Virus record (IMG/VR): IMGVR_UViG_3300045391_001467
Coordinates: 1-64,000 of that record
DNA length: 64,000 nucleotides
Direction: 5' to 3' (one strand)
Source of the DNA: a virus
Taxonomy: Duplodnaviria > Caudoviricetes
The first letter of the stretch is position 1, and the number at the start of each line of letters is the position of its first letter. Below the pieces are notes generated by a model that did not search any database, had not been told where the DNA came from, and saw nothing but the letters and a program-made list of their open reading frames with translations. Positions 1-64,000 of the stretch are shown here, piece by piece. Position numbers and translations under genes: made by a program.

Positions 1-307
1 CAATACCTTCAAAATCCATAGATGATGCTGTTGCTTTAAGGATGTTGGTAGCCTTACTGCCTGTATAAACTCTTTGAGCTATGTTAGTATTAAGCCAATC
101 AATAAACTCCTTGTCCATACTGGCTAAATTCCCTGACACTATCCCTTTAGGAAGGCTTGTCATCCAGTAATTGATTGAAGGGTCAAACACAGCCTTCATA
201 TACTCTCGCAGCAATTCATTGTCTTTATTAGCATCAAGAATGGCTTGTTTTGCATTATTGCCTTGCGTTGTTTGCAAGGACTTTATGATTTCGTATAAAG
301 TGCTCAT
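1..307 (-). CDS. ATP-dependent DNA ligase, N-terminal part (runs off window start; not in ORF track)
   Basis: Manual translation from ATG at 307: MSTLYEIIKSLQTTQGNNAKQAILDANKDNELLREYMKAVFDPSINYW..., resembling the T4-type ligase N-terminus (KQAILEKNKDNELL). ATGA overlap with the RNA ligase stop. Confidence 0.75.
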   Translation of the reverse strand, partial: MSTLYEIIKSLQTTQGNNAKQAILDANKDNELLREYMKAVFDPSINYWMTSLPKGIVSGNLASMDKEFIDWLNTNIAQRVYTGSKATNILKATASSMDFEGI

Positions 308-1350
308 CACTCCCCTCCATTTAGTAGGAATTTATTATTGATTGCTTTAAAGCTGAAATCAGGGTTACTCAAACTTTTGAACACAACACCCTCAGCTACT
401 TTGTTATAAATACTAGGACGATCTGCGTAGGCAAGAAAATCAGCAACAGAATGGAACTTTTCAAGGGTTGTGCATTCAATTACAGGAACATGCTGTAATC
501 CTAGCACTTCTGTAATATCTCTTCTATCCATAGCATTCATGTAGCATTGCTTGTTGATGTCAAAAATATCAAACACACTAAATCGGGTGCCAGAAATATT
601 CTCCCAATTACCGTTTATTCCTGATCCCCAAAGTTCTCCTTGAACGGCAATGTTCAAGCCAAGGTTTTGCAACTTATCCTGCAAGCCAAGATCATTAAAC
701 ATCTTTAAATACATATTGTCCGCATTACTTTCATCTGTTTTCAACTCAAGATTACGTGAGCATACGCCGACTTCGCCATTGTTGTGGTAGAAAGTGCAGG
801 AGCTTCCATCAATCTTCAGAGTCACTTCATAAACATCTTTGAACTGCTCAGGCGTAATTCGTTTGAATTGATTTTGAATACGTTCTTGATCTGTCTTACG
901 TAGAAACGATGGAAAATTCCCTCGCGCAATACCCACAAGTTGTGAACTAATAGGTTTCTCCCATTTCTTGATATTAAGTAACTCTGACACGTCAGTCCCT
1001 ACAAAACTTTCCGTAGATTCCCAATCATTCATCGCAACTTGTGTAAGAACTGTCAATGGAAGCACCAAACCTTGTGAAAGCTCTCCACGGAGTTTAATTG
1101 AACGCAAGCGCTCTCCTGCCACTCCTTCATAAACTTTGGGCTCTTTGCCTTTGCTAAGGAAACTTGCTATGCTGTAAGGCACCCAAGAATCAATTTCACA
1201 GAACACTACAATATCTCCTGTCTTGAAGTCTCCGCGCTTTACAACGCATTGCCAGCCATCAATAGTCGCTAGATCAAGCGCATCTGCGTTAGGATGTTTT
1301 CTGATTTCGTCGATTTTTCGGATTGTCGCCATTGCTCGTTTTGTATTCAT
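307..1350 (-). CDS. RNA ligase, Rnl2/DRB0094-type with N-terminal extension
   Basis: N-terminus ATIRKIDEIRKHPNADALDLATIDGWQCVVK; nucleotidyltransferase motifs KIDGSS, QGELWG, FSVFDI, EGVVFK, SFKAIN. Confidence 0.9.
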   Translation of the reverse strand: MNTKRAMATIRKIDEIRKHPNADALDLATIDGWQCVVKRGDFKTGDIVVFCEIDSWVPYSIASFLSKGKEPKVYEGVAGERLRSIKLRGELSQGLVLPLTVLTQVAMNDWESTESFVGTDVSELLNIKKWEKPISSQLVGIARGNFPSFLRKTDQERIQNQFKRITPEQFKDVYEVTLKIDGSSCTFYHNNGEVGVCSRNLELKTDESNADNMYLKMFNDLGLQDKLQNLGLNIAVQGELWGSGINGNWENISGTRFSVFDIFDINKQCYMNAMDRRDITEVLGLQHVPVIECTTLEKFHSVADFLAYADRPSIYNKVAEGVVFKSLSNPDFSFKAINNKFLLNGGE

Positions 1351-1514
1351 TCCTGCTCCCCAAGGGTAATGTAAAAGTAATCGTGTAACAACTTTAGTGC
1401 AATACCAATATCGTCTTGCTCAAGAAAGTTGATTAATTGTGAACATTAAATTCGTTTTTGTTTGAGTTCATTTTCAAGTTGTACTTCTTTAAAAATATCC
1501 GAAACATCCTGCAT
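1347..1514 (-). pseudogene. Small 55-codon ORF with an internal TAA at codon 23
   Basis: MQDVSDIFKEVQLENELKQKRI*CSQLINFLEQDDIGIALKLLHDYFYITLGEQE*; SD TAGGAG upstream; final TGA overlaps the RNA ligase ATG; internal TAA at 1446-1448. Confidence 0.45.
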
Positions 1515-1515
1515 T

Positions 1516-1809
1516 TCAATCTCCTACGCTCTCAGCCATATCCGCAGTGAGTAAAAGAGCTATAATTCTGTGTTCTTGATTTTCCGTCTCTGCAGGGGAG
1601 CCAAACCAATAAGCACGATCATTTTCATATAAACTTCTAAGGTATTCTTCAGCACGTGCGACAGTAAAAAACACCTTCCATGATATCGGTAAAGACCTCG
1701 ATCTATCAATAGCATCGCAGCAGCCGCGCCAATGTGCCCTATTAGGAAAGTTTTCCATATCCTCTTGAATAACCTGCGCAGCTTTTCTCAAAACATCGCT
1801 CGCCTTCAT
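1516..1809 (-). CDS. Hypothetical protein
   Basis: 97-aa ORF with AAGGAG SD, first gene after the leftward promoter. Confidence 0.7.
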   Translation of the reverse strand: MKASDVLRKAAQVIQEDMENFPNRAHWRGCCDAIDRSRSLPISWKVFFTVARAEEYLRSLYENDRAYWFGSPAETENQEHRIIALLLTADMAESVGD

Positions 1810-1840
1810 TCCAAATCTCCTTTTAAATTAAGTACTTGCA

Positions 1841-1869
1841 ATTCTACAACTCTTTTTGAGATTTGTCAA
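1841..1869 (-). promoter_or_regulatory. Sigma70-type promoter for the leftward ligase arm
   Basis: TTGACA-17 bp-TAGAAT on the minus strand. Confidence 0.65.
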
Positions 1870-1958
1870 ACACTTTTCTAGAATTTTCTCACCTCTGAGA
1901 ATGTTGCTGTATTCCAACAAGCATTGACATTCATCAAAATTTCCTTGACACAAAAGAA

Positions 1959-2249
1959 GTGTTGACGTACATTGTAGATGTTTTTACACGTAGGAAGAGG
2001 ACAAGGATAGTGATTACAGCTAAAGAGTTACGAAAAAGCATGGAGCCTGATAGAGAAACTAAGCAAAGAATCGAGAATAAAATATTAGATGCTGCTGGAA
2101 AAGGGGAGTATTCAGTAGAATTTAGCCCTCTTGACTATGGATATTATGATATATCTTGTTTCGGATTTTTGAAGGAGTATGGGTATAAGATTAGAGCAAC
2201 AAAGTATAACCAATGCATGATAGAATGGATGGAAAATTACAATGAGTAA
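1959..2249 (+). CDS. Hypothetical protein (true start probably downstream)
   Basis: ORF overlapping the next gene in an operon-like run. Confidence 0.55.
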   Translation: MLTYIVDVFTRRKRTRIVITAKELRKSMEPDRETKQRIENKILDAAGKGEYSVEFSPLDYGYYDISCFGFLKEYGYKIRATKYNQCMIEWMENYNE

Positions 2250-2514
2250 AAACAATGATATTGGCAGTAAATGTCACCAATTATATCTAATGAGTTTGGA
2301 AAAACTAAAAGGAGACAACCCTGATTTGGCAGATGAAGTAATTGTAACATTATGGAATACCGTAGATACGTTGAATAGAGAAAAGAAATCTTTACAAGCA
2401 ATAATAATGGAGCAACAAAAAAACTTATCTGAATATTATCACAAACAAGATATTCTTGAATCTAGAATTTCTCAGTTGACAGGAAATAAGTCTTTAGGTA
2501 TTATTCCTCTATGA
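2242..2514 (+). CDS. Hypothetical coiled-coil protein
   Basis: Overlapping start/stop with neighbours; heptad-like C-terminal half. Confidence 0.6.
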   Translation: MSKNNDIGSKCHQLYLMSLEKLKGDNPDLADEVIVTLWNTVDTLNREKKSLQAIIMEQQKNLSEYYHKQDILESRISQLTGNKSLGIIPL

Positions 2515-2822
2515 AAACCTGTTTATTAAAAGGAAATACAATGATAAAATTAACTAAGACAAGACATTCTAAAGAAGTGTATGACATTCACAATCTCAGC
2601 CTAAGTAATGCAATAAAAGTTCTTAGCTCTCTTATTGAAGAGTTTGATGAAGAGGCTGAAGTAGATTTTAACATCGATTATGAAGGTGATACATCTTTCA
2701 GAATAAGATATTACGAAAATGAGACTGACGAAGAATATAATAAGCGGCTTAATTTTGAATTTCTATTAAAACAACAGCGTAGAAAGCAATATGAAGAATT
2801 AAAGAAAGAATTTGAAGGATAA
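2511..2822 (+). CDS. Hypothetical protein
   Basis: ORF in operon; AAGGA SD before the internal ATG (MIKLTK). Confidence 0.65.
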   Translation: MKTCLLKGNTMIKLTKTRHSKEVYDIHNLSLSNAIKVLSSLIEEFDEEAEVDFNIDYEGDTSFRIRYYENETDEEYNKRLNFEFLLKQQRRKQYEELKKEFEG

Positions 2823-3288
2823 TATGAAAAAGTTTAAAATTACTCAAAAGATAGTAAATGACTATCACATTCCTCCTGATGTTTGTGAACTTGCAGAAAA
2901 TATGCCTCAAGACTACACCATCAGTCAAGCTGCAAATTTTCTTCAGGAAAAGTGTCATAAAGCTTCTTATGACGCTGGCTGGTGGCATGATGCAGAATGT
3001 AACCCTACAAAAGACAATCCTCTAACATTTTCCAACAAACTAATGTTAATTGTGTCAGAAATTGCAGAAGCTATGGAAGGTGATAGGAAAGATTGCATGG
3101 ACGATAAGCTTCCTCATAGAAAAATGGCTGAAGTAGAGCTTGCCGATGCTATCATCCGTATTATGGACTTGGCTGGTGCTTATGGATTTGACATTGGAGG
3201 TGCTATTGCAGAGAAGATGGAATACAATAAATCTCGAAAAGATCACTCTAAAGAAGCTCGCCAAAACACAGGTGGTAAGAAATACTAA
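2812..3288 (+). CDS. MazG-like nucleoside triphosphate pyrophosphohydrolase
   Basis: All-alpha NTP-PPase pattern LMLIVSEIAEAMEG...EVELADAIIRIMDLAG. Confidence 0.75.
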   Translation: MKDNMKKFKITQKIVNDYHIPPDVCELAENMPQDYTISQAANFLQEKCHKASYDAGWWHDAECNPTKDNPLTFSNKLMLIVSEIAEAMEGDRKDCMDDKLPHRKMAEVELADAIIRIMDLAGAYGFDIGGAIAEKMEYNKSRKDHSKEARQNTGGKKY

Positions 3289-3464
3289 GGAGATATTGTG
3301 AAGCCAATTTTGAACAGTTTAAACCAAACTATTTTAAAAACCGTCAACTTGATCTTTTGTAGCTTATCCTGAACTTACGAAACAAATTTCCTTAATTTCT
3401 AGCTTTACAATACATTACTAATCATGTATATTCTTGTACATATTATTTTGAATGAGGAAAGTAA

Positions 3465-3659
3465 ATGAAAATCACTCTAGCAGAAAACATGGCACATATA
3501 CCTAGAGAATTCCAATCAGGTATTACAAATTTTGCATCTTTTGATAGAATTATCAAAGCAATGCAATCTTCCAAAGAACTTATTCTTGAAGAAGATGAAT
3601 ATGTTGCAGGAATCACTATCACAGAACAAGGACTTGCTTTTAAAATAGAGATTAAATAA
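3465..3659 (+). CDS. Hypothetical protein
   Basis: 64-aa ORF with GAGG SD. Confidence 0.6.
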   Translation: MKITLAENMAHIPREFQSGITNFASFDRIIKAMQSSKELILEEDEYVAGITITEQGLAFKIEIK

Positions 3660-3688
3660 TTTACACAGATAATTCCCTAAGTTTAAAA

Positions 3689-3871
3689 ATGATTACAATA
3701 CAAACGCCTTATGAAACATTGTTCCAATTAGCTTTTGAGCTAGGGAAAGCAAAGCTAGAGGGTGATGCAGAAAAGATCAAACAAGCTCAAGAGGCTCATG
3801 ATGCTTACAAGCAACTATGTCTTAAAGCAGAAGCTACTCACCCCAATCTTCCAAAGATTTCCTTAAACTGA
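3689..3871 (+). CDS. Hypothetical protein
   Basis: 60-aa helical ORF closing the plus-strand run. Confidence 0.55.
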   Translation: MITIQTPYETLFQLAFELGKAKLEGDAEKIKQAQEAHDAYKQLCLKAEATHPNLPKISLN

Positions 3872-4094
3872 ATTACAGCCCTTTAGAGGCGTTTAAATGC
3901 TACAGGGTACATCTACCTACCTTCTATGTAAGAAAACGTCTATAAAGCCTTTCTAGTGCGTTCTAGAGGCATTTTATGCATAACATCCAGGATTTCTCAG
4001 AACATTTCCGAGTATTTTCAAAGAATTTTCCCATATTTCTGTAGTGTTGTTGGTAATAGTTGACTAATTTAGTAGGGTATTCATTCTACCCCTA

Positions 4095-4123
4095 TTGACA
4101 AATCACACTTCTTGTGCTACAAT
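4095..4123 (+). promoter_or_regulatory. Sigma70-type promoter with extended -10, facing non-coding DNA
   Basis: TTGACA-17 bp-TACAAT preceded by TGTG; no ORF follows for about 900 bp. Confidence 0.7.
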
Positions 4124-4213
4124 GTTGTTATTGATCGAGAAAACTCATCAGTGGGGGCGACGGGCTGGAGCAGAGTGGATCATTCGGGACGGTGGTGATG
4201 CTAACACATCCTA

Positions 4214-4328
4214 TGTTCGAATATTCGTTTTGTTATAGGCTCTCCTATCTCTCAAGACTCTTTAGAGATTACTCTAAAGCTCTTGGGGGAGGGGGGGCTT
4301 GTGACTAAAGCGAGTGAATATTCGAACA
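4214..4328 (+). ncRNA. Long G-U-rich hairpin (candidate ncRNA or replication-primer RNA)
   Basis: Perfect 13-bp closing arms TGTTCGAATATTC / GAATATTCGAACA; inner stems TCTCTCAAGA/TCTTGGGGGA and CTTTAGAG/CTCTAAAG; several G-U pairs on the plus strand; G-run at 4285-4297. Confidence 0.5.
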
Positions 4329-4470
4329 ATGGTGATATTATTTATAGTTATATATAATTAATATATTATAATATAAGAATATAGATACATAATACGGTTC
4401 CTCTGAAATTCTCTATATCTACTTTAATAAGAACCTACTATCCTTCCTTAAAACACATAGATAGAATCAA

Positions 4471-4499
4471 TTGACATCTATGTCGTCCTATAGTATAAT
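4471..4499 (+). promoter_or_regulatory. Consensus sigma70 promoter followed immediately by a hairpin
   Basis: TTGACA-17 bp-TATAAT, then ATAAATAGA...TCTATTTAT. Confidence 0.65.
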
Positions 4500-5068
4500 A
4501 TAAATAGAAGTATCTCTCTATTTATATCCTCACATCTCAAATATCCCTACATAAATTAATTGATTTTATTCCTACCCTGAAACATAAAAATACTGGATTG
4601 GGAAAATCCTAACCTTGAAAAGTTTGGGATGATTTTTGATTTTTAAAACTTTTTACACTCTGAGTCTCGCGTACGCGCGGGAGAAAATATATTGAATAAC
4701 TTGTGTCTTTATGTTTATTGCTTGGTATAGTGATTTTCTTGCACTCGCTGACACGTCAGATATTGACTTAGCAGTAGCTGCCTAGGCAGTGATTTAGATA
4801 CAACTTACCTCTTTGTCATTTATTGTTAGTTAGTAATTATCCAGTATGGCATTGCACCATACGAAATGACCATCAATGTTAGTCAATAATTCAGGTTATA
4901 ATTGTTCAGGCAATACACTCCCCTCAGTCGATTTGACTGATTTGCAAAATGTACTCTTGTCCTCTTAAATTGTCAATGCCTGATCGTAAGATAAATTTGC
5001 TTGACAATCCTCGATTGTTTTGTAAACATAAAGATGTATTGTGTATTAATCAACAATGTATTCCTGAC

Positions 5069-5287
5069 ATGAAAATCTACACTCTTTACAGACCGGCACA
5101 GTCTCTTGTCACAATGAGATTTGACAACTACACTCAAGCAAGAGCATTTGCTACAGCATATGCCCCGCTTAAAGCTAGTAAACCCTTTAAAAAGATGTCT
5201 GACAAGCAACATTCTTGGCATGTGACATTGCCGAAAAGAGAGTACAATAAGGCAACATACTGTTTAAACGCGAATACAGACGTTTAG
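5069..5287 (+). CDS. Hypothetical early protein
   Basis: Track ORF 4949-5287; likelier start at ATG 5069 (MKIYTLYRP) after a promoter-like sequence near 4997. Confidence 0.5.
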   Translation: MKIYTLYRPAQSLVTMRFDNYTQARAFATAYAPLKASKPFKKMSDKQHSWHVTLPKREYNKATYCLNANTDV

Positions 5288-5499
5288 AGACGTTTTCTGT
5301 ATTATGTATGTGCAAGTAGCTTATGCAATGTTTTGAGACAATGTTTTGAGGGCTTTAAGATGTGTTGTGAATGTAAGCAATCAAGCTATACTGAGCTGCA
5401 AGAGAGACTAAAGCAGTTAGAAGAGTTGCTAAGATGGCTATTGATTGAGGGCATGACTAAAGAAGCTTACATGCGGATAGAAAAATGTTTTAAAAGCGC

Positions 5500-5528
5500 T
5501 TGACAAGCTAAAGTTTGTTTGCAATAAT
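5500..5528 (+). promoter_or_regulatory. Probable early promoter
   Basis: TTGACA-17 bp-AATAAT upstream of the 5558 ORF. Confidence 0.5.
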
Positions 5529-5557
5529 ACAGACGTTGCTCGAGAGAACTAATTCTT

Positions 5558-6139
5558 ATGTTTGAGAAATTTAAGGAGTTGCTAAAAATGGAAAAGAACG
5601 AAATCGAAGCTCTGATTGAATCTATGGGTATAGAATATAAGGCTCTGTTTGTACCGTTTAGTCAGTCTCGCAATTCCAAAGAAAAGAATCTTTCGATAAA
5701 CTGGCTAATCACTTTATCAAAAGATAATCAAATGTGGACAACTGATTACATGCAGGGCATTGCACATCTACCCAATTACTCTCCCCGCTCTCGCAACAAT
5801 GCAGATTATCAAATTTTTTTGAGACAATGCGTTGAAACCGGCAAGTGTGCTGAAAGCAATAAATTCCCTGAAGATTATAGATCATTAATACTCAGTAAAA
5901 GAATTCCCGCCCCGAAACTGACAGATATACTGATAGATATTATGTATATTTTTGTAATGGATGCCACCGCAATTAATTGCAGGTCTTTTGAAGAGTGGGC
6001 GGAAATCTACGGATATAATAAAGATAGCAGAAAGGCCGAACAAACATATAATGCTTGTCGTGAGTCGGGTCTTAAATTGCGCGCAATGATCGGAAATGAC
6101 AATCTTGAAAAGTTGCGAAATGCATACCAAGATTATTAA
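5558..6139 (+). CDS. Hypothetical early protein
   Basis: 193-aa ORF; AAGGAG SD precedes the internal ATG (MEKNEIE). Confidence 0.7.
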   Translation: MFEKFKELLKMEKNEIEALIESMGIEYKALFVPFSQSRNSKEKNLSINWLITLSKDNQMWTTDYMQGIAHLPNYSPRSRNNADYQIFLRQCVETGKCAESNKFPEDYRSLILSKRIPAPKLTDILIDIMYIFVMDATAINCRSFEEWAEIYGYNKDSRKAEQTYNACRESGLKLRAMIGNDNLEKLRNAYQDY

Positions 6140-6181
6140 TAATGGATATATTACTAACATTAGTATTGATGAGAGATTAAA

Positions 6182-6682
6182 ATGACGCCAAGTATCGGAA
6201 ATAACGAAATTCTTGCCTTGTTTACTGCTACTGGGAAAGATATTCCGCATAAGGATTCTGATTCTGGACGAGCTGCTGCAATTCTGCAAAAGATTTGCGA
6301 TAGTCAAGGGCATACTGTTCCAGAATATAAAACCAATTTTGAAAATCAGAAAGAGACGTTGGAAATCTTTGAAGCATTAAGAGAAATTGAAAATCACATG
6401 GGCGAGGATGACTTTACTCTTACCTTCGGCGGCAATGAATATCGCATTATTGCAGAGGATGCAATTTGGGAAATTTACAGAGACGAAATCCAGCAAATTG
6501 TCGAAGATTGTTATTCCGATGTCATCTTGAAACTTGAGGAAATTCCTGATTTTATTGCATTTTCAATCGATTGGGAACAGACGGCACAAAATGCGTATGC
6601 TGACGGATATGGGCATACTTTCAGCCGATATGACGGAAGTGAGGAAGAGGCAGCAGGCTATTACATTTTCCGCACAGAATGA
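6182..6682 (+). CDS. Acidic early protein, possible ArdA/Ocr-like DNA mimic
   Basis: Asp/Glu-rich C-terminal two thirds ending IDWEQTAQ...YDGSEEEAAGYYIFR, loosely ArdA-like. Function is inference. Confidence 0.4.
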   Translation: MTPSIGNNEILALFTATGKDIPHKDSDSGRAAAILQKICDSQGHTVPEYKTNFENQKETLEIFEALREIENHMGEDDFTLTFGGNEYRIIAEDAIWEIYRDEIQQIVEDCYSDVILKLEEIPDFIAFSIDWEQTAQNAYADGYGHTFSRYDGSEEEAAGYYIFRTE

Positions 6683-7059
6683 AGATAAAAATGACACATA
6701 AAAACATAGGTTATCATACAAGGCTTTATAGTGATAATACAGTCAAAGTCGTGGGCGGTAGTTTTCTAGGACAATTAGACTCAGAAACTATTAATCGACT
6801 TGTAAATTCACATTTTGATGTAGTTGTGAAAAACAGCGGAACTTGTGTATTTGTCGATAGAAATGGACAGGAAGTAAGTTTGTATTTAACTGTAGACCCA
6901 TCAAAAACAGATAAAGGAGTGATTGCCATTTTGGAATGGCAAAAAGAAAAGGAGAAAGAACAGGCAAAAGAGGATGCAAAGCAAGCGGAAATTGATGAAA
7001 TTATGTTGAGAATGTCTAATGATGAAATTCTTAAACGTTTGAGAGATTGTCATGACTAG
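6679..7059 (+). CDS. Hypothetical early protein
   Basis: ATGA-coupled ORF in a plus-strand run. Confidence 0.7.
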   Translation: MKIKMTHKNIGYHTRLYSDNTVKVVGGSFLGQLDSETINRLVNSHFDVVVKNSGTCVFVDRNGQEVSLYLTVDPSKTDKGVIAILEWQKEKEKEQAKEDAKQAEIDEIMLRMSNDEILKRLRDCHD

Positions 7060-7339
7060 ATCATTATCTTTTGAAAAAGCAAAAGCACGTTATCCACATC
7101 GTTATACATTAGAGCACACCCCAGAATGGGCTAAGAGACCTCATTATGATGAGTTTACACATGATTTTGTAGGTTACTACAAACCTCATTACAAAACAGA
7201 TAAAGAATGGTACGATAACACGTGTTTTCCCGGTGAAAACGGTATTGCAAAGCACGAGAGACATTGTGAAAGCAATAACCAGTCCTGGCCCCTCGGAAGA
7301 GGTTTTTCTGAGAAGCCATGCGTCAAGGGTCAAGTATGA
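7052..7339 (+). CDS. Hypothetical early protein
   Basis: Overlapping ORF; aromatic-rich (HRYTLEHTPEWA...WYDNTCFPGE). Confidence 0.7.
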   Translation: MTRSLSFEKAKARYPHRYTLEHTPEWAKRPHYDEFTHDFVGYYKPHYKTDKEWYDNTCFPGENGIAKHERHCESNNQSWPLGRGFSEKPCVKGQV

Positions 7340-7475
7340 TATGCTAAGCATGTATATTGTAAAACGTGTTAATGGCATGTGGCAATGTATTTTAAAATTA
7401 TCCGGTGTTGTGCAGTTTAAAAGTTTAAGTCGGAAAAGATGTCTGGAGTGGGTAGAAGAAAATTCTATCGGGTGA
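7233..7475 (+). CDS. Hypothetical early protein (start probably near 7348)
   Basis: 3' half reads as a typical small phage protein (MYIVKRVNGMWQC). Confidence 0.45.
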   Translation: MKTVLQSTRDIVKAITSPGPSEEVFLRSHASRVKYDMLSMYIVKRVNGMWQCILKLSGVVQFKSLSRKRCLEWVEENSIG

Positions 7476-7548
7476 TGGTTTGTGATAGATACAATCAATT
7501 AGAATTATTGTAGATGCTATGCAATAATTAAGGCATACAACAAAAGGA

Positions 7549-7773
7549 TTGGGAATGTCTAATCAAAATTATTATGAAGTCAACGTGTGCTACAATGGCG
7601 TGCATCTATTTGCTACTTCAGGAAGAAGCGCGACTACGGAAACAGATGTGGTCAGAATTATGAAACACTTTAAAGAAAAGTTTCCAGAATCGCAGGGGTA
7701 TGAGTTACGAATTACATATTGGTGCGAGCGTGGATTCAATAAAACTGATTATTTCATTAAAAACTCAAATTAA
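7549..7773 (+). CDS. Hypothetical early protein
   Basis: ORF with AAGGA SD. Confidence 0.65.
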   Translation: MGMSNQNYYEVNVCYNGVHLFATSGRSATTETDVVRIMKHFKEKFPESQGYELRITYWCERGFNKTDYFIKNSN

Positions 7774-7939
7774 TTCTAAAGTAAACTCAAGGAGACTTAA
7801 ATGTTTGTTGAGTGCTCATCACGTAAGCAAGTTGTCAAAAATTACCCGTCCGCATGTAAAATAGTTAAGGTTTGTGGAGGGTATAGAGTTTTTGAATTTA
7901 TAACAGATTATCAAGTCTGGAAGAATCAAAAATGAATAG

Positions 7940-8239
7940 TTGATTGGATGGAGTATTTATATGCTGTTAATTACAACTCGCGCTATGGAAAGCTCCAATG
8001 ATGTTATAGAAGCATTTTATAATGGAGACTGGTTTTATAATATAACGGACATTAGTCAAAAACATTTGATTATTGCTCATGATTTGATTATTGCTCATGA
8101 TATCCCTGATAATACAAAAGTTGATATCAGGTATAAGAAAATCCTTCAAGACTTTACATTTGGGCATCCTGATTTAAGGGATAGACAATATACTGTGTCT
8201 TTTATCGTAGATAAACAAAAATTTACGGAGTTTGTATGA
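7940..8239 (+). CDS. Hypothetical early protein with an internal 6-aa tandem duplication
   Basis: LIIAHD twice, from an 18-bp tandem repeat at 8064-8099. Confidence 0.55.
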   Translation: MIGWSIYMLLITTRAMESSNDVIEAFYNGDWFYNITDISQKHLIIAHDLIIAHDIPDNTKVDIRYKKILQDFTFGHPDLRDRQYTVSFIVDKQKFTEFV

Positions 8240-8356
8240 ATTGCACATTACATTATGTATTATTTGGATTATCTAAGGGATTGCCTCATGGTATTGAAGC
8301 ATATTCTGGCATAAGAGATTATTCTGCAATGTTTTATTTTCTGGAGAATTAATACA

Positions 8357-8563
8357 ATGAGTGAATTTAAACATTTTAATTTGAAAATAGATAGCGAAGA
8401 GATGCTTATTTATATTGTCACTCTGCTAGGGATTACAGATGAAAATTTCGATCATATGATGGGGTTTAATGGGTACGATCTTTATAACAAGCTGCTAGAA
8501 AAAGTTAAAGATAAGAGTAAAGTTTACGATATTGCAAATAATCTTTGCATTGTTAAGGCTTAA
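8357..8563 (+). CDS. Hypothetical early protein
   Basis: GGAG SD; in operon. Confidence 0.6.
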   Translation: MSEFKHFNLKIDSEEMLIYIVTLLGITDENFDHMMGFNGYDLYNKLLEKVKDKSKVYDIANNLCIVKA

Positions 8564-8565
8564 TT

Positions 8566-8763
8566 ATGTGGTCAATAAAGTATAAAGAGTTCTTTTATAT
8601 ACAAGGGAAGTTTGACACTAAAGAGTGCGATGTTCTATATTCTCCATCCGGTATCGGATTTGCAGAAAGATGGAAATCAAAAAGTTTACATGCAGCAAAG
8701 ATATCTGTAACAAAATACTTGAGGCAGAAACTTATTGAAAAATATCAAAGAGATTTGAAGTGA
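8566..8763 (+). CDS. Hypothetical early protein
   Basis: Adjacent ORF in operon. Confidence 0.6.
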   Translation: MWSIKYKEFFYIQGKFDTKECDVLYSPSGIGFAERWKSKSLHAAKISVTKYLRQKLIEKYQRDLK

Positions 8764-9156
8764 TGCTTAAGAGATTTATTCAGTGGCTTTGCAATAGTAT
8801 GTACAGCAACCATGATTGCCCCAAATGTGGGAATTACAGGGTAATGCATACTCAAAGTTGTAGGTATCATTGCAAAGCATGCGGAAATCAATTTAGTAAA
8901 TAATTGATGGAGAGCACAATGTCTTCAATTTATCAGTCTGCTTTAAATGCACATTGTGAAGAAATGAAATATTGTCAAGAGTTTATCCCATTTAGTTTGT
9001 GGCTAGAACATAAGAAAAAGACAGGGAAATATTGGGGAGCCTAAAGCCTATCATTGAGCGATCTTTGATAGGCATTTTCAATTGTACGTTAGGGAAATAT
9101 CTGCAATAATGTAGTCATTACAGCAGGTTATCAATCAACGTACAGGGGAGAGTAAC

Positions 9157-9432
9157 ATGGACAAAACAATAACATACGATTGCGGCTTATTTTGGGAGCC
9201 GCTAGCAGATGGGTATTTTGATCAAGTTAATTTTGATATAATAGATAAGCTAGCAAGGGGGCAAGATTGGACATTAATTGCAAGCATAGGACATGCAAGC
9301 GTTGATTACAGCGAGTCAGAGAAATCTATTAGATGTTTTATTCCCGAGATTGCCAGTTGTTTAGATATCGATAAAAATGCTATTGTAATTTGTAAATCTG
9401 GAAATGTTTCTTTGGAGTTTGTAAATGCATAA
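9157..9432 (+). CDS. Hypothetical early protein
   Basis: GGGGAG SD. Confidence 0.6.
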   Translation: MDKTITYDCGLFWEPLADGYFDQVNFDIIDKLARGQDWTLIASIGHASVDYSESEKSIRCFIPEIASCLDIDKNAIVICKSGNVSLEFVNA

Positions 9433-9634
9433 ATCACTCTATCCGAAAAGTATGTTATTTTCTTCTTTAGAACGTTTTGCAACTCTTGTTGATATGATCA
9501 TGAGCGCTGATTTTCTGACAGATACGGAAAGATGTGATCTTATAACTAAGCATGCATATAATTACTCAAGCCCTTTTGCTATTAAAGATTTAAATCAAGC
9601 TATTAATGAGTGTCAAAGAAATAATAAAGGGTAA
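9425..9634 (+). CDS. Hypothetical early protein
   Basis: Overlaps the previous stop. Confidence 0.55.
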   Translation: MHKSLYPKSMLFSSLERFATLVDMIMSADFLTDTERCDLITKHAYNYSSPFAIKDLNQAINECQRNNKG

Positions 9635-9865
9635 GTGTCTGATATAAATGTCTTAATACTTTATTTAAAATACTGGAGTTATATCATGTTAAAGGCTCTT
9701 AAGAAAGCATTATCTCGTTACATTATAATAGACAGCTTTGGAACATATCGCTACTGCTATACTCTAAAAGATGCTCAAGATTGGCTTGACTATTGCGCAG
9801 ATAACGGGTATATTATAGACAGATTGTTGGGATGTGAGATAGGGTGTAATTGTTTTCCAGTTTAG
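9635..9865 (+). CDS. Hypothetical early protein (start likely MLKALK at 9686)
   Basis: GGAG SD before the internal ATG. Confidence 0.55.
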   Translation: MSDINVLILYLKYWSYIMLKALKKALSRYIIIDSFGTYRYCYTLKDAQDWLDYCADNGYIIDRLLGCEIGCNCFPV

Positions 9866-10200
9866 TTTTTATTAGGGATAAAATCATGTCAACTTATAAA
9901 ATGCGTGGTAGTGAGTATATAGGGTCTACTGCAGGCTTGAACTGCACTTTGCCGAAAAGTAGTAAACCTACTCTAATAAAAATAGAGTTCTACAGAAACT
10001 CTGATAGCAGTGTAACATTACAACCTGTGTCGGGTTGGAGTTTATCAAAAATAAGTCACTCGACTACTATCAGTAATACTGAGTTTTCTACTCGCCCAGT
10101 TAATGTTTATAATTGTATTACTGAGGCAATATGGGCAATGCAAAGATGTGGGCTGACAGTTTGTGGGGCTGATTTTGACGAAGATGGTATTGTTTATTGA
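9850..10200 (+). CDS. Hypothetical early protein
   Basis: AGGG SD before the internal ATG (MSTYK). Confidence 0.55.
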   Translation: MFSSLVFIRDKIMSTYKMRGSEYIGSTAGLNCTLPKSSKPTLIKIEFYRNSDSSVTLQPVSGWSLSKISHSTTISNTEFSTRPVNVYNCITEAIWAMQRCGLTVCGADFDEDGIVY

Positions 10201-10245
10201 CTTTTTCTGCTGCACATATAAAATTATTTATGCATAGGGGCTAGC

Positions 10246-10485
10246 ATGGCAAAGCGCATCAAATATTCAGTAACTGACTACAATAGCGGCGGCTTTTTCA
10301 TTACCGGTGGCAATATGACCGACAACTATTTTAAAAACAAAGCTGATGCTACCGCGGTTTGTGCTGCGCTGAACATGATGGAGCGAATTAAAACTCGCAC
10401 GTTCCGCAACAAGTTAGACACTTTGATATGGGCAGCCCGGGCGATGGACGAGGCACTCAATGACGGCACGGTTGAGTGCTACTAA
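10246..10485 (+). CDS. Hypothetical early protein
   Basis: AGGGG SD; promoter-like TTGACT-16 bp-TAAAAT just upstream. Confidence 0.6.
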   Translation: MAKRIKYSVTDYNSGGFFITGGNMTDNYFKNKADATAVCAALNMMERIKTRTFRNKLDTLIWAARAMDEALNDGTVECY

Positions 10486-10537
10486 TATCAAATCGCAAAG
10501 ATAAGCCACCACGCAGTTAAAAATCATTTAGGGTAAT

Positions 10538-10702
10538 ATGCAAAACGCAAGAGAATATTTAGAAGCATTGTATCTTGATTGGTATAATAATTATGTCGGA
10601 ATATCTACATTTGCAGAGCATAACGGACTGACAGACGATCAAGCAAGTATTTTAATTGATTTGGCAAGGAGTGTTTATTATTCAAAGCATCCCGACGCTT
10701 AA
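10538..10702 (+). CDS. Small hypothetical early protein (54 aa, below track cutoff)
   Basis: MQNAREYLEALYLDWYNNYVGISTFAEHNGLTDDQASILIDLARSVYYSKHPDA, AGGG SD, followed by a terminator. Confidence 0.6.
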   Translation: MQNAREYLEALYLDWYNNYVGISTFAEHNGLTDDQASILIDLARSVYYSKHPDA

Positions 10703-10720
10703 AGCAAGTAAGTATATTAT

Positions 10721-10749
10721 AGAGCCGCTACAATAGCGGCTTTTTCTTT
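10721..10749 (+). terminator. Intrinsic terminator closing the early cluster
   Basis: AGCCGCTA-CAA-TAGCGGCT hairpin followed by TTTTCTTT. Confidence 0.8.
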
Positions 10750-10841
10750 ATCCGGGCAATTCTCATGCAATGTGAGATAGATAATCTACCGGAAATTAAT
10801 TCCCAGTTTATATATATGCATAATGCCTAATTGGCATTGTA

Positions 10842-11185
10842 GTTGCTTTATTGCAACATAGTATTGAGTGGTACATTGCATCAATTAATTTGCTCCGTCA
10901 GCACGCTTCGCGTTCCTTGCAGTAAATTTACTTACGTATTACATCTCTAGTGTAGTTGCAAGAGTCTTTTACAAAAAATAATTCGGTTGCCAAGGTGGGC
11001 GATGCATCAAGTGTCGGCATTTTGGTAGGTGGAGTATTTGTGGGAGAGGGGGCAGCAAAAGAGTTTTGGAGTAGGCGGGGGTGTTAGCTTTATAGGTGAC
11101 CACAATTGCAACACAAAAATCGATATTGAATAAAAGTTGATTTTGTGAGTCCCTTGAACGCCACTTTATGTTGCAATAAAGCAAC
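10842..11185. repeat. Perfect 19-bp inverted repeat pair flanking 306 bp of non-coding DNA
   Basis: GTTGCTTTATTGCAACATA (10842-10860) and its exact reverse complement (11167-11185); related copy GTTGCTGTATTCCAACA at 1903-1919. Confidence 0.8.
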
Positions 11186-11967
11186 ACATATAGTAGCTAT
11201 ATATACTCCGAGACTAGACATGTTTGCATTCCTACTCTACATAAATCCCTTTAAAATCAATGACTTACGTATAATAGGCAAGAGCTATGATGTCTGGTGG
11301 CATGTACGAGATGGACGGCATCCCACTAACGACCGTTTTCGGTACAGACTAGAAATGATTTAAAGCGGGATAGAGGAAGACGATTGTAGAAGAGGGTTAT
11401 GGATGCTTTTTTCGATTGAAAAAGGCTTATACGGATATTTTACACCGTCAGCGAGCACGTTTCATGCCCTGCGAGCGGGGTTAAGCACCCCACACGCCTC
11501 AGAATGAAAATAACAAAACTAGACAAACACGAAAATAATTTTTCGTTACAAGAGAAATTTGTACCAAATGTAACAAAACAGAGGAAGAATTACTTTTAGG
11601 AAATTTAAAACAGAGATGGGAAAGGTGAATTTTCAGACGAATGTAGCATCCAGTGAGACGCCTATCACAGATATTTATAGGCAGGGGGAGCTAAATTTTT
11701 AGGAAAGAGGGGTGTATTTTAAAAATTTTTAAAATAAAATGGCCTACCTCGACAAGAGATAAGCCATGTATTTATTACTTTTAAGAAATGTTATGCTGCT
11801 TGCTCTGCCTGACGACCGGCGCTTGTATGATTAGAATTAATTTGATTAAAAATATGAGAAATAACATATCCCATATAAGTGATGTCTTCACAGTTATCTG
11901 TAGATGCTTTAATTGTATATTTAGCAATGTACGATACCTGCTCTACCTATGGGCTATTCTTGCTTGC

Positions 11968-12300
11968 TTAGTAGGCTACATTAAGTCCATTACTCTTGTA
12001 AAATTCTATAGAACCTTTTATTCCGCAGTAAGCCTTTAATGAGCTATGGCTGTTATTCATTTTTGAGACAATTATTGATCCTATTCCTTTTCGTCTATAT
12101 TGCTTCCTTACAAATACACAAATTGTTCCGTTATAATGTACATGCCCAATTCCAACAATTTTATCCCCTTCTTTCCAAAGTTGTATGTCTTTCGTAAGTT
12201 GGTTTGTAAGGTATCTTCTAAGCAGCCATCTATTTACGAACAACCTGTTTGAGATTGCAAGTTTTATTTTGTTTTCTTTGTTATCTTCCACCCAAGGCAT
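11968..12300 (-). CDS. GNAT-family acetyltransferase
   Basis: Acetyl-CoA binding motif VFVRKQYRRKGIGS, plus SIEFYKSNG. Confidence 0.75.
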   Translation of the reverse strand: MPWVEDNKENKIKLAISNRLFVNRWLLRRYLTNQLTKDIQLWKEGDKIVGIGHVHYNGTICVFVRKQYRRKGIGSIIVSKMNNSHSSLKAYCGIKGSIEFYKSNGLNVAY

Positions 12301-12301
12301 G

Positions 12302-12622
12302 TCAGATATCCTCCCTTTCAGGATATATTAGCCTAAACTCTCTCACCCCTGCCTCAAACAGCTTTCTTTGGCAATCCTTGCATACATTATCGATCCCTTG
12401 AATAATGGCAATAGCATCTTTAGCTTTATCTTTGGCTTGTTTCAGAGCCATGTCTTCTGCATGCCCTTCTTGCTGGCATATTGAAATACACTTGGAATAT
12501 CCTTCTCTGGGTAATCTAGGACATTTTTCTTGAGGGTTATTACAATCATTTGTTCCTGTAATACTAGAGCCATCCTTCAGAATAAGTGTACATTTAACTT
12601 GCTTCTTGGCACATGTCATCAT
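12302..12622 (-). CDS. dCMP/cytidine deaminase-like zinc enzyme
   Basis: HAE motif and CKDC; N-terminal CPR segment typical of dCMP deaminases. Confidence 0.75.
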   Translation of the reverse strand: MMTCAKKQVKCTLILKDGSSITGTNDCNNPQEKCPRLPREGYSKCISICQQEGHAEDMALKQAKDKAKDAIAIIQGIDNVCKDCQRKLFEAGVREFRLIYPEREDI

Positions 12623-12766
12623 ATTTCCTTTATATGCAGTAATATGCCCACATTGTTTTGAGATTGTTTTTGATTCTCTTATAAGCGTATCTTCCAGATT
12701 GATAAATTCCTTCCAAAATAGCTAAAGGAATGAGTAAAATGATAAGTAAAAATCTACTACATCTTT

Positions 12767-12997
12767 TCATATATCACTCCCTTTTTGATTATCTTCCTCT
12801 ATCTCTTGTAACTTATATTTCTTAAATTCTGTAATTAATTCGCCATGCTCATCAATATTAAAGGAAGGGTAATATTCACATTCAATTGTTACAATTCCAC
12901 CTACAGCACATCTTAGGGTAAATTCTTTAGTATATTTTGGTAAGCCTAGTATTTTACAGAGTTTACAGACAAGTTCATTTTCTGATGTAATTAGCAT
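12767..12997 (-). CDS. Hypothetical protein
   Basis: ORF co-oriented with the operon. Confidence 0.55.
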   Translation of the reverse strand: MLITSENELVCKLCKILGLPKYTKEFTLRCAVGGIVTIECEYYPSFNIDEHGELITEFKKYKLQEIEEDNQKGSDI

Positions 12998-13093
12998 TAT
13001 TGGTATCCATTATCAAGATTTTCGTAAATTGCTTTGATTCATTGTGGAGGGGTATGCATGTTGTATAAGATTTATTTGTTATTTTTATCTCTT

Positions 13094-13339
13094 CTAAATA
13101 AATACAATAAGATTTGTAAACATTAGTGTAAATATTATTATACAAGTGATAATCCATACAACAGATAACAATCTATCTTTCTTTAAAATATCTATAGGTG
13201 ATTCTGTGTCTTTGTGTTTATAATCTCCAAAAACAGCTATAAGAAGTAAAGATACTAAACAAAAAATTACATATAGAGTAATATTTATAAGTAATCCTGC
13301 TACTAGTGAGATTGGTATTCTAATCATTTCATGCTCCAT
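13094..13339 (-). CDS. Small membrane protein (2 TM)
   Basis: Two long hydrophobic segments around a charged loop. Confidence 0.6.
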   Translation of the reverse strand: MEHEMIRIPISLVAGLLINITLYVIFCLVSLLLIAVFGDYKHKDTESPIDILKKDRLLSVVWIITCIIIFTLMFTNLIVFI

Positions 13340-13695
13340 TTATTTAAAGAGTTAGCTAATTCAACATTTACCAGTACATAACCTTCTGCTAATTTAGCTG
13401 AAGAAGTAAGTTTTCTTAGGTCTGAAATAATATCATCTCCGTAGTGAACTAAATTATGGTAATAAGAGTCCCATTCAATGGCAGACTTATACTTTATCTG
13501 TTGCATTACATAATCGTCAGTGAAATTTGGTATCTCTTTCAACCCGAGTCTTTGAAATAACGTAGGTTTAAAATGAGTTTTAAATGCTTCTATAGCTGCA
13601 GTTTTACGTGCTTGTTTTTCTTTGAGAATATTTCTGATAGCTTTCTCTGAAAGAGAGATTACTTCTTCTTTGCTCATTTGTATATAATTTTTCAT
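13324..13695 (-). CDS. Hypothetical protein
   Basis: AAGGAG SD; 123 aa. Confidence 0.7.
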   Translation of the reverse strand: MKNYIQMSKEEVISLSEKAIRNILKEKQARKTAAIEAFKTHFKPTLFQRLGLKEIPNFTDDYVMQQIKYKSAIEWDSYYHNLVHYGDDIISDLRKLTSSAKLAEGYVLVNVELANSLNKWSMK

Positions 13696-13800
13696 CTACT
13701 ACTCCTTACATAGACATGTGGGTTTCTTTACTCTTGTGATATCTTTTAGAAACACATCTAAGGCAATAGTCCAATCCCTTAATAATGTGTTTCCATTGTC

Positions 13801-13924
13801 TTTCCTTGATGGTATCAAATCTGCACATCTCATTCTGTCACATTCTTTGATAAAAATCAAGAAAATTCTCAGGTGTAAGAATTTCCCAAAATATATTGAC
13901 ACTAATGGGACAACAAGGTACACT
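13801..13924 (+). promoter_or_regulatory. Resolvase promoter with upstream palindromes (candidate res site)
   Basis: TTGACA(13896)-17 bp-TACACT(13919); palindromes TTGAT-GGT-ATCAA (near 13806) and TTGAT-AAAA-ATCAA (near 13847). Confidence 0.45.
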
Positions 13925-13957
13925 CTCTTCATTGATTAGCTTTTTAGGAGAGACAAC

Positions 13958-14596
13958 ATGGCAACATTCGGGTACACAAGGGTATCTACTGACAAACAAA
14001 CAACGGATAACCAAAAGAAGCTTATTCAAGACGCAGGGTTTGCGGTAGACGTTTGGTATTCAGAGAATGGTGCTTCTGGCTCCACAAAAGCTGTTAACCG
14101 CTCAGAGTTCTCAAAGATGATGAAAGAAGTGAAGGCAGGGGATACTGTTATCTGTACGGCTATTGATAGGCTTGGTAGGTCTGCTTCCGATATTCTTCAA
14201 ACTGTAGACATGTTTAAAGAAAGAGGTATTAAGCTTCGCATTGTACAATTTGATAGCATTGATATCACCTCTGCTGTAGGAAAGATGATCCTCACTTGTA
14301 TGTCTGCCATGGCAGAGCTTGAAAGGAACTTGATTGTAGAACGCACTATAGCCGGAATTGCTCGTACAAAAGCAGAAGGGACAAGACTTGGAAGACCCCT
14401 TACAATTACTCCAGAAATGCTTTCTGTTTTATGTAAAGAGAAAGAACAGGGGGTGACATTAGATCAGCTTGAAAGAAAGTACAATGTCCCCCGTAACAGC
14501 ATTGCAAGAAATGTTGCAAAATGGAAAGGGAACATTGAAGGGTATAAAAACGAATATAATGCTAGACGTATCCAGTATGAGATGAGTGTCGCTTGA
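13958..14596 (+). CDS. Small serine recombinase (resolvase/invertase family)
   Basis: YTRVST catalytic Ser motif, DRLGRS, ELERNLIVERT...G...GRP, C-terminal HTH; AGGAG SD. Confidence 0.93.
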   Translation: MATFGYTRVSTDKQTTDNQKKLIQDAGFAVDVWYSENGASGSTKAVNRSEFSKMMKEVKAGDTVICTAIDRLGRSASDILQTVDMFKERGIKLRIVQFDSIDITSAVGKMILTCMSAMAELERNLIVERTIAGIARTKAEGTRLGRPLTITPEMLSVLCKEKEQGVTLDQLERKYNVPRNSIARNVAKWKGNIEGYKNEYNARRIQYEMSVA

Positions 14597-14686
14597 CTTT
14601 TGTAATACCTTTTCTTTGATATTCATCAAAAACAGGTTTATTAAAGTTTGTATAATATATTTATGGAAAATACTAAGGAGTTTAAC

Positions 14687-14884
14687 ATGTCTAAAATAGT
14701 TTACACAAAGCAGCAAGTAGTGCAATCTCTTATTGAGATAGGTAAAGGAATAGGGATGGGAAAAACAACCCCTATTCGTGAAATATCCAATTATGTCTCT
14801 TGTTGTGTAGAAAGTTTTAACTTGGGCAATGAGGATGGGTCACGTATACTGCTAGACATCCTTGAACTGTACAAAAAGCACTAG
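14687..14884 (+). CDS. Hypothetical protein (65 aa)
   Basis: AAGGAG SD before ATG 14687; TATAAT upstream. Confidence 0.6.
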   Translation: MSKIVYTKQQVVQSLIEIGKGIGMGKTTPIREISNYVSCCVESFNLGNEDGSRILLDILELYKKH

Positions 14885-15052
14885 TAGGCTATTTATTGTC
14901 ATTTACAATTTTAACCTCAGTCCAAGCTGGGAGATGTACTACCTCATTGTTTTTTGTCGTGCAATAAGAGTACATCCCATCAATGTGGTGAAACTTCAAC
15001 ACGGAGCCACAAGGCAATTTGACAATTGAATTCCTCGGAACATCGTATAGCT

Positions 15053-15175
15053 TCAAGATTGCCTCTCTTTCATGTTTCTTCTGACTTCTTCAAATGCTTT
15101 TGTTCCATCATTATTAAGGAATTGGGTAACTCCTTTATGCCCAAAGTGAGTGTCAGAAATTAAGAAAATATTCAT
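15053..15175 (-). pseudogene. Truncated calcineurin-like metallophosphoesterase remnant
   Basis: MNIFLISDTHFGHKGVTQFLNNDGTK has the D-x-H motif I, then stops after 40 aa with no later motifs. Confidence 0.6.
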
Positions 15176-15181
15176 AGGTAT

Positions 15182-15823
15182 TTATGAAATGGATTCAACT
15201 TTAGTTTTCTTGCTCCTTGACTTCTTTGGTGGAGCGTTTTTCTCTAGTTCTTTAGCAATGAAATATTGATTTCTATTATTGCATCGATTCATCCATTGTT
15301 GAGCATCTAGCCAAATATTATCTCCCCGTATCACGCCTTGAATCTCATCCTCAGTAAGGAATCCTTCATAATATTCTCTGATAATCCTAGGAAGAAATTC
15401 TGAATCAAATTTTGATTTTGAAACGTATTCATTTAGGTTTCCACCTGTACCGAGTGACCCATTGTGAATCAGACTATTAAATCCTGAAGATAGCTCAAAG
15501 GTGTCAGCTTGTAGAAGAATAAGTGTTCCTGCAGAATGTACACCTCCAGTTGCAATAACATGAATACTAGCTTCACATTTTTTCATGGCATGAATGAATG
15601 TGTCCGCTGCATCAATTGACCCACCATAACATTGAAGATTAACTTGGACAGGGTTGTCTTCATCCGCCATTTCTAAAACTTGGATAGCATCTCTAAATTG
15701 TGCAGGAGATGAAATTGCATCATCAATATCAATCACCCAAGTTCCAACTTTTCTAGGGATGTAAGAAACATTGAACATCTCTACGCATGAGTTGTCAGTG
15801 CCAGCTTTAGTAATTTTATGCAT
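15182..15823 (-). CDS. ClpP-like serine protease
   Basis: YGGSID, catalytic HSAG and IHNG patterns of the ClpP/crotonase fold. Confidence 0.75.
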   Translation of the reverse strand: MHKITKAGTDNSCVEMFNVSYIPRKVGTWVIDIDDAISSPAQFRDAIQVLEMADEDNPVQVNLQCYGGSIDAADTFIHAMKKCEASIHVIATGGVHSAGTLILLQADTFELSSGFNSLIHNGSLGTGGNLNEYVSKSKFDSEFLPRIIREYYEGFLTEDEIQGVIRGDNIWLDAQQWMNRCNNRNQYFIAKELEKNAPPKKSRSKKTKVESIS

Positions 15824-15835
15824 GTTTAGTCCTTA

Positions 15836-16648
15836 TTAGTAGTTGTGATAATACATTTTTACAAAAGCTTTTGCAAGTCCTGACCTGACGACATCATCAG
15901 GGGTAAATCTTACGATACCAATCCCATCATTAAGATTATCAATATCTTCACGGGATAGATAGGAAGGTTGTGTTTGGGACATTCTATCCAGAAGTCGTAC
16001 AGTTGTTTCTAGTCCACTCTCCCCTTTAAGATCGTGCTGTTTACTGTCTCCAGTCATTATGATTGTAGCTCCATCCCCCAGACGTGTTAGGAGCATTTCC
16101 ATTTCTGCAGGCGTAAAGTTCTGCAATTCTTCTGCTATTACGATACAATGCTCAAATGACATTCCTCTTAGATACTCAACTGGCTTTGTTTCGATAATAT
16201 CTTTGCTCAGACAATAATTCATGAAGCCATGCCCGAGAAATTTCTCAAGATGAGAAAATGTCTGAGCGAAATAAGGTTCAAGTTTTTCTTTTATATCTCC
16301 GGGTAGCAGTCCAATAGATTTTCCAACAACAACAGCAGGTCTGACTAGGTAAAGCTTATCTATTTTCTTTTGTTTGAGTTCACATGCAGCATGATAGGCA
16401 GCAAGCATGGATTTACCTGTACCTGCTGATCCAGTTAAAAATACTACAGGCTTACCAGCTTTTAACAAAGATAATGCTTTCTTTTGATTTATGTTTGCAG
16501 GATTGAATTTAGGTATAGGTTGAGTATGTTTATACGCTTCTTCCTCATCTGCAATATGCATTATTCTTTCTTTAGCAGAATTCTTATCTAAGATAAAATT
16601 ATCTTGGTCTGTTTTTCTGCGCCGCAATCTAGCTGCATTTTTACTCAT
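15836..16648 (-). CDS. phoH: PhoH-family ATPase
   Basis: GSAGTGKS Walker A, RPAV, YLRGMSF, EELQN, MTGDSKQHD, VVRSGL. Confidence 0.93.
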   Translation of the reverse strand: MSKNAARLRRRKTDQDNFILDKNSAKERIMHIADEEEAYKHTQPIPKFNPANINQKKALSLLKAGKPVVFLTGSAGTGKSMLAAYHAACELKQKKIDKLYLVRPAVVVGKSIGLLPGDIKEKLEPYFAQTFSHLEKFLGHGFMNYCLSKDIIETKPVEYLRGMSFEHCIVIAEELQNFTPAEMEMLLTRLGDGATIIMTGDSKQHDLKGESGLETTVRLLDRMSQTQPSYLSREDIDNLNDGIGIVRFTPDDVVRSGLAKAFVKMYYHNY

Positions 16649-16660
16649 AATGACCTTTAT

Positions 16661-16873
16661 TTAATAGGTAAGTTTATTGTCAGTAAGCAGAACAGGTTTT
16701 TTACGTAATTTCTCTAACCTTTCTCTGCCAGATTTTGCAAGAATCATGTGACCAAGAGATGCACCATTAGGGATATGTCCTGTCCAAAACGAATTTAGAA
16801 GCGATTCTAAATATGAACACTTATCTTCTAGACTCTTAATTTTTTCTGTCAACTCTTGAACTTTAGTGCTCAT
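16661..16873 (-). CDS. Hypothetical protein
   Basis: Co-oriented ORF with AGGA SD. Confidence 0.6.
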   Translation of the reverse strand: MSTKVQELTEKIKSLEDKCSYLESLLNSFWTGHIPNGASLGHMILAKSGRERLEKLRKKPVLLTDNKLTY

Positions 16874-16885
16874 TGTGAATCCTAA

Positions 16886-17119
16886 TTACACTTGGCTTCG
16901 TTTTTCTGCTTTAGCTGCCCTTGCTACAGCGAGGGATTCAGCACGAGACATCTTAGGCTTTTCTTCTGCCTCGCGAATCATACCAACCTCGTACACCAAT
17001 CCCCACATGATAGGAGGTGCATTTTCAAAATCTACATCCCAGCCCTCTTTCACAGATTCTTCAATATCTGCTACAAACTTGTAAAGAGATGGGTTTATGA
17101 TAGTTTTAATTTCTTTCAT
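16886..17119 (-). CDS. Hypothetical protein
   Basis: Co-oriented ORF with GAGG SD. Confidence 0.65.
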   Translation of the reverse strand: MKEIKTIINPSLYKFVADIEESVKEGWDVDFENAPPIMWGLVYEVGMIREAEEKPKMSRAESLAVARAAKAEKRSQV

Positions 17120-17241
17120 TGCTCAGGTTCCTCTTCGTACTCAGGTGAAAAATAAATGCTATAGTGTGGGTCTCTACGGGTTTCCTCTAGATCATACTCA
17201 AACAGCCATTCATCGATATCAAAATCTTCATCTTTCTTCAA
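17116..17241 (-). CDS. Highly acidic 41-aa microprotein (not in track)
   Basis: TTG start with AAGGAGG SD; overlaps both neighbours; MKKDEDFDIDEWLFEYDLEETRRDPHYSIYFSPEYEEEPEQ, 16 of 41 residues D/E. Confidence 0.6.
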   Translation of the reverse strand: MKKDEDFDIDEWLFEYDLEETRRDPHYSIYFSPEYEEEPEQ

Positions 17242-17453
17242 GCTTTTCCTCCTTTTACAACTGCAAGTATAGGGTTAAGAAATACCTCCATAGTGTCATG
17301 AAGGTACATCATTGCAAGTTTCTTAGCATGCTCTAGGTCTACTGCTCTTTCTATGTGTACACAATGGATACGTTTATCAGGTGATTTCCAATAGAACACA
17401 GTGTTAAAATCTCCGTAGGGTTCTTCTTTGTAATAAGTAGGTTGTGCAGTCAC
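17238..17453 (-). CDS. Hypothetical protein
   Basis: GTG start with AGGAG SD. Confidence 0.6.
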   Translation of the reverse strand: MTAQPTYYKEEPYGDFNTVFYWKSPDKRIHCVHIERAVDLEHAKKLAMMYLHDTMEVFLNPILAVVKGGKA

Positions 17454-17504
17454 TTAGTTTCTCCTATCTTTTTGACAATGTTCCCACTTCAACATATAGA
17501 CCTC

Positions 17505-17780
17505 TTAGTTTGTTTCGGTAGTTCTATTTTGATCTATGTCAAATGGGTTGTCAACAAGATTTTTCTCATTTTTGAGAATTTTTCTTTGCTCCCTCTTGTA
17601 GTTTAGTCTAGCCTGTTTCAGTACTCTTTTAGCCTCTTTCAGCTTCCAGATGGTATCAATGTCCTTCATGTCAATATAGGATTGCATGATTTGGTGTATT
17701 CTTTGTCTAGATAGCTTATCAAAAATACAAGCTATCTCGTTGATGCGCATGAAGGCAAAATCTTCTAATCTTGTAGTCAT
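17505..17780 (-). CDS. Putative HTH DNA-binding protein resembling sigma70 region 4
   Basis: INEIACIFDKLSRQRIHQI resembles the region-4 HTH (EIG..FGVSRERIRQI). Confidence 0.45.
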   Translation of the reverse strand: MTTRLEDFAFMRINEIACIFDKLSRQRIHQIMQSYIDMKDIDTIWKLKEAKRVLKQARLNYKREQRKILKNEKNLVDNPFDIDQNRTTETN

Positions 17781-17820
17781 CGGTATTCTCTCATAACATT
17801 TTTAATTTATTTTGACAACT

Positions 17821-17897
17821 AAATTATATCACAAATGTTGATATTTGTCAAGTTTTCCACAAGGGCTTGACAAAATGCACTTTTTGTGATATAATTT
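17821..17897. promoter_or_regulatory. Mirror-symmetric divergent sigma70 promoter pair
   Basis: Minus: TTGACA(17851-17846)-17 bp-TATAAT(17828-17823). Plus: TTGACA(17867)-17 bp-TATAAT(17890). 15-bp perfect IR AAATTATATCACAAA / TTTGTGATATAATTT. Confidence 0.85.
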
Positions 17898-17932
17898 AAA
17901 TATTAGAAAATTAAATTAAGCGAAAGAGCACT

Positions 17933-18280
17933 ATGAGTAATGATAATAAAGGCTCACAGCTATTGGTTGTCAAAGAGAATATCTGCTTTACAGAAGATGA
18001 GATTCAGTTAAGAAAACTTCTGAAGGAGCTGGATAAAGCTTCAAAAGAGGCCGTAGAGATTCTTTTGGAATGTGCCAAGAGTAGAGATGATAGAGTAAGA
18101 TTACAAGCTGCATCCAAGCTGATTGAGTTTAAAATTGATGTAACAGATAAGATAAACGCAGACAAGATACAGCGCATGATAGCAGAATTGAAGCTAAATG
18201 GTAAAAGCTCTAACGGCAGTTTAGTTCCGACATCAGCAACGCCTGTCGTAGATTTCACTAAGATTAGAACTATCGAGTAG
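17933..18280 (+). CDS. Probable terminase small subunit
   Basis: Helical 115-aa protein, first gene of the packaging operon upstream of terL. Positional inference. Confidence 0.55.
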   Translation: MSNDNKGSQLLVVKENICFTEDEIQLRKLLKELDKASKEAVEILLECAKSRDDRVRLQAASKLIEFKIDVTDKINADKIQRMIAELKLNGKSSNGSLVPTSATPVVDFTKIRTIE

Positions 18281-18295
18281 AAGAATGTAATCATA

Positions 18296-18371
18296 GCCGA
18301 TTTAGCTCAGAAGGTAGAGCAACTCTTTTGTAATGAGAAGGTCGTGGGTTCAATTCCTTCAATCGGCACCA
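18296..18371 (+). tRNA. tRNA-Thr (UGU), encoded CCA
   Basis: 76 nt; acceptor GCCGATT/AATCGGC, D-arm GCTC/GAGC, anticodon loop TTTGTAA, T-loop TTCAATT, 3' ACCA. Confidence 0.9.
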
Positions 18372-18446
18372 ACGTTTTGTGGAGAGGGAGTCTATTTTGA
18401 GACTCCATAGTATAAGGCATGGTAGCGTGGCCTTATGCACAAATTC

Positions 18447-18487
18447 ATAGCCCTGTTTAGAGTGATCTGAGCAGGGCTATTTTGTTT
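18447..18487 (+). terminator. Intrinsic terminator-like hairpin between the tRNA and terL
   Basis: 14-bp stem ATAGCCCTGTTTAG / CTGAGCAGGGCTAT (two G-U) followed by TTTGTTT. Confidence 0.6.
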
Positions 18488-18630
18488 AGTGGCTTTAAAA
18501 CACCATATCCGAGTGCTCACATCCTGTTTTGGGTATGATGCTTTAAAGTTATTTTAATAAAAATAACAACATTAAGGAGGTTTGATGAGAGGAAAGTTGA
18601 GTAAAGATGGCATAGGAAAAAGGTCATCAT

Positions 18631-20049
18631 ATGAGTGAATTAAACTTTGGCCCATCTTCTGAATGCCATAAAGTATTTTTGGATTGTAAGAGTAAATTTA
18701 TAATTTTCGGTGGTGGAGCAGGTTGCGGAAAGAGTCACCAAGCGTTACTATTAGTTTTGAAGTACAAAGATGATAAAAACTTCAGGGGAGTTTTTATACG
18801 TCAAACAAGTACACAGTTGTCGCAAGCTGGAGGCTTGTTTCAAGAAGCACAAGAAATGTGGAAGTGGTTTGGGGCGAAGTTTAGAGTTCACCCTCAAATG
18901 ACAGCTACATTCCCATCCGGTGCTCAAGTGCAGTTTAAAGTTTGTGGTTCAGACAGGGATATCTCTAACTACGATGGTGGACAATACTCGCTAGTTGTAT
19001 TTGATGAAGCACAACATCATTCAGAAATACAAATTAAATACCTAGAGTCACGGATAAGATCAAAAGCCCAAGGCCCACATCAATTAATTGCAACTTGTAA
19101 TCCAAAACGTGATAGTTATTTATACCAGTTTGTAAGGCCATACTTAGACATAGAAACAGGTATCCCAAAGAAAGAGGAATTTGCTAAAGAGAGGTATTAT
19201 GCCACATACAACGGTTTGACAGTTATTGGCGAGACTGCAGAAGAGTTAGTAGAAAAATATGGACCGAAAGTAAAACCTCAAACGTACACTTTTATTGCTG
19301 CGTCAATTGAAGACAATCCTATTATGCGCAAGATTAATCCGGCATATTATGATCGTCTTGAAAATTTAAGAAGTTCTGAAAGAGCAAGACTACTACTAGG
19401 GTCTTGGCATGTGCAGGATACGACTGGCGGTTTTTGGAAGTCTGAGTGGGTGCCTATTGTAGACAAATACCCTACTGATATCGTCCGGGAAGTGCGTTCT
19501 TGGGACTTGGCGGCATCTGTGCCCACAGAAACTTATCGTGATCCTGATTATACTTGTGGTGTAAAGATAGGTCGTTCAAGAGAAGGTATTTATTACATTT
19601 TAGACGCTTATCGTTTCAGGAAGCTTTCTGATGGGGTTGTTAAAGAGATAATTAAAACAGCAGCAGAGGACGGTGACGATTGTTTAGTCACAATGCCTGT
19701 AGATATGGCAGCTGGCGGAAAAATTGCTGCCTCCTTCCTTAGAAAGACTTTTGCGGAGGCAGGCCTACATGTTAAGGGTATACCGACGACAGGTCACGGA
19801 AGTAAGTTGAAACGCTTTTTACCCTTTTGTACACTTTGCGAAAGTGGTGCTGTGAGAATGCTTAAGGGAGAATGGAATGAGTGGTACAAAGACGAGTTGA
19901 GTGTTTTTACGGGAGGTAGGACGGGCACTCATGATGATGCTGTTGATGCAACATCAGACGCAGCCAATGAGGTTATGCGGCAGCTCTCCGTCCCCGCTTT
20001 CTCCATTCCCGACCTTTCAAAACCAAGCCAAATCCCTTCAGTGAGATAA
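18631..20049 (+). CDS. terL: Terminase large subunit
   Basis: Walker A GGGAGCGKS, Walker B VVFDEAQH, ATCNP, nuclease motifs SWDLA and HDDAVDA. Confidence 0.95.
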   Translation: MSELNFGPSSECHKVFLDCKSKFIIFGGGAGCGKSHQALLLVLKYKDDKNFRGVFIRQTSTQLSQAGGLFQEAQEMWKWFGAKFRVHPQMTATFPSGAQVQFKVCGSDRDISNYDGGQYSLVVFDEAQHHSEIQIKYLESRIRSKAQGPHQLIATCNPKRDSYLYQFVRPYLDIETGIPKKEEFAKERYYATYNGLTVIGETAEELVEKYGPKVKPQTYTFIAASIEDNPIMRKINPAYYDRLENLRSSERARLLLGSWHVQDTTGGFWKSEWVPIVDKYPTDIVREVRSWDLAASVPTETYRDPDYTCGVKIGRSREGIYYILDAYRFRKLSDGVVKEIIKTAAEDGDDCLVTMPVDMAAGGKIAASFLRKTFAEAGLHVKGIPTTGHGSKLKRFLPFCTLCESGAVRMLKGEWNEWYKDELSVFTGGRTGTHDDAVDATSDAANEVMRQLSVPAFSIPDLSKPSQIPSVR

Positions 20050-20069
20050 AACTAGACATTTTAATCATA

Positions 20070-20103
20070 AAGTATTGACAAAATACAATACTTGTGATAT
20101 AAT
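20070..20103 (+). promoter_or_regulatory. Sigma70 promoter upstream of portal with operator-like IR over the -35
   Basis: TTGACA(20075)-17 bp-TATAAT(20098); AAGTATTG-N8-CAATACTT inverted repeat. Confidence 0.8.
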
Positions 20104-20130
20104 CTACTTAATTAAAAGGAGCAGACAATA

Positions 20131-21639
20131 ATGCCTTCAGAGCAAACGCCAGAAGAGGGCGTTAATGCTGCTTTGCAGCCTGATAAGGGGGCAGTAATCC
20201 CCCGTCTCAAATTATCCGAAACTGGATATCTTAATCTAAAAACACGTAACGGTAGAATACTAGAGGATGCAAATTTTGCATTCCGAATGCCGAATTTATG
20301 CAAAGTGGTGGATGAGATGAAAATCTCCCCTCCCGTTGCTATTGGCTTGAATGCTTTGCGAATGCTCATAAATAGAGCTGAAGTTTACGTTGAACCATTT
20401 GATGATACACCAAAACATAAGCAACGTGCTAAATTTCTTGAGTCTTGCCTGAATGACATGGAGTCTTCATGGCAAACCACTATGAAGAGTTTCTTCCCTT
20501 TTTTGGAATATGGGCATCACGTTAGTGAAAAAGTATTCCGAAGGCGTCTTAAGTCTAATGGGAGCAAGTATAACGATGGCCTTGTAGGTGTCAAGGCTTT
20601 AAAACCACGCCCACAACATTCCATAGAAAAATGGAATTTTAGTGAAGATGGTAGGACTCTTGTAGGTCTTTCACAGAATATTACATCATTAGAAAACTCT
20701 TATAGGTTCAAGGCACTAACAAATGAAGATGGCCTTATAGAGATTCCTCGGGAGAAATTTCTTCTATTCCGTGCAGATGCAGTAGGGGATAATCCAGAGG
20801 GCAACAGCATATTAAAGGCAGCTTATTTAGCGTTTAAGCAGCTTTCACTGCTTACTGACCACATGCTAATAGGGGTGGCTAAAGATACTCAAGGGCTGCC
20901 CTTAGTACAGATTCCACCACAGTATATGTCAGAAACAGCTAGTGATTATGAAAAAGATGTATATAGCGCTTGCAAAACTGTGGTGGACAATTTAGCTGCT
21001 GGGACACAGAGGGGCATCGTATTTCCATTGGCATATGATCCTGAATCTAAAGCAGAGATGTTTAAAGTATCTCTTTTAGAGTCTAAAGGAGGTAAAGCTT
21101 ACGATGTTCTTGCGATTATAAAAGTCTTACAAGCAAACATCTTGAGTGTGTTGTCTTGCGATGCTGTAACTATGAGCGTTGATCAAGCCGGTTCCTTGAG
21201 TCTACAAGATGGTGACACTAACCTACTAGCTTTATCTGTTGCTTATCGTTTAGGAGAGATTGCAGATACTCTTAATACAGATTTGGTTAGGCAATTATGG
21301 GAGCTTAACGGCTTTGATACTGCAGAAATGCCTAAGATAAAGTTTAAAGATGTATCAGGTGTTAGCCTAGAAGAGTTTTCTAAGTTTATTCAGCGTGTGT
21401 TCAGCGTTGGTGGCATGGAAGTTGACAGAGTTGTTTTGAATAAGATTCGTGAGGTTGGTGGGTTTGATCTTAAACCAGATGATGAGCCGATTGACTATGA
21501 AAATCTATCAACAACTTTAGCTGGGAAAGCAACTTCAGCAGGGGAAGGTATGGAGGTAGGGACAGTCGGGGATGGTACTTCTAAAACTGCTGTAGGGAAA
21601 AAGGATAACTCGGCTGCTAACAATGAAAATAAAGCGTAA
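20131..21639 (+). CDS. Portal protein
   Basis: 502 aa directly after terL; GHHVSEKV and NPEGNSILKAAY patterns of phage portals. Confidence 0.85.
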   Translation: MPSEQTPEEGVNAALQPDKGAVIPRLKLSETGYLNLKTRNGRILEDANFAFRMPNLCKVVDEMKISPPVAIGLNALRMLINRAEVYVEPFDDTPKHKQRAKFLESCLNDMESSWQTTMKSFFPFLEYGHHVSEKVFRRRLKSNGSKYNDGLVGVKALKPRPQHSIEKWNFSEDGRTLVGLSQNITSLENSYRFKALTNEDGLIEIPREKFLLFRADAVGDNPEGNSILKAAYLAFKQLSLLTDHMLIGVAKDTQGLPLVQIPPQYMSETASDYEKDVYSACKTVVDNLAAGTQRGIVFPLAYDPESKAEMFKVSLLESKGGKAYDVLAIIKVLQANILSVLSCDAVTMSVDQAGSLSLQDGDTNLLALSVAYRLGEIADTLNTDLVRQLWELNGFDTAEMPKIKFKDVSGVSLEEFSKFIQRVFSVGGMEVDRVVLNKIREVGGFDLKPDDEPIDYENLSTTLAGKATSAGEGMEVGTVGDGTSKTAVGKKDNSAANNENKA

Positions 21640-21647
21640 GGAGTGCT

Positions 21648-22487
21648 ATGGCACATAAATTATATCGTCTTCTTGACTCTGTGTACAACACTCCACACTT
21701 GGTTACAGAAGCAGCATTAAAACCTATTGTAGAATATTTACAAAATAGAAACTCAGATGTTCCGACATCATTTGCTATTGTATCAGATGCGAAGACAGTA
21801 GATGAGCAGAAGGCTGAAACTGTAAATAATATTGGAGAAATTCAGATTGATGGTGTTTTGACTTATAAGCCAATTCAAGGTATGTGTGGCCCTGTGGGAG
21901 TTAGCTATCAAGGCATACTAGAACAGGCTACAGAACTGATTGAGATGGGTGTTGACACTATAGTTCTCACTCATTCAAGTCCGGGAGGTCAAGCAGCTCA
22001 TTGCTTTTCTACTGCTTTAGATTTAAGAGATATGTGTGATGAAAATGATATTCGTCTAATTTCATACATCGACACTCTCTCAGCTTCAGCCTCTCTAGCT
22101 TTAGGTGTTGTTGCAGATGAAGTGATTATTCATCCTAGCGCCTCAACAGGCTCTATTGGCTGCGTGTGCTGCATTGTTGATCAAAGTAAAGCCTTAGAAA
22201 AAGCAGGACTTAAGCCTATCTATGTAGCATCTACTCCCGGTAAAACCCCATTTCAAGAGGATGGAAGTTTTTCAAAAGAGTTCCTAGCAGAATTACAAGA
22301 AGACGTAACTAGGTTAGGGAATCAGTTTGCTGGCCATGTTTCTAGTTTTACTGGAATCCCCGTTGACGAGATTATTGCAATGGATGCCAAAATGTTTCAT
22401 GCAGACAAGGCGCTTGAGCTAGGGTTAGTAAATAAGATTATGGATCATAAACAATTCGCCAAATATTTGGCAGAGTCTACGAGGTAA
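21648..22487 (+). CDS. Prohead maturation protease, S49/SppA family
   Basis: SSPGG, SASASLAL catalytic Ser region, TGSIG, ALELGLV. Confidence 0.88.
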   Translation: MAHKLYRLLDSVYNTPHLVTEAALKPIVEYLQNRNSDVPTSFAIVSDAKTVDEQKAETVNNIGEIQIDGVLTYKPIQGMCGPVGVSYQGILEQATELIEMGVDTIVLTHSSPGGQAAHCFSTALDLRDMCDENDIRLISYIDTLSASASLALGVVADEVIIHPSASTGSIGCVCCIVDQSKALEKAGLKPIYVASTPGKTPFQEDGSFSKEFLAELQEDVTRLGNQFAGHVSSFTGIPVDEIIAMDAKMFHADKALELGLVNKIMDHKQFAKYLAESTR

Positions 22488-22489
22488 TA

Positions 22490-22990
22490 ATGCTGAAGCA
22501 TTTACAAAAATTTTTAAAAACAGAGATAACCGAGCAAAAAGAGTCTGAAGAAATTGTAGCACAAGAAAGCAATCGAACAGAAGACCTTTCGGCTGAATAT
22601 CAAAAAATTGTAGAACAGTTAGAAAGTAAGTTAGCAGATATTTCAGCTAAGTACGAACAAGCTGTACAAGACCTAGCTAAGGCAGAGGCTGCAAAAGTTA
22701 AGTTAGAAACTGAAGCAAAACTTAAAAAAACCGCTGCTCGGCAAGAAAGAGTTTTTGCCGTTATTGGTGAGAATGAAAAAGCCACAAAATTGCTGTCTGC
22801 TACAGAAGAAATGGAAGATGCTCAGTTTGAGGCTATTGTATCAGCCTTAGCAGGGTCAGTTGAAAAAGAAGCTAATTCCAATATGTTTAAAGAAGTAGGT
22901 GTAAGTTCAGAAGCAACTCCTACTGAAATTGACCCCGTAAAAAAACTTGCAGCAAAGATGGCTGCGCAATTTAAACAAATTAAGGATTAA
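22490..22990 (+). CDS. Capsid scaffolding protein
   Basis: Charged coiled coil between protease and head decoration genes. Confidence 0.65.
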   Translation: MLKHLQKFLKTEITEQKESEEIVAQESNRTEDLSAEYQKIVEQLESKLADISAKYEQAVQDLAKAEAAKVKLETEAKLKKTAARQERVFAVIGENEKATKLLSATEEMEDAQFEAIVSALAGSVEKEANSNMFKEVGVSSEATPTEIDPVKKLAAKMAAQFKQIKD

Positions 22991-22995
22991 ATAAA

Positions 22996-23694
22996 ATGAC
23001 AGTTATCGCAACGTCAACCCAAGCGTACAGCAATCTTGTAAAGCGTGAGCAATGGGCTGAATATGGGTATTGCAAAAAAGTAGTTATTGTAAATCAAAGT
23101 GCTGCAACATTGGCTGTAGGCTCAGTTTTGGGTTCTTTTATTGCTTCTCCGGTAGGAACTGCTGGCGCAGTAGTTGGTACAGGCAATGGCGCAATGGGCG
23201 CTATTACCATGACATCTAATAAAGATTTGGTACTAGGCACCTATACTCTAAAAATCGTTAAAGCAGTTGCTAATGCAGGTGATTTTGTTCTGCTAGACCC
23301 TAACGGAAAAGTAGTAGGTAACGGGCAAGTTGGGACAGCATTTAGTCAGGCGGGATTCGCATTTACCCTTGCAGATGGAGCAACTGACTTTGTAGCAGGT
23401 GATTATATCCCTATTGTAGTAACAGGTACAGTTAAATACAAGCTGGTTGAAGCTACCGCTACTGATGGTACTGAAGTTGCAAGAGTTGTGTTGGTTGGTG
23501 ATAGCACTGGTAAGCCCCTATCTGTAACCGTTGCTGCCAACACTGATACCAACGTTTTGGTTATCTACCGTGGGCCAGTTGGTGTAGCTGATGATGCGCT
23601 CGCTTATGGAGCCTCTGTGAACACTGCCGACGAAATTGCTACTGCTGAAGCTCAACTTGAAGCCGCTGGCATTGATGTTCTCACACAAATCTAA
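22996..23694 (+). CDS. Head decoration protein (lambda gpD-like with inserted beta domain)
   Basis: LAVGSVLG, TDGTEVARVVL and RGPVGV patterns; position before the major capsid gene. Confidence 0.75.
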   Translation: MTVIATSTQAYSNLVKREQWAEYGYCKKVVIVNQSAATLAVGSVLGSFIASPVGTAGAVVGTGNGAMGAITMTSNKDLVLGTYTLKIVKAVANAGDFVLLDPNGKVVGNGQVGTAFSQAGFAFTLADGATDFVAGDYIPIVVTGTVKYKLVEATATDGTEVARVVLVGDSTGKPLSVTVAANTDTNVLVIYRGPVGVADDALAYGASVNTADEIATAEAQLEAAGIDVLTQI

Positions 23695-23760
23695 TGGTTG
23701 TCTCTGACAACATCTTGCCCCTTCATGGGGCAATTCTTTGACAATTAAGGAAAATAAATA

Positions 23761-24795
23761 ATGCTAGTTCGTAGCCCAAGTAACAATTTTGATGTCGTTG
23801 ATCTGACATCAGCAGTACGTAACATCCCTATTCAATATGGTACTTTCAATCAACTTGGAATCTTCCGTGAGGAACCTGTTGCTAGTGATACAGTACTATT
23901 CGAGGAATCCACCCAAGACGGTGCATTGATTGTTGACCGTGTGCGTGGTGAGAGAAACACAGTATCTAAAGATGGCACTCGCAAACTGCACTCATTTGTA
24001 GTTCCTCACTTTCCATTGGATGATTATATTTCTCCAAAGGATTTGCAAAATAAATCCGCATACGATAATTTCGACGAAGCAGAAATGCTTGAAAAAGTAC
24101 GGATGCGCAAGCTTACCCGTTTGCGTCAAAATCATGACTGGACGCTCAACAAGGCACGTGCCCAAGCGCTCTTTTCTGCTACCGCATATGCTCCTAACGG
24201 GACAGTAAGCCAAAACTGGAATACTGAGTTTGATGTTACTCGTACTGCAGTGGACTTTGATCTTGGTGATGCTACTACAGAAGTTTTGGAAAAGATTGAA
24301 GCTGTAATTCAAGCAGTCCATGACGGCATGGGTGGAAACGGTGTTTTCACAGGTATTATTATCCCATGTGATACTACATTTTTCAATTCATTGATTAAAC
24401 ATGCTTCTGTGCAGAATGCATACAAGTATGCACAAGCAAACAAAGTAGGTCAAGACCCAATGCGGGGTCGCCTCACTGCTGATGGCTCTCCTATGCAGAA
24501 TGGTCGAGAATTCAGTTTTGGTGGCGTTACTTTCCGTGAAGTGCGCGATAGCTACAATGGCTCTAGTATTGTTACGTCTAATGAAGGTGTTGCAGTGCCA
24601 ATGGGTTCTGATATGTTTGTAACCTATTTTGCACCAGCAGAGCGTTTTGGATTGGTGAATACTCTTGGCGAGCAAATGTATGCTTTTGAGCAAGCTGATC
24701 CAAAGGCCACTAAGATTGAGATTGAAACTGAATCCAATCATATTTCGGCTCTTCTGCGTCCGCAGGCTGTTGTTCGTTGCCATACAAGCACATAA
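23761..24795 (+). CDS. Major capsid protein (lambda gpE-like)
   Basis: 344 aa; VPHFPLDDYI and FAPAE...VNTLG...ETESN patterns of the phage capsid E family. Confidence 0.9.
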   Translation: MLVRSPSNNFDVVDLTSAVRNIPIQYGTFNQLGIFREEPVASDTVLFEESTQDGALIVDRVRGERNTVSKDGTRKLHSFVVPHFPLDDYISPKDLQNKSAYDNFDEAEMLEKVRMRKLTRLRQNHDWTLNKARAQALFSATAYAPNGTVSQNWNTEFDVTRTAVDFDLGDATTEVLEKIEAVIQAVHDGMGGNGVFTGIIIPCDTTFFNSLIKHASVQNAYKYAQANKVGQDPMRGRLTADGSPMQNGREFSFGGVTFREVRDSYNGSSIVTSNEGVAVPMGSDMFVTYFAPAERFGLVNTLGEQMYAFEQADPKATKIEIETESNHISALLRPQAVVRCHTST

Positions 24796-24816
24796 AACAA
24801 AGTAGTCTTCTAATTG

Positions 24817-24840
24817 AAGCCCTTATTTGAGGGCTTTGTT
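24817..24840 (+). terminator. Terminator after the capsid gene
   Basis: AAGCCCT-TATTTG-AGGGCTT followed by TGTT. Confidence 0.65.
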
Positions 24841-24872
24841 GAGGGGATTATAAATTAATATGAGGATATTTT

Positions 24873-25340
24873 ATGGCAGTTGATTATTCTACTGATATTG
24901 GAAGAGTTAGGTTGAGGGTTGCAGATATCAGCGATATTCCTTACCTACCTGATGCAGTCTACACTCAGTATATTGAAGATGCTGGCGGAAACCTCCCTCA
25001 AGCTGCAAAAAACATTGCTTGTGTTATTTTAGGTTTGTTGTCTTTTAAAACACATAAGAAGCTTTCTCAACTTGAGGTATGGGGGAGTGATGCATTTAAG
25101 CAGTATAAAGAGTTTTTGATTCTTACAACAAAAGACCCTAGCTATATGCAGCTAGCTCCTATTCCATACTCATCTTCAGGAACGGATGTGCATCCATTGA
25201 TACAGTTCTCTCAAGATTGGAATAAAAACTATTGCTCAACTCAAAGCCAAAAACTAGCTTTTGATGCCTCAATTAGCCCCAATGATGGTTCAACTGAGGG
25301 TATTTATGGGAACTCTATCGATGGATATACACTGTCATGA
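24873..25340 (+). CDS. Head-tail adaptor
   Basis: IGRVRLRVAD N-terminus; position after the capsid gene. Confidence 0.65.
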   Translation: MAVDYSTDIGRVRLRVADISDIPYLPDAVYTQYIEDAGGNLPQAAKNIACVILGLLSFKTHKKLSQLEVWGSDAFKQYKEFLILTTKDPSYMQLAPIPYSSSGTDVHPLIQFSQDWNKNYCSTQSQKLAFDASISPNDGSTEGIYGNSIDGYTLS

Positions 25341-25732
25341 GTTCTTCTGAAATTTTTGATCTTGCAGTAGCAGAATTGATGGATGAGTTTGGGTTTCTAG
25401 CTACTTATATGCAAGGCACTGGTACTTATAATCCGAGCACAGGGGTAAATAACATATCCTATAGAGAAATACAAGTCCAAGCTATTCAGATGGACTTGAA
25501 TCTCAGGAGTAATGGGGTCAGTGTAGGGCAAGGGACGTTGATACAAGACGGAGACAAGCAGTTATTTATTAGACCTCCAAATAAAACTGATACAGATTCT
25601 GATCCAATCACAATAAACCCTGAGGCAGATAAGATTAAAATTAATAACACTGTCTGGAGAATCCTTACTTCTAAGGAAATCAATACCGATGCATCCAATC
25701 AAATACTGTTTGAGTTGTATATAAGACGCTAG
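25337..25732 (+). CDS. Head closure protein
   Basis: GTYNPSTG and IQDGDKQL patterns; position. Confidence 0.6.
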   Translation: MSSSEIFDLAVAELMDEFGFLATYMQGTGTYNPSTGVNNISYREIQVQAIQMDLNLRSNGVSVGQGTLIQDGDKQLFIRPPNKTDTDSDPITINPEADKIKINNTVWRILTSKEINTDASNQILFELYIRR

Positions 25733-25737
25733 GTATA

Positions 25738-25766
25738 TTGACAAAATACAAGTATTGTGGTATAAT
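25738..25766 (+). promoter_or_regulatory. Sigma70 promoter inside the neck gene cluster
   Basis: TTGACA-17 bp-TATAAT; shares TATTGACAAAATACAA (16 bp) with the portal promoter. Confidence 0.8.
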
Positions 25767-25786
25767 ATTTAAGTCGAGAAACTAAT

Positions 25787-26221
25787 ATGGGCAGTTTTGC
25801 GGATTCAGTAAGAGCGAATTGTCAAAAGATTATACAAGAAGTAGATAAGAAATGCTACTTCATTGTAAATCAGTTATTCACAAGTATTGTAAACCTTTCC
25901 CCCTCTCCTAGCAACCCCGGTGAAACTGCAAAAGGACTATTGGCTAACCAATGGTATCCTCAAATCGGTACAACACCTTCCACCACTTTAACTTCTGCAA
26001 CATCTCCTTATGGGGTTAGTAGTTTGGCAAGAATAAAATCTTTAGAAAATCAAAAGATATTCTACGCTAAAGATGGCGCTGTTACTTTGACAAACAATGT
26101 TCCTTACATCTTGTTAGCAGAAAAACTAGGCTGGAGGGGAGAGCATTGGTCGGGAAATGTTGGGCCTTATCGGATGGTAGAAAGAAGCTTTATAAAGATA
26201 AAGGAGATGACTAGGCAATGA
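25787..26221 (+). CDS. Neck/tail completion protein (HK97 gp10-like)
   Basis: TLTNNVPY...LAE...GPYRMV pattern; position. Confidence 0.6.
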   Translation: MGSFADSVRANCQKIIQEVDKKCYFIVNQLFTSIVNLSPSPSNPGETAKGLLANQWYPQIGTTPSTTLTSATSPYGVSSLARIKSLENQKIFYAKDGAVTLTNNVPYILLAEKLGWRGEHWSGNVGPYRMVERSFIKIKEMTRQ

Positions 26222-26625
26222 CAATATCGGCTGTAAGAGCTTACTTTGAAACAGCATTGAATACTTGGGCAACATCTCAATCTCCTGCAATACCTATTTC
26301 TTTTGAAAATACCCCATTTACAAAACCTTCTAGTGGGAATTTTCTGGAATGCTTTTTACTCCCTGCTTCAACTTTAGCTAGAACGGTCGGAGCTAATAAA
26401 GAAAGAGAAGTGGGAATATTTCAAGTAAATATTTGGACTCCTAATGGCGTTGGGACAGGTGATGTAATGTCAGTTGCAGAGGATATTGTTTCCCTATTTC
26501 CAATAGTGCCAAAAGTAGGCAGCGTTTCAATTGATAAAGCCCCTTCTATTGAAAGGGCTATTTTAGATACAAGTGGTTGGTATGTATTACCAATCATATT
26601 TCATTATCGCCATGAAAATTATTAA
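26218..26625 (+). CDS. Tail terminator protein
   Basis: ISFENTPF...GIFQVNIWTPNGVG pattern; precedes the tail tube genes. Confidence 0.65.
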   Translation: MTISAVRAYFETALNTWATSQSPAIPISFENTPFTKPSSGNFLECFLLPASTLARTVGANKEREVGIFQVNIWTPNGVGTGDVMSVAEDIVSLFPIVPKVGSVSIDKAPSIERAILDTSGWYVLPIIFHYRHENY

Positions 26626-26635
26626 GGAATAACAG

Positions 26636-26980
26636 ATGGCAACTCTTGCCCAAACCAGCGTTAATCAAGCTGGCCCGTTTACACCAACTAAACTTGCGTT
26701 GGGTGCAAGCGATACATTCACATTCACATCGGGTAGCAATCAGCTACTAATTTTATATAACACCACAGCTAGCCCGGTTGTTGTGACCTTAGATGGGTCA
26801 GGCGGAACTACTGTAACAATTCCTAACACCGGACAAACTTATGATGTCTCAGCAGGTTTGGCTATTACTGTTCCAGCTAACGCTTTTAAAGCAGTACGTT
26901 TAGATACTATATCCGCATATTGTGCTGGAACAATCGCTTTAACTGGTGGAACCGGCGTTCATGCTTGTCTGCTTGGTTAA
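26636..26980 (+). CDS. Small beta-rich virion protein (tail-associated, inferred)
   Basis: T/G/A-rich 114 aa between terminator and tail tube genes. Confidence 0.5.
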   Translation: MATLAQTSVNQAGPFTPTKLALGASDTFTFTSGSNQLLILYNTTASPVVVTLDGSGGTTVTIPNTGQTYDVSAGLAITVPANAFKAVRLDTISAYCAGTIALTGGTGVHACLLG

Positions 26981-27005
26981 TTAAAGTATTTTAAAGGATA
27001 ATTAG

Positions 27006-27443
27006 ATGACAATTCAAAGTACAGCCGGAAGTACTATCTCGATTGGCGCGGCTCCAGCAACGTATGATGCAGCAGGTTTTGGTGCGGTATCTTACACAGA
27101 AATTGGTGAGGTAAATGATCTAGGTGAGTTTAGCCTTGCAACATACAATGAGATTAAGGCTAATAGCGTAGGAAATCGGAGAGTTAGCAAGCTAAAAGGT
27201 TCCTATGAAAATGGAACAATGACTGTCAAAGTTAATCTCGATAGTGATGATACAGGTCAAACTGCTGCCAAGACAGCCCTAGATTCTGATGCAGATCATT
27301 CTGTCAAGATTGTTTTACAAGATGGCTCAATTTACTATGTGGCAGCTAAGGTGATGAGCTTCAAGATTTCTCTAGGAGGTGTTGATAACATTACGATGGG
27401 AACCATTGATCTAGCACTAAACTCTGATGTTGTGGAAGCATAA
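27006..27443 (+). CDS. Major tail tube protein
   Basis: YTEIGEVNDLGE, KLKGSYENG, DSDDTGQ; followed by terminator and chaperone genes. Confidence 0.8.
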   Translation: MTIQSTAGSTISIGAAPATYDAAGFGAVSYTEIGEVNDLGEFSLATYNEIKANSVGNRRVSKLKGSYENGTMTVKVNLDSDDTGQTAAKTALDSDADHSVKIVLQDGSIYYVAAKVMSFKISLGGVDNITMGTIDLALNSDVVEA

Positions 27444-27462
27444 TTCTCATTAATGAGAAAAG

Positions 27463-27490
27463 AAGCCCTCCATGAGAGGGTTTTTCTTTC
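27463..27490 (+). terminator. Terminator after the tail tube gene
   Basis: AAGCCCTC-CATGA-GAGGGTTT then TTCTTT. Confidence 0.75.
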
Positions 27491-27586
27491 TGTGCTTTTA
27501 TTGAAGAGTACAGAACGAAGTGAAAAGAAGCCTACGCAGATAGGCAATAACAAAACTTATTTAAATATCTATCTAAAGGAACTAAA

Positions 27587-27988
27587 ATGGCACTTGACCT
27601 ATCTACACTCGCATTGAGTGAATCTACCGAATACCAACTGCGTCATCCCGGTACGGATGAGCTTCTCTTTGCAGACGAAGAAAAAACGCAGCCCATCACA
27701 GCCATTATCTATGGCACAAGCTCTAAACAACATAGGAATGCAATTACAGCTTTGCAGAATAAGATTCTAAAGCGTGGTAAAGCCAAAGGTACTGCAGAAT
27801 CAATGCGAGAAGACGGTATTGACATTCTTGTTGCTTGTACAGATCGCTTTAATAATCTAACATACAACGGTGCAGCAGTTAATACTGATGCGACACTTCG
27901 TGCTCTTTATAGTGATCCTCAATTTGGCTGGATTAAATCTCAAATTGAAGAAGCTATAGAAGATACATCAGCTTTTTTGGGAAAGTAA
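27587..27988 (+). CDS. Tail assembly chaperone (gpG-like)
   Basis: Between tail tube and tape measure genes; ends at slippery G GGA AAG TAA. Confidence 0.8.
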   Translation: MALDLSTLALSESTEYQLRHPGTDELLFADEEKTQPITAIIYGTSSKQHRNAITALQNKILKRGKAKGTAESMREDGIDILVACTDRFNNLTYNGAAVNTDATLRALYSDPQFGWIKSQIEEAIEDTSAFLGK

Positions 27989-28419
27989 TTGAGGACTTAT
28001 GCCTTTATGCAAGGCATTTAGCTTGGCTACATGCTAAGCCAAAAGACAAAGATAAGACAAGACTGCAGGCATACCAAGAGGTTGATCCTGCAGGATTAGA
28101 ATATCCACCGACAGATGGTTTAGAACATGTTGTGTCCCATTTCCGTGAGTCAGGGATGATGTGCTATACAGGTATGGGCATAAGTCCTCTTACATGGTCT
28201 GAAATTGACTCTTGGCTTTCTAGAACTCAGCTTGAAATCCCCATATGGGAGATTTTATCAATTCGTGAAATGAGCATGGCCTATGTGGGAGAGTATAATC
28301 AAGCTTCCGATGAAGATAGACCTCCTCCGTATGCTTCACAAGCAATCAAACAACTTCAAAAACAAAAAGTAAACAACGATTTAAAGTCCTTCCTAAAATC
28401 CTCAACGAGAGCAAAATAA
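27979..28419 (+). CDS. Tail assembly chaperone -1 frameshift extension (gpGT-like)
   Basis: The -1 frame is open from GGGAAAG (27979-27985) as GKVIEDLCLYARHLAWL... through the track ORF 28132-28419. Confidence 0.8.
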   Translation, partial: GKVIEDLCLYARHLAWLHAKPKDKDKTRLQAYQEVDPAGLEYPPTDGLEHVVSHFRESGMMCYTGMGISPLTWSEIDSWLSRTQLEIPIWEILSIREMSMAYVGEYNQASDEDRPPPYASQAIKQLQKQKVNNDLKSFLKSSTRAK

Positions 28420-31400
28420 ATGGCAATCGACGTATCCCAACTTACCGTTAAAGTAATCTCTGAGGGGATTGACAAAGCTACTGAAAGTTTAAATAAGCTT
28501 GCAGATGCCTCTAGCAGAGTGGAGTCTAGCACACTTATAGTGAAGACTGCTACAGAAGCTTCTGATCAGTCTGTAAGTAAAGTAACTAAAACTACTTCGT
28601 CTTACATAGATAGATTACGAACCAAAGTAGATTTATTAGGAAAAGATACTGCACAAACAGCAGCATATATTGCTGCGCAGAAGGGATTAAGTTCTTCAGA
28701 CATCGCTCTGGCGAGTTCTCTTGGAGCACAAATAGATGCGTTTAAAGCTCGAACTAAGGAAGTAAGAGAAGCAGAAGCTGCAGAAAAAGCCCTACAGGCT
28801 ACCCAAGCTCGTGGGAATGCCTTGAATTTAGCAGGGCAAAGGGCAGCAGAATGGAAAAAGTTAGGTGAAGCTCAAGCAGAGGCTTTGCGGATGAATAAGG
28901 AGTATGACCTTTTTTCTGCTGCACATGAAGAAGCTTTAGCAATGAATGCAGCTTTGGATGAGTCATCGAAAAGGTATAAGCAAATTGCAGTAGATGCGAT
29001 TGCACGCGGTCAAGCTCAGAACTTAGAGATACAAGCTACTAGATTAGCTTCTAATGAAGTTAGTAAAGCCACATCCTATTCTAATGACTTAGCAAAATCG
29101 CAGAGCGCACAAATGGCGTCTGCTACTAAACTAGATGGTATACAAAAGTCCCTAGTTAATACCACAAAAATGAAATCAACGGCACAAGCAGAAGATGCAG
29201 CATCTATCTCTGCTTTACTTCAATCTATTGACCCACTAGAAAGAAAATTAGCTAAACTGGATGCAACTGAGAGGTTACTTACTTCAGCATTTAAAGCAGG
29301 AAAAGTGGATGCAGATGTTTATGCTGCAGCCTTAAGTAAAATTAGTTTAGCTAGGGATACTACTTCTGAAAAACAGTTAGAAAATGTAGCTAAGAATGCT
29401 TCAACGGCGGGAGAGGCACTAAAAGCGTTTTCTCTTAAGTCTGTAATGGCTCAACGTGAGCTTATGGTTATGGGCAGAGAAATTGCAAGGGGAGATTGGA
29501 CACGATTTGTTGGGTCTGCATCAATATTTGTAGATAGAGCTGGTTTAATGAATGCTGCTTTACTAGCCTTAAAAAGCCCTGTAACTGCAGTTGTGGCTGC
29601 ATTGGCTGGTTTAGCTATTGCAGCAGAAGTAGGTGCTAATGAATCTAATAAGTTTAATCAAGCGTTAATTCTTACAGGAAATTACGCAGGTATTACCACG
29701 GCACAAATGCAATCATTTGCTCAGGGAATGAAGGATATTTCCGGACAACATGCTGCTGCCCAAGCTCTTACAGAAGTAGCTAACACTGGAAGATTTGCAG
29801 GGGACCAAGTAGTTTTAGTAGGTAAAGCTGCCTTGCAGATGGAGAAAATGACAGGGCAAGCTGTGGAGAAGACAATTAAGCAGTTTGAAGATTTGTCTAA
29901 AAGTCCTGTTGAAGCTATTTACAAGCTTGATGAGCAATATCACTTCTTAACGGCAGATGTTTATGAGCAAATTAGAGCCCTTGATGAGCAAGGAAAACAT
30001 CAAGAAGCTTCTGATCTTGCAATGAAGACTTATGCTGATACGATAGATAAACGATCCCCTCAAATTCTAGAGAACCTAGGCTATATTGAAAAGGGATGGG
30101 CCGCTATTAAAAAGATCATGGTGGATGTTGTTAATAGTGCAGAAGGGCTAGGAAGAACTAAATCATTAGAAGACCAAAAGAAAGTGCTAGAGGGGATGCT
30201 TTCTTCCTCTAAGATAAAGGATGTTTCTGCCTTTGGCCCATCAGATAGTGAAGTCAGAAAAGAGATTCAATCGAAGCTGGATGTGATAAATGAAGCCATT
30301 CGTATGGCTAATAGAGCAGCCACGGAAACAGCCGAAAACACTAGAATACAATCTGCTGGAAAAGAAGCTTTAAAAGGGATTGACGATCATCTAGAAAAAA
30401 TGAAGGGTGAAATAAGGCTTCAGAAAGAGATTAATGAAATCACACAAAGATATATTAATCTTAGAAAAGCCGAGCAGAACGCTCCTAGTAAAGCTTACGA
30501 GGATAAGCTAGCAGGTGTAACTTTTGATGAAAAAGGTAATCCTAGTGGCGGTTTGTTTCAACAGGAAGTGGAGGATGCCAAGCGTAAGAACAAAATAGCT
30601 TCCCCTCGGACAAATGAATACGGTATTGATGCAGCTTTACAAGCAAATAAAAACAAAATACAAGAAGTAGCAGATGGGTTAAGAGAATCTCTGGATAGAA
30701 TTAAATCCCAATATAATAGGGGTGAAATAGACACTGAAACTTATCTTCGTAACGAGTTTTTAAGAAAAGATGAAGCTTATGCTAAAGAATATGATCTAGC
30801 GGAAAAGAATCTTGAGATTGCAAAAGGTAAGAAGAATGTAGCAGCAGTAGAAAAAGCTGAAAAAGAAATTAAAAAAATACAAGATGAAGCTTATTTAAAT
30901 ACATCGCAATACATTGAAAGCTTAAATACTCTTGACAAGAAAAGGCAAGACAACGTTAAAAAGCTTACAGACAGCTTGGTAGCTGAGTATAACGCCAGAC
31001 AAGAAGAGATAGACAACACTTTAAATAGTAGTGGACTTGGGGCAAAAGCTCAAGATGCTTTGGCTAGAGAATTACAAGCTAGGAGAGCATTCAATACCGA
31101 GATGAAGCGACTTGATGCTGAGTTACTGAAAGGTGAGCAGCATGGTGGGATTAATACAGATACTTACAACAAAGAGACTGAAGTTCTTCGTCAAAATCTA
31201 GAAAAAAGATTAGCCCAAGAACGAAAATTTTCCTCTGACAAATTAGAAGCAGAAGCTAATTGGACAAACGGTGCCAAAAGGGCTTTAAATGATTACCAAG
31301 AGAGTGCAAACAATGTAGCAGCACAAACTCAAAATGTCTTTGCAGATGGGTTCAAAGGCATGGAAGATGCTCTCACCACCTTCATCACAACAGGTAAATT

Positions 31401-31890
31401 AAGCTTTGGTTCTCTAGTACAGTCTATCTTAAATGGTATGGCTAGAATAGAAGCAAGGAGGTTTTTATCTAGTTTGATGGGTGGAAGCTCTGGGGGAGGA
31501 TTTCTTGGACCACTGTTATCTCTAGGTATTACTGCTTTTGGTGGGTATGGCGCTAGTGCAGGGTTATCAGGTGATGCAGCAACTATCGCTAACGGTGTAG
31601 CTGAAGCAGGAGGTATTCCTAATTATTATGCGGATGGTGGTGATCCGCCAGTTAATCAGCCATCAATAGTAGGTGAACGCGGCCCTGAATTATTCGTTCC
31701 TAAACAAGCAGGAACAATTATACCTAATGAAAAATTAGGGGGAAACAGTACACAGATTACTTATTCCCCTGTTATTAACATTGATAGCCGCTCGGATAGG
31801 GCACAAGTAATGCAAGATGTACAAAATTCTATTAAAGCTGGACATGCACAGCTTTTAGATGATTTAAGAAGAAGAAGGATTATAACATAA
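28420..31890 (+). CDS. Tape measure protein, lambda-like
   Basis: 1156 aa, Ala/Lys/Glu-rich; ANWTNGAKRAL...FKGMEDAL C-terminal signature; ADGG...IVGERGPELFVP. Confidence 0.92.
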   Translation: MAIDVSQLTVKVISEGIDKATESLNKLADASSRVESSTLIVKTATEASDQSVSKVTKTTSSYIDRLRTKVDLLGKDTAQTAAYIAAQKGLSSSDIALASSLGAQIDAFKARTKEVREAEAAEKALQATQARGNALNLAGQRAAEWKKLGEAQAEALRMNKEYDLFSAAHEEALAMNAALDESSKRYKQIAVDAIARGQAQNLEIQATRLASNEVSKATSYSNDLAKSQSAQMASATKLDGIQKSLVNTTKMKSTAQAEDAASISALLQSIDPLERKLAKLDATERLLTSAFKAGKVDADVYAAALSKISLARDTTSEKQLENVAKNASTAGEALKAFSLKSVMAQRELMVMGREIARGDWTRFVGSASIFVDRAGLMNAALLALKSPVTAVVAALAGLAIAAEVGANESNKFNQALILTGNYAGITTAQMQSFAQGMKDISGQHAAAQALTEVANTGRFAGDQVVLVGKAALQMEKMTGQAVEKTIKQFEDLSKSPVEAIYKLDEQYHFLTADVYEQIRALDEQGKHQEASDLAMKTYADTIDKRSPQILENLGYIEKGWAAIKKIMVDVVNSAEGLGRTKSLEDQKKVLEGMLSSSKIKDVSAFGPSDSEVRKEIQSKLDVINEAIRMANRAATETAENTRIQSAGKEALKGIDDHLEKMKGEIRLQKEINEITQRYINLRKAEQNAPSKAYEDKLAGVTFDEKGNPSGGLFQQEVEDAKRKNKIASPRTNEYGIDAALQANKNKIQEVADGLRESLDRIKSQYNRGEIDTETYLRNEFLRKDEAYAKEYDLAEKNLEIAKGKKNVAAVEKAEKEIKKIQDEAYLNTSQYIESLNTLDKKRQDNVKKLTDSLVAEYNARQEEIDNTLNSSGLGAKAQDALARELQARRAFNTEMKRLDAELLKGEQHGGINTDTYNKETEVLRQNLEKRLAQERKFSSDKLEAEANWTNGAKRALNDYQESANNVAAQTQNVFADGFKGMEDALTTFITTGKLSFGSLVQSILNGMARIEARRFLSSLMGGSSGGGFLGPLLSLGITAFGGYGASAGLSGDAATIANGVAEAGGIPNYYADGGDPPVNQPSIVGERGPELFVPKQAGTIIPNEKLGGNSTQITYSPVINIDSRSDRAQVMQDVQNSIKAGHAQLLDDLRRRRIIT

Positions 31891-33092
31891 TGACGTTAGA
31901 TGCAAAAACATTTTCTCAATTAATTACGTTTTCTCGGTCAACAACAGGGACTAGGAGAACTGCAGCAGGTTTGGTAGAAACAGTGGCAATTAATCAGCCG
32001 CGTTTTGATTTCGATCCATTGACAGGTCAAGCTCTAGGAATTTTGATTGAAGAGTCACGGACGAATTTACTGACTTATTCAGAGCAACTTGATAACGCAG
32101 CTTGGAGTAAGACGAGGTCAAGTGTTTCAGCTAATGCAACTACCGCGCCTGATGGTACAACAACAGCAGACAAGATTGTAGAAGATTCCACTGCAACTAG
32201 TACCCATTTTATCGTACAGACAGCATCTGTTGTAAGTGGTACAACCTACACTTACTCTGGATTTTTTAAGGCGGCAGGCCGTTCAACATTTCTCTTCTAT
32301 GCATCATCTCTAGGGGCAAATGTACAAGTTGACCTTACTGCAAAGACTGCGACAGGCGGGGGTACTGGATTTGTATCATGCTCAATTGAAGAATATCCAA
32401 ATAGCTGGTTCCGCGTAAAGTTGACGTATACAGAAAATACAACAGCAGCTAGGTCCCATGCTGTATTTCTGTCATCAAGTGGAAATACCACCTATTCTGG
32501 GGATGGCTCATCTGGTATTTATGCATGGGGGCTACAGCTTGAAGTAGGGACATTTGCTACATCTTATATCTTCACAACTTCAGCACAAGTCACCCGAGCA
32601 GCAGACGTAGCAACGATTTCTACATCGTCCATTCCAAGCTTTAATGCAAGTGAAGGGACACTGGTTGTTGAAGCTATTCCTTACAACGCGAACTCTGCAG
32701 CAGATGGGTCTTCGCAAGCTCCTGCTGTTATTGCGGTAGATGGAGGTTCCATTGCGAATGAAATTGCAGTTCAGCGTGATGCCACAACCAATCTTCCAAG
32801 AGGTTTTGTTCGTGTCAGTAATGCACTGCAAGCCTCTATGGCAGGGGCAGTTGCATGGTCGTCCGGCACATCGGGGAAGATTGCGGTGGCCTACAAGTCG
32901 AATGATTTTGCGTTCGTTTTCAATGGTGGAACGGTAATCACTGACACAGCAGGCTCTGTTCCAACAGTGACAACACTTAGATTGGGTTCAAGAGCAGGAG
33001 GGGTTGGATATTGGAGTGGACGTATTAAAAGTGTCACATATTATCCATCACGTCTAACGAACGCAGAATTGCAGCAGGTGACAACACCATGA
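31890..33092 (+). CDS. Putative carbohydrate-binding fibre/spike protein (lectin-like beta-sandwich domains)
   Basis: FSRSTTG...PRFDFDP...LIEESRTNLL N-terminus, GIYAWGLQLE, C-terminal LamG-like LRLGS...SGRIKSVTYYP. Confidence 0.6.
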   Translation: MTLDAKTFSQLITFSRSTTGTRRTAAGLVETVAINQPRFDFDPLTGQALGILIEESRTNLLTYSEQLDNAAWSKTRSSVSANATTAPDGTTTADKIVEDSTATSTHFIVQTASVVSGTTYTYSGFFKAAGRSTFLFYASSLGANVQVDLTAKTATGGGTGFVSCSIEEYPNSWFRVKLTYTENTTAARSHAVFLSSSGNTTYSGDGSSGIYAWGLQLEVGTFATSYIFTTSAQVTRAADVATISTSSIPSFNASEGTLVVEAIPYNANSAADGSSQAPAVIAVDGGSIANEIAVQRDATTNLPRGFVRVSNALQASMAGAVAWSSGTSGKIAVAYKSNDFAFVFNGGTVITDTAGSVPTVTTLRLGSRAGGVGYWSGRIKSVTYYPSRLTNAELQQVTTP

Positions 33093-33355
33093 TTCATTAT
33101 CTTAAATTTTCAGATAGTGAAGAATACCAATCTTTGCTATCTGAAGTGGCTGACGATGTAAAATCTTTATTAACACTTGATGAAATCGGTACTATTTTTC
33201 AAGGCGGGGAATACGCTGAAGATGGTACTGAAGTTTCTCCTGCTGTCGCTTTAAACGGTTGGCATGTGAATGTGCTAGGAGAGCTTCCAGAGGATTGGAA
33301 GCAGTACGAGATTCAAACTCCTAACACCCCAACCCGTATTTTTGCAGGGTATTGA
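33089..33355 (+). CDS. Small acidic partner of the fibre-like gene
   Basis: ATGA overlaps at both ends; GWHVNV...TPNTPTRIFA. Confidence 0.55.
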   Translation: MIHYLKFSDSEEYQSLLSEVADDVKSLLTLDEIGTIFQGGEYAEDGTEVSPAVALNGWHVNVLGELPEDWKQYEIQTPNTPTRIFAGY

Positions 33356-34026
33356 TCATGTCAGTAATTTCTTTTTCTGATTCTCTTTCAGTCAGTAAAA
33401 TGACATGGGCACAATATCGTAATGATCTTGAGTTTAGAAGTAGCTTTGGTGCGCAAGCAGTAGAAATTTCCCCCCCATGTTGGATGGTTACAGTGGAAGC
33501 TACCCCTATGAACGAAGCTGACTCTGGGGCATGGAAAGCGTTTGTGATGCAGACTAGGGGCAAAACCAATCAAGTTTCAATTCATGACCTTAATAGACCA
33601 GCTCCGCTAGGAACCTTACGCGGAACAGTAACCCTCTTGAATAGTGTAAGTCAGGGTGCCACCACCATGACAATTAATGGTGGTTATGACGCTGCAGGTA
33701 AAACCTTAGTTGCTGGGGATTTGTTGGGGCTTGGAACAGGGACTACACAACAGTTGGTAATGGTTACTGCTGATGCTTCTAGTTCCTCTGAAACTAGGTC
33801 TATGTTTTTAGATTTTGCGAATAACTTGTATTCTGCTGGAACAGTAGGGGATATCACTATCACGTTTGAACCCGCTCTCCGTAATGCTTTTACGGCTGGA
33901 GCAGCAATTACTTGGGATAAGCCTACAGCATTATTCCGACGTAAAGACTCTCAGGTAGCTTGGGAATACTCAGATTGTTTAACTAGTGGTTTCTCAATGC
34001 AATTTATTGAAGACTGGCGTGCATAA
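33352..34026 (+). CDS. Distal tail (Dit-like) protein
   Basis: First tail-tip gene after the tape measure block; ITFEPALR pattern. Confidence 0.6.
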   Translation: MIMSVISFSDSLSVSKMTWAQYRNDLEFRSSFGAQAVEISPPCWMVTVEATPMNEADSGAWKAFVMQTRGKTNQVSIHDLNRPAPLGTLRGTVTLLNSVSQGATTMTINGGYDAAGKTLVAGDLLGLGTGTTQQLVMVTADASSSSETRSMFLDFANNLYSAGTVGDITITFEPALRNAFTAGAAITWDKPTALFRRKDSQVAWEYSDCLTSGFSMQFIEDWRA

Positions 34027-34038
34027 TAAGGATAAAAG

Positions 34039-34620
34039 ATGACAATACTTTCTACAGCTCAACAAGCAGAAGTAGAAAAGCCAGTCACTAGGGTAGTATA
34101 TTTTGCTGAGTTTCATTTTGAAAGTGGAACTCAGTATTTATCTTCTCTTGTTGGCACGTATACTTGGGGCGGTCATGATTGGATTGGGCTTGGTGCAGCA
34201 GGTGGAATTAGCGCAGTAGAAGAAGCAGATTCTGTAGATGCCAAATCTTTAGAGTTTACCTTAAATATTGCAGTGCAATCTTACCTTGCTTTAGCCATTG
34301 GTGCAGTTGAAGAGTATAGGGGCAGGATTGCAAAGCTGTATATGTGCCCTCTTGACGAAAATTTTACATTAGTAGGAACACCTGTAGTTTGCTGGACTGG
34401 CATCATGGATACAATGAGTGCAGGTGTTGATAAAGATGGAAGTGGGCAGATAGTGCTGAAATGTGAAACTGCTGCTTATGGTCTGAAAAGGCAACCAGCC
34501 CTGAGAATGACCCCAGAGCAACAAAAGCAAAGGCATCCAAACGACACAGGTTTTGATTACTTGTCTGACATTATCAATAAACCACAAACTTGGCTTTCCA
34601 TTAAATTCCAGCGGGTGTAA
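34039..34620 (+). CDS. Minor tail tip protein (gpL-like position)
   Basis: WGGHDWIGLG...AVEE and C-terminal QQKQRHPNDTGFDY patterns. Confidence 0.65.
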   Translation: MTILSTAQQAEVEKPVTRVVYFAEFHFESGTQYLSSLVGTYTWGGHDWIGLGAAGGISAVEEADSVDAKSLEFTLNIAVQSYLALAIGAVEEYRGRIAKLYMCPLDENFTLVGTPVVCWTGIMDTMSAGVDKDGSGQIVLKCETAAYGLKRQPALRMTPEQQKQRHPNDTGFDYLSDIINKPQTWLSIKFQRV

Positions 34621-34629
34621 TTTATTCAT

Positions 34630-34992
34630 ATGACGTTATCAGAATATGTAGAACAATCATTTCATAGACCATTTAAGTGGGGTGAGCATGATTGCACACT
34701 GTTCGTCATAAATTGGATAAAAGAAGCTACCGGAAAAGACTTCCTAGAGACTTTACCAAAGTGGAACTCAGAAAGAGAAGCTTTGGGGTTAATAAAGTCT
34801 CTAGGAGGCTTAGAGAAAGCTTGTGACGACAGATTAAAAAGAATACCAGTTGTGCAAGCCAAGAATGGAGATATCGGGATGATAGATAAATCTTTGTGCT
34901 TATTTATAGGCCCAAGAATTGTCGCAACAGGGGTTAATGGTTTGATATATTTTAATAGAGGTGATGCCAAATGCGCTTGGCAATATTATTAG
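34630..34992 (+). CDS. NlpC/P60-like tail tip protein (gpK-like)
   Basis: FKWGEHDCTLF catalytic Cys motif; AKNGDIG. Confidence 0.7.
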   Translation: MTLSEYVEQSFHRPFKWGEHDCTLFVINWIKEATGKDFLETLPKWNSEREALGLIKSLGGLEKACDDRLKRIPVVQAKNGDIGMIDKSLCLFIGPRIVATGVNGLIYFNRGDAKCAWQYY

Positions 34993-37900
34993 TGTGGTTG
35001 CTGTCGCCTATGGCAGCTTTTTCAGCACCAGCAGTAGCAGCAGTAGCTGCATGGGTTTCTACCAATGTAGTTCTTACGCAGGTACTACTCACAATTGCAA
35101 TGGCTGCATATGGTAATGCAAGACGTAGGCGAGCAGAGCGAGCAGCAAAAGATGCTTACAACAATAGCTTAGCTGACAGAACTATTACTTCTGTAGCAAC
35201 AGATTCCCCTTATGTTTATGTGTATGGTAGGGCAAGGGTAGGTAGTGCTGTTCGGGCTATTTTTACATCAGGGGATAAAGACCAATATAAACATCTTGTA
35301 TGTGTGCATGCAGCTCATGAATGTGATGCTATTGAAGAAATTTATATTGCAGGTAAAGCGCTTGGAACGCTTGATGCAGATGGACTTGTAACATCTGGTG
35401 ATTACTATAAGCTAGCCACTCATGCCGTTGAGCATGAGATGACCACTAACACATATACCGTGGATCAAACCGGGATAGTGGCTGACAGTGTTGGGGTGGT
35501 TTATGAAGATTCAAATAATGGTGGTGGTGGGCAAGTTGAATTCACTTACAGTGGTGGTGTAGTTACTGTTGACCCAGAACTATTTACTTCATTATCTACT
35601 TCTGCAAAAGTCTATGTTAAGTGGTATTACACTACAAACGCATCTCGGGTACGTGTTAAAAAACACTTAGGTACTGCAGGTGATCCAGTTGATTCTTATC
35701 TGCATGGATTACTTCCTACTAAATGGCCTACTACAGCAACGTTGGATGGGTTCTGCTACACAGTAATTACATTAGACTTGAATCAACCTGAGTTTCAATC
35801 AGGTATCCCAGCTATTGAAGTTTTGTTGCGTGGTAAGAAAGTATATGATCCAAGAACAGATACTACTGTATGGAGTCAAAATCCCGCCCTGATCATCAAT
35901 GATTATCTGACTAGCGAAATGTGTGGAGTAGACTCGTCAGACATTCCACAGGACTATCTAATCTCTGCTGCTAATGATTGCGATGAAGTTGTTGCAATGG
36001 CTGAGATTGATTCTAATGGTAGCTATGTTTCCGGTGCTCGTTATACATTCAACGGCACTGTGACATCAGAGCAGAATCAACAAGAAGTATTGAATCAGAT
36101 GGCAGATTCTATGGGTGGTGGTATTACATCTACTTCTTGGAAAATGTGGGCCGGTGTTTACACCGCACCTGTATTATCTCTTACTCAAGATGACATTGTA
36201 GGCTCTATTTCTATTACTCCGGGTGTATCTGATGCTGACTTGTTTAATGGTGTAAAAGGCCAATATGCAAATGGCCTTAATAATTACGTAACATCAGACT
36301 ACAAGCCTTACCAAAACAGCACATATGTTACAGGTGACGGTAGGGAGCTTTGGCATAATCTAGACTTCCCTTACACAGATAATGTACAGCGCGTTTGGAA
36401 TCTTTGCAGAATATTCACTGAAGATCAACGGAATAGTTACACAGTGACTGCCGAGTTTTCAATGAAAGCTTGGGATATCAACGTAGGGGATAGGGTGTAT
36501 TTGACAAGTGACTTGTTTGGCTGGTCAAATAAAGTATTTCGAGTTGTAGATAAGAAGTTTTCTCCCTCATCCCCTGTAGAGTTGTCCCTAAAGGAAGATG
36601 CTAGTTCTATTTGGGATTTTGTTGATGCAGCAGAGCTAGATGAAACACCTAACACTGACTTACCAAATCCTTTTGATGTTGAAGAACTAACTTCTTTGAC
36701 TTGTTCATCAGGTGATGATGATTTGTTACTACAAGCGGATGGTACAGTAGTTTCTCGTATTAAAGTTGAGTGGCCTGAAGCTACAACACAAGCTGTATTT
36801 ACTAATGGGCTTATTGAAGTAGAATGGTTAAGAACTGGTGAATCTGTTTGGAATAAGGTAGTCGTATCTGGAAATGAAACGGGTGCATATCTTTCTCCTG
36901 CGCATGATGGTAGTTTTTATACAATACGGGCAAGAGCGGTTAATCCATATTTTAACGTAAAATCAGATTGGATTTATACTCTCCATCAAGTAGTAGGTAA
37001 GAGTGCTAATCCACCAGATGTTACGGGGTTTGCTGTTTCAGTGTTAAGTGATGCTACAAGACATTTCTCTTGGACAGTATCAGACCAGCCTGTCGATGTA
37101 TTACATGGTGGTGGGTATATTATCAAGTATAGAACTGCTGGTAGCGGTACTCCTTTTGCATCAATGACTCCTTTGCATACGGGATTACTTACTCAGTCAC
37201 CTTATGATACAAGAAGTCCTGCTGCAGGTACATATGACTTTGCTATTGCGGCATTGGACAGTAGTGGTAATGAGTCTGCTAGTGCAGCATTGGTGAGTAG
37301 CGTAGTTATTACAGACACTAGCACAGCTTCAACTGCACTAGCAGCAGCAAATGCAGCTCAGGCAGACGCTACAAGCGCCCTTAGCCAATTGAGTGATATT
37401 GCCAATGATAACTTGTTAGTACCTTCTGAGAAGACAAGTGTAATTGGAAACTACTCTGTTATTACAGGTGAACAAGCAGGTATTGACGCACAAGCTACAG
37501 CTTATGGTATTACTACCGAGAAAACGGCTTATGATAGTGCTGTGTCTACTCTTACTACCTACTTAGGAACTTTAACATCTCCTGTAGCATGGAATAATAC
37601 TTCTGGTAATACAACAATTGTAGGTTCTACATTTAGAACAAACTTTGCGAATGTTTATACTACTCGGCAAGCATTATTGAATGCTATTTATGCTGCAGCC
37701 AAGACTCTTGCAAATAATGCACAAACTACAGCTAATACTGCCGTAACTAATGCTGCTGCTGCACAAACTGATGCTACAAATGCTTTGAGTCAGCTATCTA
37801 GTATTACTAGCGATAGCATTCTTGCTAAGAATGAGAAGATTCCTGTCATCAAAGATGTGAATTCTATTCTTAATGATTTTGTAAAGAATAGAATTCAAGC

Positions 37901-38621
37901 TGATGCTTTCGGCGTTTCTCATACAGATTATGATAACGCTGTGTGGGCATTGTGGGATTATTTGGGAACATTATCCCCTTCTTATGATAATATTGCTGCT
38001 GATACTACTATAGATGGTGGTGTGTTTAGGCAGAAATTTGCTAATGTGTATACAGCTAGACAAGTGATGCTGAATGCTATTGCCACTAAGGCTAGTACGC
38101 TTGCTACTTGGACGGGTGTTGTGAGTAGCAGTGGTAAGTTGAGCACTGCTGGGGATATCTTCAATGGAGGGGCTGTAGGGACAACGGAGATAGCGGACGA
38201 GGCTGCTACAGCCGTGATAGTCAGTAATGTCAGTAATGTAGGTGTAGCGACCGGTATTGGTGGTGGATTTACTACAATTGCGTCAATAACTTACACGGCT
38301 TCTGTGACCGGTGTTGTAGCACTTATTGCCAAAGGGGGGTCTTCGACAAACAACTATGCCTCTCCGGGGACTGTTGTTGTGGAAACTCCGTTAATGAAGG
38401 TAGTAGGCACAGGAGGTCTAGCATCCGCAGTTTTGGTTCCATCTGGGTCATTTCAACAAACCTCTTCATTGCCGTATAACCTTGACATAAGTATGTCTAC
38501 AGTGTTTACGTTAACATCTGGAAACACTTATACATTTGAGTTTATGATGGAAGCTGAGTCAACAATGTATCAATGCGTTGTAGATAATCTTGAGTTCCGA
38601 ATGGAAGCCATTAAAAAGTGA
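34971..38621 (+). CDS. Central tail fibre / host specificity protein (gpJ-like)
   Basis: 1216 aa; YVYGRARVG, RGKKVYDPR, SQNPALII, FN3-like SANPPDVTGF; two internal tandem repeats; divergent C-terminus. Confidence 0.88.
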   Translation: MRLAILLVWLLSPMAAFSAPAVAAVAAWVSTNVVLTQVLLTIAMAAYGNARRRRAERAAKDAYNNSLADRTITSVATDSPYVYVYGRARVGSAVRAIFTSGDKDQYKHLVCVHAAHECDAIEEIYIAGKALGTLDADGLVTSGDYYKLATHAVEHEMTTNTYTVDQTGIVADSVGVVYEDSNNGGGGQVEFTYSGGVVTVDPELFTSLSTSAKVYVKWYYTTNASRVRVKKHLGTAGDPVDSYLHGLLPTKWPTTATLDGFCYTVITLDLNQPEFQSGIPAIEVLLRGKKVYDPRTDTTVWSQNPALIINDYLTSEMCGVDSSDIPQDYLISAANDCDEVVAMAEIDSNGSYVSGARYTFNGTVTSEQNQQEVLNQMADSMGGGITSTSWKMWAGVYTAPVLSLTQDDIVGSISITPGVSDADLFNGVKGQYANGLNNYVTSDYKPYQNSTYVTGDGRELWHNLDFPYTDNVQRVWNLCRIFTEDQRNSYTVTAEFSMKAWDINVGDRVYLTSDLFGWSNKVFRVVDKKFSPSSPVELSLKEDASSIWDFVDAAELDETPNTDLPNPFDVEELTSLTCSSGDDDLLLQADGTVVSRIKVEWPEATTQAVFTNGLIEVEWLRTGESVWNKVVVSGNETGAYLSPAHDGSFYTIRARAVNPYFNVKSDWIYTLHQVVGKSANPPDVTGFAVSVLSDATRHFSWTVSDQPVDVLHGGGYIIKYRTAGSGTPFASMTPLHTGLLTQSPYDTRSPAAGTYDFAIAALDSSGNESASAALVSSVVITDTSTASTALAAANAAQADATSALSQLSDIANDNLLVPSEKTSVIGNYSVITGEQAGIDAQATAYGITTEKTAYDSAVSTLTTYLGTLTSPVAWNNTSGNTTIVGSTFRTNFANVYTTRQALLNAIYAAAKTLANNAQTTANTAVTNAAAAQTDATNALSQLSSITSDSILAKNEKIPVIKDVNSILNDFVKNRIQADAFGVSHTDYDNAVWALWDYLGTLSPSYDNIAADTTIDGGVFRQKFANVYTARQVMLNAIATKASTLATWTGVVSSSGKLSTAGDIFNGGAVGTTEIADEAATAVIVSNVSNVGVATGIGGGFTTIASITYTASVTGVVALIAKGGSSTNNYASPGTVVVETPLMKVVGTGGLASAVLVPSGSFQQTSSLPYNLDISMSTVFTLTSGNTYTFEFMMEAESTMYQCVVDNLEFRMEAIKK

Positions 38622-39019
38622 ATACTTATACACCTTATAATAGAATTACAGGTATTTTCCTTCCGCAAAAAATTACATGCAAGGATATACACTTAGCGGT
38701 AAATATACCTGATATGCATAGCTGCTTAGTAGGGAGTTATGACTATTTATCTCAACGTGTAGATGTAGATACGAACGAGGTTATTGACTACATCCCTGAG
38801 CAACCGTCTGTACAACATGAGTGGAATCCAGAGATAAAAAGGTGGGTATATACCCCTTCCGCTCTTGAAGTATGCCTTAAGAACAGACAGGCGTCATATC
38901 CGTCTTTAAATGATCTAGCAGATGCTTTGTATTGGCAGTCTAAAGGGGATAATTCAAAACTTAACTCATACTTTGAAAAGTGTGACAAAGTTAAGAAGGA
39001 TTTCCCGAAGCCTGTGTAG
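38618..39019 (+). CDS. Tail fibre-associated protein
   Basis: Overlaps the J stop; EWNPEIKRW and RQASYPSL...ADALY...VKKDFPK patterns. Confidence 0.55.
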   Translation: MNTYTPYNRITGIFLPQKITCKDIHLAVNIPDMHSCLVGSYDYLSQRVDVDTNEVIDYIPEQPSVQHEWNPEIKRWVYTPSALEVCLKNRQASYPSLNDLADALYWQSKGDNSKLNSYFEKCDKVKKDFPKPV

Positions 39020-39182
39020 TTAAAGTGTCATTTGTGGGAGGGGAGCTGACAATCGTTGGTTCTGCAGTTTGATATGAGCTAAGAGAGCCGCCTTCTCCTA
39101 TAGGCGGTACACTATCATCCTGAAATCCTCCCCCTCCACAAGCAGACAGTACTAGAACAAAAGTAATGCAGGCGTATTTCAT
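38991..39182 (-). CDS. Small antisense lipoprotein (Cor/Llp-like position)
   Basis: ATG at 39182 with AGGAGGT SD; signal peptide with lipobox LSA-C; own promoter TTGCAA-17 bp-TATAGT at 39243-39215. Confidence 0.7.
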   Translation of the reverse strand: MKYACITFVLVLSACGGGGFQDDSVPPIGEGGSLSSYQTAEPTIVSSPPTNDTLTTQASGNPS

Positions 39183-39308
39183 TTCAAACCTCCTAATGTT
39201 TAACAAGTGAAAGCACTATATCACTAAATAAAAACAATTGCAAGAACTTTAAACAATAAAACTAAAAATCAATAATGTGTTGGCATATCTATCTACAAAG
39301 GAACAAAC

Positions 39309-39617
39309 ATGCCTGAAAAAAGCCCTGAGTCTTATGCGGCTCTAACATATCTTTGGGTATTTGGTATGGCTGTGTTTGGCGGACTAATATCTTATCTAAA
39401 GAAGATCAAAAGTGGCATGAAGTGGAAATTAACTGATTTCATCATTGAATTAGCAACAGCATCTTTTGCTGGCATCGTAACATTCTATCTATGCCAAGCT
39501 CTTGACCTTAGTCAAGTCGCATCAGCAGCAATGGTAGGTGTTGCAGGACATTTTAGCTCTAAAGCTATCACATTATTTGGAGAAGCTTTAGAACGTCTTA
39601 TTACTAAATGGAAATAA
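39309..39617 (+). CDS. Holin
   Basis: Multiple TM segments (VFGGLISY, ASFAGIVTFYLC); directly before the endolysin. Confidence 0.8.
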   Translation: MPEKSPESYAALTYLWVFGMAVFGGLISYLKKIKSGMKWKLTDFIIELATASFAGIVTFYLCQALDLSQVASAAMVGVAGHFSSKAITLFGEALERLITKWK

Positions 39618-39618
39618 C

Positions 39619-40158
39619 ATGAAGATCACATTGCAGCAACTGAAGACAATTATGCCATACTCAGGACAGAATGCAGATAAGTTTTTAGATGCTCTCAATG
39701 TGGCAATGAGTGAGTTTTCTATCAATACCCCACAGAGAATTGCAGCATTTCTTGCACAAATAGCTCATGAGAGTGGTAGTTTGAGGTTTGTTAAAGAAAT
39801 TGCTTCTGGAACAGCTTATGAGGGTAGGAGAGACTTAGGGAATATTCTTCCGGGTGATGGGGCTAAGTATAAAGGAAGAGGGTTGATTCAAGTCACAGGC
39901 AAGACTAACTACACAGCCGTAATGCTTGCCTTGAATATTGACTGCCTTGAGCACCCCGAATTACTTGAACAGCCCATCAATGCTTGCCGCAGCGCTGCTT
40001 GGTTTTGGCAAAGCCATGGCTTGAATCAGCTTGTCGATTCCAATACAGAAGATTCTTTTACGTTAATTACTAAAAGAATTAACGGGGGGATGAATGGCTT
40101 TAGAGAACGGCTAGAGTACTGGAAAAGAGCAAAGAAAGTGTTAGGAGTGAAGTTATGA
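39619..40158 (+). CDS. Endolysin, glycoside hydrolase family 19
   Basis: AAFLAQIAHESG, YKGRGLIQVTGKTNY, AAWFW, ITKRINGG. Confidence 0.93.
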   Translation: MKITLQQLKTIMPYSGQNADKFLDALNVAMSEFSINTPQRIAAFLAQIAHESGSLRFVKEIASGTAYEGRRDLGNILPGDGAKYKGRGLIQVTGKTNYTAVMLALNIDCLEHPELLEQPINACRSAAWFWQSHGLNQLVDSNTEDSFTLITKRINGGMNGFRERLEYWKRAKKVLGVKL

Positions 40159-40391
40159 TGGAACAAATCAAAACACAGCTATGGAATCTTGTGACGGAGC
40201 CAGATAACAAGACACTGTGCCCTATTAAGGTTGCAGCTATGATAGCAATGGGGGAATGGCTTGTTATGCAGCCAATGTCTTTCATTCATACACATACGCT
40301 TGACCCTGTAGCTTTTGGAACGGGATTTGGAGCGCTTGTAGCTGGTGTTGGTGTAGCTCTAGGAATGAAAAAAGATTCGCCTGTTAATTAA
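40155..40391 (+). CDS. Small membrane protein inside the lysis cassette
   Basis: Two hydrophobic segments; between endolysin and spanins. Confidence 0.6.
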   Translation: MMEQIKTQLWNLVTEPDNKTLCPIKVAAMIAMGEWLVMQPMSFIHTHTLDPVAFGTGFGALVAGVGVALGMKKDSPVN

Positions 40392-40395
40392 AGGA

Positions 40396-40827
40396 ATGAT
40401 CATGCCTATATTGGGTATATTCAGAGTGGTTCCAGCATGGGCTTATAAATTGCTTGCTGTAATGGTTTTGCTTGCAGGAGTCTTTTTTGCTGGGGAATAC
40501 AGAGTACAACGGCAGTGGGATGCCTCTATTAAAGCTCAGAAAGCTAAAGTTCAAGTTGTTTTAACAAAACAGCAAGCTGCTACAGATAATGTGCAGAAAG
40601 TTCAAGTAAAGGCAGAAGAGAAAGTACACACTGTCTTTAAGGATAGAGTAATCTATAAGACAAAGGTGGTGCCTCATGAAGTTATTGTTAAAGAAGATGC
40701 TGATTGCATTATTCCTGATAGGTTTATCAGCATGTGGAACAGTGCCAACAGTGGTGAAGTTCCCAACGCCTCCAGCAGCATTGATGCAGCCGCCAGCGGA
40801 AGCAGGGAAATTGAAGGAACACGCTAA
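40396..40827 (+). CDS. Inner-membrane spanin (Rz-like)
   Basis: N-terminal TM, coiled coil, C-terminal DCIIPDRFISMWN. Confidence 0.8.
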   Translation: MIMPILGIFRVVPAWAYKLLAVMVLLAGVFFAGEYRVQRQWDASIKAQKAKVQVVLTKQQAATDNVQKVQVKAEEKVHTVFKDRVIYKTKVVPHEVIVKEDADCIIPDRFISMWNSANSGEVPNASSSIDAAASGSREIEGTR

Positions 40828-40939
40828 GTTATCCGATATAGAGGCGCAGCATGAAAGGGAAGCGGAAGCCTTCCTGATTAATAAAGAAAGACTTCTTGGC
40901 TGGCAAGAGTGGGCTAGGAAGCAAATGGACATTAAATAG
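40676..40939 (+). CDS. Outer-membrane spanin lipoprotein (Rz1-like), overlapped
   Basis: Lipobox LSA-C, Pro-rich FPTPPAALMQPP; overlaps the i-spanin 3' end in another frame. Confidence 0.8.
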   Translation: MKLLLKKMLIALFLIGLSACGTVPTVVKFPTPPAALMQPPAEAGKLKEHAKLSDIEAQHEREAEAFLINKERLLGWQEWARKQMDIK

Positions 40940-40968
40940 TATTACTTAGCTCCTAGATAGGGCATTGC

Positions 40969-41005
40969 GAGCACTTGATTCTTCATTGAGTCAGGTGCTC
41001 TTTTT
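40969..41005. terminator. Terminator at the convergence of the late and replication arms
   Basis: GAGCACTTGATTC / GAGTCAGGTGCTC stem followed by TTTTT. Confidence 0.75.
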
Positions 41006-41342
41006 ATTTTACCAACTCAAAAGTATTGTGGATTCCACCAACACATCCTACAGCATTAACAGCTACCTTCTCTGTATTTGTCATCTTATCAAATTCTTTC
41101 CAAACAAACCAAACAAGTGCAACGTTAAATAGTGCAAATAAAGCAGGATGTGCAACAAGAGGTTTCATAACAGGGTTTAATTCAACCCCTCCTTTGTGAA
41201 TTATATACTCAGTTGTGACGACATCAGTTGCTCTACACGCTGCAAAAGTATTCTTGCTAGTGCCAACAGAAATTGCTTTGTCTGAAATAGTGGAGCAACC
41301 TACTAGAGATAAAATGCACAATAATGTAATGATCTTTTTCAT
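41004..41342 (-). CDS. Membrane lipoprotein
   Basis: Lipobox LVG-C, ELNP motif and a TM segment; AAGGAG SD. Confidence 0.65.
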   Translation of the reverse strand: MKKIITLLCILSLVGCSTISDKAISVGTSKNTFAACRATDVVTTEYIIHKGGVELNPVMKPLVAHPALFALFNVALVWFVWKEFDKMTNTEKVAVNAVGCVGGIHNTFELVK

Positions 41343-41388
41343 GTTGCTCCTTTTAAAGGGTTAGTTCTACTCTTTTTGTTTCTATATC

Positions 41389-41961
41389 TCAAACAAGCAT
41401 ATACATTTCTTCCTCTTTAACGCTGATTTGATTAGCTTCTAGAGGGTTAAAGTTAGGCTCATCCATAAGTGCTTTTACAGCTTTATAGAATGCATCCTTA
41501 GCATTAGTCGTAGTTATAATTTTATTTAGGACTAGATGTTTACCATGATAGCCTGCCCACGAGTTCAAGTTTGAGTACTCTGCGATATATACTTTAACTT
41601 TCTTTTCTTCTTTACTTGTTACACTGCTCTGACATAGATTTTTGAAGAGCACCATTTTTAATTTCCCCTTCCAGTGTGTTGTCTCGATATAGTAGTACGT
41701 CTTATCGTGACGATTATATTCTACAGACAATGTTCCGATGTAGTGCACACCATTGACGATGAACTCTTGAGTGTATGTGCCTTCACAATCTTTATAAGCT
41801 TCGTCCTTTAGGCGCGCATACACTACTCCCTCAGCTTCTTCCATACTACTGAAGACATTATTCTCTACAGCACCGAACCACAATGCCCTTTCATTCTTAA
41901 TGCTGTCAACTAGTTCTAGGGCTGCTGACAAGCGAGTTTCAATATCTTTCAAGTCCGACAT
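41389..41961 (-). CDS. Hypothetical protein (possibly two fused small genes)
   Basis: 190 aa; internal AAGGGG SD-like sequence before MVLFK. Confidence 0.55.
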   Translation of the reverse strand: MSDLKDIETRLSAALELVDSIKNERALWFGAVENNVFSSMEEAEGVVYARLKDEAYKDCEGTYTQEFIVNGVHYIGTLSVEYNRHDKTYYYIETTHWKGKLKMVLFKNLCQSSVTSKEEKKVKVYIAEYSNLNSWAGYHGKHLVLNKIITTTNAKDAFYKAVKALMDEPNFNPLEANQISVKEEEMYMLV

Positions 41962-41962
41962 A

Positions 41963-42307
41963 TTATCCTTCTACGACATCATCAAGAGCTTCAAACAATT
42001 GTCCCAATTCTCGTGTGGCCTTTGTTTTTGCCGCATGTCGCTCTTTTAGGTATTTAGACACTTTGGCTTTCTTTAGTCCTGTTGTCTCAGATACTGTTTC
42101 CACCACTTCTTTAAACTGCTGGTCAGCTTCCTCAATCGTTGCAAGATGTTCAAAAGCTTCTTTTAGGTACTCTTGAAACATCTCTTGGTCAATCTGAACA
42201 TTCTTACCATCAAACTCAATACTTACAACATTAGTCATTCTTCTCTCCGAATAAGATATTACATATAACACTAAAAACGATATACAAACCAAATACACCA
42301 ACTCCAA
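41963..42307 (-). CDS. Small helical DNA-binding-like protein (T4 DsbA-like; start likely MTNVV)
   Basis: EYLKEAFEHL...KEVVETVSETTGLKKAKVSKYLK pattern. Tentative. Confidence 0.4.
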   Translation of the reverse strand: MELVYLVCISFLVLYVISYSERRMTNVVSIEFDGKNVQIDQEMFQEYLKEAFEHLATIEEADQQFKEVVETVSETTGLKKAKVSKYLKERHAAKTKATRELGQLFEALDDVVEG

Positions 42308-42422
42308 GGTAGATAAATGTTGCTACTGGAATCAGGATAATAACTGCAATGCAACTAAGTAATACTCTAACAAATAATTCTGGAACGAAGTTGTATATTC
42401 TCAGAAATATATTTTTCATTCT

Positions 42423-42638
42423 TCAAGTTCCAAGATATATGGATTTCACCGTAGGTAAAGCTAAAGGATTAACCCTCTTCTCTAAATACTCATATAGTTC
42501 GTTTGTCTTAAAAGAAAAAGCTTCTTCTACTTCGGGTGAAGTTGAAAATACTAAGGCATATAAGTAATTAGCTTCTTCTTGCGTTTCTACAATGATACTA
42601 AATGGTTTAAATCCGTTATGAGTTTCTTCAAATTTCAT
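42423..42638 (-). CDS. Hypothetical protein
   Basis: AAGGA SD; 71 aa. Confidence 0.6.
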   Translation of the reverse strand: MKFEETHNGFKPFSIIVETQEEANYLYALVFSTSPEVEEAFSFKTNELYEYLEKRVNPLALPTVKSIYLGT

Positions 42639-42653
42639 GATATCCTTTATTTA

Positions 42654-42698
42654 AGCAAGAAAGCATAGAATCTTTATATGCTTCTATGCTTTCTTGCT
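42654..42698. terminator. 17-bp perfect inverted repeat downstream of nrdB
   Basis: AGCAAGAAAGCATAGAA (42654-42670) / TTCTATGCTTTCTTGCT (42682-42698). Confidence 0.6.
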
Positions 42699-42711
42699 GG
42701 TTGTCAAGGGG

Positions 42712-43695
42712 TTAGTATTCCCACTTACCACTTAAACTGTCTTTGCTGTAGGCCGTAATAGTTGTTTCAAAGAAATTCCCAAACACGCCGTCACCTGTGA
42801 TTTCTTCGACAAATTGACAAGGATTTTTCTCAATTCCGAATTGACGCTTAAACCCAAGTTGCCTCATGCGGTAGTCACACACGAATCTCACATAATCTTT
42901 AGCCTCTTGTTTTGTCATCTTAGGTCCGCTGCCTGTATCGTAGCACAGATCAATAAACACGTCAACTAATGTGACAACCTTCCTAGCTGTTTCATACATT
43001 GTACGCTTGAAGTCCTCTGTAACAACTGAAGGATTCTCTTCTATAAATATACGGAACAACTCCGCTAGTCCTTCAATATGCATGCTTTCATCGACTATTG
43101 ACCACTGATTCACACTCACCATTCCGGGCAGTTGACCCACTCTTGAAAAGTCTAGTAGCATGGCGAATTGAGCGAAAAGATCAACACCTTCCATTAACAC
43201 TTGCTTGCCTAGATACTCAGCTTTACCTTTATTGGAGCGCAAGTCAACTTGCTCAACCATGTACTCATGCTTATCTTTCATCTCCTTGAAAGATAGAAAC
43301 TCTGACATGAACTCTTCTGTATCATACCCCAGCGTGTCGTTTAGACGCTTATAAGCGTACATATGGCCGCTTTCACGGCTAGCAAAAGACAACAGCATCA
43401 TACGAGCATCTGCGTTCTTAAATACGGGAAGAAGTTTTTCTACGTAGCCCGCACAAACATTTGTATCAGACTGAGTAAAGCCTCTAAGGATCATCTTAAT
43501 AAAAGCTTTACGCTCAGGCGTAATGGTTCCATCCTTCCACTGAGATACGTCACTGCTCATGTCAGCTTCTTCAGGAACCCAATGAGCACGTTCGTGCTTC
43601 TCATAAATCTCTTGCAACTTAAGGTAACGGGGTACGAAGATTTCCGTCGCTTCAGTAATTTTACTCATCTTCTTTATCCTTCGCAAGAGGCACAA
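42712..43695 (-). CDS. nrdB: Class I ribonucleotide reductase beta subunit (start likely MSKITE)
   Basis: WVPEEADM, di-iron ligands ESGH..AY (radical Tyr), EGVDLF, DESMH, NFFE. Confidence 0.93.
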   Translation of the reverse strand: MCLLRRIKKMSKITEATEIFVPRYLKLQEIYEKHERAHWVPEEADMSSDVSQWKDGTITPERKAFIKMILRGFTQSDTNVCAGYVEKLLPVFKNADARMMLLSFASRESGHMYAYKRLNDTLGYDTEEFMSEFLSFKEMKDKHEYMVEQVDLRSNKGKAEYLGKQVLMEGVDLFAQFAMLLDFSRVGQLPGMVSVNQWSIVDESMHIEGLAELFRIFIEENPSVVTEDFKRTMYETARKVVTLVDVFIDLCYDTGSGPKMTKQEAKDYVRFVCDYRMRQLGFKRQFGIEKNPCQFVEEITGDGVFGNFFETTITAYSKDSLSGKWEY

Positions 43696-44621
43696 GTTTC
43701 AGCCTCAGACCAATCCACAAGAGCTTTTCTTTCAATCTCTTTAGCATTGTTCACTTCCCCTTCTTTCTCCCCCCTGAAGTAGTAAAGGGTATAGACGTTT
43801 GGACTCTTCAAGAATTTCAAGTGGACACTATTCACATACTTACGGCTGCTCCCGAATGGGAAAAATAAATTCAAACTTTGAGACTGTCCACGTTCGCCCA
43901 TAATTGCTCCACGATGTTCTGCTAGCTCCACTACCCAGTGCTGGTCAATCTCCATTGCAACTTTAAACACATTTTTTTCATGCTCACTCAGGAAATCAAG
44001 GTGTGTGACACGGCCTTCATTGTCTTGAATTGACTTCCAAACTTCTTCTGTATCCTTACCACACTTTTCAAGAACTTTAGCAAGGTGCATGTTCTTCACT
44101 GTAAAGTTCCCCGCTTTTGTACTCTTCAAGAATATGTTTCTAAAGTAAGGTTCAATTGTAGGAGAGGTATTCAGCAAATCAGAGTTATTGGCATTAGGAG
44201 CTAGAGCAAACAAGCGAGAATTTCGCAGCCCTGTTCCTTTCATGTCCTCTGGCTCACCTCGCTCCATTGCAAGTTGCTTACTTCCTTCCACACCTTTCTC
44301 CACAATATGCTTAAAGATAATGTTGGTGTGTTGCACACTGCTGTTAAAACCGCCACCTTCAAATGGAATGCCTTTGCTCTGCAAATACCCATGAAAGCCC
44401 ATTGTTCCGATCCCTACTGCCCTCTCTCTTCTTGCACTATATTTAGCACGTTGAATTGTGTCAGGTGCATTGTCAATAAAACTTTGCAACACATTATCCA
44501 AGAATCGAACAAGGTCTTCTACAATTGTAGAGTCTTTCCATTCATCAAATTTCTCCAAATTCAAACTGCTAAGACAACAGACGAAGCTTCTATTTTCGTC
44601 TGTTGGCAACAGAATTTCACT
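43674..44621 (-). CDS. nrdA: Ribonucleotide reductase alpha subunit, exon 2
   Basis: Begins SEILLPTDENRSFVCCLSSLNL after the 3' splice G; ALAPNAN, SQSLNLF, TLYY, C-terminal CASCEG. Confidence 0.9.
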   Translation of the reverse strand, partial: SEILLPTDENRSFVCCLSSLNLEKFDEWKDSTIVEDLVRFLDNVLQSFIDNAPDTIQRAKYSARRERAVGIGTMGFHGYLQSKGIPFEGGGFNSSVQHTNIIFKHIVEKGVEGSKQLAMERGEPEDMKGTGLRNSRLFALAPNANNSDLLNTSPTIEPYFRNIFLKSTKAGNFTVKNMHLAKVLEKCGKDTEEVWKSIQDNEGRVTHLDFLSEHEKNVFKVAMEIDQHWVVELAEHRGAIMGERGQSQSLNLFFPFGSSRKYVNSVHLKFLKSPNVYTLYYFRGEKEGEVNNAKEIERKALVDWSEAETCASCEG

Positions 44622-44902
44622 CGTTATGTTCAGGTAAGGTCGTTAGTCTTACCCCGCTTTATTCAAGCTGCTATACATCCCTGTATAGACCAGACTATAT
44701 CACCATCCTGCAACAGGATGCTCACCGCTTTGAGCCACTTGGCCCTACTCCCTTCCGGGATAGTCGTTGCTCTTTCCTGCACGTTCTTCCACGCTGCTTG
44801 GTTAGTGGTTGTATCAGGCTTAGATCAGGATTACGTGTTCTACGCTTCCCCTGAGTTCAATGAGTTTGCAATATACATTACTGTATAAGGGTGCTGTTAT
44901 CA
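44622..44902 (-). mobile_element. Group I intron (281 nt, no ORF) in nrdA
   Basis: Exon ends in U, intron ends in G; P1 GUGU/GCAC with U-G pair; core motifs AACTCAGGGGAA, AATCCTGATC, GCAACGACTA, GATATAGTCT; splicing restores GSNLC|SEI. Confidence 0.9.
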
Positions 44903-45790
44903 ACACAAATTACTGCCACGAATCTTCAATCCTAAATCTTTCTGTGCTTGAGGAAGATTCCTATTGGCAGCGTCAATTTTCAGTAGGTAAGGCTCACCAG
45001 TCAGCGCACGAGTTTCCAGAATCTCTTCCCATACCTTACGTGCACACAGTTTCTCAAATACTCTACCAGAATGAGGACATTTCAGTTCATATTCTTTGTC
45101 TTGCAATACAGCGTCAATGAAATTATCAGTGATATTTACTGCACAGTGAAATTGCTTACGATTATCACTGCGACGCTTACTGTCACCTCCCGGTTTCCTG
45201 AATCTAATATGTTCAATGATGTCGGGATGATCTACATCTAAATAAGCAGCTAGTGCTGCACGTTTTGATTTTCCTTGCTGAAAATAAGCGATAGCACTGT
45301 CCATCATCTTCATGTAAGGAATCGGGCCTACAGCTTTACCTCCAATCCCTCTGATATCCATGTGTGCTGCAGTTCCACCCCCAAGCATACACAACTCAGC
45401 CAGTTCTTGAATTACACTAACTTGCCCTTTGGCTGTATCAGGGACATTAAAAGCAAAACAGTTGATTGGTTGGCCGTGTATCTTCTCTTCCGCTACAAAT
45501 TCATGTGTACGCCAATCAGTGGGATTTTCCTTCTTTACCCAATGCCCTTGTTGACTATTAGACAGCACCCGCCCCGCATACATGAACCAACCTTTGTATG
45601 CATAGTCATAAATACGTTGTGCAAGAGCATAATCCCCGTAACAAAATGCTACAGCAGGGCGGGATAACGCTTGTGAGATAGTTTCATCTTCTCTCTTATA
45701 AAATCCATCTAATAGTGTCTTTGAAAACTCTGTAATATACTCAGGGTCTTCTTTATTAATTAGAATTCCTTGATACTCTACTTTAGTCAT
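44903..45790 (-). CDS. nrdA: Ribonucleotide reductase alpha subunit, exon 1 (no ATP cone)
   Basis: PINCF, GGGT, YLDVDHPDI, GEPY, ends GSNLC at the intron. Confidence 0.9.
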
Positions 45791-45817
45791 CTACTTCCTT
45801 CTCTATTATTCTCAGTT

Positions 45818-46024
45818 TTAAGAAACAATCTGATGTCCAAGATGCTCTAGAATCTTTTCAAATACTTGAGATTCTGTCCAACTATCGCTTCCAAAACAAC
45901 TTGCTACAGGTATTAACTCTATTTTGTCGCCATTCTCAAAACAAATGCTAGCCCCCTCTGCAAAAGAATATCCGCATGTTTCGCACTCGTACTCATCATT
46001 CAACCACTCTAGTCTGATTTGCAT
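45818..46024 (-). CDS. Hypothetical protein with CxxC
   Basis: CETCG motif; co-oriented. Confidence 0.6.
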   Translation of the reverse strand: MQIRLEWLNDEYECETCGYSFAEGASICFENGDKIELIPVASCFGSDSWTESQVFEKILEHLGHQIVS

Positions 46025-46503
46025 TGTTCCAAACCTCGAATCTGATCCCTAATCATCTCTAGTTGTTTAATTTGTGAGCTAGTCCATACATAGTCATCTT
46101 CATACTCTTGCTCATCATAATCATCGTAGCTAGCAATATCTTCGATATCTTCATTAAGATGTCTATAATCCGCCTTACTGCACATCATACCTGCTAGTTC
46201 TCTAGCTAATGAGGGGTCTTGCATCCCGGCTGCTACAAGCTTGTCAGTAACATCACAAACGACAGAGTTAAGCACATTTCTATTAATGTTTAGCTCACCT
46301 ACTGCTTGAAAGCCTACTGCCACTTTACCTTGCATATCTCTGTGTAATGAAGGGATATACTCAATATCATAATCAGTATCAATGCCACATTGAGATAATA
46401 CGTACTTCATGAGTTCATCATTATCAGGGTGCAGCATCTGTACTTCATTTAAACCTTCAAGCTCCTTTGCCAACTGCATATCTCTAAAGGAAATAGATTT
46501 CAT
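46009..46503 (-). CDS. Hypothetical protein
   Basis: 164 aa with acidic C-terminal tract; ATGA overlap. Confidence 0.7.
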   Translation of the reverse strand: MKSISFRDMQLAKELEGLNEVQMLHPDNDELMKYVLSQCGIDTDYDIEYIPSLHRDMQGKVAVGFQAVGELNINRNVLNSVVCDVTDKLVAAGMQDPSLARELAGMMCSKADYRHLNEDIEDIASYDDYDEQEYEDDYVWTSSQIKQLEMIRDQIRGLEQCKSD

Positions 46504-46712
46504 ACATAACCCTTTAGATCATAGACAGCTTGCAGTACTTTAATTGCTTTAGGGATTTCTGCTTTCATTAGTCTAATAGCCACTTCCCCGTTCTTTCTGA
46601 TATCTATAACGTCCTTAAGAATTGTGGCTAACTTAGCTTCAAATGTGTCACCACTGTGACTAGTGAAGTAGTACCCTGTAATTTCTTCTTCATACTCAAT
46701 ATTTTTAAGCAT
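46500..46712 (-). CDS. Hypothetical protein
   Basis: Co-oriented overlapping ORF. Confidence 0.6.
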   Translation of the reverse strand: MLKNIEYEEEITGYYFTSHSGDTFEAKLATILKDVIDIRKNGEVAIRLMKAEIPKAIKVLQAVYDLKGYV

Positions 46713-46887
46713 TATTATCTACTTTCTTGTTCAGTTCTTCAATTTTGTTTTTAATGTAATCAAGCCTTACTTGATAACAAACTACATTATTACATATAGG
46801 ATAGCAATTGAAATATTTTTCAGCATATTCTCCGCATGATTCACAATAAATTCCATGCTCCTTCCTTGAATCTTCCATAGCTACTTT

Positions 46888-47181
46888 CTAAAACATGTTA
46901 GCTGACATTATTAAGTTTTGACTTTTAAGCCACTCCAGCAGAATAGGCATGTCTTTATAAGGGTATTGAATGTTATAAGAATACTCTTCTTCTCCGATTG
47001 TAAACCCATCTTGCCCAAATGTTGCACAAACTTTCCCATCTCTATTAATGTCAATTACAGCAGAAAAAGGGGCTGTCTTAATGAACACTATATTACCATG
47101 TTTCCCATCAGTTACTAGCACAAGGCTGACAGGCATGGCTTGGCCGATTTCAGTGCGTAGTTGCAACATCTGGATTCTCAT
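46888..47181 (-). CDS. Hypothetical protein
   Basis: Co-oriented overlapping ORF. Confidence 0.55.
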   Translation of the reverse strand: MRIQMLQLRTEIGQAMPVSLVLVTDGKHGNIVFIKTAPFSAVIDINRDGKVCATFGQDGFTIGEEEYSYNIQYPYKDMPILLEWLKSQNLIMSANMF

Positions 47182-47404
47182 TAAGTTCTTTAAGCAGAGA
47201 GACTAGGTAGTCTGCCGAACATACCCCCTCTTTTTCAGGGTACGTAATACAATCTATAAAATGGTCATCAGGATCAAGATAATCGCCGGCATTTTCTCCC
47301 ATTCGCCTATTCCACAAAGTAAATGCCTTAATGAGTTGTTCTTTGCTGGTGATTATATAATCTTCGTCAAGCGTTTTTAAATCTACTGTAATTTCTGTGT
47401 GCAT
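47150..47404 (-). CDS. Hypothetical protein
   Basis: Co-oriented overlapping ORF. Confidence 0.6.
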   Translation of the reverse strand: MHTEITVDLKTLDEDYIITSKEQLIKAFTLWNRRMGENAGDYLDPDDHFIDCITYPEKEGVCSADYLVSLLKELNENPDVATTH

Positions 47405-48348
47405 TTACTATACTCTCTTTCTAACCAATCTAGACTGATAAATAGGGGGTCGTAGCTCCCGTCTTTGACGTTGTGTTTTACAATTATCCCTCTCCAATGG
47501 TGATTACCTTGAATACCCTTATAACTTTCCTCGTGTGTGTAGCAAGCTCCTGCGACAATACCTATTTGTTGTTTTCCATTAGATGGTAAAAACCTAACTG
47601 CAACATCCAATGTCTGCCTATGTCCCTGCGTAAAACTACATCCAATTGTTTTAAGCATATTCATCGCGGAGCCACCAAGAGACTTCCCTGTCATGTTGTT
47701 TTGGAAGTAGTGACAATAACTAATACCATCCACAATAACAGGGGTAAGGAACGGTACAACTTCCCATCCAAACTCTTCATACTGCAAACTCTCAATGCTG
47801 AGAAATCCGTGTAGCTCAGGATTAGCGTCTACATGCCTCTCAATACGATTCTCATGATTACCCAGCGTGAGAATCATTCGTGGCGTATATACTTCCTCTC
47901 CTGTTGCAATCTGCTGTGACTGGAGTTCTCGCAAAGGCTTCAGCAGACGCTTCATTCCATCTTTAGCAGCATCAATATCTGCTTGTACTCTTTTACCCTC
48001 TGCCGTTCGTTTACCTTTATCATAACTGCTGAGAGATTCCATATCAGCGAAATCTCCAGCACTAATGATAACATCAGGTCGTTTACGAACGATATACTTT
48101 CCAATCCATTCCAAATAACTTAAGTCTACTCCCGGTTTTACTTGATTATCTGGAATATATAAGTGTGTTACCGTCTTTTCTTCGTCTTTAACAGCTTCTT
48201 TTCTGACGTCATAATATTTCCTAAGAAAATCCCCAACTGTAGATCGAGGAATGCCTAGCAGCTTAGAGATTCCTCGCCATGACATTGTACCACTGGTACT
48301 TAAAGCAATTGCTTGTGCTTGCCAGTCTTTATCATTATTTTTATTCAA
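47383..48348 (-). CDS. Calcineurin-like metallophosphoesterase with N-terminal HTH
   Basis: IPDNQ, GDFAD, LGNHE, YCHY, QGHRQ motifs; SWRGISKLLGIPRSTV HTH. Confidence 0.85.
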   Translation of the reverse strand: MNKNNDKDWQAQAIALSTSGTMSWRGISKLLGIPRSTVGDFLRKYYDVRKEAVKDEEKTVTHLYIPDNQVKPGVDLSYLEWIGKYIVRKRPDVIISAGDFADMESLSSYDKGKRTAEGKRVQADIDAAKDGMKRLLKPLRELQSQQIATGEEVYTPRMILTLGNHENRIERHVDANPELHGFLSIESLQYEEFGWEVVPFLTPVIVDGISYCHYFQNNMTGKSLGGSAMNMLKTIGCSFTQGHRQTLDVAVRFLPSNGKQQIGIVAGACYTHEESYKGIQGNHHWRGIIVKHNVKDGSYDPLFISLDWLEREYSKCTQKLQ

Positions 48349-48399
48349 ATAACCCCCTATAAGCTAATACTACACAATTCTTACTTCATGAACTATCCA

Positions 48400-49299
48400 C
48401 TAATTCATAATTGTTTTTGATAGAGATTCTGAAAGTAAAGCTTGTACCTCTTTTCTAACTCCATCTAGTGTGTCTTCTAAGTATTTTAGTCTTTGTTTAA
48501 AATTGTTCTCATCTTTGAGAATTTGATTTTCTTCCGTTCTTTTCCATACAAGTTCACCATATTCCTCAGGGTCAAGCATTTCCCGATTATACGCAGGAGA
48601 TTTATATACTGCTATAGACTCATATTCATCATCAACCTCAGTTTTATGCTCCCCATATTTCTTACAGGTATCTGTGTAAAACTCTACCCATCCACTCTTG
48701 TTTGCTAATATGTGTAAGTCATTACTATCGTTACTGTCTTTGTTGCCTGATACTTGCACATTAGGAACAACAATCCACATCTTACCATTATTGGTCTTCA
48801 CACGCATAAATGGCTTTAGCATATCTTCAGTAAAATTGAATGGGTTGCCTGATGCATTTGTACCATTAGCATCCTCAACGATTGTCCACATTTTATCATC
48901 TAAATACTTTTTAACAAGACTTGGACTAAATTTAACTGACATCATGTTGTTATTCCGACTGATTTCATACTGAGTGCCTACAAGTTCTGCTGCGTAATCC
49001 AAACCTAGTAAGTTTTTGAATTTAAATTTCTCAGGGAGAGTGATTTTCTCTACACCCTCAGTACTTATAATGAAATGTTGCCCTTTCTCACTTTCAATTC
49101 CTAGAATAATATTATCTTCAGGATGACTGGCAGTATGAGGCCCTTTAGCTACAACTTTACACACATCACCCTCGCATGGTGATTTTCCCCAGATAAAGTT
49201 AGTCAATTTATAACGAACAGCCCATGATTCATAAGTAGAATAAATTTGCCCGTTGTTTTTGACCTCAACAATATCCCCAATATTAATCTCTGCACTCAT
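48400..49299 (-). CDS. Hypothetical multi-domain protein
   Basis: 299 aa with GAGG SD; no recognised catalytic motif. Confidence 0.7.
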   Translation of the reverse strand: MSAEINIGDIVEVKNNGQIYSTYESWAVRYKLTNFIWGKSPCEGDVCKVVAKGPHTASHPEDNIILGIESEKGQHFIISTEGVEKITLPEKFKFKNLLGLDYAAELVGTQYEISRNNNMMSVKFSPSLVKKYLDDKMWTIVEDANGTNASGNPFNFTEDMLKPFMRVKTNNGKMWIVVPNVQVSGNKDSNDSNDLHILANKSGWVEFYTDTCKKYGEHKTEVDDEYESIAVYKSPAYNREMLDPEEYGELVWKRTEENQILKDENNFKQRLKYLEDTLDGVRKEVQALLSESLSKTIMN

Positions 49300-49850
49300 A
49301 CAACCTCCTTAAGAAAAATTTCTTTGATCAACTTACGCCTCTTTGCAGCATTACTTACTATTTCAGTATTATATCCTAATTCTTGAAAATAAGCAAGCTG
49401 TTTCTTCACAGGTTGTTTCATAAAAGCAATAACACGTTTTTCTATGGCAGCTTCTTCAAATGAGATACCAAGCTTCTGTGACAAATTAATAATAGCATGA
49501 CAGTCTAAGCATACTGCCCGAATACAGCTAAAGTCTATTAGAAACAAGTATGCAGCGTACTCTTTGATGTCATCAAGTCCTGTAAATTTTCCGCCTGTAT
49601 CTGAGATGTGATCAATCTGAATATTACTCTGCACTACGTCTTTCTTGCAGCACGAGCAAGTCATTCCCCATACAGTATCTTTCTTTCCATTTGGGTTAGG
49701 GTTTTGGATTTGCTTTCTATATTGCTTGATGTATTCTAGTTTGATGGGATGTTTAGACCAGAGTTTTCTAAGACCGCCCCTCACCCAAGTCCAAAATGCC
49801 GCTTCGGATTTCCAAATGTTACCTACTTTCCAAGGTTCTTTATACTTCAA
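49296..49850 (-). CDS. HNH/endonuclease VII-like nuclease
   Basis: CSCC...QIDH...CLDCH zinc/HNH pattern. Confidence 0.7.
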   Translation of the reverse strand: MKYKEPWKVGNIWKSEAAFWTWVRGGLRKLWSKHPIKLEYIKQYRKQIQNPNPNGKKDTVWGMTCSCCKKDVVQSNIQIDHISDTGGKFTGLDDIKEYAAYLFLIDFSCIRAVCLDCHAIINLSQKLGISFEEAAIEKRVIAFMKQPVKKQLAYFQELGYNTEIVSNAAKRRKLIKEIFLKEVV

Positions 49851-49853
49851 AAC

Positions 49854-50240
49854 TCACCTCGTTTCCCTATTGGAAAGTATTGTAATTGCTTTCAGTATCT
49901 CCTCTAGCTCATCGTCAGATTTTGCATAAATAGGCGTTTTAAGCATGTTGCATAGCACTTCGTACTTTCCCTTATACACTATTACTGAAGAATAAGGTAG
50001 GTCTTTTGTGAATTTTTTAACTTTTTCTAGTACAGTTTGTCCTTGTTTTTCTTCTAAAATTTTCCAAACTCTGTTTTTGACGAAATGCTCCACTGTGTCT
50101 TGATCATAGTATAGGCTTTCTCTTTTACCTTCTTCTACCCAAGAAACATCATAGCCACTATGCCCATCATAACAAACATTATACACGTTACTGTCACAAC
50201 TCATTACAAACTTTTCCGGTATTTTCATAGCATATTTCAA
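49854..50240 (-). CDS. Hypothetical protein
   Basis: Co-oriented overlapping ORF. Confidence 0.65.
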   Translation of the reverse strand: MKYAMKIPEKFVMSCDSNVYNVCYDGHSGYDVSWVEEGKRESLYYDQDTVEHFVKNRVWKILEEKQGQTVLEKVKKFTKDLPYSSVIVYKGKYEVLCNMLKTPIYAKSDDELEEILKAITILSNRETR

Positions 50241-51193
50241 TAGTCTATTTCCAAATTGTCTAGCAGCTTTCTAGTGTTAAACACATCGGCATCAAATCTC
50301 TTCATATGAGCACAAGCCGCATACATATCCATCAAGCCAATAACATCAGTAACGTTAGTAGAGCCAGACCAATCCATGTATTCCAATTCACTCGGATACC
50401 AAGATTTATACTGCTTATAGACAGCCTCAACACATTCTTTGTCTGTAGTACAATCTTTTAAAAGCTTATATGCAGAGGCATCCCCGAATTTCTTGCCAGA
50501 CAAATCTGCTGGCCTGAAGCCATCTGTTGAATCTCCCATCACCCATTGTGCATAGAACCATTTTCTGCCAAACCCTTTTAGCTTTTTATCTTCCATTTGA
50601 ATCTCACCTAGCCCTTTAATAAGCATAGGTTCATTCATTTTTGTCCAATTATAAAGCCATCCGGAATACCCATAAGCATCTTTGTCAATTGTCACTTGAA
50701 TTATCTTCTGCTTATTCTTTATCCCTTCATAAGACCTTTGGGCAAGCATATCATCTGCCTCTCTTCCATGCACCAATTTAGCATTGTACTTATTAAGTAG
50801 ATACTCCCGCACTATTGGTAATTGAGACGGACGATAAGTATTGTCTCTGTTTGATTTATACCTAGTAGGTAACGGGAGGTCAAGTCTAAAGTTATTGTCT
50901 CCGCTTAAATAGATTTCAAAGGACTCTGCTGCACAGGTTTTGCATACACCCTCAATCGTAGTTCTGGCAGCATGCAGAGCATGTCTGATATCTCCAGGTT
51001 CTTGCACATCTTCAATATCAAATTCATCCAAATCAAAGACGCCTTTAATGTGCTCTTTTAAGGCTGTACGATGTGCATGTTCTGTTGTTACACCTGTCTC
51101 TTTGTGTGTTGCTTTGATACTTCTTGATTCATTGGCTGCTGCAGCCCTGAATGCTACAATGTCCCCGTCAATTACTGCTATTGTCACGTCCAC
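50237..51193 (-). CDS. 5'-3' exonuclease (T7 gp6/PolI flap-like)
   Basis: VIDGDIVAF, NFRLDL...YKSNR, EADD, TIDKD, MGDSTDG. Confidence 0.88.
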   Translation of the reverse strand: MDVTIAVIDGDIVAFRAAAANESRSIKATHKETGVTTEHAHRTALKEHIKGVFDLDEFDIEDVQEPGDIRHALHAARTTIEGVCKTCAAESFEIYLSGDNNFRLDLPLPTRYKSNRDNTYRPSQLPIVREYLLNKYNAKLVHGREADDMLAQRSYEGIKNKQKIIQVTIDKDAYGYSGWLYNWTKMNEPMLIKGLGEIQMEDKKLKGFGRKWFYAQWVMGDSTDGFRPADLSGKKFGDASAYKLLKDCTTDKECVEAVYKQYKSWYPSELEYMDWSGSTNVTDVIGLMDMYAACAHMKRFDADVFNTRKLLDNLEIDY

Positions 51194-51513
51194 CTCACTT
51201 CCTTAATTCCAGCCATCCTGATAGCTTCCTGACAGATAGGACAAGGTTTTGCATTAGCAGGATTTCCCTCTCTATCAAACCTGCATACAAACATGCTATG
51301 AGCCTTATCAAGTCTTTTGCAGCGAATGAGAGCAGAAATCTCAGCGTGTAAGAAATGCCTATGTTCCATCCCCATTTGCTTTGCCAGTCGTGCTTGCACA
51401 GGATGGGATTTCACATAAGAATTTTTCCCAACACTGAGAATATTTCCTTTCTTGTCGTATAGAAAAGCCGTTATGTTGTATTTCTTTTTCATTTTAAAAA
51501 TCAGTAACTCCAA
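51184..51513 (-). CDS. Zinc-dependent cytidine/nucleotide deaminase-like protein
   Basis: HAEISAL and KPCPIC motifs. Confidence 0.8.
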   Translation of the reverse strand: MELLIFKMKKKYNITAFLYDKKGNILSVGKNSYVKSHPVQARLAKQMGMEHRHFLHAEISALIRCKRLDKAHSMFVCRFDREGNPANAKPCPICQEAIRMAGIKEVRWT

Positions 51514-52313
51514 CCTCTCAAGAAATCAATATCACTTTCATTCAAGCCATCTAGATTCACATTGATTTTCTCTAACAGGTCATAAGCATTCCCCGGCATT
51601 TCTTCTGCTTGCTTATCTGCAATAAAATCTGATTCTTTGAATAATTCAATAGCAGCATCCATGGAGAATGGTCTATCTGTTTCAATCAAAGCTTTTTCTC
51701 CATATTGCCCACCGATAGCAGTAGCTAAATCCTCCCAGCTACTCAATGGAACTTTTTGCAAGCTTAGACCAATGCGCAATAGATCACCTTTGCCAATTGT
51801 ATAACCTCGCTGCTGGTACTTAAGAACACGCAACAAAGAACCATAAGGATATCTAGTTCCACTATGAAATCGCAAGAAGCGTTGTGAGGCATGTTTCAGA
51901 AAATCTTCATGGAATACAAACTCTTCTTTATCAATGTCATATGCAGCCATTGCTACGGTGAAATCAAAGACATCAAAAATGTCTTGGCCTGTTTCAAAGA
52001 AATCAAAATGCATTAACTGAATAACGTGGTTATCCTTAACAAAAGTTACGGCACGATCAGAAGCAGCTACGCACCACAAGCCTTCATCATATGCTTGTCC
52101 TACGGCTAGAATAAAGTCCTTCTCAGTTTTGAAGTAAATATCTACGTCATTGACTGGGGTATTTGTAAATACACTTGTCAAAGCTCCACCTGCAATAAAT
52201 GCACCAGATGGTAAGAAGTGATATGCAGCTTCCTTAAGTGCTTTTAATTCTTTATTATGTTGTGTCATTAACTTTCCTGAACAAAAAGCCTGCAAAGCCT
52301 TTTGAGCTTGCAA
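51501..52313 (-). CDS. Nucleotidyltransferase (pol beta superfamily; start likely MTQHNK)
   Basis: IAGGALTS...NDVDIYF signature, VFDFTV, LRVLKYQQRGY. Confidence 0.75.
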   Translation of the reverse strand: MQAQKALQAFCSGKLMTQHNKELKALKEAAYHFLPSGAFIAGGALTSVFTNTPVNDVDIYFKTEKDFILAVGQAYDEGLWCVAASDRAVTFVKDNHVIQLMHFDFFETGQDIFDVFDFTVAMAAYDIDKEEFVFHEDFLKHASQRFLRFHSGTRYPYGSLLRVLKYQQRGYTIGKGDLLRIGLSLQKVPLSSWEDLATAIGGQYGEKALIETDRPFSMDAAIELFKESDFIADKQAEEMPGNAYDLLEKINVNLDGLNESDIDFLRGWSY

Positions 52314-52330
52314 GCTGTGGTTATGCTAGA

Positions 52331-53374
52331 TTAAAACGGTACGTCCGAGTCATCAAAGTCATTAAAACTTACAGGAGTTACCTCCTTCTTTGGCTTCTCA
52401 GATTTAGCAGCCTTTTGTACTGCAGTAGCTTCTCCTCGCTCTGCTAGAATTTGCAAAGCCTCTTGCAATTCCTTATCATTCTCAATGATAGCTTCTGCAA
52501 TCTCCTTAGCCTTCTTAATCAATTCTTCTTCGTCTTCACGTTGTCGAATTGCTTTCTGAATGGCAGAACCTTCATAGTCTTGTGCAAGAACAATTTTACG
52601 AAGGTCAGAGACCCTTAGAAAATCGTATTTACATGCGCCACCAAGTTCTTCTTTCTCTTCTAACAAATCTTCATCATCAAAGTTTACGCTGATAGCTGGG
52701 ATCAAAGCAGGCTCTGCAACCATACCCTTCATCATAGGTACTGGACTTTTAAGCTTTGTATTGACGTATGTATTACCGTCTTTCTCAGTCGTCTTTACTT
52801 CCACGTTATACATGAAAGGTTTACCAAGGAGTTCAGAAATGTCATTTAGCTTAGGATTTTTGTACTCAGCTTTGAAGATGACATCAGACACTTTCGTACC
52901 GTCTTCATTCTTCACTACCGCAGCAATCTTTGCCCATGCAGATGCAGGAGCCAACAGCCAAGGCTTACCCTTTACATACTCACCTTCTGGTGTACGTGGA
53001 GCTACAGTGGTAAGATTAAGTCCTTCACTCATGCCACGGCTAACTTGATGCAAAGGGAGACGAATATTCTTTACACCAATAGTTTCACCATAGTCGTGAG
53101 TTTGTGAAAGTAAGTCCACATAGACAGCTACTTTTTGTTCAAGGTCTTTACCTTCTTTTGGTACAATGATTTTGTCATTACCATTTTCATCTTGTTCACG
53201 TTTTCCTGCATTGTCTTTAGCAAACTTAGGCAGCTTTTTGTGTAAACCAAGATTTACCAACAAACCAATTTGGACAGCTTGTAGGCCATCTTCAGGAATG
53301 ATTGCTACAAAAGGTTTCTTATCAGCATTCTCATTGTTGCCAGATTGATTTAATTTTACAGGCTTAAACGACAT
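52331..53374 (-). CDS. Putative single-stranded DNA-binding/recombination protein
   Basis: Acidic tail ending DFDDSDVPF; replication-module context. Confidence 0.55.
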   Translation of the reverse strand: MSFKPVKLNQSGNNENADKKPFVAIIPEDGLQAVQIGLLVNLGLHKKLPKFAKDNAGKREQDENGNDKIIVPKEGKDLEQKVAVYVDLLSQTHDYGETIGVKNIRLPLHQVSRGMSEGLNLTTVAPRTPEGEYVKGKPWLLAPASAWAKIAAVVKNEDGTKVSDVIFKAEYKNPKLNDISELLGKPFMYNVEVKTTEKDGNTYVNTKLKSPVPMMKGMVAEPALIPAISVNFDDEDLLEEKEELGGACKYDFLRVSDLRKIVLAQDYEGSAIQKAIRQREDEEELIKKAKEIAEAIIENDKELQEALQILAERGEATAVQKAAKSEKPKKEVTPVSFNDFDDSDVPF

Positions 53375-53444
53375 ATTATTTCCATTTTCATAATTAAATT
53401 ACACATAAGCCATGTGTGGGCCTTATTCTCAATATTGAGAATTA

Positions 53445-53732
53445 CTACATACAAATTTTAATACTCCATCCGATAAGCAACGCTAGTGGGGGCTTAATGA
53501 TATTAACAGCGTGAAATTTTATATTGTAATCCTTCACATTTTCTACACCTACAAAGTCGGGCTGTTTCGTAATGTAATTAGCCACTAGAGTTAATCCCAT
53601 AGCAGCGTATATTGTCAGTGCAGGTAAATTAAAAGTAGAGACAATAAACCAGCTCCACAATATTGTGAGCACATAGGCACTCAGAAGATACTCTGCACAG
53701 CTTAGAGCAAAGCTACCTATAAATTTAAGCAT
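53445..53732 (-). CDS. Membrane protein (3 TM)
   Basis: Hydrophobic segments; AAGGA SD. Confidence 0.65.
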   Translation of the reverse strand: MLKFIGSFALSCAEYLLSAYVLTILWSWFIVSTFNLPALTIYAAMGLTLVANYITKQPDFVGVENVKDYNIKFHAVNIIKPPLALLIGWSIKICM

Positions 53733-53740
53733 TGTGTTCC

Positions 53741-54085
53741 TTATTTAATACTGTAAGTTAAAGTATTGTTGTGATGAAGAATAGTGAAGTAATTAAAGCC
53801 TAATCTGCACAGCAATTCTTTAACCACCTCTCGCATACCACTATTTAACATTGGGCTATCACCAGTGTCGTGAACGAGATACACAGGTTTACCCGGATTA
53901 TGCATAGCCGAAGATATATGTTCAAGTGCTTTTGCGGTAGTTTTACCGCAACACCTGTCTTCTCTAACAATCATCTCTAACACATCAGTAGAAACTGCCT
54001 TCAGAAAATCACCGTATGTTTCTTTAGCTATGTTATTCACACTCTCTAATAGGCCTTTGCGACGACATTCTATGCAATCTTTCAT
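53741..54085 (-). CDS. Hypothetical protein
   Basis: AAGGA SD; GKTT-like segment. Confidence 0.6.
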   Translation of the reverse strand: MKDCIECRRKGLLESVNNIAKETYGDFLKAVSTDVLEMIVREDRCCGKTTAKALEHISSAMHNPGKPVYLVHDTGDSPMLNSGMREVVKELLCRLGFNYFTILHHNNTLTYSIK

Positions 54086-54267
54086 GGCTATCCTTATTTA
54101 ATTTCAAAATCATATAAAGCACCTTCCAGACCATCCGCCAACTCCTTTAACATACTGATAATGTACTCCTTATGGCTGGTATAGTTCTCATCATTAAAGT
54201 ATTCATCTGGAATTTCATTAATTGTTACGTGGAAATTAAGCTCCATAGGATATTCCTCTTTAAAATT

Positions 54268-54345
54268 TAGAGCGAGCGGGGAGAATCAAACTCCCATTGA
54301 TCCGTTACGGTGCTACAAGGTAGAAGCTTGTTCCGATACGCTCGC
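54268..54345 (-). ncRNA. D-armless tRNA-like RNA with a UCU anticodon-type loop
   Basis: 7-bp acceptor GCGAGCG/CGCTCGC; ACAAG-CTTCTAC-CTTGT stem-loop; hairpin CCG-TAA-CGG; T-arm GGGAG-TTTGATT-CTCCC; ends T-CTA. Confidence 0.65.
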
Positions 54346-54358
54346 ATTAATCTGGTGT

Positions 54359-54441
54359 TGGTGGCTGGCACTGGTCTCCAGCTTGGTGCCATGTCGATTT
54401 CAGAGGCTCGTGGCACCTTGACGCTCTCTAGCGAATCAGCC
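54359..54441 (-). ncRNA. Non-canonical cloverleaf RNA ending in ACCA
   Basis: GGCTG/CAGCC closing stem then A-CCA; arms CGCT-AGAG-AGCG, GGTGCCA/TGGCACC and GCTGG-AGA-CCAGT. Confidence 0.55.
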
Positions 54442-54466
54442 TTCGCAATTCCCCCAACGAAACATC

Positions 54467-54495
54467 ATTATATACTAATTAATCCCTACTGTCAA
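54467..54495 (-). promoter_or_regulatory. Consensus sigma70 promoter driving the tRNA-like RNAs
   Basis: TTGACA(54495-54490)-17 bp-TATAAT(54472-54467). Confidence 0.85.
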
Positions 54496-54707
54496 TAAAT
54501 TCCCTGCCCATATTGCGTGGCATTATACCAACTAAAATACGTACCTTTGTTATAGCTATCCCAAAACATTTTTGTACGAGTGTTCTTTACATAATCATTT
54601 CCAGCCTTGCGGCGATGCATATAGTCTTCATAAGACTCATCTTCAATCCGTTTAGGCTGAAGAAATGTACGGTTTTCTTGCAAGAATGTTTTATTTGCTT
54701 GCATCAT
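54492..54707 (-). CDS. Hypothetical protein
   Basis: ATGA overlap; PKRIEDESYEDY..RR pattern. Confidence 0.65.
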   Translation of the reverse strand: MMQANKTFLQENRTFLQPKRIEDESYEDYMHRRKAGNDYVKNTRTKMFWDSYNKGTYFSWYNATQYGQGIY

Positions 54708-54931
54708 AGCATCATCTCTAAAATATATCCTTCCAAATTTTTAATTTGAGAATATGTGAAAATATTCCCTACACTCTCTCCATTAGCTAGAATATCTATG
54801 ATTTCCACATTTGGAGGCTCTGCTGGAGAGCTAGATGTAGCGGGATAAAATGGTGTAAAATAAAATAACACCTCTGCTTTTATTTCATCATCTGTTATTG
54901 GGTGGTTTACTGTTATTGATATTTGTCTCAC
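54704..54931 (-). CDS. Hypothetical protein
   Basis: GGAG SD; co-oriented. Confidence 0.6.
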   Translation of the reverse strand: MRQISITVNHPITDDEIKAEVLFYFTPFYPATSSSPAEPPNVEIIDILANGESVGNIFTYSQIKNLEGYILEMML

Positions 54932-55101
54932 AAATATTTATACTCCACACTGAGTAATACATCCTCCAGTACTCTTCCATTAGTTCCTTACAATATTTCA
55001 TATAAAGTATTGGCATATCTTGAATAATTAGCCATTGAGCGTAAGATGAGCACATTACGTTTTATCCTAGATGTTTCTAGTTTTAATAGCACACTTCATT
55101 T

Positions 55102-55311
55102 TCAATCCCCTTTGTTCATCCATCTTCTGATAACATACTGTCTAGATAAACTGATCAATGTAAATATAACTCCAACCAATAACCCATCATGTACGGTTAG
55201 TTTATACCCCATGCTAGGAAATACAATCATATTAGCTATAAAGTTGATAGAAAAACCTATAGCAATATTAATACATGCTTCTAAAAAGCTTCGCTGCTTA
55301 GACTGAGCCAT
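55102..55311 (-). CDS. Small membrane protein
   Basis: QSKQRSFLEACINIAIGF...SRQYVIRRW, a common small phage TM protein pattern. Confidence 0.7.
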   Translation of the reverse strand: MAQSKQRSFLEACINIAIGFSINFIANMIVFPSMGYKLTVHDGLLVGVIFTLISLSRQYVIRRWMNKGD

Positions 55312-55861
55312 TAGCTGAATCTTCCATTCTTAATTTACCCATAACATCATCAATCCCCCTGTACAACTCTTCTAATGACCTATTATTCTCAATAGTAATA
55401 TCAACCAATGATGGAGAAATACCTGCTTCGCTGGGATGCACAAACTTTGTGCCCGATTCTTCACGTCTTACCTCTATAATATAACCACTATCTTGTGTAA
55501 TCATTTCGGCTTCATTGTCAAATCGGCAGTCAGTAATACACACGTTATACCCTAGATCGAAGTATTCATTGATTTTTTTCTTAGCAAGAATTAGCCACAA
55601 ATTTTGATGCACCAGATTTCGACCATATTCTGTGCCTAGTAATTGCATAAGTTGTCTAGGAGATTTCTCAATGTCGGGAATAATCTCTTCTTTTAACGGA
55701 TGTTCAAGATAGGTATTATCAAGCCCGAACATAACTTTAACACCTTCTTTTAACGGAGCTGCAAACGATGCAAGTTGAAAATTATGGTTTGCTTTAAGAT
55801 AGTTCCCTACAGTATCTTTTCCTGCCCCAGCCTTCCCTGTTAATCCAATCAAGAGACTCAT
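55298..55861 (-). CDS. Deoxynucleoside monophosphate kinase
   Basis: IGLTGKAGAGKDT, FAAPLK, PRQLMQLLGTE, DCRFDNE, HPSEAG. Confidence 0.9.
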   Translation of the reverse strand: MSLLIGLTGKAGAGKDTVGNYLKANHNFQLASFAAPLKEGVKVMFGLDNTYLEHPLKEEIIPDIEKSPRQLMQLLGTEYGRNLVHQNLWLILAKKKINEYFDLGYNVCITDCRFDNEAEMITQDSGYIIEVRREESGTKFVHPSEAGISPSLVDITIENNRSLEELYRGIDDVMGKLRMEDSANGSV

Positions 55862-56121
55862 TTAACCTCCTTCTTTACCAGCCACCAGCCCGTAGATTCA
55901 TCGGCAAACCCTCTATAAGTTTTACCAGTCAATAGTGATGTAGCTGTGGTTGCCAAGGGTAATAATTTATCAGCTACAGCTTTAAATTGATCTAAATTGA
56001 TCTCAAATTTATCGTATAACTCGTTTTCTATAAATTCAGATGGGGTATTAGATTCTTCGTAGTCTTCAGTAACACCCATGATATGGGCAGCTAATTCTTC
56101 AATTTCAAAGTAATTACTCAT
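55858..56121 (-). CDS. Hypothetical protein
   Basis: AGGAG SD; ATGA overlap. Confidence 0.65.
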   Translation of the reverse strand: MSNYFEIEELAAHIMGVTEDYEESNTPSEFIENELYDKFEINLDQFKAVADKLLPLATTATSLLTGKTYRGFADESTGWWLVKKEVK

Positions 56122-56341
56122 ACGTCGGCTCCTAAATAGCTTATAAGATCATTTCTAGCCTGTAAAAATGCTTTACGGAGCTTATGAAACTCTCCATCTT
56201 GTATGCCATTGAAATCTGTATAATACACGAATGCGTAATCAAATCCTTCGCTAGCAATAACCTCATCAACATATTCTATATCATCAGCGTTCATGTGTTT
56301 CCTCCTATAGCATCTATAATTTTATTAGTCATAACTATTTA

Positions 56342-56716
56342 TTAGTCATAACTATTCTGCAAGTATCTGGCATCTATCTTTACATTACTCTTAGCCAATG
56401 AGTCAAGAAATTCATGGCTATGCGACAGAATATTAGAAAAATCTGCCCTAGAGTCAGCCAAAGCTCTTGCAAGAGCAACGAAGTTATCACAGTAAAGTGT
56501 CATTTGATCAGGCTTTGGTTGATCTACATTCACTAAACGATACGCTATGATATCATCATGACTGCCCCATCCATTCTCGTCGCTGTACCAACGCAGTAGC
56601 TTCGCACGCCTCTCGTGTACGACACGTCCGCCTCTTAATTTGACATCTACTAGGGCATCCTTGCTCACAGGACACACACTTGATGCATCTGCATTCCACT
56701 CAGTCCAGTCCATCAC
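56342..56716 (-). CDS. Hypothetical protein
   Basis: W..W...CPV...VDVKLRG...DDIIAYR small phage domain pattern. Confidence 0.65.
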   Translation of the reverse strand: MMDWTEWNADASSVCPVSKDALVDVKLRGGRVVHERRAKLLRWYSDENGWGSHDDIIAYRLVNVDQPKPDQMTLYCDNFVALARALADSRADFSNILSHSHEFLDSLAKSNVKIDARYLQNSYD

Positions 56717-56934
56717 AACCTACCTAGCACTTCATCATATTCTTCTAAAGCCACTACTAACCTATCAAAATCCGCATCAGGCCCGTATAAGTCTGATAGA
56801 TATTCAATTGTCCCTTCTGGAACATGGTACAGATCAGAAAGATGGTCTAGATAGTCTTGTCGGTCTTTAAACCCATAGTATTGATACTTATTCATTTGCA
56901 TACAACCTTCTTGTAAACTCGTCTTGACAGACAA
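56713..56934 (-). CDS. Small acidic hypothetical protein (start likely MNKYQ)
   Basis: YGFKDRQDYLDHLSD...DFDRLVVALE. Confidence 0.6.
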   Translation of the reverse strand: MSVKTSLQEGCMQMNKYQYYGFKDRQDYLDHLSDLYHVPEGTIEYLSDLYGPDADFDRLVVALEEYDEVLGRL

Positions 56935-57100
56935 CTAACTCTCCGCTTGCAAAATTAACTGTTATGTGGTTAATACCTCCACGCCAATGGCAAATCTTCT
57001 CTGATTCAAGAATATCTCCTGAAGAAGCTTTTTGATACATACAACCTGTCATAGACACCAAAAGTACGGCTGCTACAAGCTTTAGGATTTTATTTTTCAC
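56888..57100 (-). CDS. Small lipoprotein
   Basis: Signal peptide with MTG-C lipobox and two further Cys. Confidence 0.65.
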   Translation of the reverse strand: MKNKILKLVAAVLLVSMTGCMYQKASSGDILESEKICHWRGGINHITVNFASGELVVCQDEFTRRLYANE

Positions 57101-57474
57101 ACATCTTCTCCAATGTTCTGTGTAACGTCATTGTAGCTTATGTTTTGATCTATGTCAACTAGATTGTCTATATCCCTCATTAACTTACCCATCATACGCC
57201 TTGCATCAATCACCATCTCATATGAGATGTCACCTTTACCATTCTCATACATCCAATCTAACACTTCACCAGCATTGTATATCTTAAATCCTTTCCTAAA
57301 TTTATAACGTTTACCTTTTGGGAAAGTTTTTAAAATTTTATAACTTTTAGAAAGCTTTATTATAACTGCAACTCTGTGTAAGTTTTTCCCCTCATAAGCT
57401 ATTAGAGCATCTACACAAGCTTTTTGAATAGCTTTGTAATGATTTGCTTTGGGGCTAGTAGTTCTTGGCTTCAT
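57097..57474 (-). CDS. Hypothetical protein
   Basis: Basic 125-aa ORF directly after the polymerase stop. Confidence 0.65.
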   Translation of the reverse strand: MKPRTTSPKANHYKAIQKACVDALIAYEGKNLHRVAVIIKLSKSYKILKTFPKGKRYKFRKGFKIYNAGEVLDWMYENGKGDISYEMVIDARRMMGKLMRDIDNLVDIDQNISYNDVTQNIGEDV

Positions 57475-57475
57475 T

Positions 57476-57733
57476 TTAATGACAAGATGCCCAATCCTTT
57501 CCGAGCATATAGTCGGCTGCTAAGGTTACATTTAACTTGTAGTAATTACTTGCCTGCACTACAGCTTCTTTAATCATCTCCCCTGCTTTACACCAACCAA
57601 CATAGTACCCCTTATCGGAGTGACCTACATCCGACCAAGTCGGGTTTTCTTTTTTAAATTCTTTTGCTTCTTCTTCTGTTTTAAACATCTTCCACTTAAT
57701 TAAAGATTTATGAACTTCCAATTGCGCTTCATC
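57476..57733 (-). CDS. polA: Family A DNA polymerase, exon 2
   Basis: Begins DEAQLEV (motif C continuation), ends GKDWASCH. Confidence 0.9.
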   Translation of the reverse strand, partial: DEAQLEVHKSLIKWKMFKTEEEAKEFKKENPTWSDVGHSDKGYYVGWCKAGEMIKEAVVQASNYYKLNVTLAADYMLGKDWASCH

Positions 57734-58070
57734 CATAAGTTCAAAGTGTTCGCTACGCACTCCCGCACCAGTATGTGCTGCCATACGCTTTCACGTAGGA
57801 TCGGACTATATCACCATCTGTTTCCAGATGCCTTCCATTTCGGCTCCGCTAGGAGCCTACTCCCTTTCGGGATAGTCTCTGAACCTTGAGTCACCAAGAA
57901 TACTCTTTAGAAATGTGTTGATACTGTATATCCATCTACTTCTCTAAAGTCCATCCTTAATAACCCCTTGGCTGCTGATTAACATGAATCGTCATTATAC
58001 ACGATTTTTAGCCTTCCAGCAATTAAAAAGGTTATTCGATATGCCTCACGACATAAAGCCACAATTATCT
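57734..58070 (-). mobile_element. Group I intron (337 nt, no ORF) in the DNA polymerase gene
   Basis: Exon ends CAU, intron ends G; P1 CCAU/GUGG with U-G pair; core motifs AATTGCTGGAA, AATCAGCAGC, GTTCAGAGACTA, GATATAGTCC; splicing restores IAYH|DEAQ. Confidence 0.9.
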
Positions 58071-61016
58071 ATGGTACGCAATAAGTTGTTGCACGAACAC
58101 TCTGTTCTTCCAATCCTCCAGCCAAAAGTCTACAGACAACCCTTCTTTTTTAAGCATTCGATCATGAATAACCATGCTACGCTTTGCGCAAATAACTCCT
58201 GCAGATTGAAACAAACTATTTATTAAAGCACTGGCAGATCGGGTGTTAATCTTTCTACCGTCCAGTCCAAGAATAAATTTTTTACCGCCTGTGGTTTCCC
58301 AATATTGCTTTAATTTATCCGCAAGTTTTGCAAGTGGTTGTGCTGATTGCCAATAAGCATCATAGATAATCTTACCATCCCCTAAACTGCAGCCGACAGT
58401 TTTTGCAACACGCTTCGGTTGACCTCCATATGCACAACAATTTCCTGTAATAGTTATCACATCGCCTTGCCTCATTACCCAAGAGCCAAGCTCTGTAGTG
58501 ATACACCATACTGGCTGCTCTCCAAGTGACACCATCTTGCTTGTTTGAAGACCTCTATGAGATTTTTTAGTAAGTCTAACATGCTTCATCGGTCTGTCAT
58601 TCCAACCTTTCTTATGCGTAACTTGCACAGCACCATCATGAACTAAATAAGATGCAAGAAGAGCAGCCTCTTGAATATCTCCTACGTTTTGTGCCCAATT
58701 CCAAATACTGCCTGTATGATGACCATCCGCAACCATAAATCCTTCTAAAAAAGATACACGCTGGTCGTGGCTCATGTTTAATACTCGTTGAGTCCAGTCA
58801 GATGTGTACTTCCCATCTAAAATATTAATCATGGTTGGTCTATACACAGCATATGCATCCTCTCCTATACCCCAAGGTGCATTCATGATAATATTGCTCT
58901 CTGTATTCAGTTGAGATGTAATTCTAACTTCATCTACAGAATTACGAACAGAGAAGTTAGGCTTACCAGTCGAATATTCTCTGCGTTGCTTTACAAACCA
59001 ACGATGCTCTGCTGTTGCTTGAAATTTAGTCCATGAATTTCCAAACTCAAACACTTCACACGAGTCAAAGAAAATTTTATCTGTGACCCTAGTCCACTTT
59101 TTTGTTTTACTTACAGGATCATAACCAAGAACTTCTTCTCCTATAATTAAATCATTAAAGTGCTTCCATCCATTTCGCGTTAATGCTCTTGTATGCATGG
59201 GCACACAATATTTAACTGACTTTGATGGAGTCCGTTCAAATTTTCTTCCAAGCACTTCAGATATCTTTTCAGCAGTTTTTGTATGCACATCATTAGGTTT
59301 TTCAAGCACTAAAGATTTGCAATATTTTTTATCATCCTCATCATATCTCCAACAATAGTGACTTTCAATCATTGCTTCAAGTGAGCTGAAGTCATAACCC
59401 ATCTGAAAGAAACCGTCTGCAACGTCAACACCAAATAGCTCCCGCATTTCTTTACCAAACGGGCTAGTTACACGAGGGACATTTGCACAAATGCGATGTT
59501 TCATTCTCCCCGTACCAGCCCCACACGTGTCGGCCGGAGTTGGTATGCGGTGATCTTGAAAGACACGATTAACACTAAGCCACCCCTTTTCTATATCCTC
59601 ATCGTCGTCAGGATCAATCCCACCACCAAGAATACTATTACGCCTATGTTGATACGTGAGGTAACTTGACACATCAGCCGCATGAGCAAACTTTTCACTT
59701 AGCTTTATAAGATTTGGGTCTAATTCTTTTTCCATACCTACAGTAAACGTAGGATTAGTTAACACCTTCATAGGGCGTTTCATATGGTCATGTTTATATA
59801 GCTTCTTCCTCATCTGCTCTTCAGAAGAAACTTCTAAATGCTCTAACCTATCTTTCATGAACGCGCTGCTCATTGTCTGTTCAATGTACTTATCGCAAGC
59901 TTCAATATACTTCTCTTTTGAAATCTTGCGCTTTTTTGCATCGACAGTAAGATCACGTTCTTTATAAGCAGAAGGCTCCCAACCCAAATCTCCTATGAGC
60001 CAATTTTTAATGTGTGTAGTATCATTAATCTTAGCAGGAATATGTGTAATTATAGGCTCTTGTGGTATGGGCAGCTTGTACATCTTGTCATAAAGCGAAG
60101 CATGGTAATCACCCTCAACCTGATCTATCTTGCCACCATGTTTTTCAACCCATTTTAAAATATTAGCACTAAGACTTCCATCCTTCTTGAATTGAATTTT
60201 AGGTGGAACAAACTCCTTAGCAGCAGTCTTTCCAATAGGCTTAGGTGGAATTAAAGGCTCTACCACCCTTCGTAGGTTTTCCATGCGCCCGTCAAGTGTC
60301 CTAACATGTTCTACAGCTTTTTCATGGTTGAACCAGAATCCTCGATGTTCTTGCCTAACAACAATTTCTGCTACAGCCTTCTCAAGTTCATAAGCATCTT
60401 TCCAATTCCAGTCTCCCCATTCTCGCAATAAGAATTTCCATGTCTTAATATTGGAACGAACGTCTTGCTTGTTATATACAAGCATTTCAGGGTGATATGC
60501 TAAAAACTCAGCACCTTTAGGTGCATTGGGAGTAATAAGCTCAAGCTCTATTGCTTTTGCTCGCCAATCAATTTTAGCTTCGCCGTGAAGCTTTCCGAAA
60601 TATTCAATACTATGCGCTGGCCTATCAGGATTAAGACACTTAGACAAAATAAGAGTGTCTGTTATTGTAATAGGCTTGCCACAAATACTATCCCTCTTTA
60701 TATCGTAGAACTTTTCTTGTTTCTTCCCCTCAAATACGCCTATCTGAAAGTCCATTCCAAGTGCTGCTTTAAAAACTGTATGATCGTATGAAATAGAATT
60801 GTGAGCTATCAGTTCATCCGCACTATCTAGGATAAATTCTTTTGCATATTTATAGACATCATCCTGCACAAATTCATACTCTTTATCTGTATCTACGTCA
60901 ATAAATACTGCTGAGTGAATTTTAAAGTTATCTTTTAGTTTATACGGTGAGGCTGTATAGTCTACAGAATCTGAGTTAAGCAGTGAGGTTGCTTCAATAT
61001 CCCAGCATAACCTCAT
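58071..61016 (-). CDS. polA: Family A DNA polymerase with 3'-5' exonuclease, exon 1 (contains an intein)
   Basis: WDIEA (ExoI), YNKQD (ExoIII), GTGRMKH, GYDFSSLEA (motif A), NDVH, KSVKY..YG (motif B), INSLFQSAG. Confidence 0.93.
58440..59207 (-). mobile_element. Intein (256 aa) in polymerase motif B with a degenerate LAGLIDADG domain
   Basis: Starts CVPMHTRALTRNGW, block B TAEHRWF, FLEGFMVADG, ends VWCITT...ITITGN; +1 residue Cys; removal gives KSVKY-CCAYGG. Confidence 0.92.
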
Positions 61017-61219
61017 ATTTCCTCCAAGTACGTAATAACGTTTTTAAGCATATGTTTTTGTCCTTTTAAATACATCCCATAATCACTCATGGCCCTTGTG
61101 TCTAATGCACAATAAACTTTACGTAGCTCACAAATAGCCTCATCAATGCATTTAAGATTACCTGAATTATCAGAGATATTGATATTGGAATTTTTAAGCA
61201 GATTGTCTAACATTGCCAT
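61013..61219 (-). CDS. Hypothetical protein
   Basis: ATGA overlap with the polymerase start. Confidence 0.6.
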   Translation of the reverse strand: MAMLDNLLKNSNINISDNSGNLKCIDEAICELRKVYCALDTRAMSDYGMYLKGQKHMLKNVITYLEEI

Positions 61220-61220
61220 C

Positions 61221-62708
61221 CTAAGCAGCTCTCAGAGTCTTTTCACGTTCCAAAATCTCCATCACTGTCTGATTATATTGCAAACAATTGATGGCCCTTG
61301 TGCATGCCACATACAGCAAATTCTGCTCTTCAGTGTCCAGTCCTATCCACTTCCCACCTTTCCCGTAATTAGACGGAAAATCATCTTCAAGTTTCACCTG
61401 CTTAAACTCTCGCCCCTTACTCTTATGAGCGGTAGTGAAAATAACTTGAGGGTTATATGGCTCCTCGTGTCCTTCCAAAACACTAATCCAAACTGGAGCT
61501 TGACCAGACATAACTGCTGCTACTAATCTCTTCAACTCTTGGTCATGATCTGCATCCTCAACAATAGCTGCCCATTCAGCATATGGCACAATTTTCTCAT
61601 GCTTCACACTTTTAAGATCACCTTCAAATAGGGCTTGAGCACTCTGTAGTAATCTCACAAAATCTTTCACATCAATTTCTATAGACACACTCTTACCGTT
61701 TTGTATAGCACTTACAGCGCATGTCAAAAGCTCTGTATTCGTGCGAAACAGTCTGGCGTAAGGTTCGCTGGTATTCAAACAGTTAGTGCCTACGGTTGAT
61801 GTTATGCTCTCATTGCCTACTATATCTATTTTCCAATCTAGCACAGACATTGCTATATCAGCAACTGCTTGCCCATAGCGAAAAGATTTACTTAGCGGAA
61901 GTGATGTACATTCAATTTTGTCCATCGCATTAATAGCACCCCTCCAGCCATAAATTGCTTGCCGTGAGTCTCCTACTAATACAACTTTCATCTTACCAAA
62001 TTGATTCTTAACAATATCAAGAACGCAATCTGTAGTATCTTGAGCTTCATCCAAGTACAGAACTTTATAAGGCAAAATAGGCTTAGATAGCTGATAAAGC
62101 TTTAAATACGTATCATGTGTTGCAAGCACATGTGAATCAGGATCAATGCGTTTCTCCCAAAGCTTCTTTGCTGCTTTAAGGACTATTCCGCATGTTTTCT
62201 GTACGTCTAGCTTAGGATGTTTTTCCGCTCTCAGTTTCAGCTCTTGTTTTGGTACATGCTTAAAATGTATGCAATCATCAGCACTTTGCTCAAACGCTGC
62301 AACTGTACGTTTTACAAGCAAGCCTAGAAAAGCTTGTGTAATGGTATGTGGTTTCTCCTCTGTACCTACATCAATCGCCTCTAGTTTTAACAGCTTGCCA
62401 ATCTCCCCTCCTGTCCCTGCCACGTTCAAATACTTTTGAGGTCGCACCAATTTATGCTGAAGATCGCTACCAAAAGCAGCATAAGCCAAGCTATGTGTCG
62501 TACGGCAAGTAACATGCGAAGGGAACTTGTTGGCAGCTTCTAGTGCTGTTACTTTATTAAATGCCAGATACAACGATGACTGTTTTAACTCATGCGCCAC
62601 CATGCTCAACGTACTCGTTTTCCCTGATCCTGCAATTGCACCTATCTTTAGCAAATCATTTTCTTTTGCAGCAGATATACAATTTAATTGCTGTTGTGTT
62701 GGTTGCAT
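61221..62708 (-). CDS. UvrD/Rep-like superfamily 1 helicase
   Basis: AIAGSGKT, LAFNK, TTHSLA, LDEAQD, VGDSRQAIYGWRGA, SFRYG, TAHKSKGREF, LYVACTRA. Confidence 0.92.
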   Translation of the reverse strand: MQPTQQQLNCISAAKENDLLKIGAIAGSGKTSTLSMVAHELKQSSLYLAFNKVTALEAANKFPSHVTCRTTHSLAYAAFGSDLQHKLVRPQKYLNVAGTGGEIGKLLKLEAIDVGTEEKPHTITQAFLGLLVKRTVAAFEQSADDCIHFKHVPKQELKLRAEKHPKLDVQKTCGIVLKAAKKLWEKRIDPDSHVLATHDTYLKLYQLSKPILPYKVLYLDEAQDTTDCVLDIVKNQFGKMKVVLVGDSRQAIYGWRGAINAMDKIECTSLPLSKSFRYGQAVADIAMSVLDWKIDIVGNESITSTVGTNCLNTSEPYARLFRTNTELLTCAVSAIQNGKSVSIEIDVKDFVRLLQSAQALFEGDLKSVKHEKIVPYAEWAAIVEDADHDQELKRLVAAVMSGQAPVWISVLEGHEEPYNPQVIFTTAHKSKGREFKQVKLEDDFPSNYGKGGKWIGLDTEEQNLLYVACTRAINCLQYNQTVMEILEREKTLRAA

Positions 62709-62732
62709 TAGGGAGATACTCCTTTAGTATTC

Positions 62733-63332
62733 TCATTTTTGAGAATTTTCTTGTTCGTAATTATCCAAAACATCTAAAGCTAATTTTTCTAGACTGTCGT
62801 AGTATCTATAATCAGGGAACTTTGCTAGAATCTTTTTCAAATATACGTGACCATTAGCATACAGATTATTTGTCTTATAGATCACTTTCCGTTTGATACT
62901 TCTTATAAAATCTTGTTCTAAGACAATTCTACCGTTCTTGTACCATGTCTTACAAATGCTCAGTGGGAATTCATCTACAACGTCAAATGTTTTCTTATCT
63001 ACCAGAATTATTTGTACACATATTCCATCAATATTTGACTCAAATACAGCCTTAATCTTTGGATTAATCTTATACCATTCAGGTAAGCCTTCGCCAGTCT
63101 TAACTCTGAATATAGAAAATCCAGCTTTTTCAAGAATCTTATGCACAATACCAATCTGAACACCATCTCTTACAGAAAAGAACAAATCAATATCTGTCGC
63201 AACACGCCGAAGATACCAATCTCTTGGTGCACCACCTGCTACAATTGCAAATGGGTCTATAGTGTAAACCATTGAAAGTGCTTTATCAGCAACTGCACGT
63301 TGTTCATTTATCACCTTATCTACACTATACAT
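62733..63332 (-). CDS. Nucleotidyltransferase, CCA-adding/poly(A) polymerase head-like
   Basis: VAGGAPRD...TDIDLF signature, FPLSIC. Confidence 0.75.
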   Translation of the reverse strand: MYSVDKVINEQRAVADKALSMVYTIDPFAIVAGGAPRDWYLRRVATDIDLFFSVRDGVQIGIVHKILEKAGFSIFRVKTGEGLPEWYKINPKIKAVFESNIDGICVQIILVDKKTFDVVDEFPLSICKTWYKNGRIVLEQDFIRSIKRKVIYKTNNLYANGHVYLKKILAKFPDYRYYDSLEKLALDVLDNYEQENSQK

Positions 63333-63665
63333 TTAAACATCCTTAAGAATTTCATTCAAATCATCCAATTCACTAAACCACTCTGAAGGAATTTTATATC
63401 CTACTGAAACATAACGTGACATTGCATTGATAATCTCTTGCATACGCTCCATGTTTACAATGTACTTAGGGCGAATGCCTAGATGGTGCTTCACACTTAG
63501 CATAGCAGGACATCTTGACATGTCTGCTGTAGGTAGAATAGGCTTATAGCCAATTTCTTGCTCTAAATATTCTGCATAATTGCTCGCGGCTTTCTCCCCT
63601 AGTATTACGTAAAGCATTCCACAGCTTTCTAATCTTTTAAAATCATCCTCAGATATTGGCATCAC
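63333..63665 (-). CDS. Hypothetical protein
   Basis: C-terminal ERMQEIINAMSRY...IPSEWFSEL pattern. Confidence 0.6.
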   Translation of the reverse strand: MMPISEDDFKRLESCGMLYVILGEKAASNYAEYLEQEIGYKPILPTADMSRCPAMLSVKHHLGIRPKYIVNMERMQEIINAMSRYVSVGYKIPSEWFSELDDLNEILKDV

Positions 63666-64000
63666 ATTTTACCTCCAATTTTAAATTCTGCTTATAACTT
63701 ATGAATGATACTACTTGCTCATACAGACTATAATGCGTAGCTTCAGTTCTAAATCCACTAATCTCTTGCCTAACAACAGGAAATAGATTTTTTATTTCTT
63801 TTTCTAGACTGTAGGCCGTTTCTCCGTCCATCTTAAAATGTACCTGATTTACAACACTTAAACCATATTCCTTGGTATTTCTCACATGAGAGCGCAGCCT
63901 ATCCTCTATGTTATTAGTTATGCCATACCCAGTGAAATGTGTAGATGGACCCTTCACCTGTAGTACATAAACATACCCGTCTTTATTTCTCTTAAACCCC
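63649..64000 (-). CDS. C-terminal GIY-YIG-like domain of a probable free-standing homing endonuclease (5' end beyond window)
   Basis: Frame is open to the window edge: GFKRNKDGYVYVLQ...GYGITNNIEDRL...LEKEIK...TEAT. Confidence 0.55.
   Translation of the reverse strand, partial: GFKRNKDGYVYVLQVKGPSTHFTGYGITNNIEDRLRSHVRNTKEYGLSVVNQVHFKMDGETAYSLEKEIKNLFPVVRQEISGFRTEATHYSLYEQVVSFISYKQNLKLEVKCDANI

What the first reader, a model, noticed from the sequence alone, without database searches (positions are those of the whole stretch)
54268..54495. Dedicated promoter driving two tandem non-canonical tRNA-like RNAs
Seen: a perfect TTGACA-17-TATAAT promoter faces about 200 nt with no credible ORF. It is followed by (a) an 83-nt four-arm RNA closed by GGCTG/CAGCC and ending ACCA, with no canonical D, anticodon or T loop, and (b) 13 nt later a 78-nt RNA with a perfect 7-bp acceptor, a normal T-arm and a 5-bp/7-nt stem-loop with UCU at the anticodon position, but only about 5 nt where the D-arm belongs, an extra hairpin in the variable region, and CTA instead of CCA. 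Known: phage tRNAs and tRNA-like RNAs can counter anticodon nucleases and tRNA-depleting defences. Inference: these are processed like tRNAs but may act as decoys or ligands for tRNA-targeting defence proteins, synthetases or the phage's own RNA-repair enzymes. Standard tRNA finders would probably miss or discard them.
Basis: partly seen in the sequence, partly recalled or inferred. Interest (0 to 1): 0.78.

Follow-up and report, generated by a model that had tools for sequence, protein, structure and literature searches.

The report
Two unlisted tRNA-shaped phage RNAs
A strong early promoter in this uncultured phage drives two real RNA genes that databases and tRNA finders miss: a folded, tRNA-shaped RNA of unknown job, and an arginine tRNA whose D-arm is wired in a way not seen in ordinary tRNAs.

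Summary
All features lie on the minus strand.

**RNA-B (54345-54268)** belongs to a phage-only family with 72 distinct sequences. These are UCU-anticodon tRNAs with a normal acceptor stem, anticodon arm and T-arm. The D-arm is re-threaded: three bases before the anticodon arm pair with three bases after it, with compensatory changes. A normal-looking D-loop (GGA) then follows. The "variable-region hairpin" is refuted. RNA-B most likely reads AGA as a working tRNA-Arg. It stands where the canonical tRNA-Arg(UCU) is missing in phage tRNA arrays, and this phage uses AGA and AGG for 48% of its arginine codons.

**RNA-A (54458-54357)** belongs to a second uncatalogued family, also found in P1, HK620, Klebsiella phages and E. 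coli prophages. Its conserved fold is an outer stem plus two hairpins whose loops pair with each other. Its ACCA end is not conserved, and its function is unknown.

Neither family is in Rfam, annotated in any public record I looked at, or described in any paper I could search. Earlier agents of this scan found both families on other DNA. The two families co-occur only occasionally.

The parts
54467..54495 (-). Consensus sigma-70 promoter: -35 at 54495-54490, 17-nt spacer, -10 at 54472-54467. The transcript probably starts near 54460-54458.
   Evidence: 12 of 12 match. Six perfect copies in the window against 0.10 expected, and none of 100 shuffles reached six. The start site is inferred from spacing only.
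54357..54458 (-). RNA-A, a member of an uncatalogued phage family of tRNA-shaped RNAs with two loop-pairing hairpins. The whole element runs from the outer-stem 5' strand to the outer-stem 3' strand.
   Evidence: Model R3 was built from 30 homologues without this sequence. It hits here at 52.7 bits, E 6e-13, and this is the only hit in the genome.
54452..54458 (-). RNA-A outer stem, 5' strand. It pairs with 54357-54363 (6 of 7 pairs).
   Evidence: All 7 outer-stem pairs show changes on both sides across the family.
54431..54446 (-). RNA-A first hairpin: 5-bp stem and 6-nt loop GGCUGA.
   Evidence: The stem covaries (five stem versions) and the loop is conserved.
54385..54417 (-). RNA-A central hairpin (7-bp stem, 19-nt loop), lying in the family's hypervariable middle.
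   Evidence: Single-sequence fold only. The middle ranges from 37 to 109 nt in relatives.
54364..54382 (-). RNA-A second hairpin: 5-bp stem and 9-nt loop. Four loop bases (54373-54370) can pair with the first hairpin's loop (54440-54437).
   Evidence: The stem covaries. The loop-loop pairing is 99% kept across the family, with two A-U swaps. The window copy forms 4 of the 5 loop pairs.
54357..54363 (-). RNA-A outer stem, 3' strand, followed by ACCA (54356-54353).
   Evidence: ACCA follows the stem in only 2 of 32 members.
54268..54345 (-). RNA-B, a rewired-D-arm tRNA-Arg(UCU), 78 nt.
   Evidence: 95.7 bits with family model R1, whose seed alignment includes this sequence, against at most 31 bits for ordinary tRNAs. 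BLAST matches to phages DC31 and SOVA965.
54339..54345 (-). RNA-B acceptor stem, 5' strand. It pairs with 54272-54278.
   Evidence: All 7 pairs covary across 70 sequences.
54333..54335 (-). RNA-B CGG, the first strand of the rewired D-stem. It pairs with CCG at 54308-54310, around the anticodon arm.
   Evidence: 99.5% paired. The second pair reads GC 55, AU 10, UA 3, CG 1; the third reads GC 56, CG 9, AU 2, UA 1. RNAalifold predicts the helix unprompted.
54315..54331 (-). RNA-B anticodon arm. The loop is 54326-54320 and the anticodon UCU is 54324-54322.
   Evidence: UCU, U33 and A37 are invariant in all 72 distinct members, although the first scan pattern left the anticodon free.
54296..54310 (-). 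RNA-B second D-stem strand (CCG) followed by a D-loop-like run UAA-C-GGA-UCAAU.
   Evidence: UAA and GGA are nearly invariant. Between them lie one or two bases of any kind, like positions 16/17 of a normal D-loop.
54279..54295 (-). RNA-B T-arm. Its loop has U where all 71 other distinct members have C (position 56).
54268..54271 (-). RNA-B discriminator U plus CUA, with no encoded CCA.
   Evidence: 49 of 72 members encode CCA. U+CUA+A recurs in 4 members.
54094..54246 (-). First downstream ORF (50 aa), with a ribosome-binding site 22 nt after RNA-B. It is probably on the same transcript.
   Evidence: ORF list. No terminator-like site was found in 53500-55500.

Best explanation
A host-type early promoter transcribes a small RNA cassette, which tRNA-maturation enzymes then cut up.

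RNA-B is a working arginine tRNA that reads AGA, and probably AGG by wobble. Its acceptor stem, T-arm, anticodon arm and D-loop are ordinary. The D-loop and one D-stem strand, however, sit after the anticodon arm instead of before it. The D-stem therefore forms around the anticodon arm as a three-way junction, which can still give an L shape. Host ArgRS would charge it through the GGA of the relocated D-loop (A20 equivalent), C35 and U36. In this copy the CCA must be added after transcription.

RNA-A is a separate tRNA-shaped RNA. An acceptor-like stem stacks on a T-like hairpin, and an 'elbow' forms by Watson-Crick pairing between two hairpin loops. It is released by the same enzymes. I guess it acts as a stable tRNA mimic that binds some tRNA-recognising protein.

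Shown: both families, both folds, and their distribution. Inferred: processing, charging, decoding, and any role of RNA-A.
For: RNA-B:
- 72 distinct homologues, all with the UCU anticodon.
- Covariation in all four helices: 98.6% paired, 17 of 20 pairs with changes on both sides, score 0.82 against 0.21 in shuffles. RNAalifold gives the same fold.
- A canonical T-loop in 71 of 72 members, and an encoded CCA in 49 of 72.
- The discriminator is A or G in 63 of 72. A20, C35, U36 and A/G/U73 are the bacterial arginine identity set (PMC9976931).
- Members lie inside phage tRNA arrays at tRNA-like spacing.
- Only 3 of 73 family loci also hold a canonical tRNA-Arg(UCU), and in one of those the rewired copy has a broken acceptor stem.
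- This phage has only one other tRNA and uses AGA for 30% and AGG for 18% of its arginine codons.
- Several members have their own consensus promoters.

RNA-A:
- 52.7 bits, E 6e-13, to a model built without it.
- Family covariation.
- 12 of 32 members lie within 300 nt of a tRNA or RNA-B on the same strand, in several cases only 4-14 nt away.
Against: - No expression, end-mapping or charging data exist for either RNA.
- The window copy of RNA-B is the only member with U at T-loop position 56. It also lacks CCA and has U73, so it may work less well than its relatives.
- Two loci carry both an intact rewired tRNA and a canonical tRNA-Arg(UCU), so the two are not strictly exclusive.
- Family members were collected with patterns that fix parts of the sequence, and the RNA-A set with a script that demanded pairing. 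Percent-paired values are therefore inflated; the variety of pair types is not.
- Nothing points to a specific partner for RNA-A.
Confidence: 0.6

Rival explanations
1. RNA-B is not a decoder. It is a decoy or sponge that mimics tRNA-Arg(UCU) to absorb a host anticodon nuclease or another tRNA-targeting defence. Alternatively, it is a nuclease-resistant replacement whose altered core is what escapes recognition.
For: - The anticodon loop is invariant and identical to that of bacterial tRNA-Arg(UCU).
- The family was seen only in viral DNA: none of 28 pattern hits in 185,579 prokaryote genomes is a member.
- It is often the only tRNA-like gene in a locus and has its own strong promoter.
- A probable Gad2-like anti-defence gene lies 2 kb downstream.
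- Phage tRNAs that evade tRNA-targeting defences are documented (PMC10264068 and PMC11555353, from titles and abstracts listed).
Against: - A pure decoy would not need the ArgRS identity set, a canonical T-loop, a 7+5 bp acceptor/T stack and an encoded CCA all at once.
- It would also not be expected to displace the canonical gene from arrays.
- I know of no nuclease specific for tRNA-Arg(UCU) in these hosts.
- The 'resistant replacement' version is compatible with the best explanation rather than opposed to it.
Confidence: 0.2
2. The window's copy of RNA-B is a decaying pseudogene of the rewired tRNA family.
For: It has a unique C-to-U change at T-loop position 56, no CCA, a U discriminator, and C at position 38.
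Against: - All four helices are perfect.
- The rewired D-stem and the GGA are intact.
- It scores 95.7 bits, inside the family range of 90-102, though it was in the seed alignment.
- It sits behind a perfect promoter.
- The phage has no other AGA reader.
- U73 is among the listed bacterial arginine determinants.
- CCA-less members recur 23 times.
Confidence: 0.1
3. RNA-A is a passive processing or punctuation element. On this view it is a tRNA-shaped handle that lets RNase P and 3' nucleases separate neighbouring tRNAs and mRNAs, or protects the transcript's 5' end, and it has no role of its own.
For: - It directly abuts tRNA genes in some loci.
- It lies at the 5' end of the transcript here and in the late leader of HK620.
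- Its middle is hypervariable.
Against: - 20 of 32 members stand alone, far from any tRNA.
- The loop and linker sequences are conserved across phages of Pseudomonadota from several orders, more strongly than a mere cleavage handle would need.
- P1 keeps two copies.
Confidence: 0.25
4. RNA-A is an aminoacylatable, CCA-ended tRNA-like RNA or a tmRNA-like tRNA domain.
For: - The window copy ends in ACCA after a 7-bp stem.
- Short 5' and 3' stretches resemble tmRNA ends. This rests on my own recollection of the E. coli ssrA sequence.
- In P1 and VLCpiS13b, tmRNA-like tag modules lie in the same RNA cluster.
Against: - ACCA follows the stem in only 2 of 32 members.
- There is no T-loop and no G3-U70 pair.
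- ARAGORN and the Rfam tmRNA models do not hit it.
- The window has no tag-coding module.
Confidence: 0.05

Closest known systems
Canonical bacterial and phage tRNA-Arg(UCU) (Rfam RF00005; for example E. coli argU and the gene at L139:752-828 in Klebsiella phage VLCpiS13b)
   Same: Shares the 7-bp acceptor stem, 5-bp T-stem with the usual T-loop, an identical anticodon loop, a D-loop with GGA, an A/G discriminator, usually an encoded CCA, and a place in phage tRNA arrays.
   Different: The D-stem 5' strand and the D-loop lie after the anticodon arm, so the RNA is a three-way junction and not a cloverleaf. The tRNA model and ARAGORN give no hit.
D-armless mitochondrial tRNA-Ser(AGY) of animals
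   Same: No hairpin between the acceptor and anticodon arms. It reads AGN-type codons and is missed by bacterial tRNA finders.
   Different: The mitochondrial tRNAs have lost the D-arm and the D/T-loop contact. Here the D-stem, the GG of the D-loop and a canonical T-loop are all kept and only re-threaded. The amino-acid identity elements are those of arginine.
tRNA-like structures at the 3' ends of plant RNA virus genomes (TYMV, BMV and TMV types)
   Same: An L-shaped tRNA mimic built with non-cloverleaf strand connectivity, in a virus.
   Different: Those are 3' ends of RNA genomes with pseudoknotted acceptor stems. They do not decode. RNA-B is a free-standing gene with a normal acceptor stem and anticodon loop.
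Phage T4 species 1 and 2 stable RNAs (rnaC, rnaD). This comparison is from memory; their sequences were not on hand.
   Same: Like RNA-A, they are small, stable, structured RNAs of unknown function that are co-transcribed and processed within a phage tRNA cluster.
   Different: No sequence or model comparison could be run. The RNA-A family is defined by an outer stem and two kissing hairpins.
tRNA-like domain of tmRNA (RF00023, RF04321)
   Same: For RNA-A: an acceptor-like stem, a hairpin stacked next to it, a variable insertion where an anticodon arm would be, and occasional neighbourhood to tmRNA-like tag modules.
   Different: RNA-A has no T-loop, no G-U alanine identity pair, no conserved CCA, no tag-coding part and no model hit.

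Membership tests
Canonical tRNA (Rfam RF00005 cloverleaf) | D-arm hairpin between the acceptor stem and the anticodon arm, detectable by the tRNA covariance model or ARAGORN | tested here: not met
   No hit at 54268-54345 by ARAGORN or by Rfam at E<=10. Only 5 nt separate positions 9 and 27.
Canonical tRNA (Rfam RF00005 cloverleaf) | 7-bp acceptor stem stacked on a 5-bp T-stem, a 7-nt T-loop, and a 7-nt anticodon loop with U33 and a purine at position 37 | tested here: met
   The window copy has U instead of C at T-loop position 56.
Canonical tRNA (Rfam RF00005 cloverleaf) | Aminoacylation and decoding | not testable with these tools
   Inferred only from identity elements, array context and codon usage.
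Rewired-D-arm phage tRNA-Arg(UCU) (uncatalogued; model R1, alignment A2) | Three bases before the anticodon arm pair with three bases after it | tested here: met
   In the window, CGG at 54335-54333 pairs with CCG at 54310-54308. Across the family the helix is 99.5% paired, with compensatory changes in all 3 pairs.
Rewired-D-arm phage tRNA-Arg(UCU) (uncatalogued; model R1, alignment A2) | A D-loop-like UAA, then 1-2 bases, then GGA, after the second D-stem strand, together with a UCU anticodon | tested here: met
   Window positions 54307-54301 and 54324-54322.
Rewired-D-arm phage tRNA-Arg(UCU) (uncatalogued; model R1, alignment A2) | Family model score clearly above that of ordinary tRNAs | tested here: met
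   95.7 bits, against at most 31 bits for ordinary tRNAs. The window was in the seed alignment. Non-seed members PAK_P2 and Bitten score 71 and 65 bits.
Animal mitochondrial D-armless tRNA | Loss of the D-stem and of the D-loop/T-loop contact | tested here: not met
   The D-stem is present in rewired form, and the GG and the canonical T-loop are conserved.
Kissing-hairpin tRNA-shaped phage RNA (uncatalogued; model R3, alignment A4) | An outer stem, a first hairpin with loop GRCUGA, a variable middle, and a second hairpin directly abutting the outer stem's 3' strand | tested here: met
   RNA-A scores 52.7 bits, E 6e-13, to a model built without it. Its parts were located by script.
Kissing-hairpin tRNA-shaped phage RNA (uncatalogued; model R3, alignment A4) | Five-base pairing between the two hairpin loops | tested here: inconclusive
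   The family is 99% paired, with two compensatory A-U swaps and two G-U pairs. The window copy forms only 4 of the 5 pairs.
tmRNA (RF00023, RF04321) | T-loop, G3-U70 pair, 3' CCA, and a tag reading frame | tested here: not met
   No ARAGORN tmRNA and no Rfam hit on the minus strand. CCA is not conserved. No tag module was seen in the window.
T4 rnaC / rnaD stable RNAs | Sequence or structural homology to the T4 genes | not tested
   The T4 sequences were not fetched, so the resemblance rests on context only.

The most novel reading that the evidence does not exclude
RNA-B and its relatives are fully functional tRNAs that the ribosome, EF-Tu, ArgRS and RNase P accept although the cloverleaf is broken and re-threaded. 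That would make them the first natural non-cloverleaf elongator tRNAs outside organelles. The rewiring would be selected because it hides the tRNA from a host tRNA-targeting defence. RNA-A's family would be a second, independent solution to building a tRNA shape, using a Watson-Crick loop-loop elbow, and would serve as a ligand for a tRNA-binding host or phage protein.
Probability: 0.4. Interest if true: 0.88.

Novelty: new variant of a known kind. Interest (0 to 1): 0.72.

Why it matters
The cloverleaf is treated as universal for cytoplasmic tRNAs. A conserved, phage-wide tRNA-Arg with its D-arm halves placed on either side of the anticodon arm would show that the translation machinery tolerates a different strand topology.

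It would also mean that phage tRNA censuses, codon-usage studies and annotation pipelines systematically miss one of the commonest phage tRNA specificities. Cultured, tractable phages carry it unannotated, including PAK_P2, JG003, phiPsa397, SOVA965 and DC31. The question is therefore directly testable.

RNA-A's family is present in P1, HK620, Stx-type prophages and many Klebsiella phages, again unannotated. It is a second folded RNA of unknown function in very well-studied phages.

Tried and rejected
- **Local hairpin in the RNA-B variable region.** Rejected on 70 sequences.
- **GGCUG/CAGCC closure of RNA-A.** Seven members with a different second-hairpin stem would have a U-U mismatch in that pairing, whereas the outer stem and the loop-loop pairing hold in all.
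- **RNA-A as tmRNA or a tRNA-like tmRNA domain.** No model hit and no conserved CCA.
- **Rfam.** Neither RNA hits at E<=10, and there are no hits on typical members of either family. The mascRNA hit (E 0.66) is on the wrong strand and below threshold.
- **ARAGORN in mitochondrial mode.** It draws a spurious 59-nt fold.
- **First viral scan.** It used a miscounted spacer and found nothing.
- **A single-sequence model of RNA-A (R2).** It found only a weak SOVA965 hit (E 0.55), which I first dismissed. That hit later proved to be a true member at 70.9 bits with R3, though it was in R3's seed alignment.
- **Close relatives of this phage.** Protein-anchored searches of viral and metagenome contigs found only two 42%-identical dNMP-kinase loci. 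The viral locus carries neither RNA. The metagenome locus lacks RNA-A and was not tested for RNA-B.
- **Obligate pairing of the two RNAs.** Rejected.
- **Literature.** Seven full-text searches, including literal sequence strings, found no description of either family.
- **The 270-aa nucleotidyltransferase-like ORF as a CCA-adding enzyme.** No Pfam, NCBIfam or PDB hit. The protein-atlas look-alikes are Gad2.

Full report
**Where and what**

Everything lies on the minus strand. A perfect TTGACA-17-TATAAT promoter occupies 54495-54467. The window holds six such perfect sites against 0.10 expected by chance, so this phage uses consensus host-type promoters, and this is one of them.

Between the promoter and the next ribosome-binding site and ORF (54246-54094) there is no credible ORF. 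G+C rises to 0.59 there, against about 0.35 around it. ARAGORN finds one tRNA in the whole 81.7-kb genome, tRNA-Tyr at 18296. Rfam finds nothing in this stretch even at E<=10.

The genome is an IMG/VR virus record with terminal repeats and 39.6% G+C. It is only distantly related to Pakpunavirus-type Pseudomonas phages: the SSB-like protein is 29% identical.

**RNA-B (54345-54268) belongs to a family**

BLAST matched it to unannotated intergenic DNA of Limnohabitans phage DC31 and Stenotrophomonas phage SOVA965.

Four pattern scans of viral contigs, each fixing a different part of the sequence, gave 72 distinct sequences. The same pattern scanned over 185,579 prokaryote genomes gave 28 hits. 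None scores as a member with the family model, so they are chance matches.

With model R1, members score 90-102 bits and ordinary tRNAs score at most 31 bits. Two non-seed members, from Pseudomonas phages PAK_P2 and Bitten, score 71 and 65 bits.

Cultured phages that carry it include PAK_P2, JG003, phiPsa397, five vB_PpuM phages, ventosus, UAVern, Bitten, Y1-MI, Streptomyces phages Enygma and Francob, SOVA965 and DC31. None of these records has an annotated feature under the match.

**The fold of RNA-B**

On 70 sequences the acceptor stem, anticodon stem and T-stem covary heavily.

Its closing position is any base or two bases, and it is only 81.6% paired.

Instead, positions 11-13, just before the anticodon arm, pair with positions 36-38, just after it. 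That pairing is 99.5% kept, with six different base-triplet combinations. The second pair reads GC 55, AU 10, UA 3, CG 1. The third reads GC 56, CG 9, AU 2, UA 1. RNAalifold predicts this helix without being told.

After the second strand comes UAA, then one or two variable bases, then GGA. This reads like a normal D-loop (A14, A15, variable 16/17, G18, G19, A20).

My reading is that the D-stem 5' strand and the D-loop have been moved to the 3' side of the anticodon arm. The D-stem and anticodon stem then form one continuous stack, and the GG can still reach the canonical T-loop. This is a nested three-way junction and needs no pseudoknot. The three-dimensional consequences are inference.

**What RNA-B probably does**

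- The anticodon loop is invariant and carries UCU, U33 and A37, although the first scan left the anticodon free.
- The bacterial arginine identity set is A20, C35, U/G36 and A/G/U73 (PMC9976931). The family keeps the A of GGA, C35 and U36. The discriminator is A or G in 63 of 72 members and U in 9.
- 49 of 72 members encode CCA.
- Members sit inside phage tRNA arrays at tRNA-like spacing, or alone behind their own consensus promoter.
- Of 73 family loci, 51 hold other tRNAs, yet only 3 hold a canonical tRNA-Arg(UCU). In one of those three the rewired copy has a broken acceptor stem.
- This phage uses AGA for 30% and AGG for 18% of its arginine codons and has no other reader for them.

I therefore read RNA-B as a working tRNA-Arg, with probability about 0.6. 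A decoy role (about 0.2) is not excluded. A role as a defence-resistant replacement would fit either reading.

The window copy deviates in three ways: U instead of C at T-loop position 56 (unique among the 72), a U discriminator, and CUA instead of CCA. All helices are intact, so I rate decay at about 0.1.

**RNA-A belongs to a different family**

A permissive BLAST found partial matches in Iodobacter phage PhiPLPE and Klebsiella phage VLCpiS13b.

A 16-base scan and a structure-aware script then gave 32 distinct members. They share four elements:
- an outer stem of 7 or more base pairs;
- a short linker and a 5-bp hairpin with loop GRCUGA;
- a hypervariable middle of 37-109 nt;
- a 5-bp hairpin with an 8-12-nt loop that directly abuts the outer stem's 3' strand.

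Five bases of the two loops are complementary. Across 30 members this loop-loop pairing is 99% kept. Two lineages swap the G-C pair for A-U on both sides. All seven outer-stem pairs, and several pairs in each hairpin, show changes on both sides.

Model R3 was built without the window sequence. It hits 54357-54457 at 52.7 bits, E 6e-13, and this is the only hit in the genome.

The conserved fold of RNA-A is therefore the 102-nt form 54458-54357, not the 83-nt form closed by GGCUG/CAGCC. ACCA follows the outer stem in only 2 of 32 members, so the CCA end is not a family trait.

**Distribution and possible role of RNA-A**

The 3' motif occurs in 95 cultured-phage records:
- P1, with two copies after its tRNA-Asn and tRNA-Thr genes;
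- HK620, between the late promoter/qut site and the late terminator;
- Stx-converting phages;
- FBKp34, inside its tRNA array;
- many other Klebsiella phages, and Pseudomonas and Erwinia phages.

The HK620 type is in 107 complete E. coli genomes with nothing annotated under it. Rfam has no match.

Twelve of 32 members lie within 300 nt of a tRNA or RNA-B gene on the same strand, in several cases only 4-14 nt away.

The layout suggests a tRNA-shaped RNA: an acceptor-like stem stacked on a T-like hairpin, an elbow made by loop-loop pairing, and a free-form 'anticodon' region. The same enzymes that process its tRNA neighbours would release it. What it does afterwards is unknown. I lean towards a protein-binding tRNA mimic over passive punctuation, with low confidence.

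**Are the two RNAs a unit?**

No. Among 73 RNA-B loci, three carry an RNA-A relative: SOVA965, L121 and L124. None of 27 RNA-A loci carries RNA-B. They are independent residents of phage tRNA islands that happen to be adjacent here, sharing one promoter with the downstream small ORFs.

**Known or new**

Neither family is in Rfam 15. Neither is annotated in any public record I inspected, and seven full-text searches found neither, including literal sequence strings.

Notes from earlier agents of this same scan describe both families on other DNA:
- a rewired-D-arm phage tRNA-Arg (e1-124062, e1-5833026, e1-4040528);
- a kissing-hairpin tRNA-shaped RNA in P1 relatives and E. coli (e1-402937).

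I re-derived both folds here from my own sequence sets. My data agree with those notes, except that RNA-B needs no pseudoknot.

**Caveats**

- Homologues were gathered with exact patterns, and for RNA-A with a script that required pairing. Percent-paired figures are therefore biased upward. The diversity of compensatory pair types, the R3 test and the RNAalifold result are not affected.
- No expression or charging data exist.
- The host is unknown.

Noticed in passing
window 51501-52313 (-): A 270-aa ORF with a GG...DxD nucleotidyltransferase-like motif lies 2 kb downstream on the same strand. It has no Pfam, NCBIfam or PDB sequence hit. All top protein-atlas look-alikes are Gad2 (Gabija anti-defence 2, PF26128), with scores of 0.97-0.98.
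   Followed up: partly
window 4471-4499, 17823-17851, 17867-17895, 20075-20103, 25738-25766, 54467-54495: Six perfect TTGACA-17-TATAAT promoters against 0.1 expected. Four of them share a conserved A-rich spacer start and a TGTG just before the -10 hexamer. This looks like a phage-specific early-promoter class.
   Followed up: partly
L200:160-198 (phage P1) and L139:377-416 (Klebsiella phage VLCpiS13b): Both phages carry a tmRNA-like tag-coding module upstream of their tRNA/RNA-A cluster. The reading frames end in ...MMVAA* and ...YLAVA*. Each gives a weak, sub-threshold hit to Rfam tmRNA_permuted (26-27 bits). ARAGORN calls no tmRNA in VLCpiS13b (not run on P1), and neither record has a feature annotated over the module.
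   Followed up: partly
L200:286-300, 723-737, 937-951 (P1); L139:501-516: A roughly 15-base motif (CACAACAGGUAAGGG-like) recurs at the borders of the RNA modules in P1 and VLCpiS13b. It may be a processing or recombination signal.
   Followed up: no
L103, L112, L127 and window 54271-54267: Four CCA-less members of the rewired tRNA family, each with a different acceptor stem, all end in U + CUA + A. That is the same five bases as the anticodon plus positions 37-38.
   Followed up: no
Alignment A2, columns 14-15 and 49-51 (for example L096, L098, L101, L115): A subgroup of the rewired tRNAs changes AA to CU just before the anticodon stem, giving a U-U at pair 27:43. It also changes CAA to UUA or similar just before the T-stem. 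This may be a covarying tertiary contact.
   Followed up: no
L011:3320-3396, L021:582-683, L148 (two calls just downstream of the RNA-A-like element at 3578-3739): ARAGORN reports further odd tRNA-like genes next to members of both families. They have 2- or 4-base 'anticodons', and one is a 102-nt tRNA-Arg(ACG)-like gene.
   Followed up: no
L137 (Pseudomonas phage Bitten), locus 1195-1274: The record's tRNA locus tags jump from tRNA0006 to tRNA0008 exactly where the rewired tRNA lies. An annotation pipeline may have called it and the call was then dropped.
   Followed up: no
L001:1222-1506, L002:955-1491, L136:1287-1652: HNH homing-endonuclease genes sit directly beside the rewired tRNA in DC31, SOVA965 and PAK_P2.
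   Followed up: no
L148, L160, L167, L150 (middle parts of RNA-A relatives): Some members carry a canonical T-arm-like hairpin (GGUUCGAUUCC type) inside the hypervariable middle.
   Followed up: no
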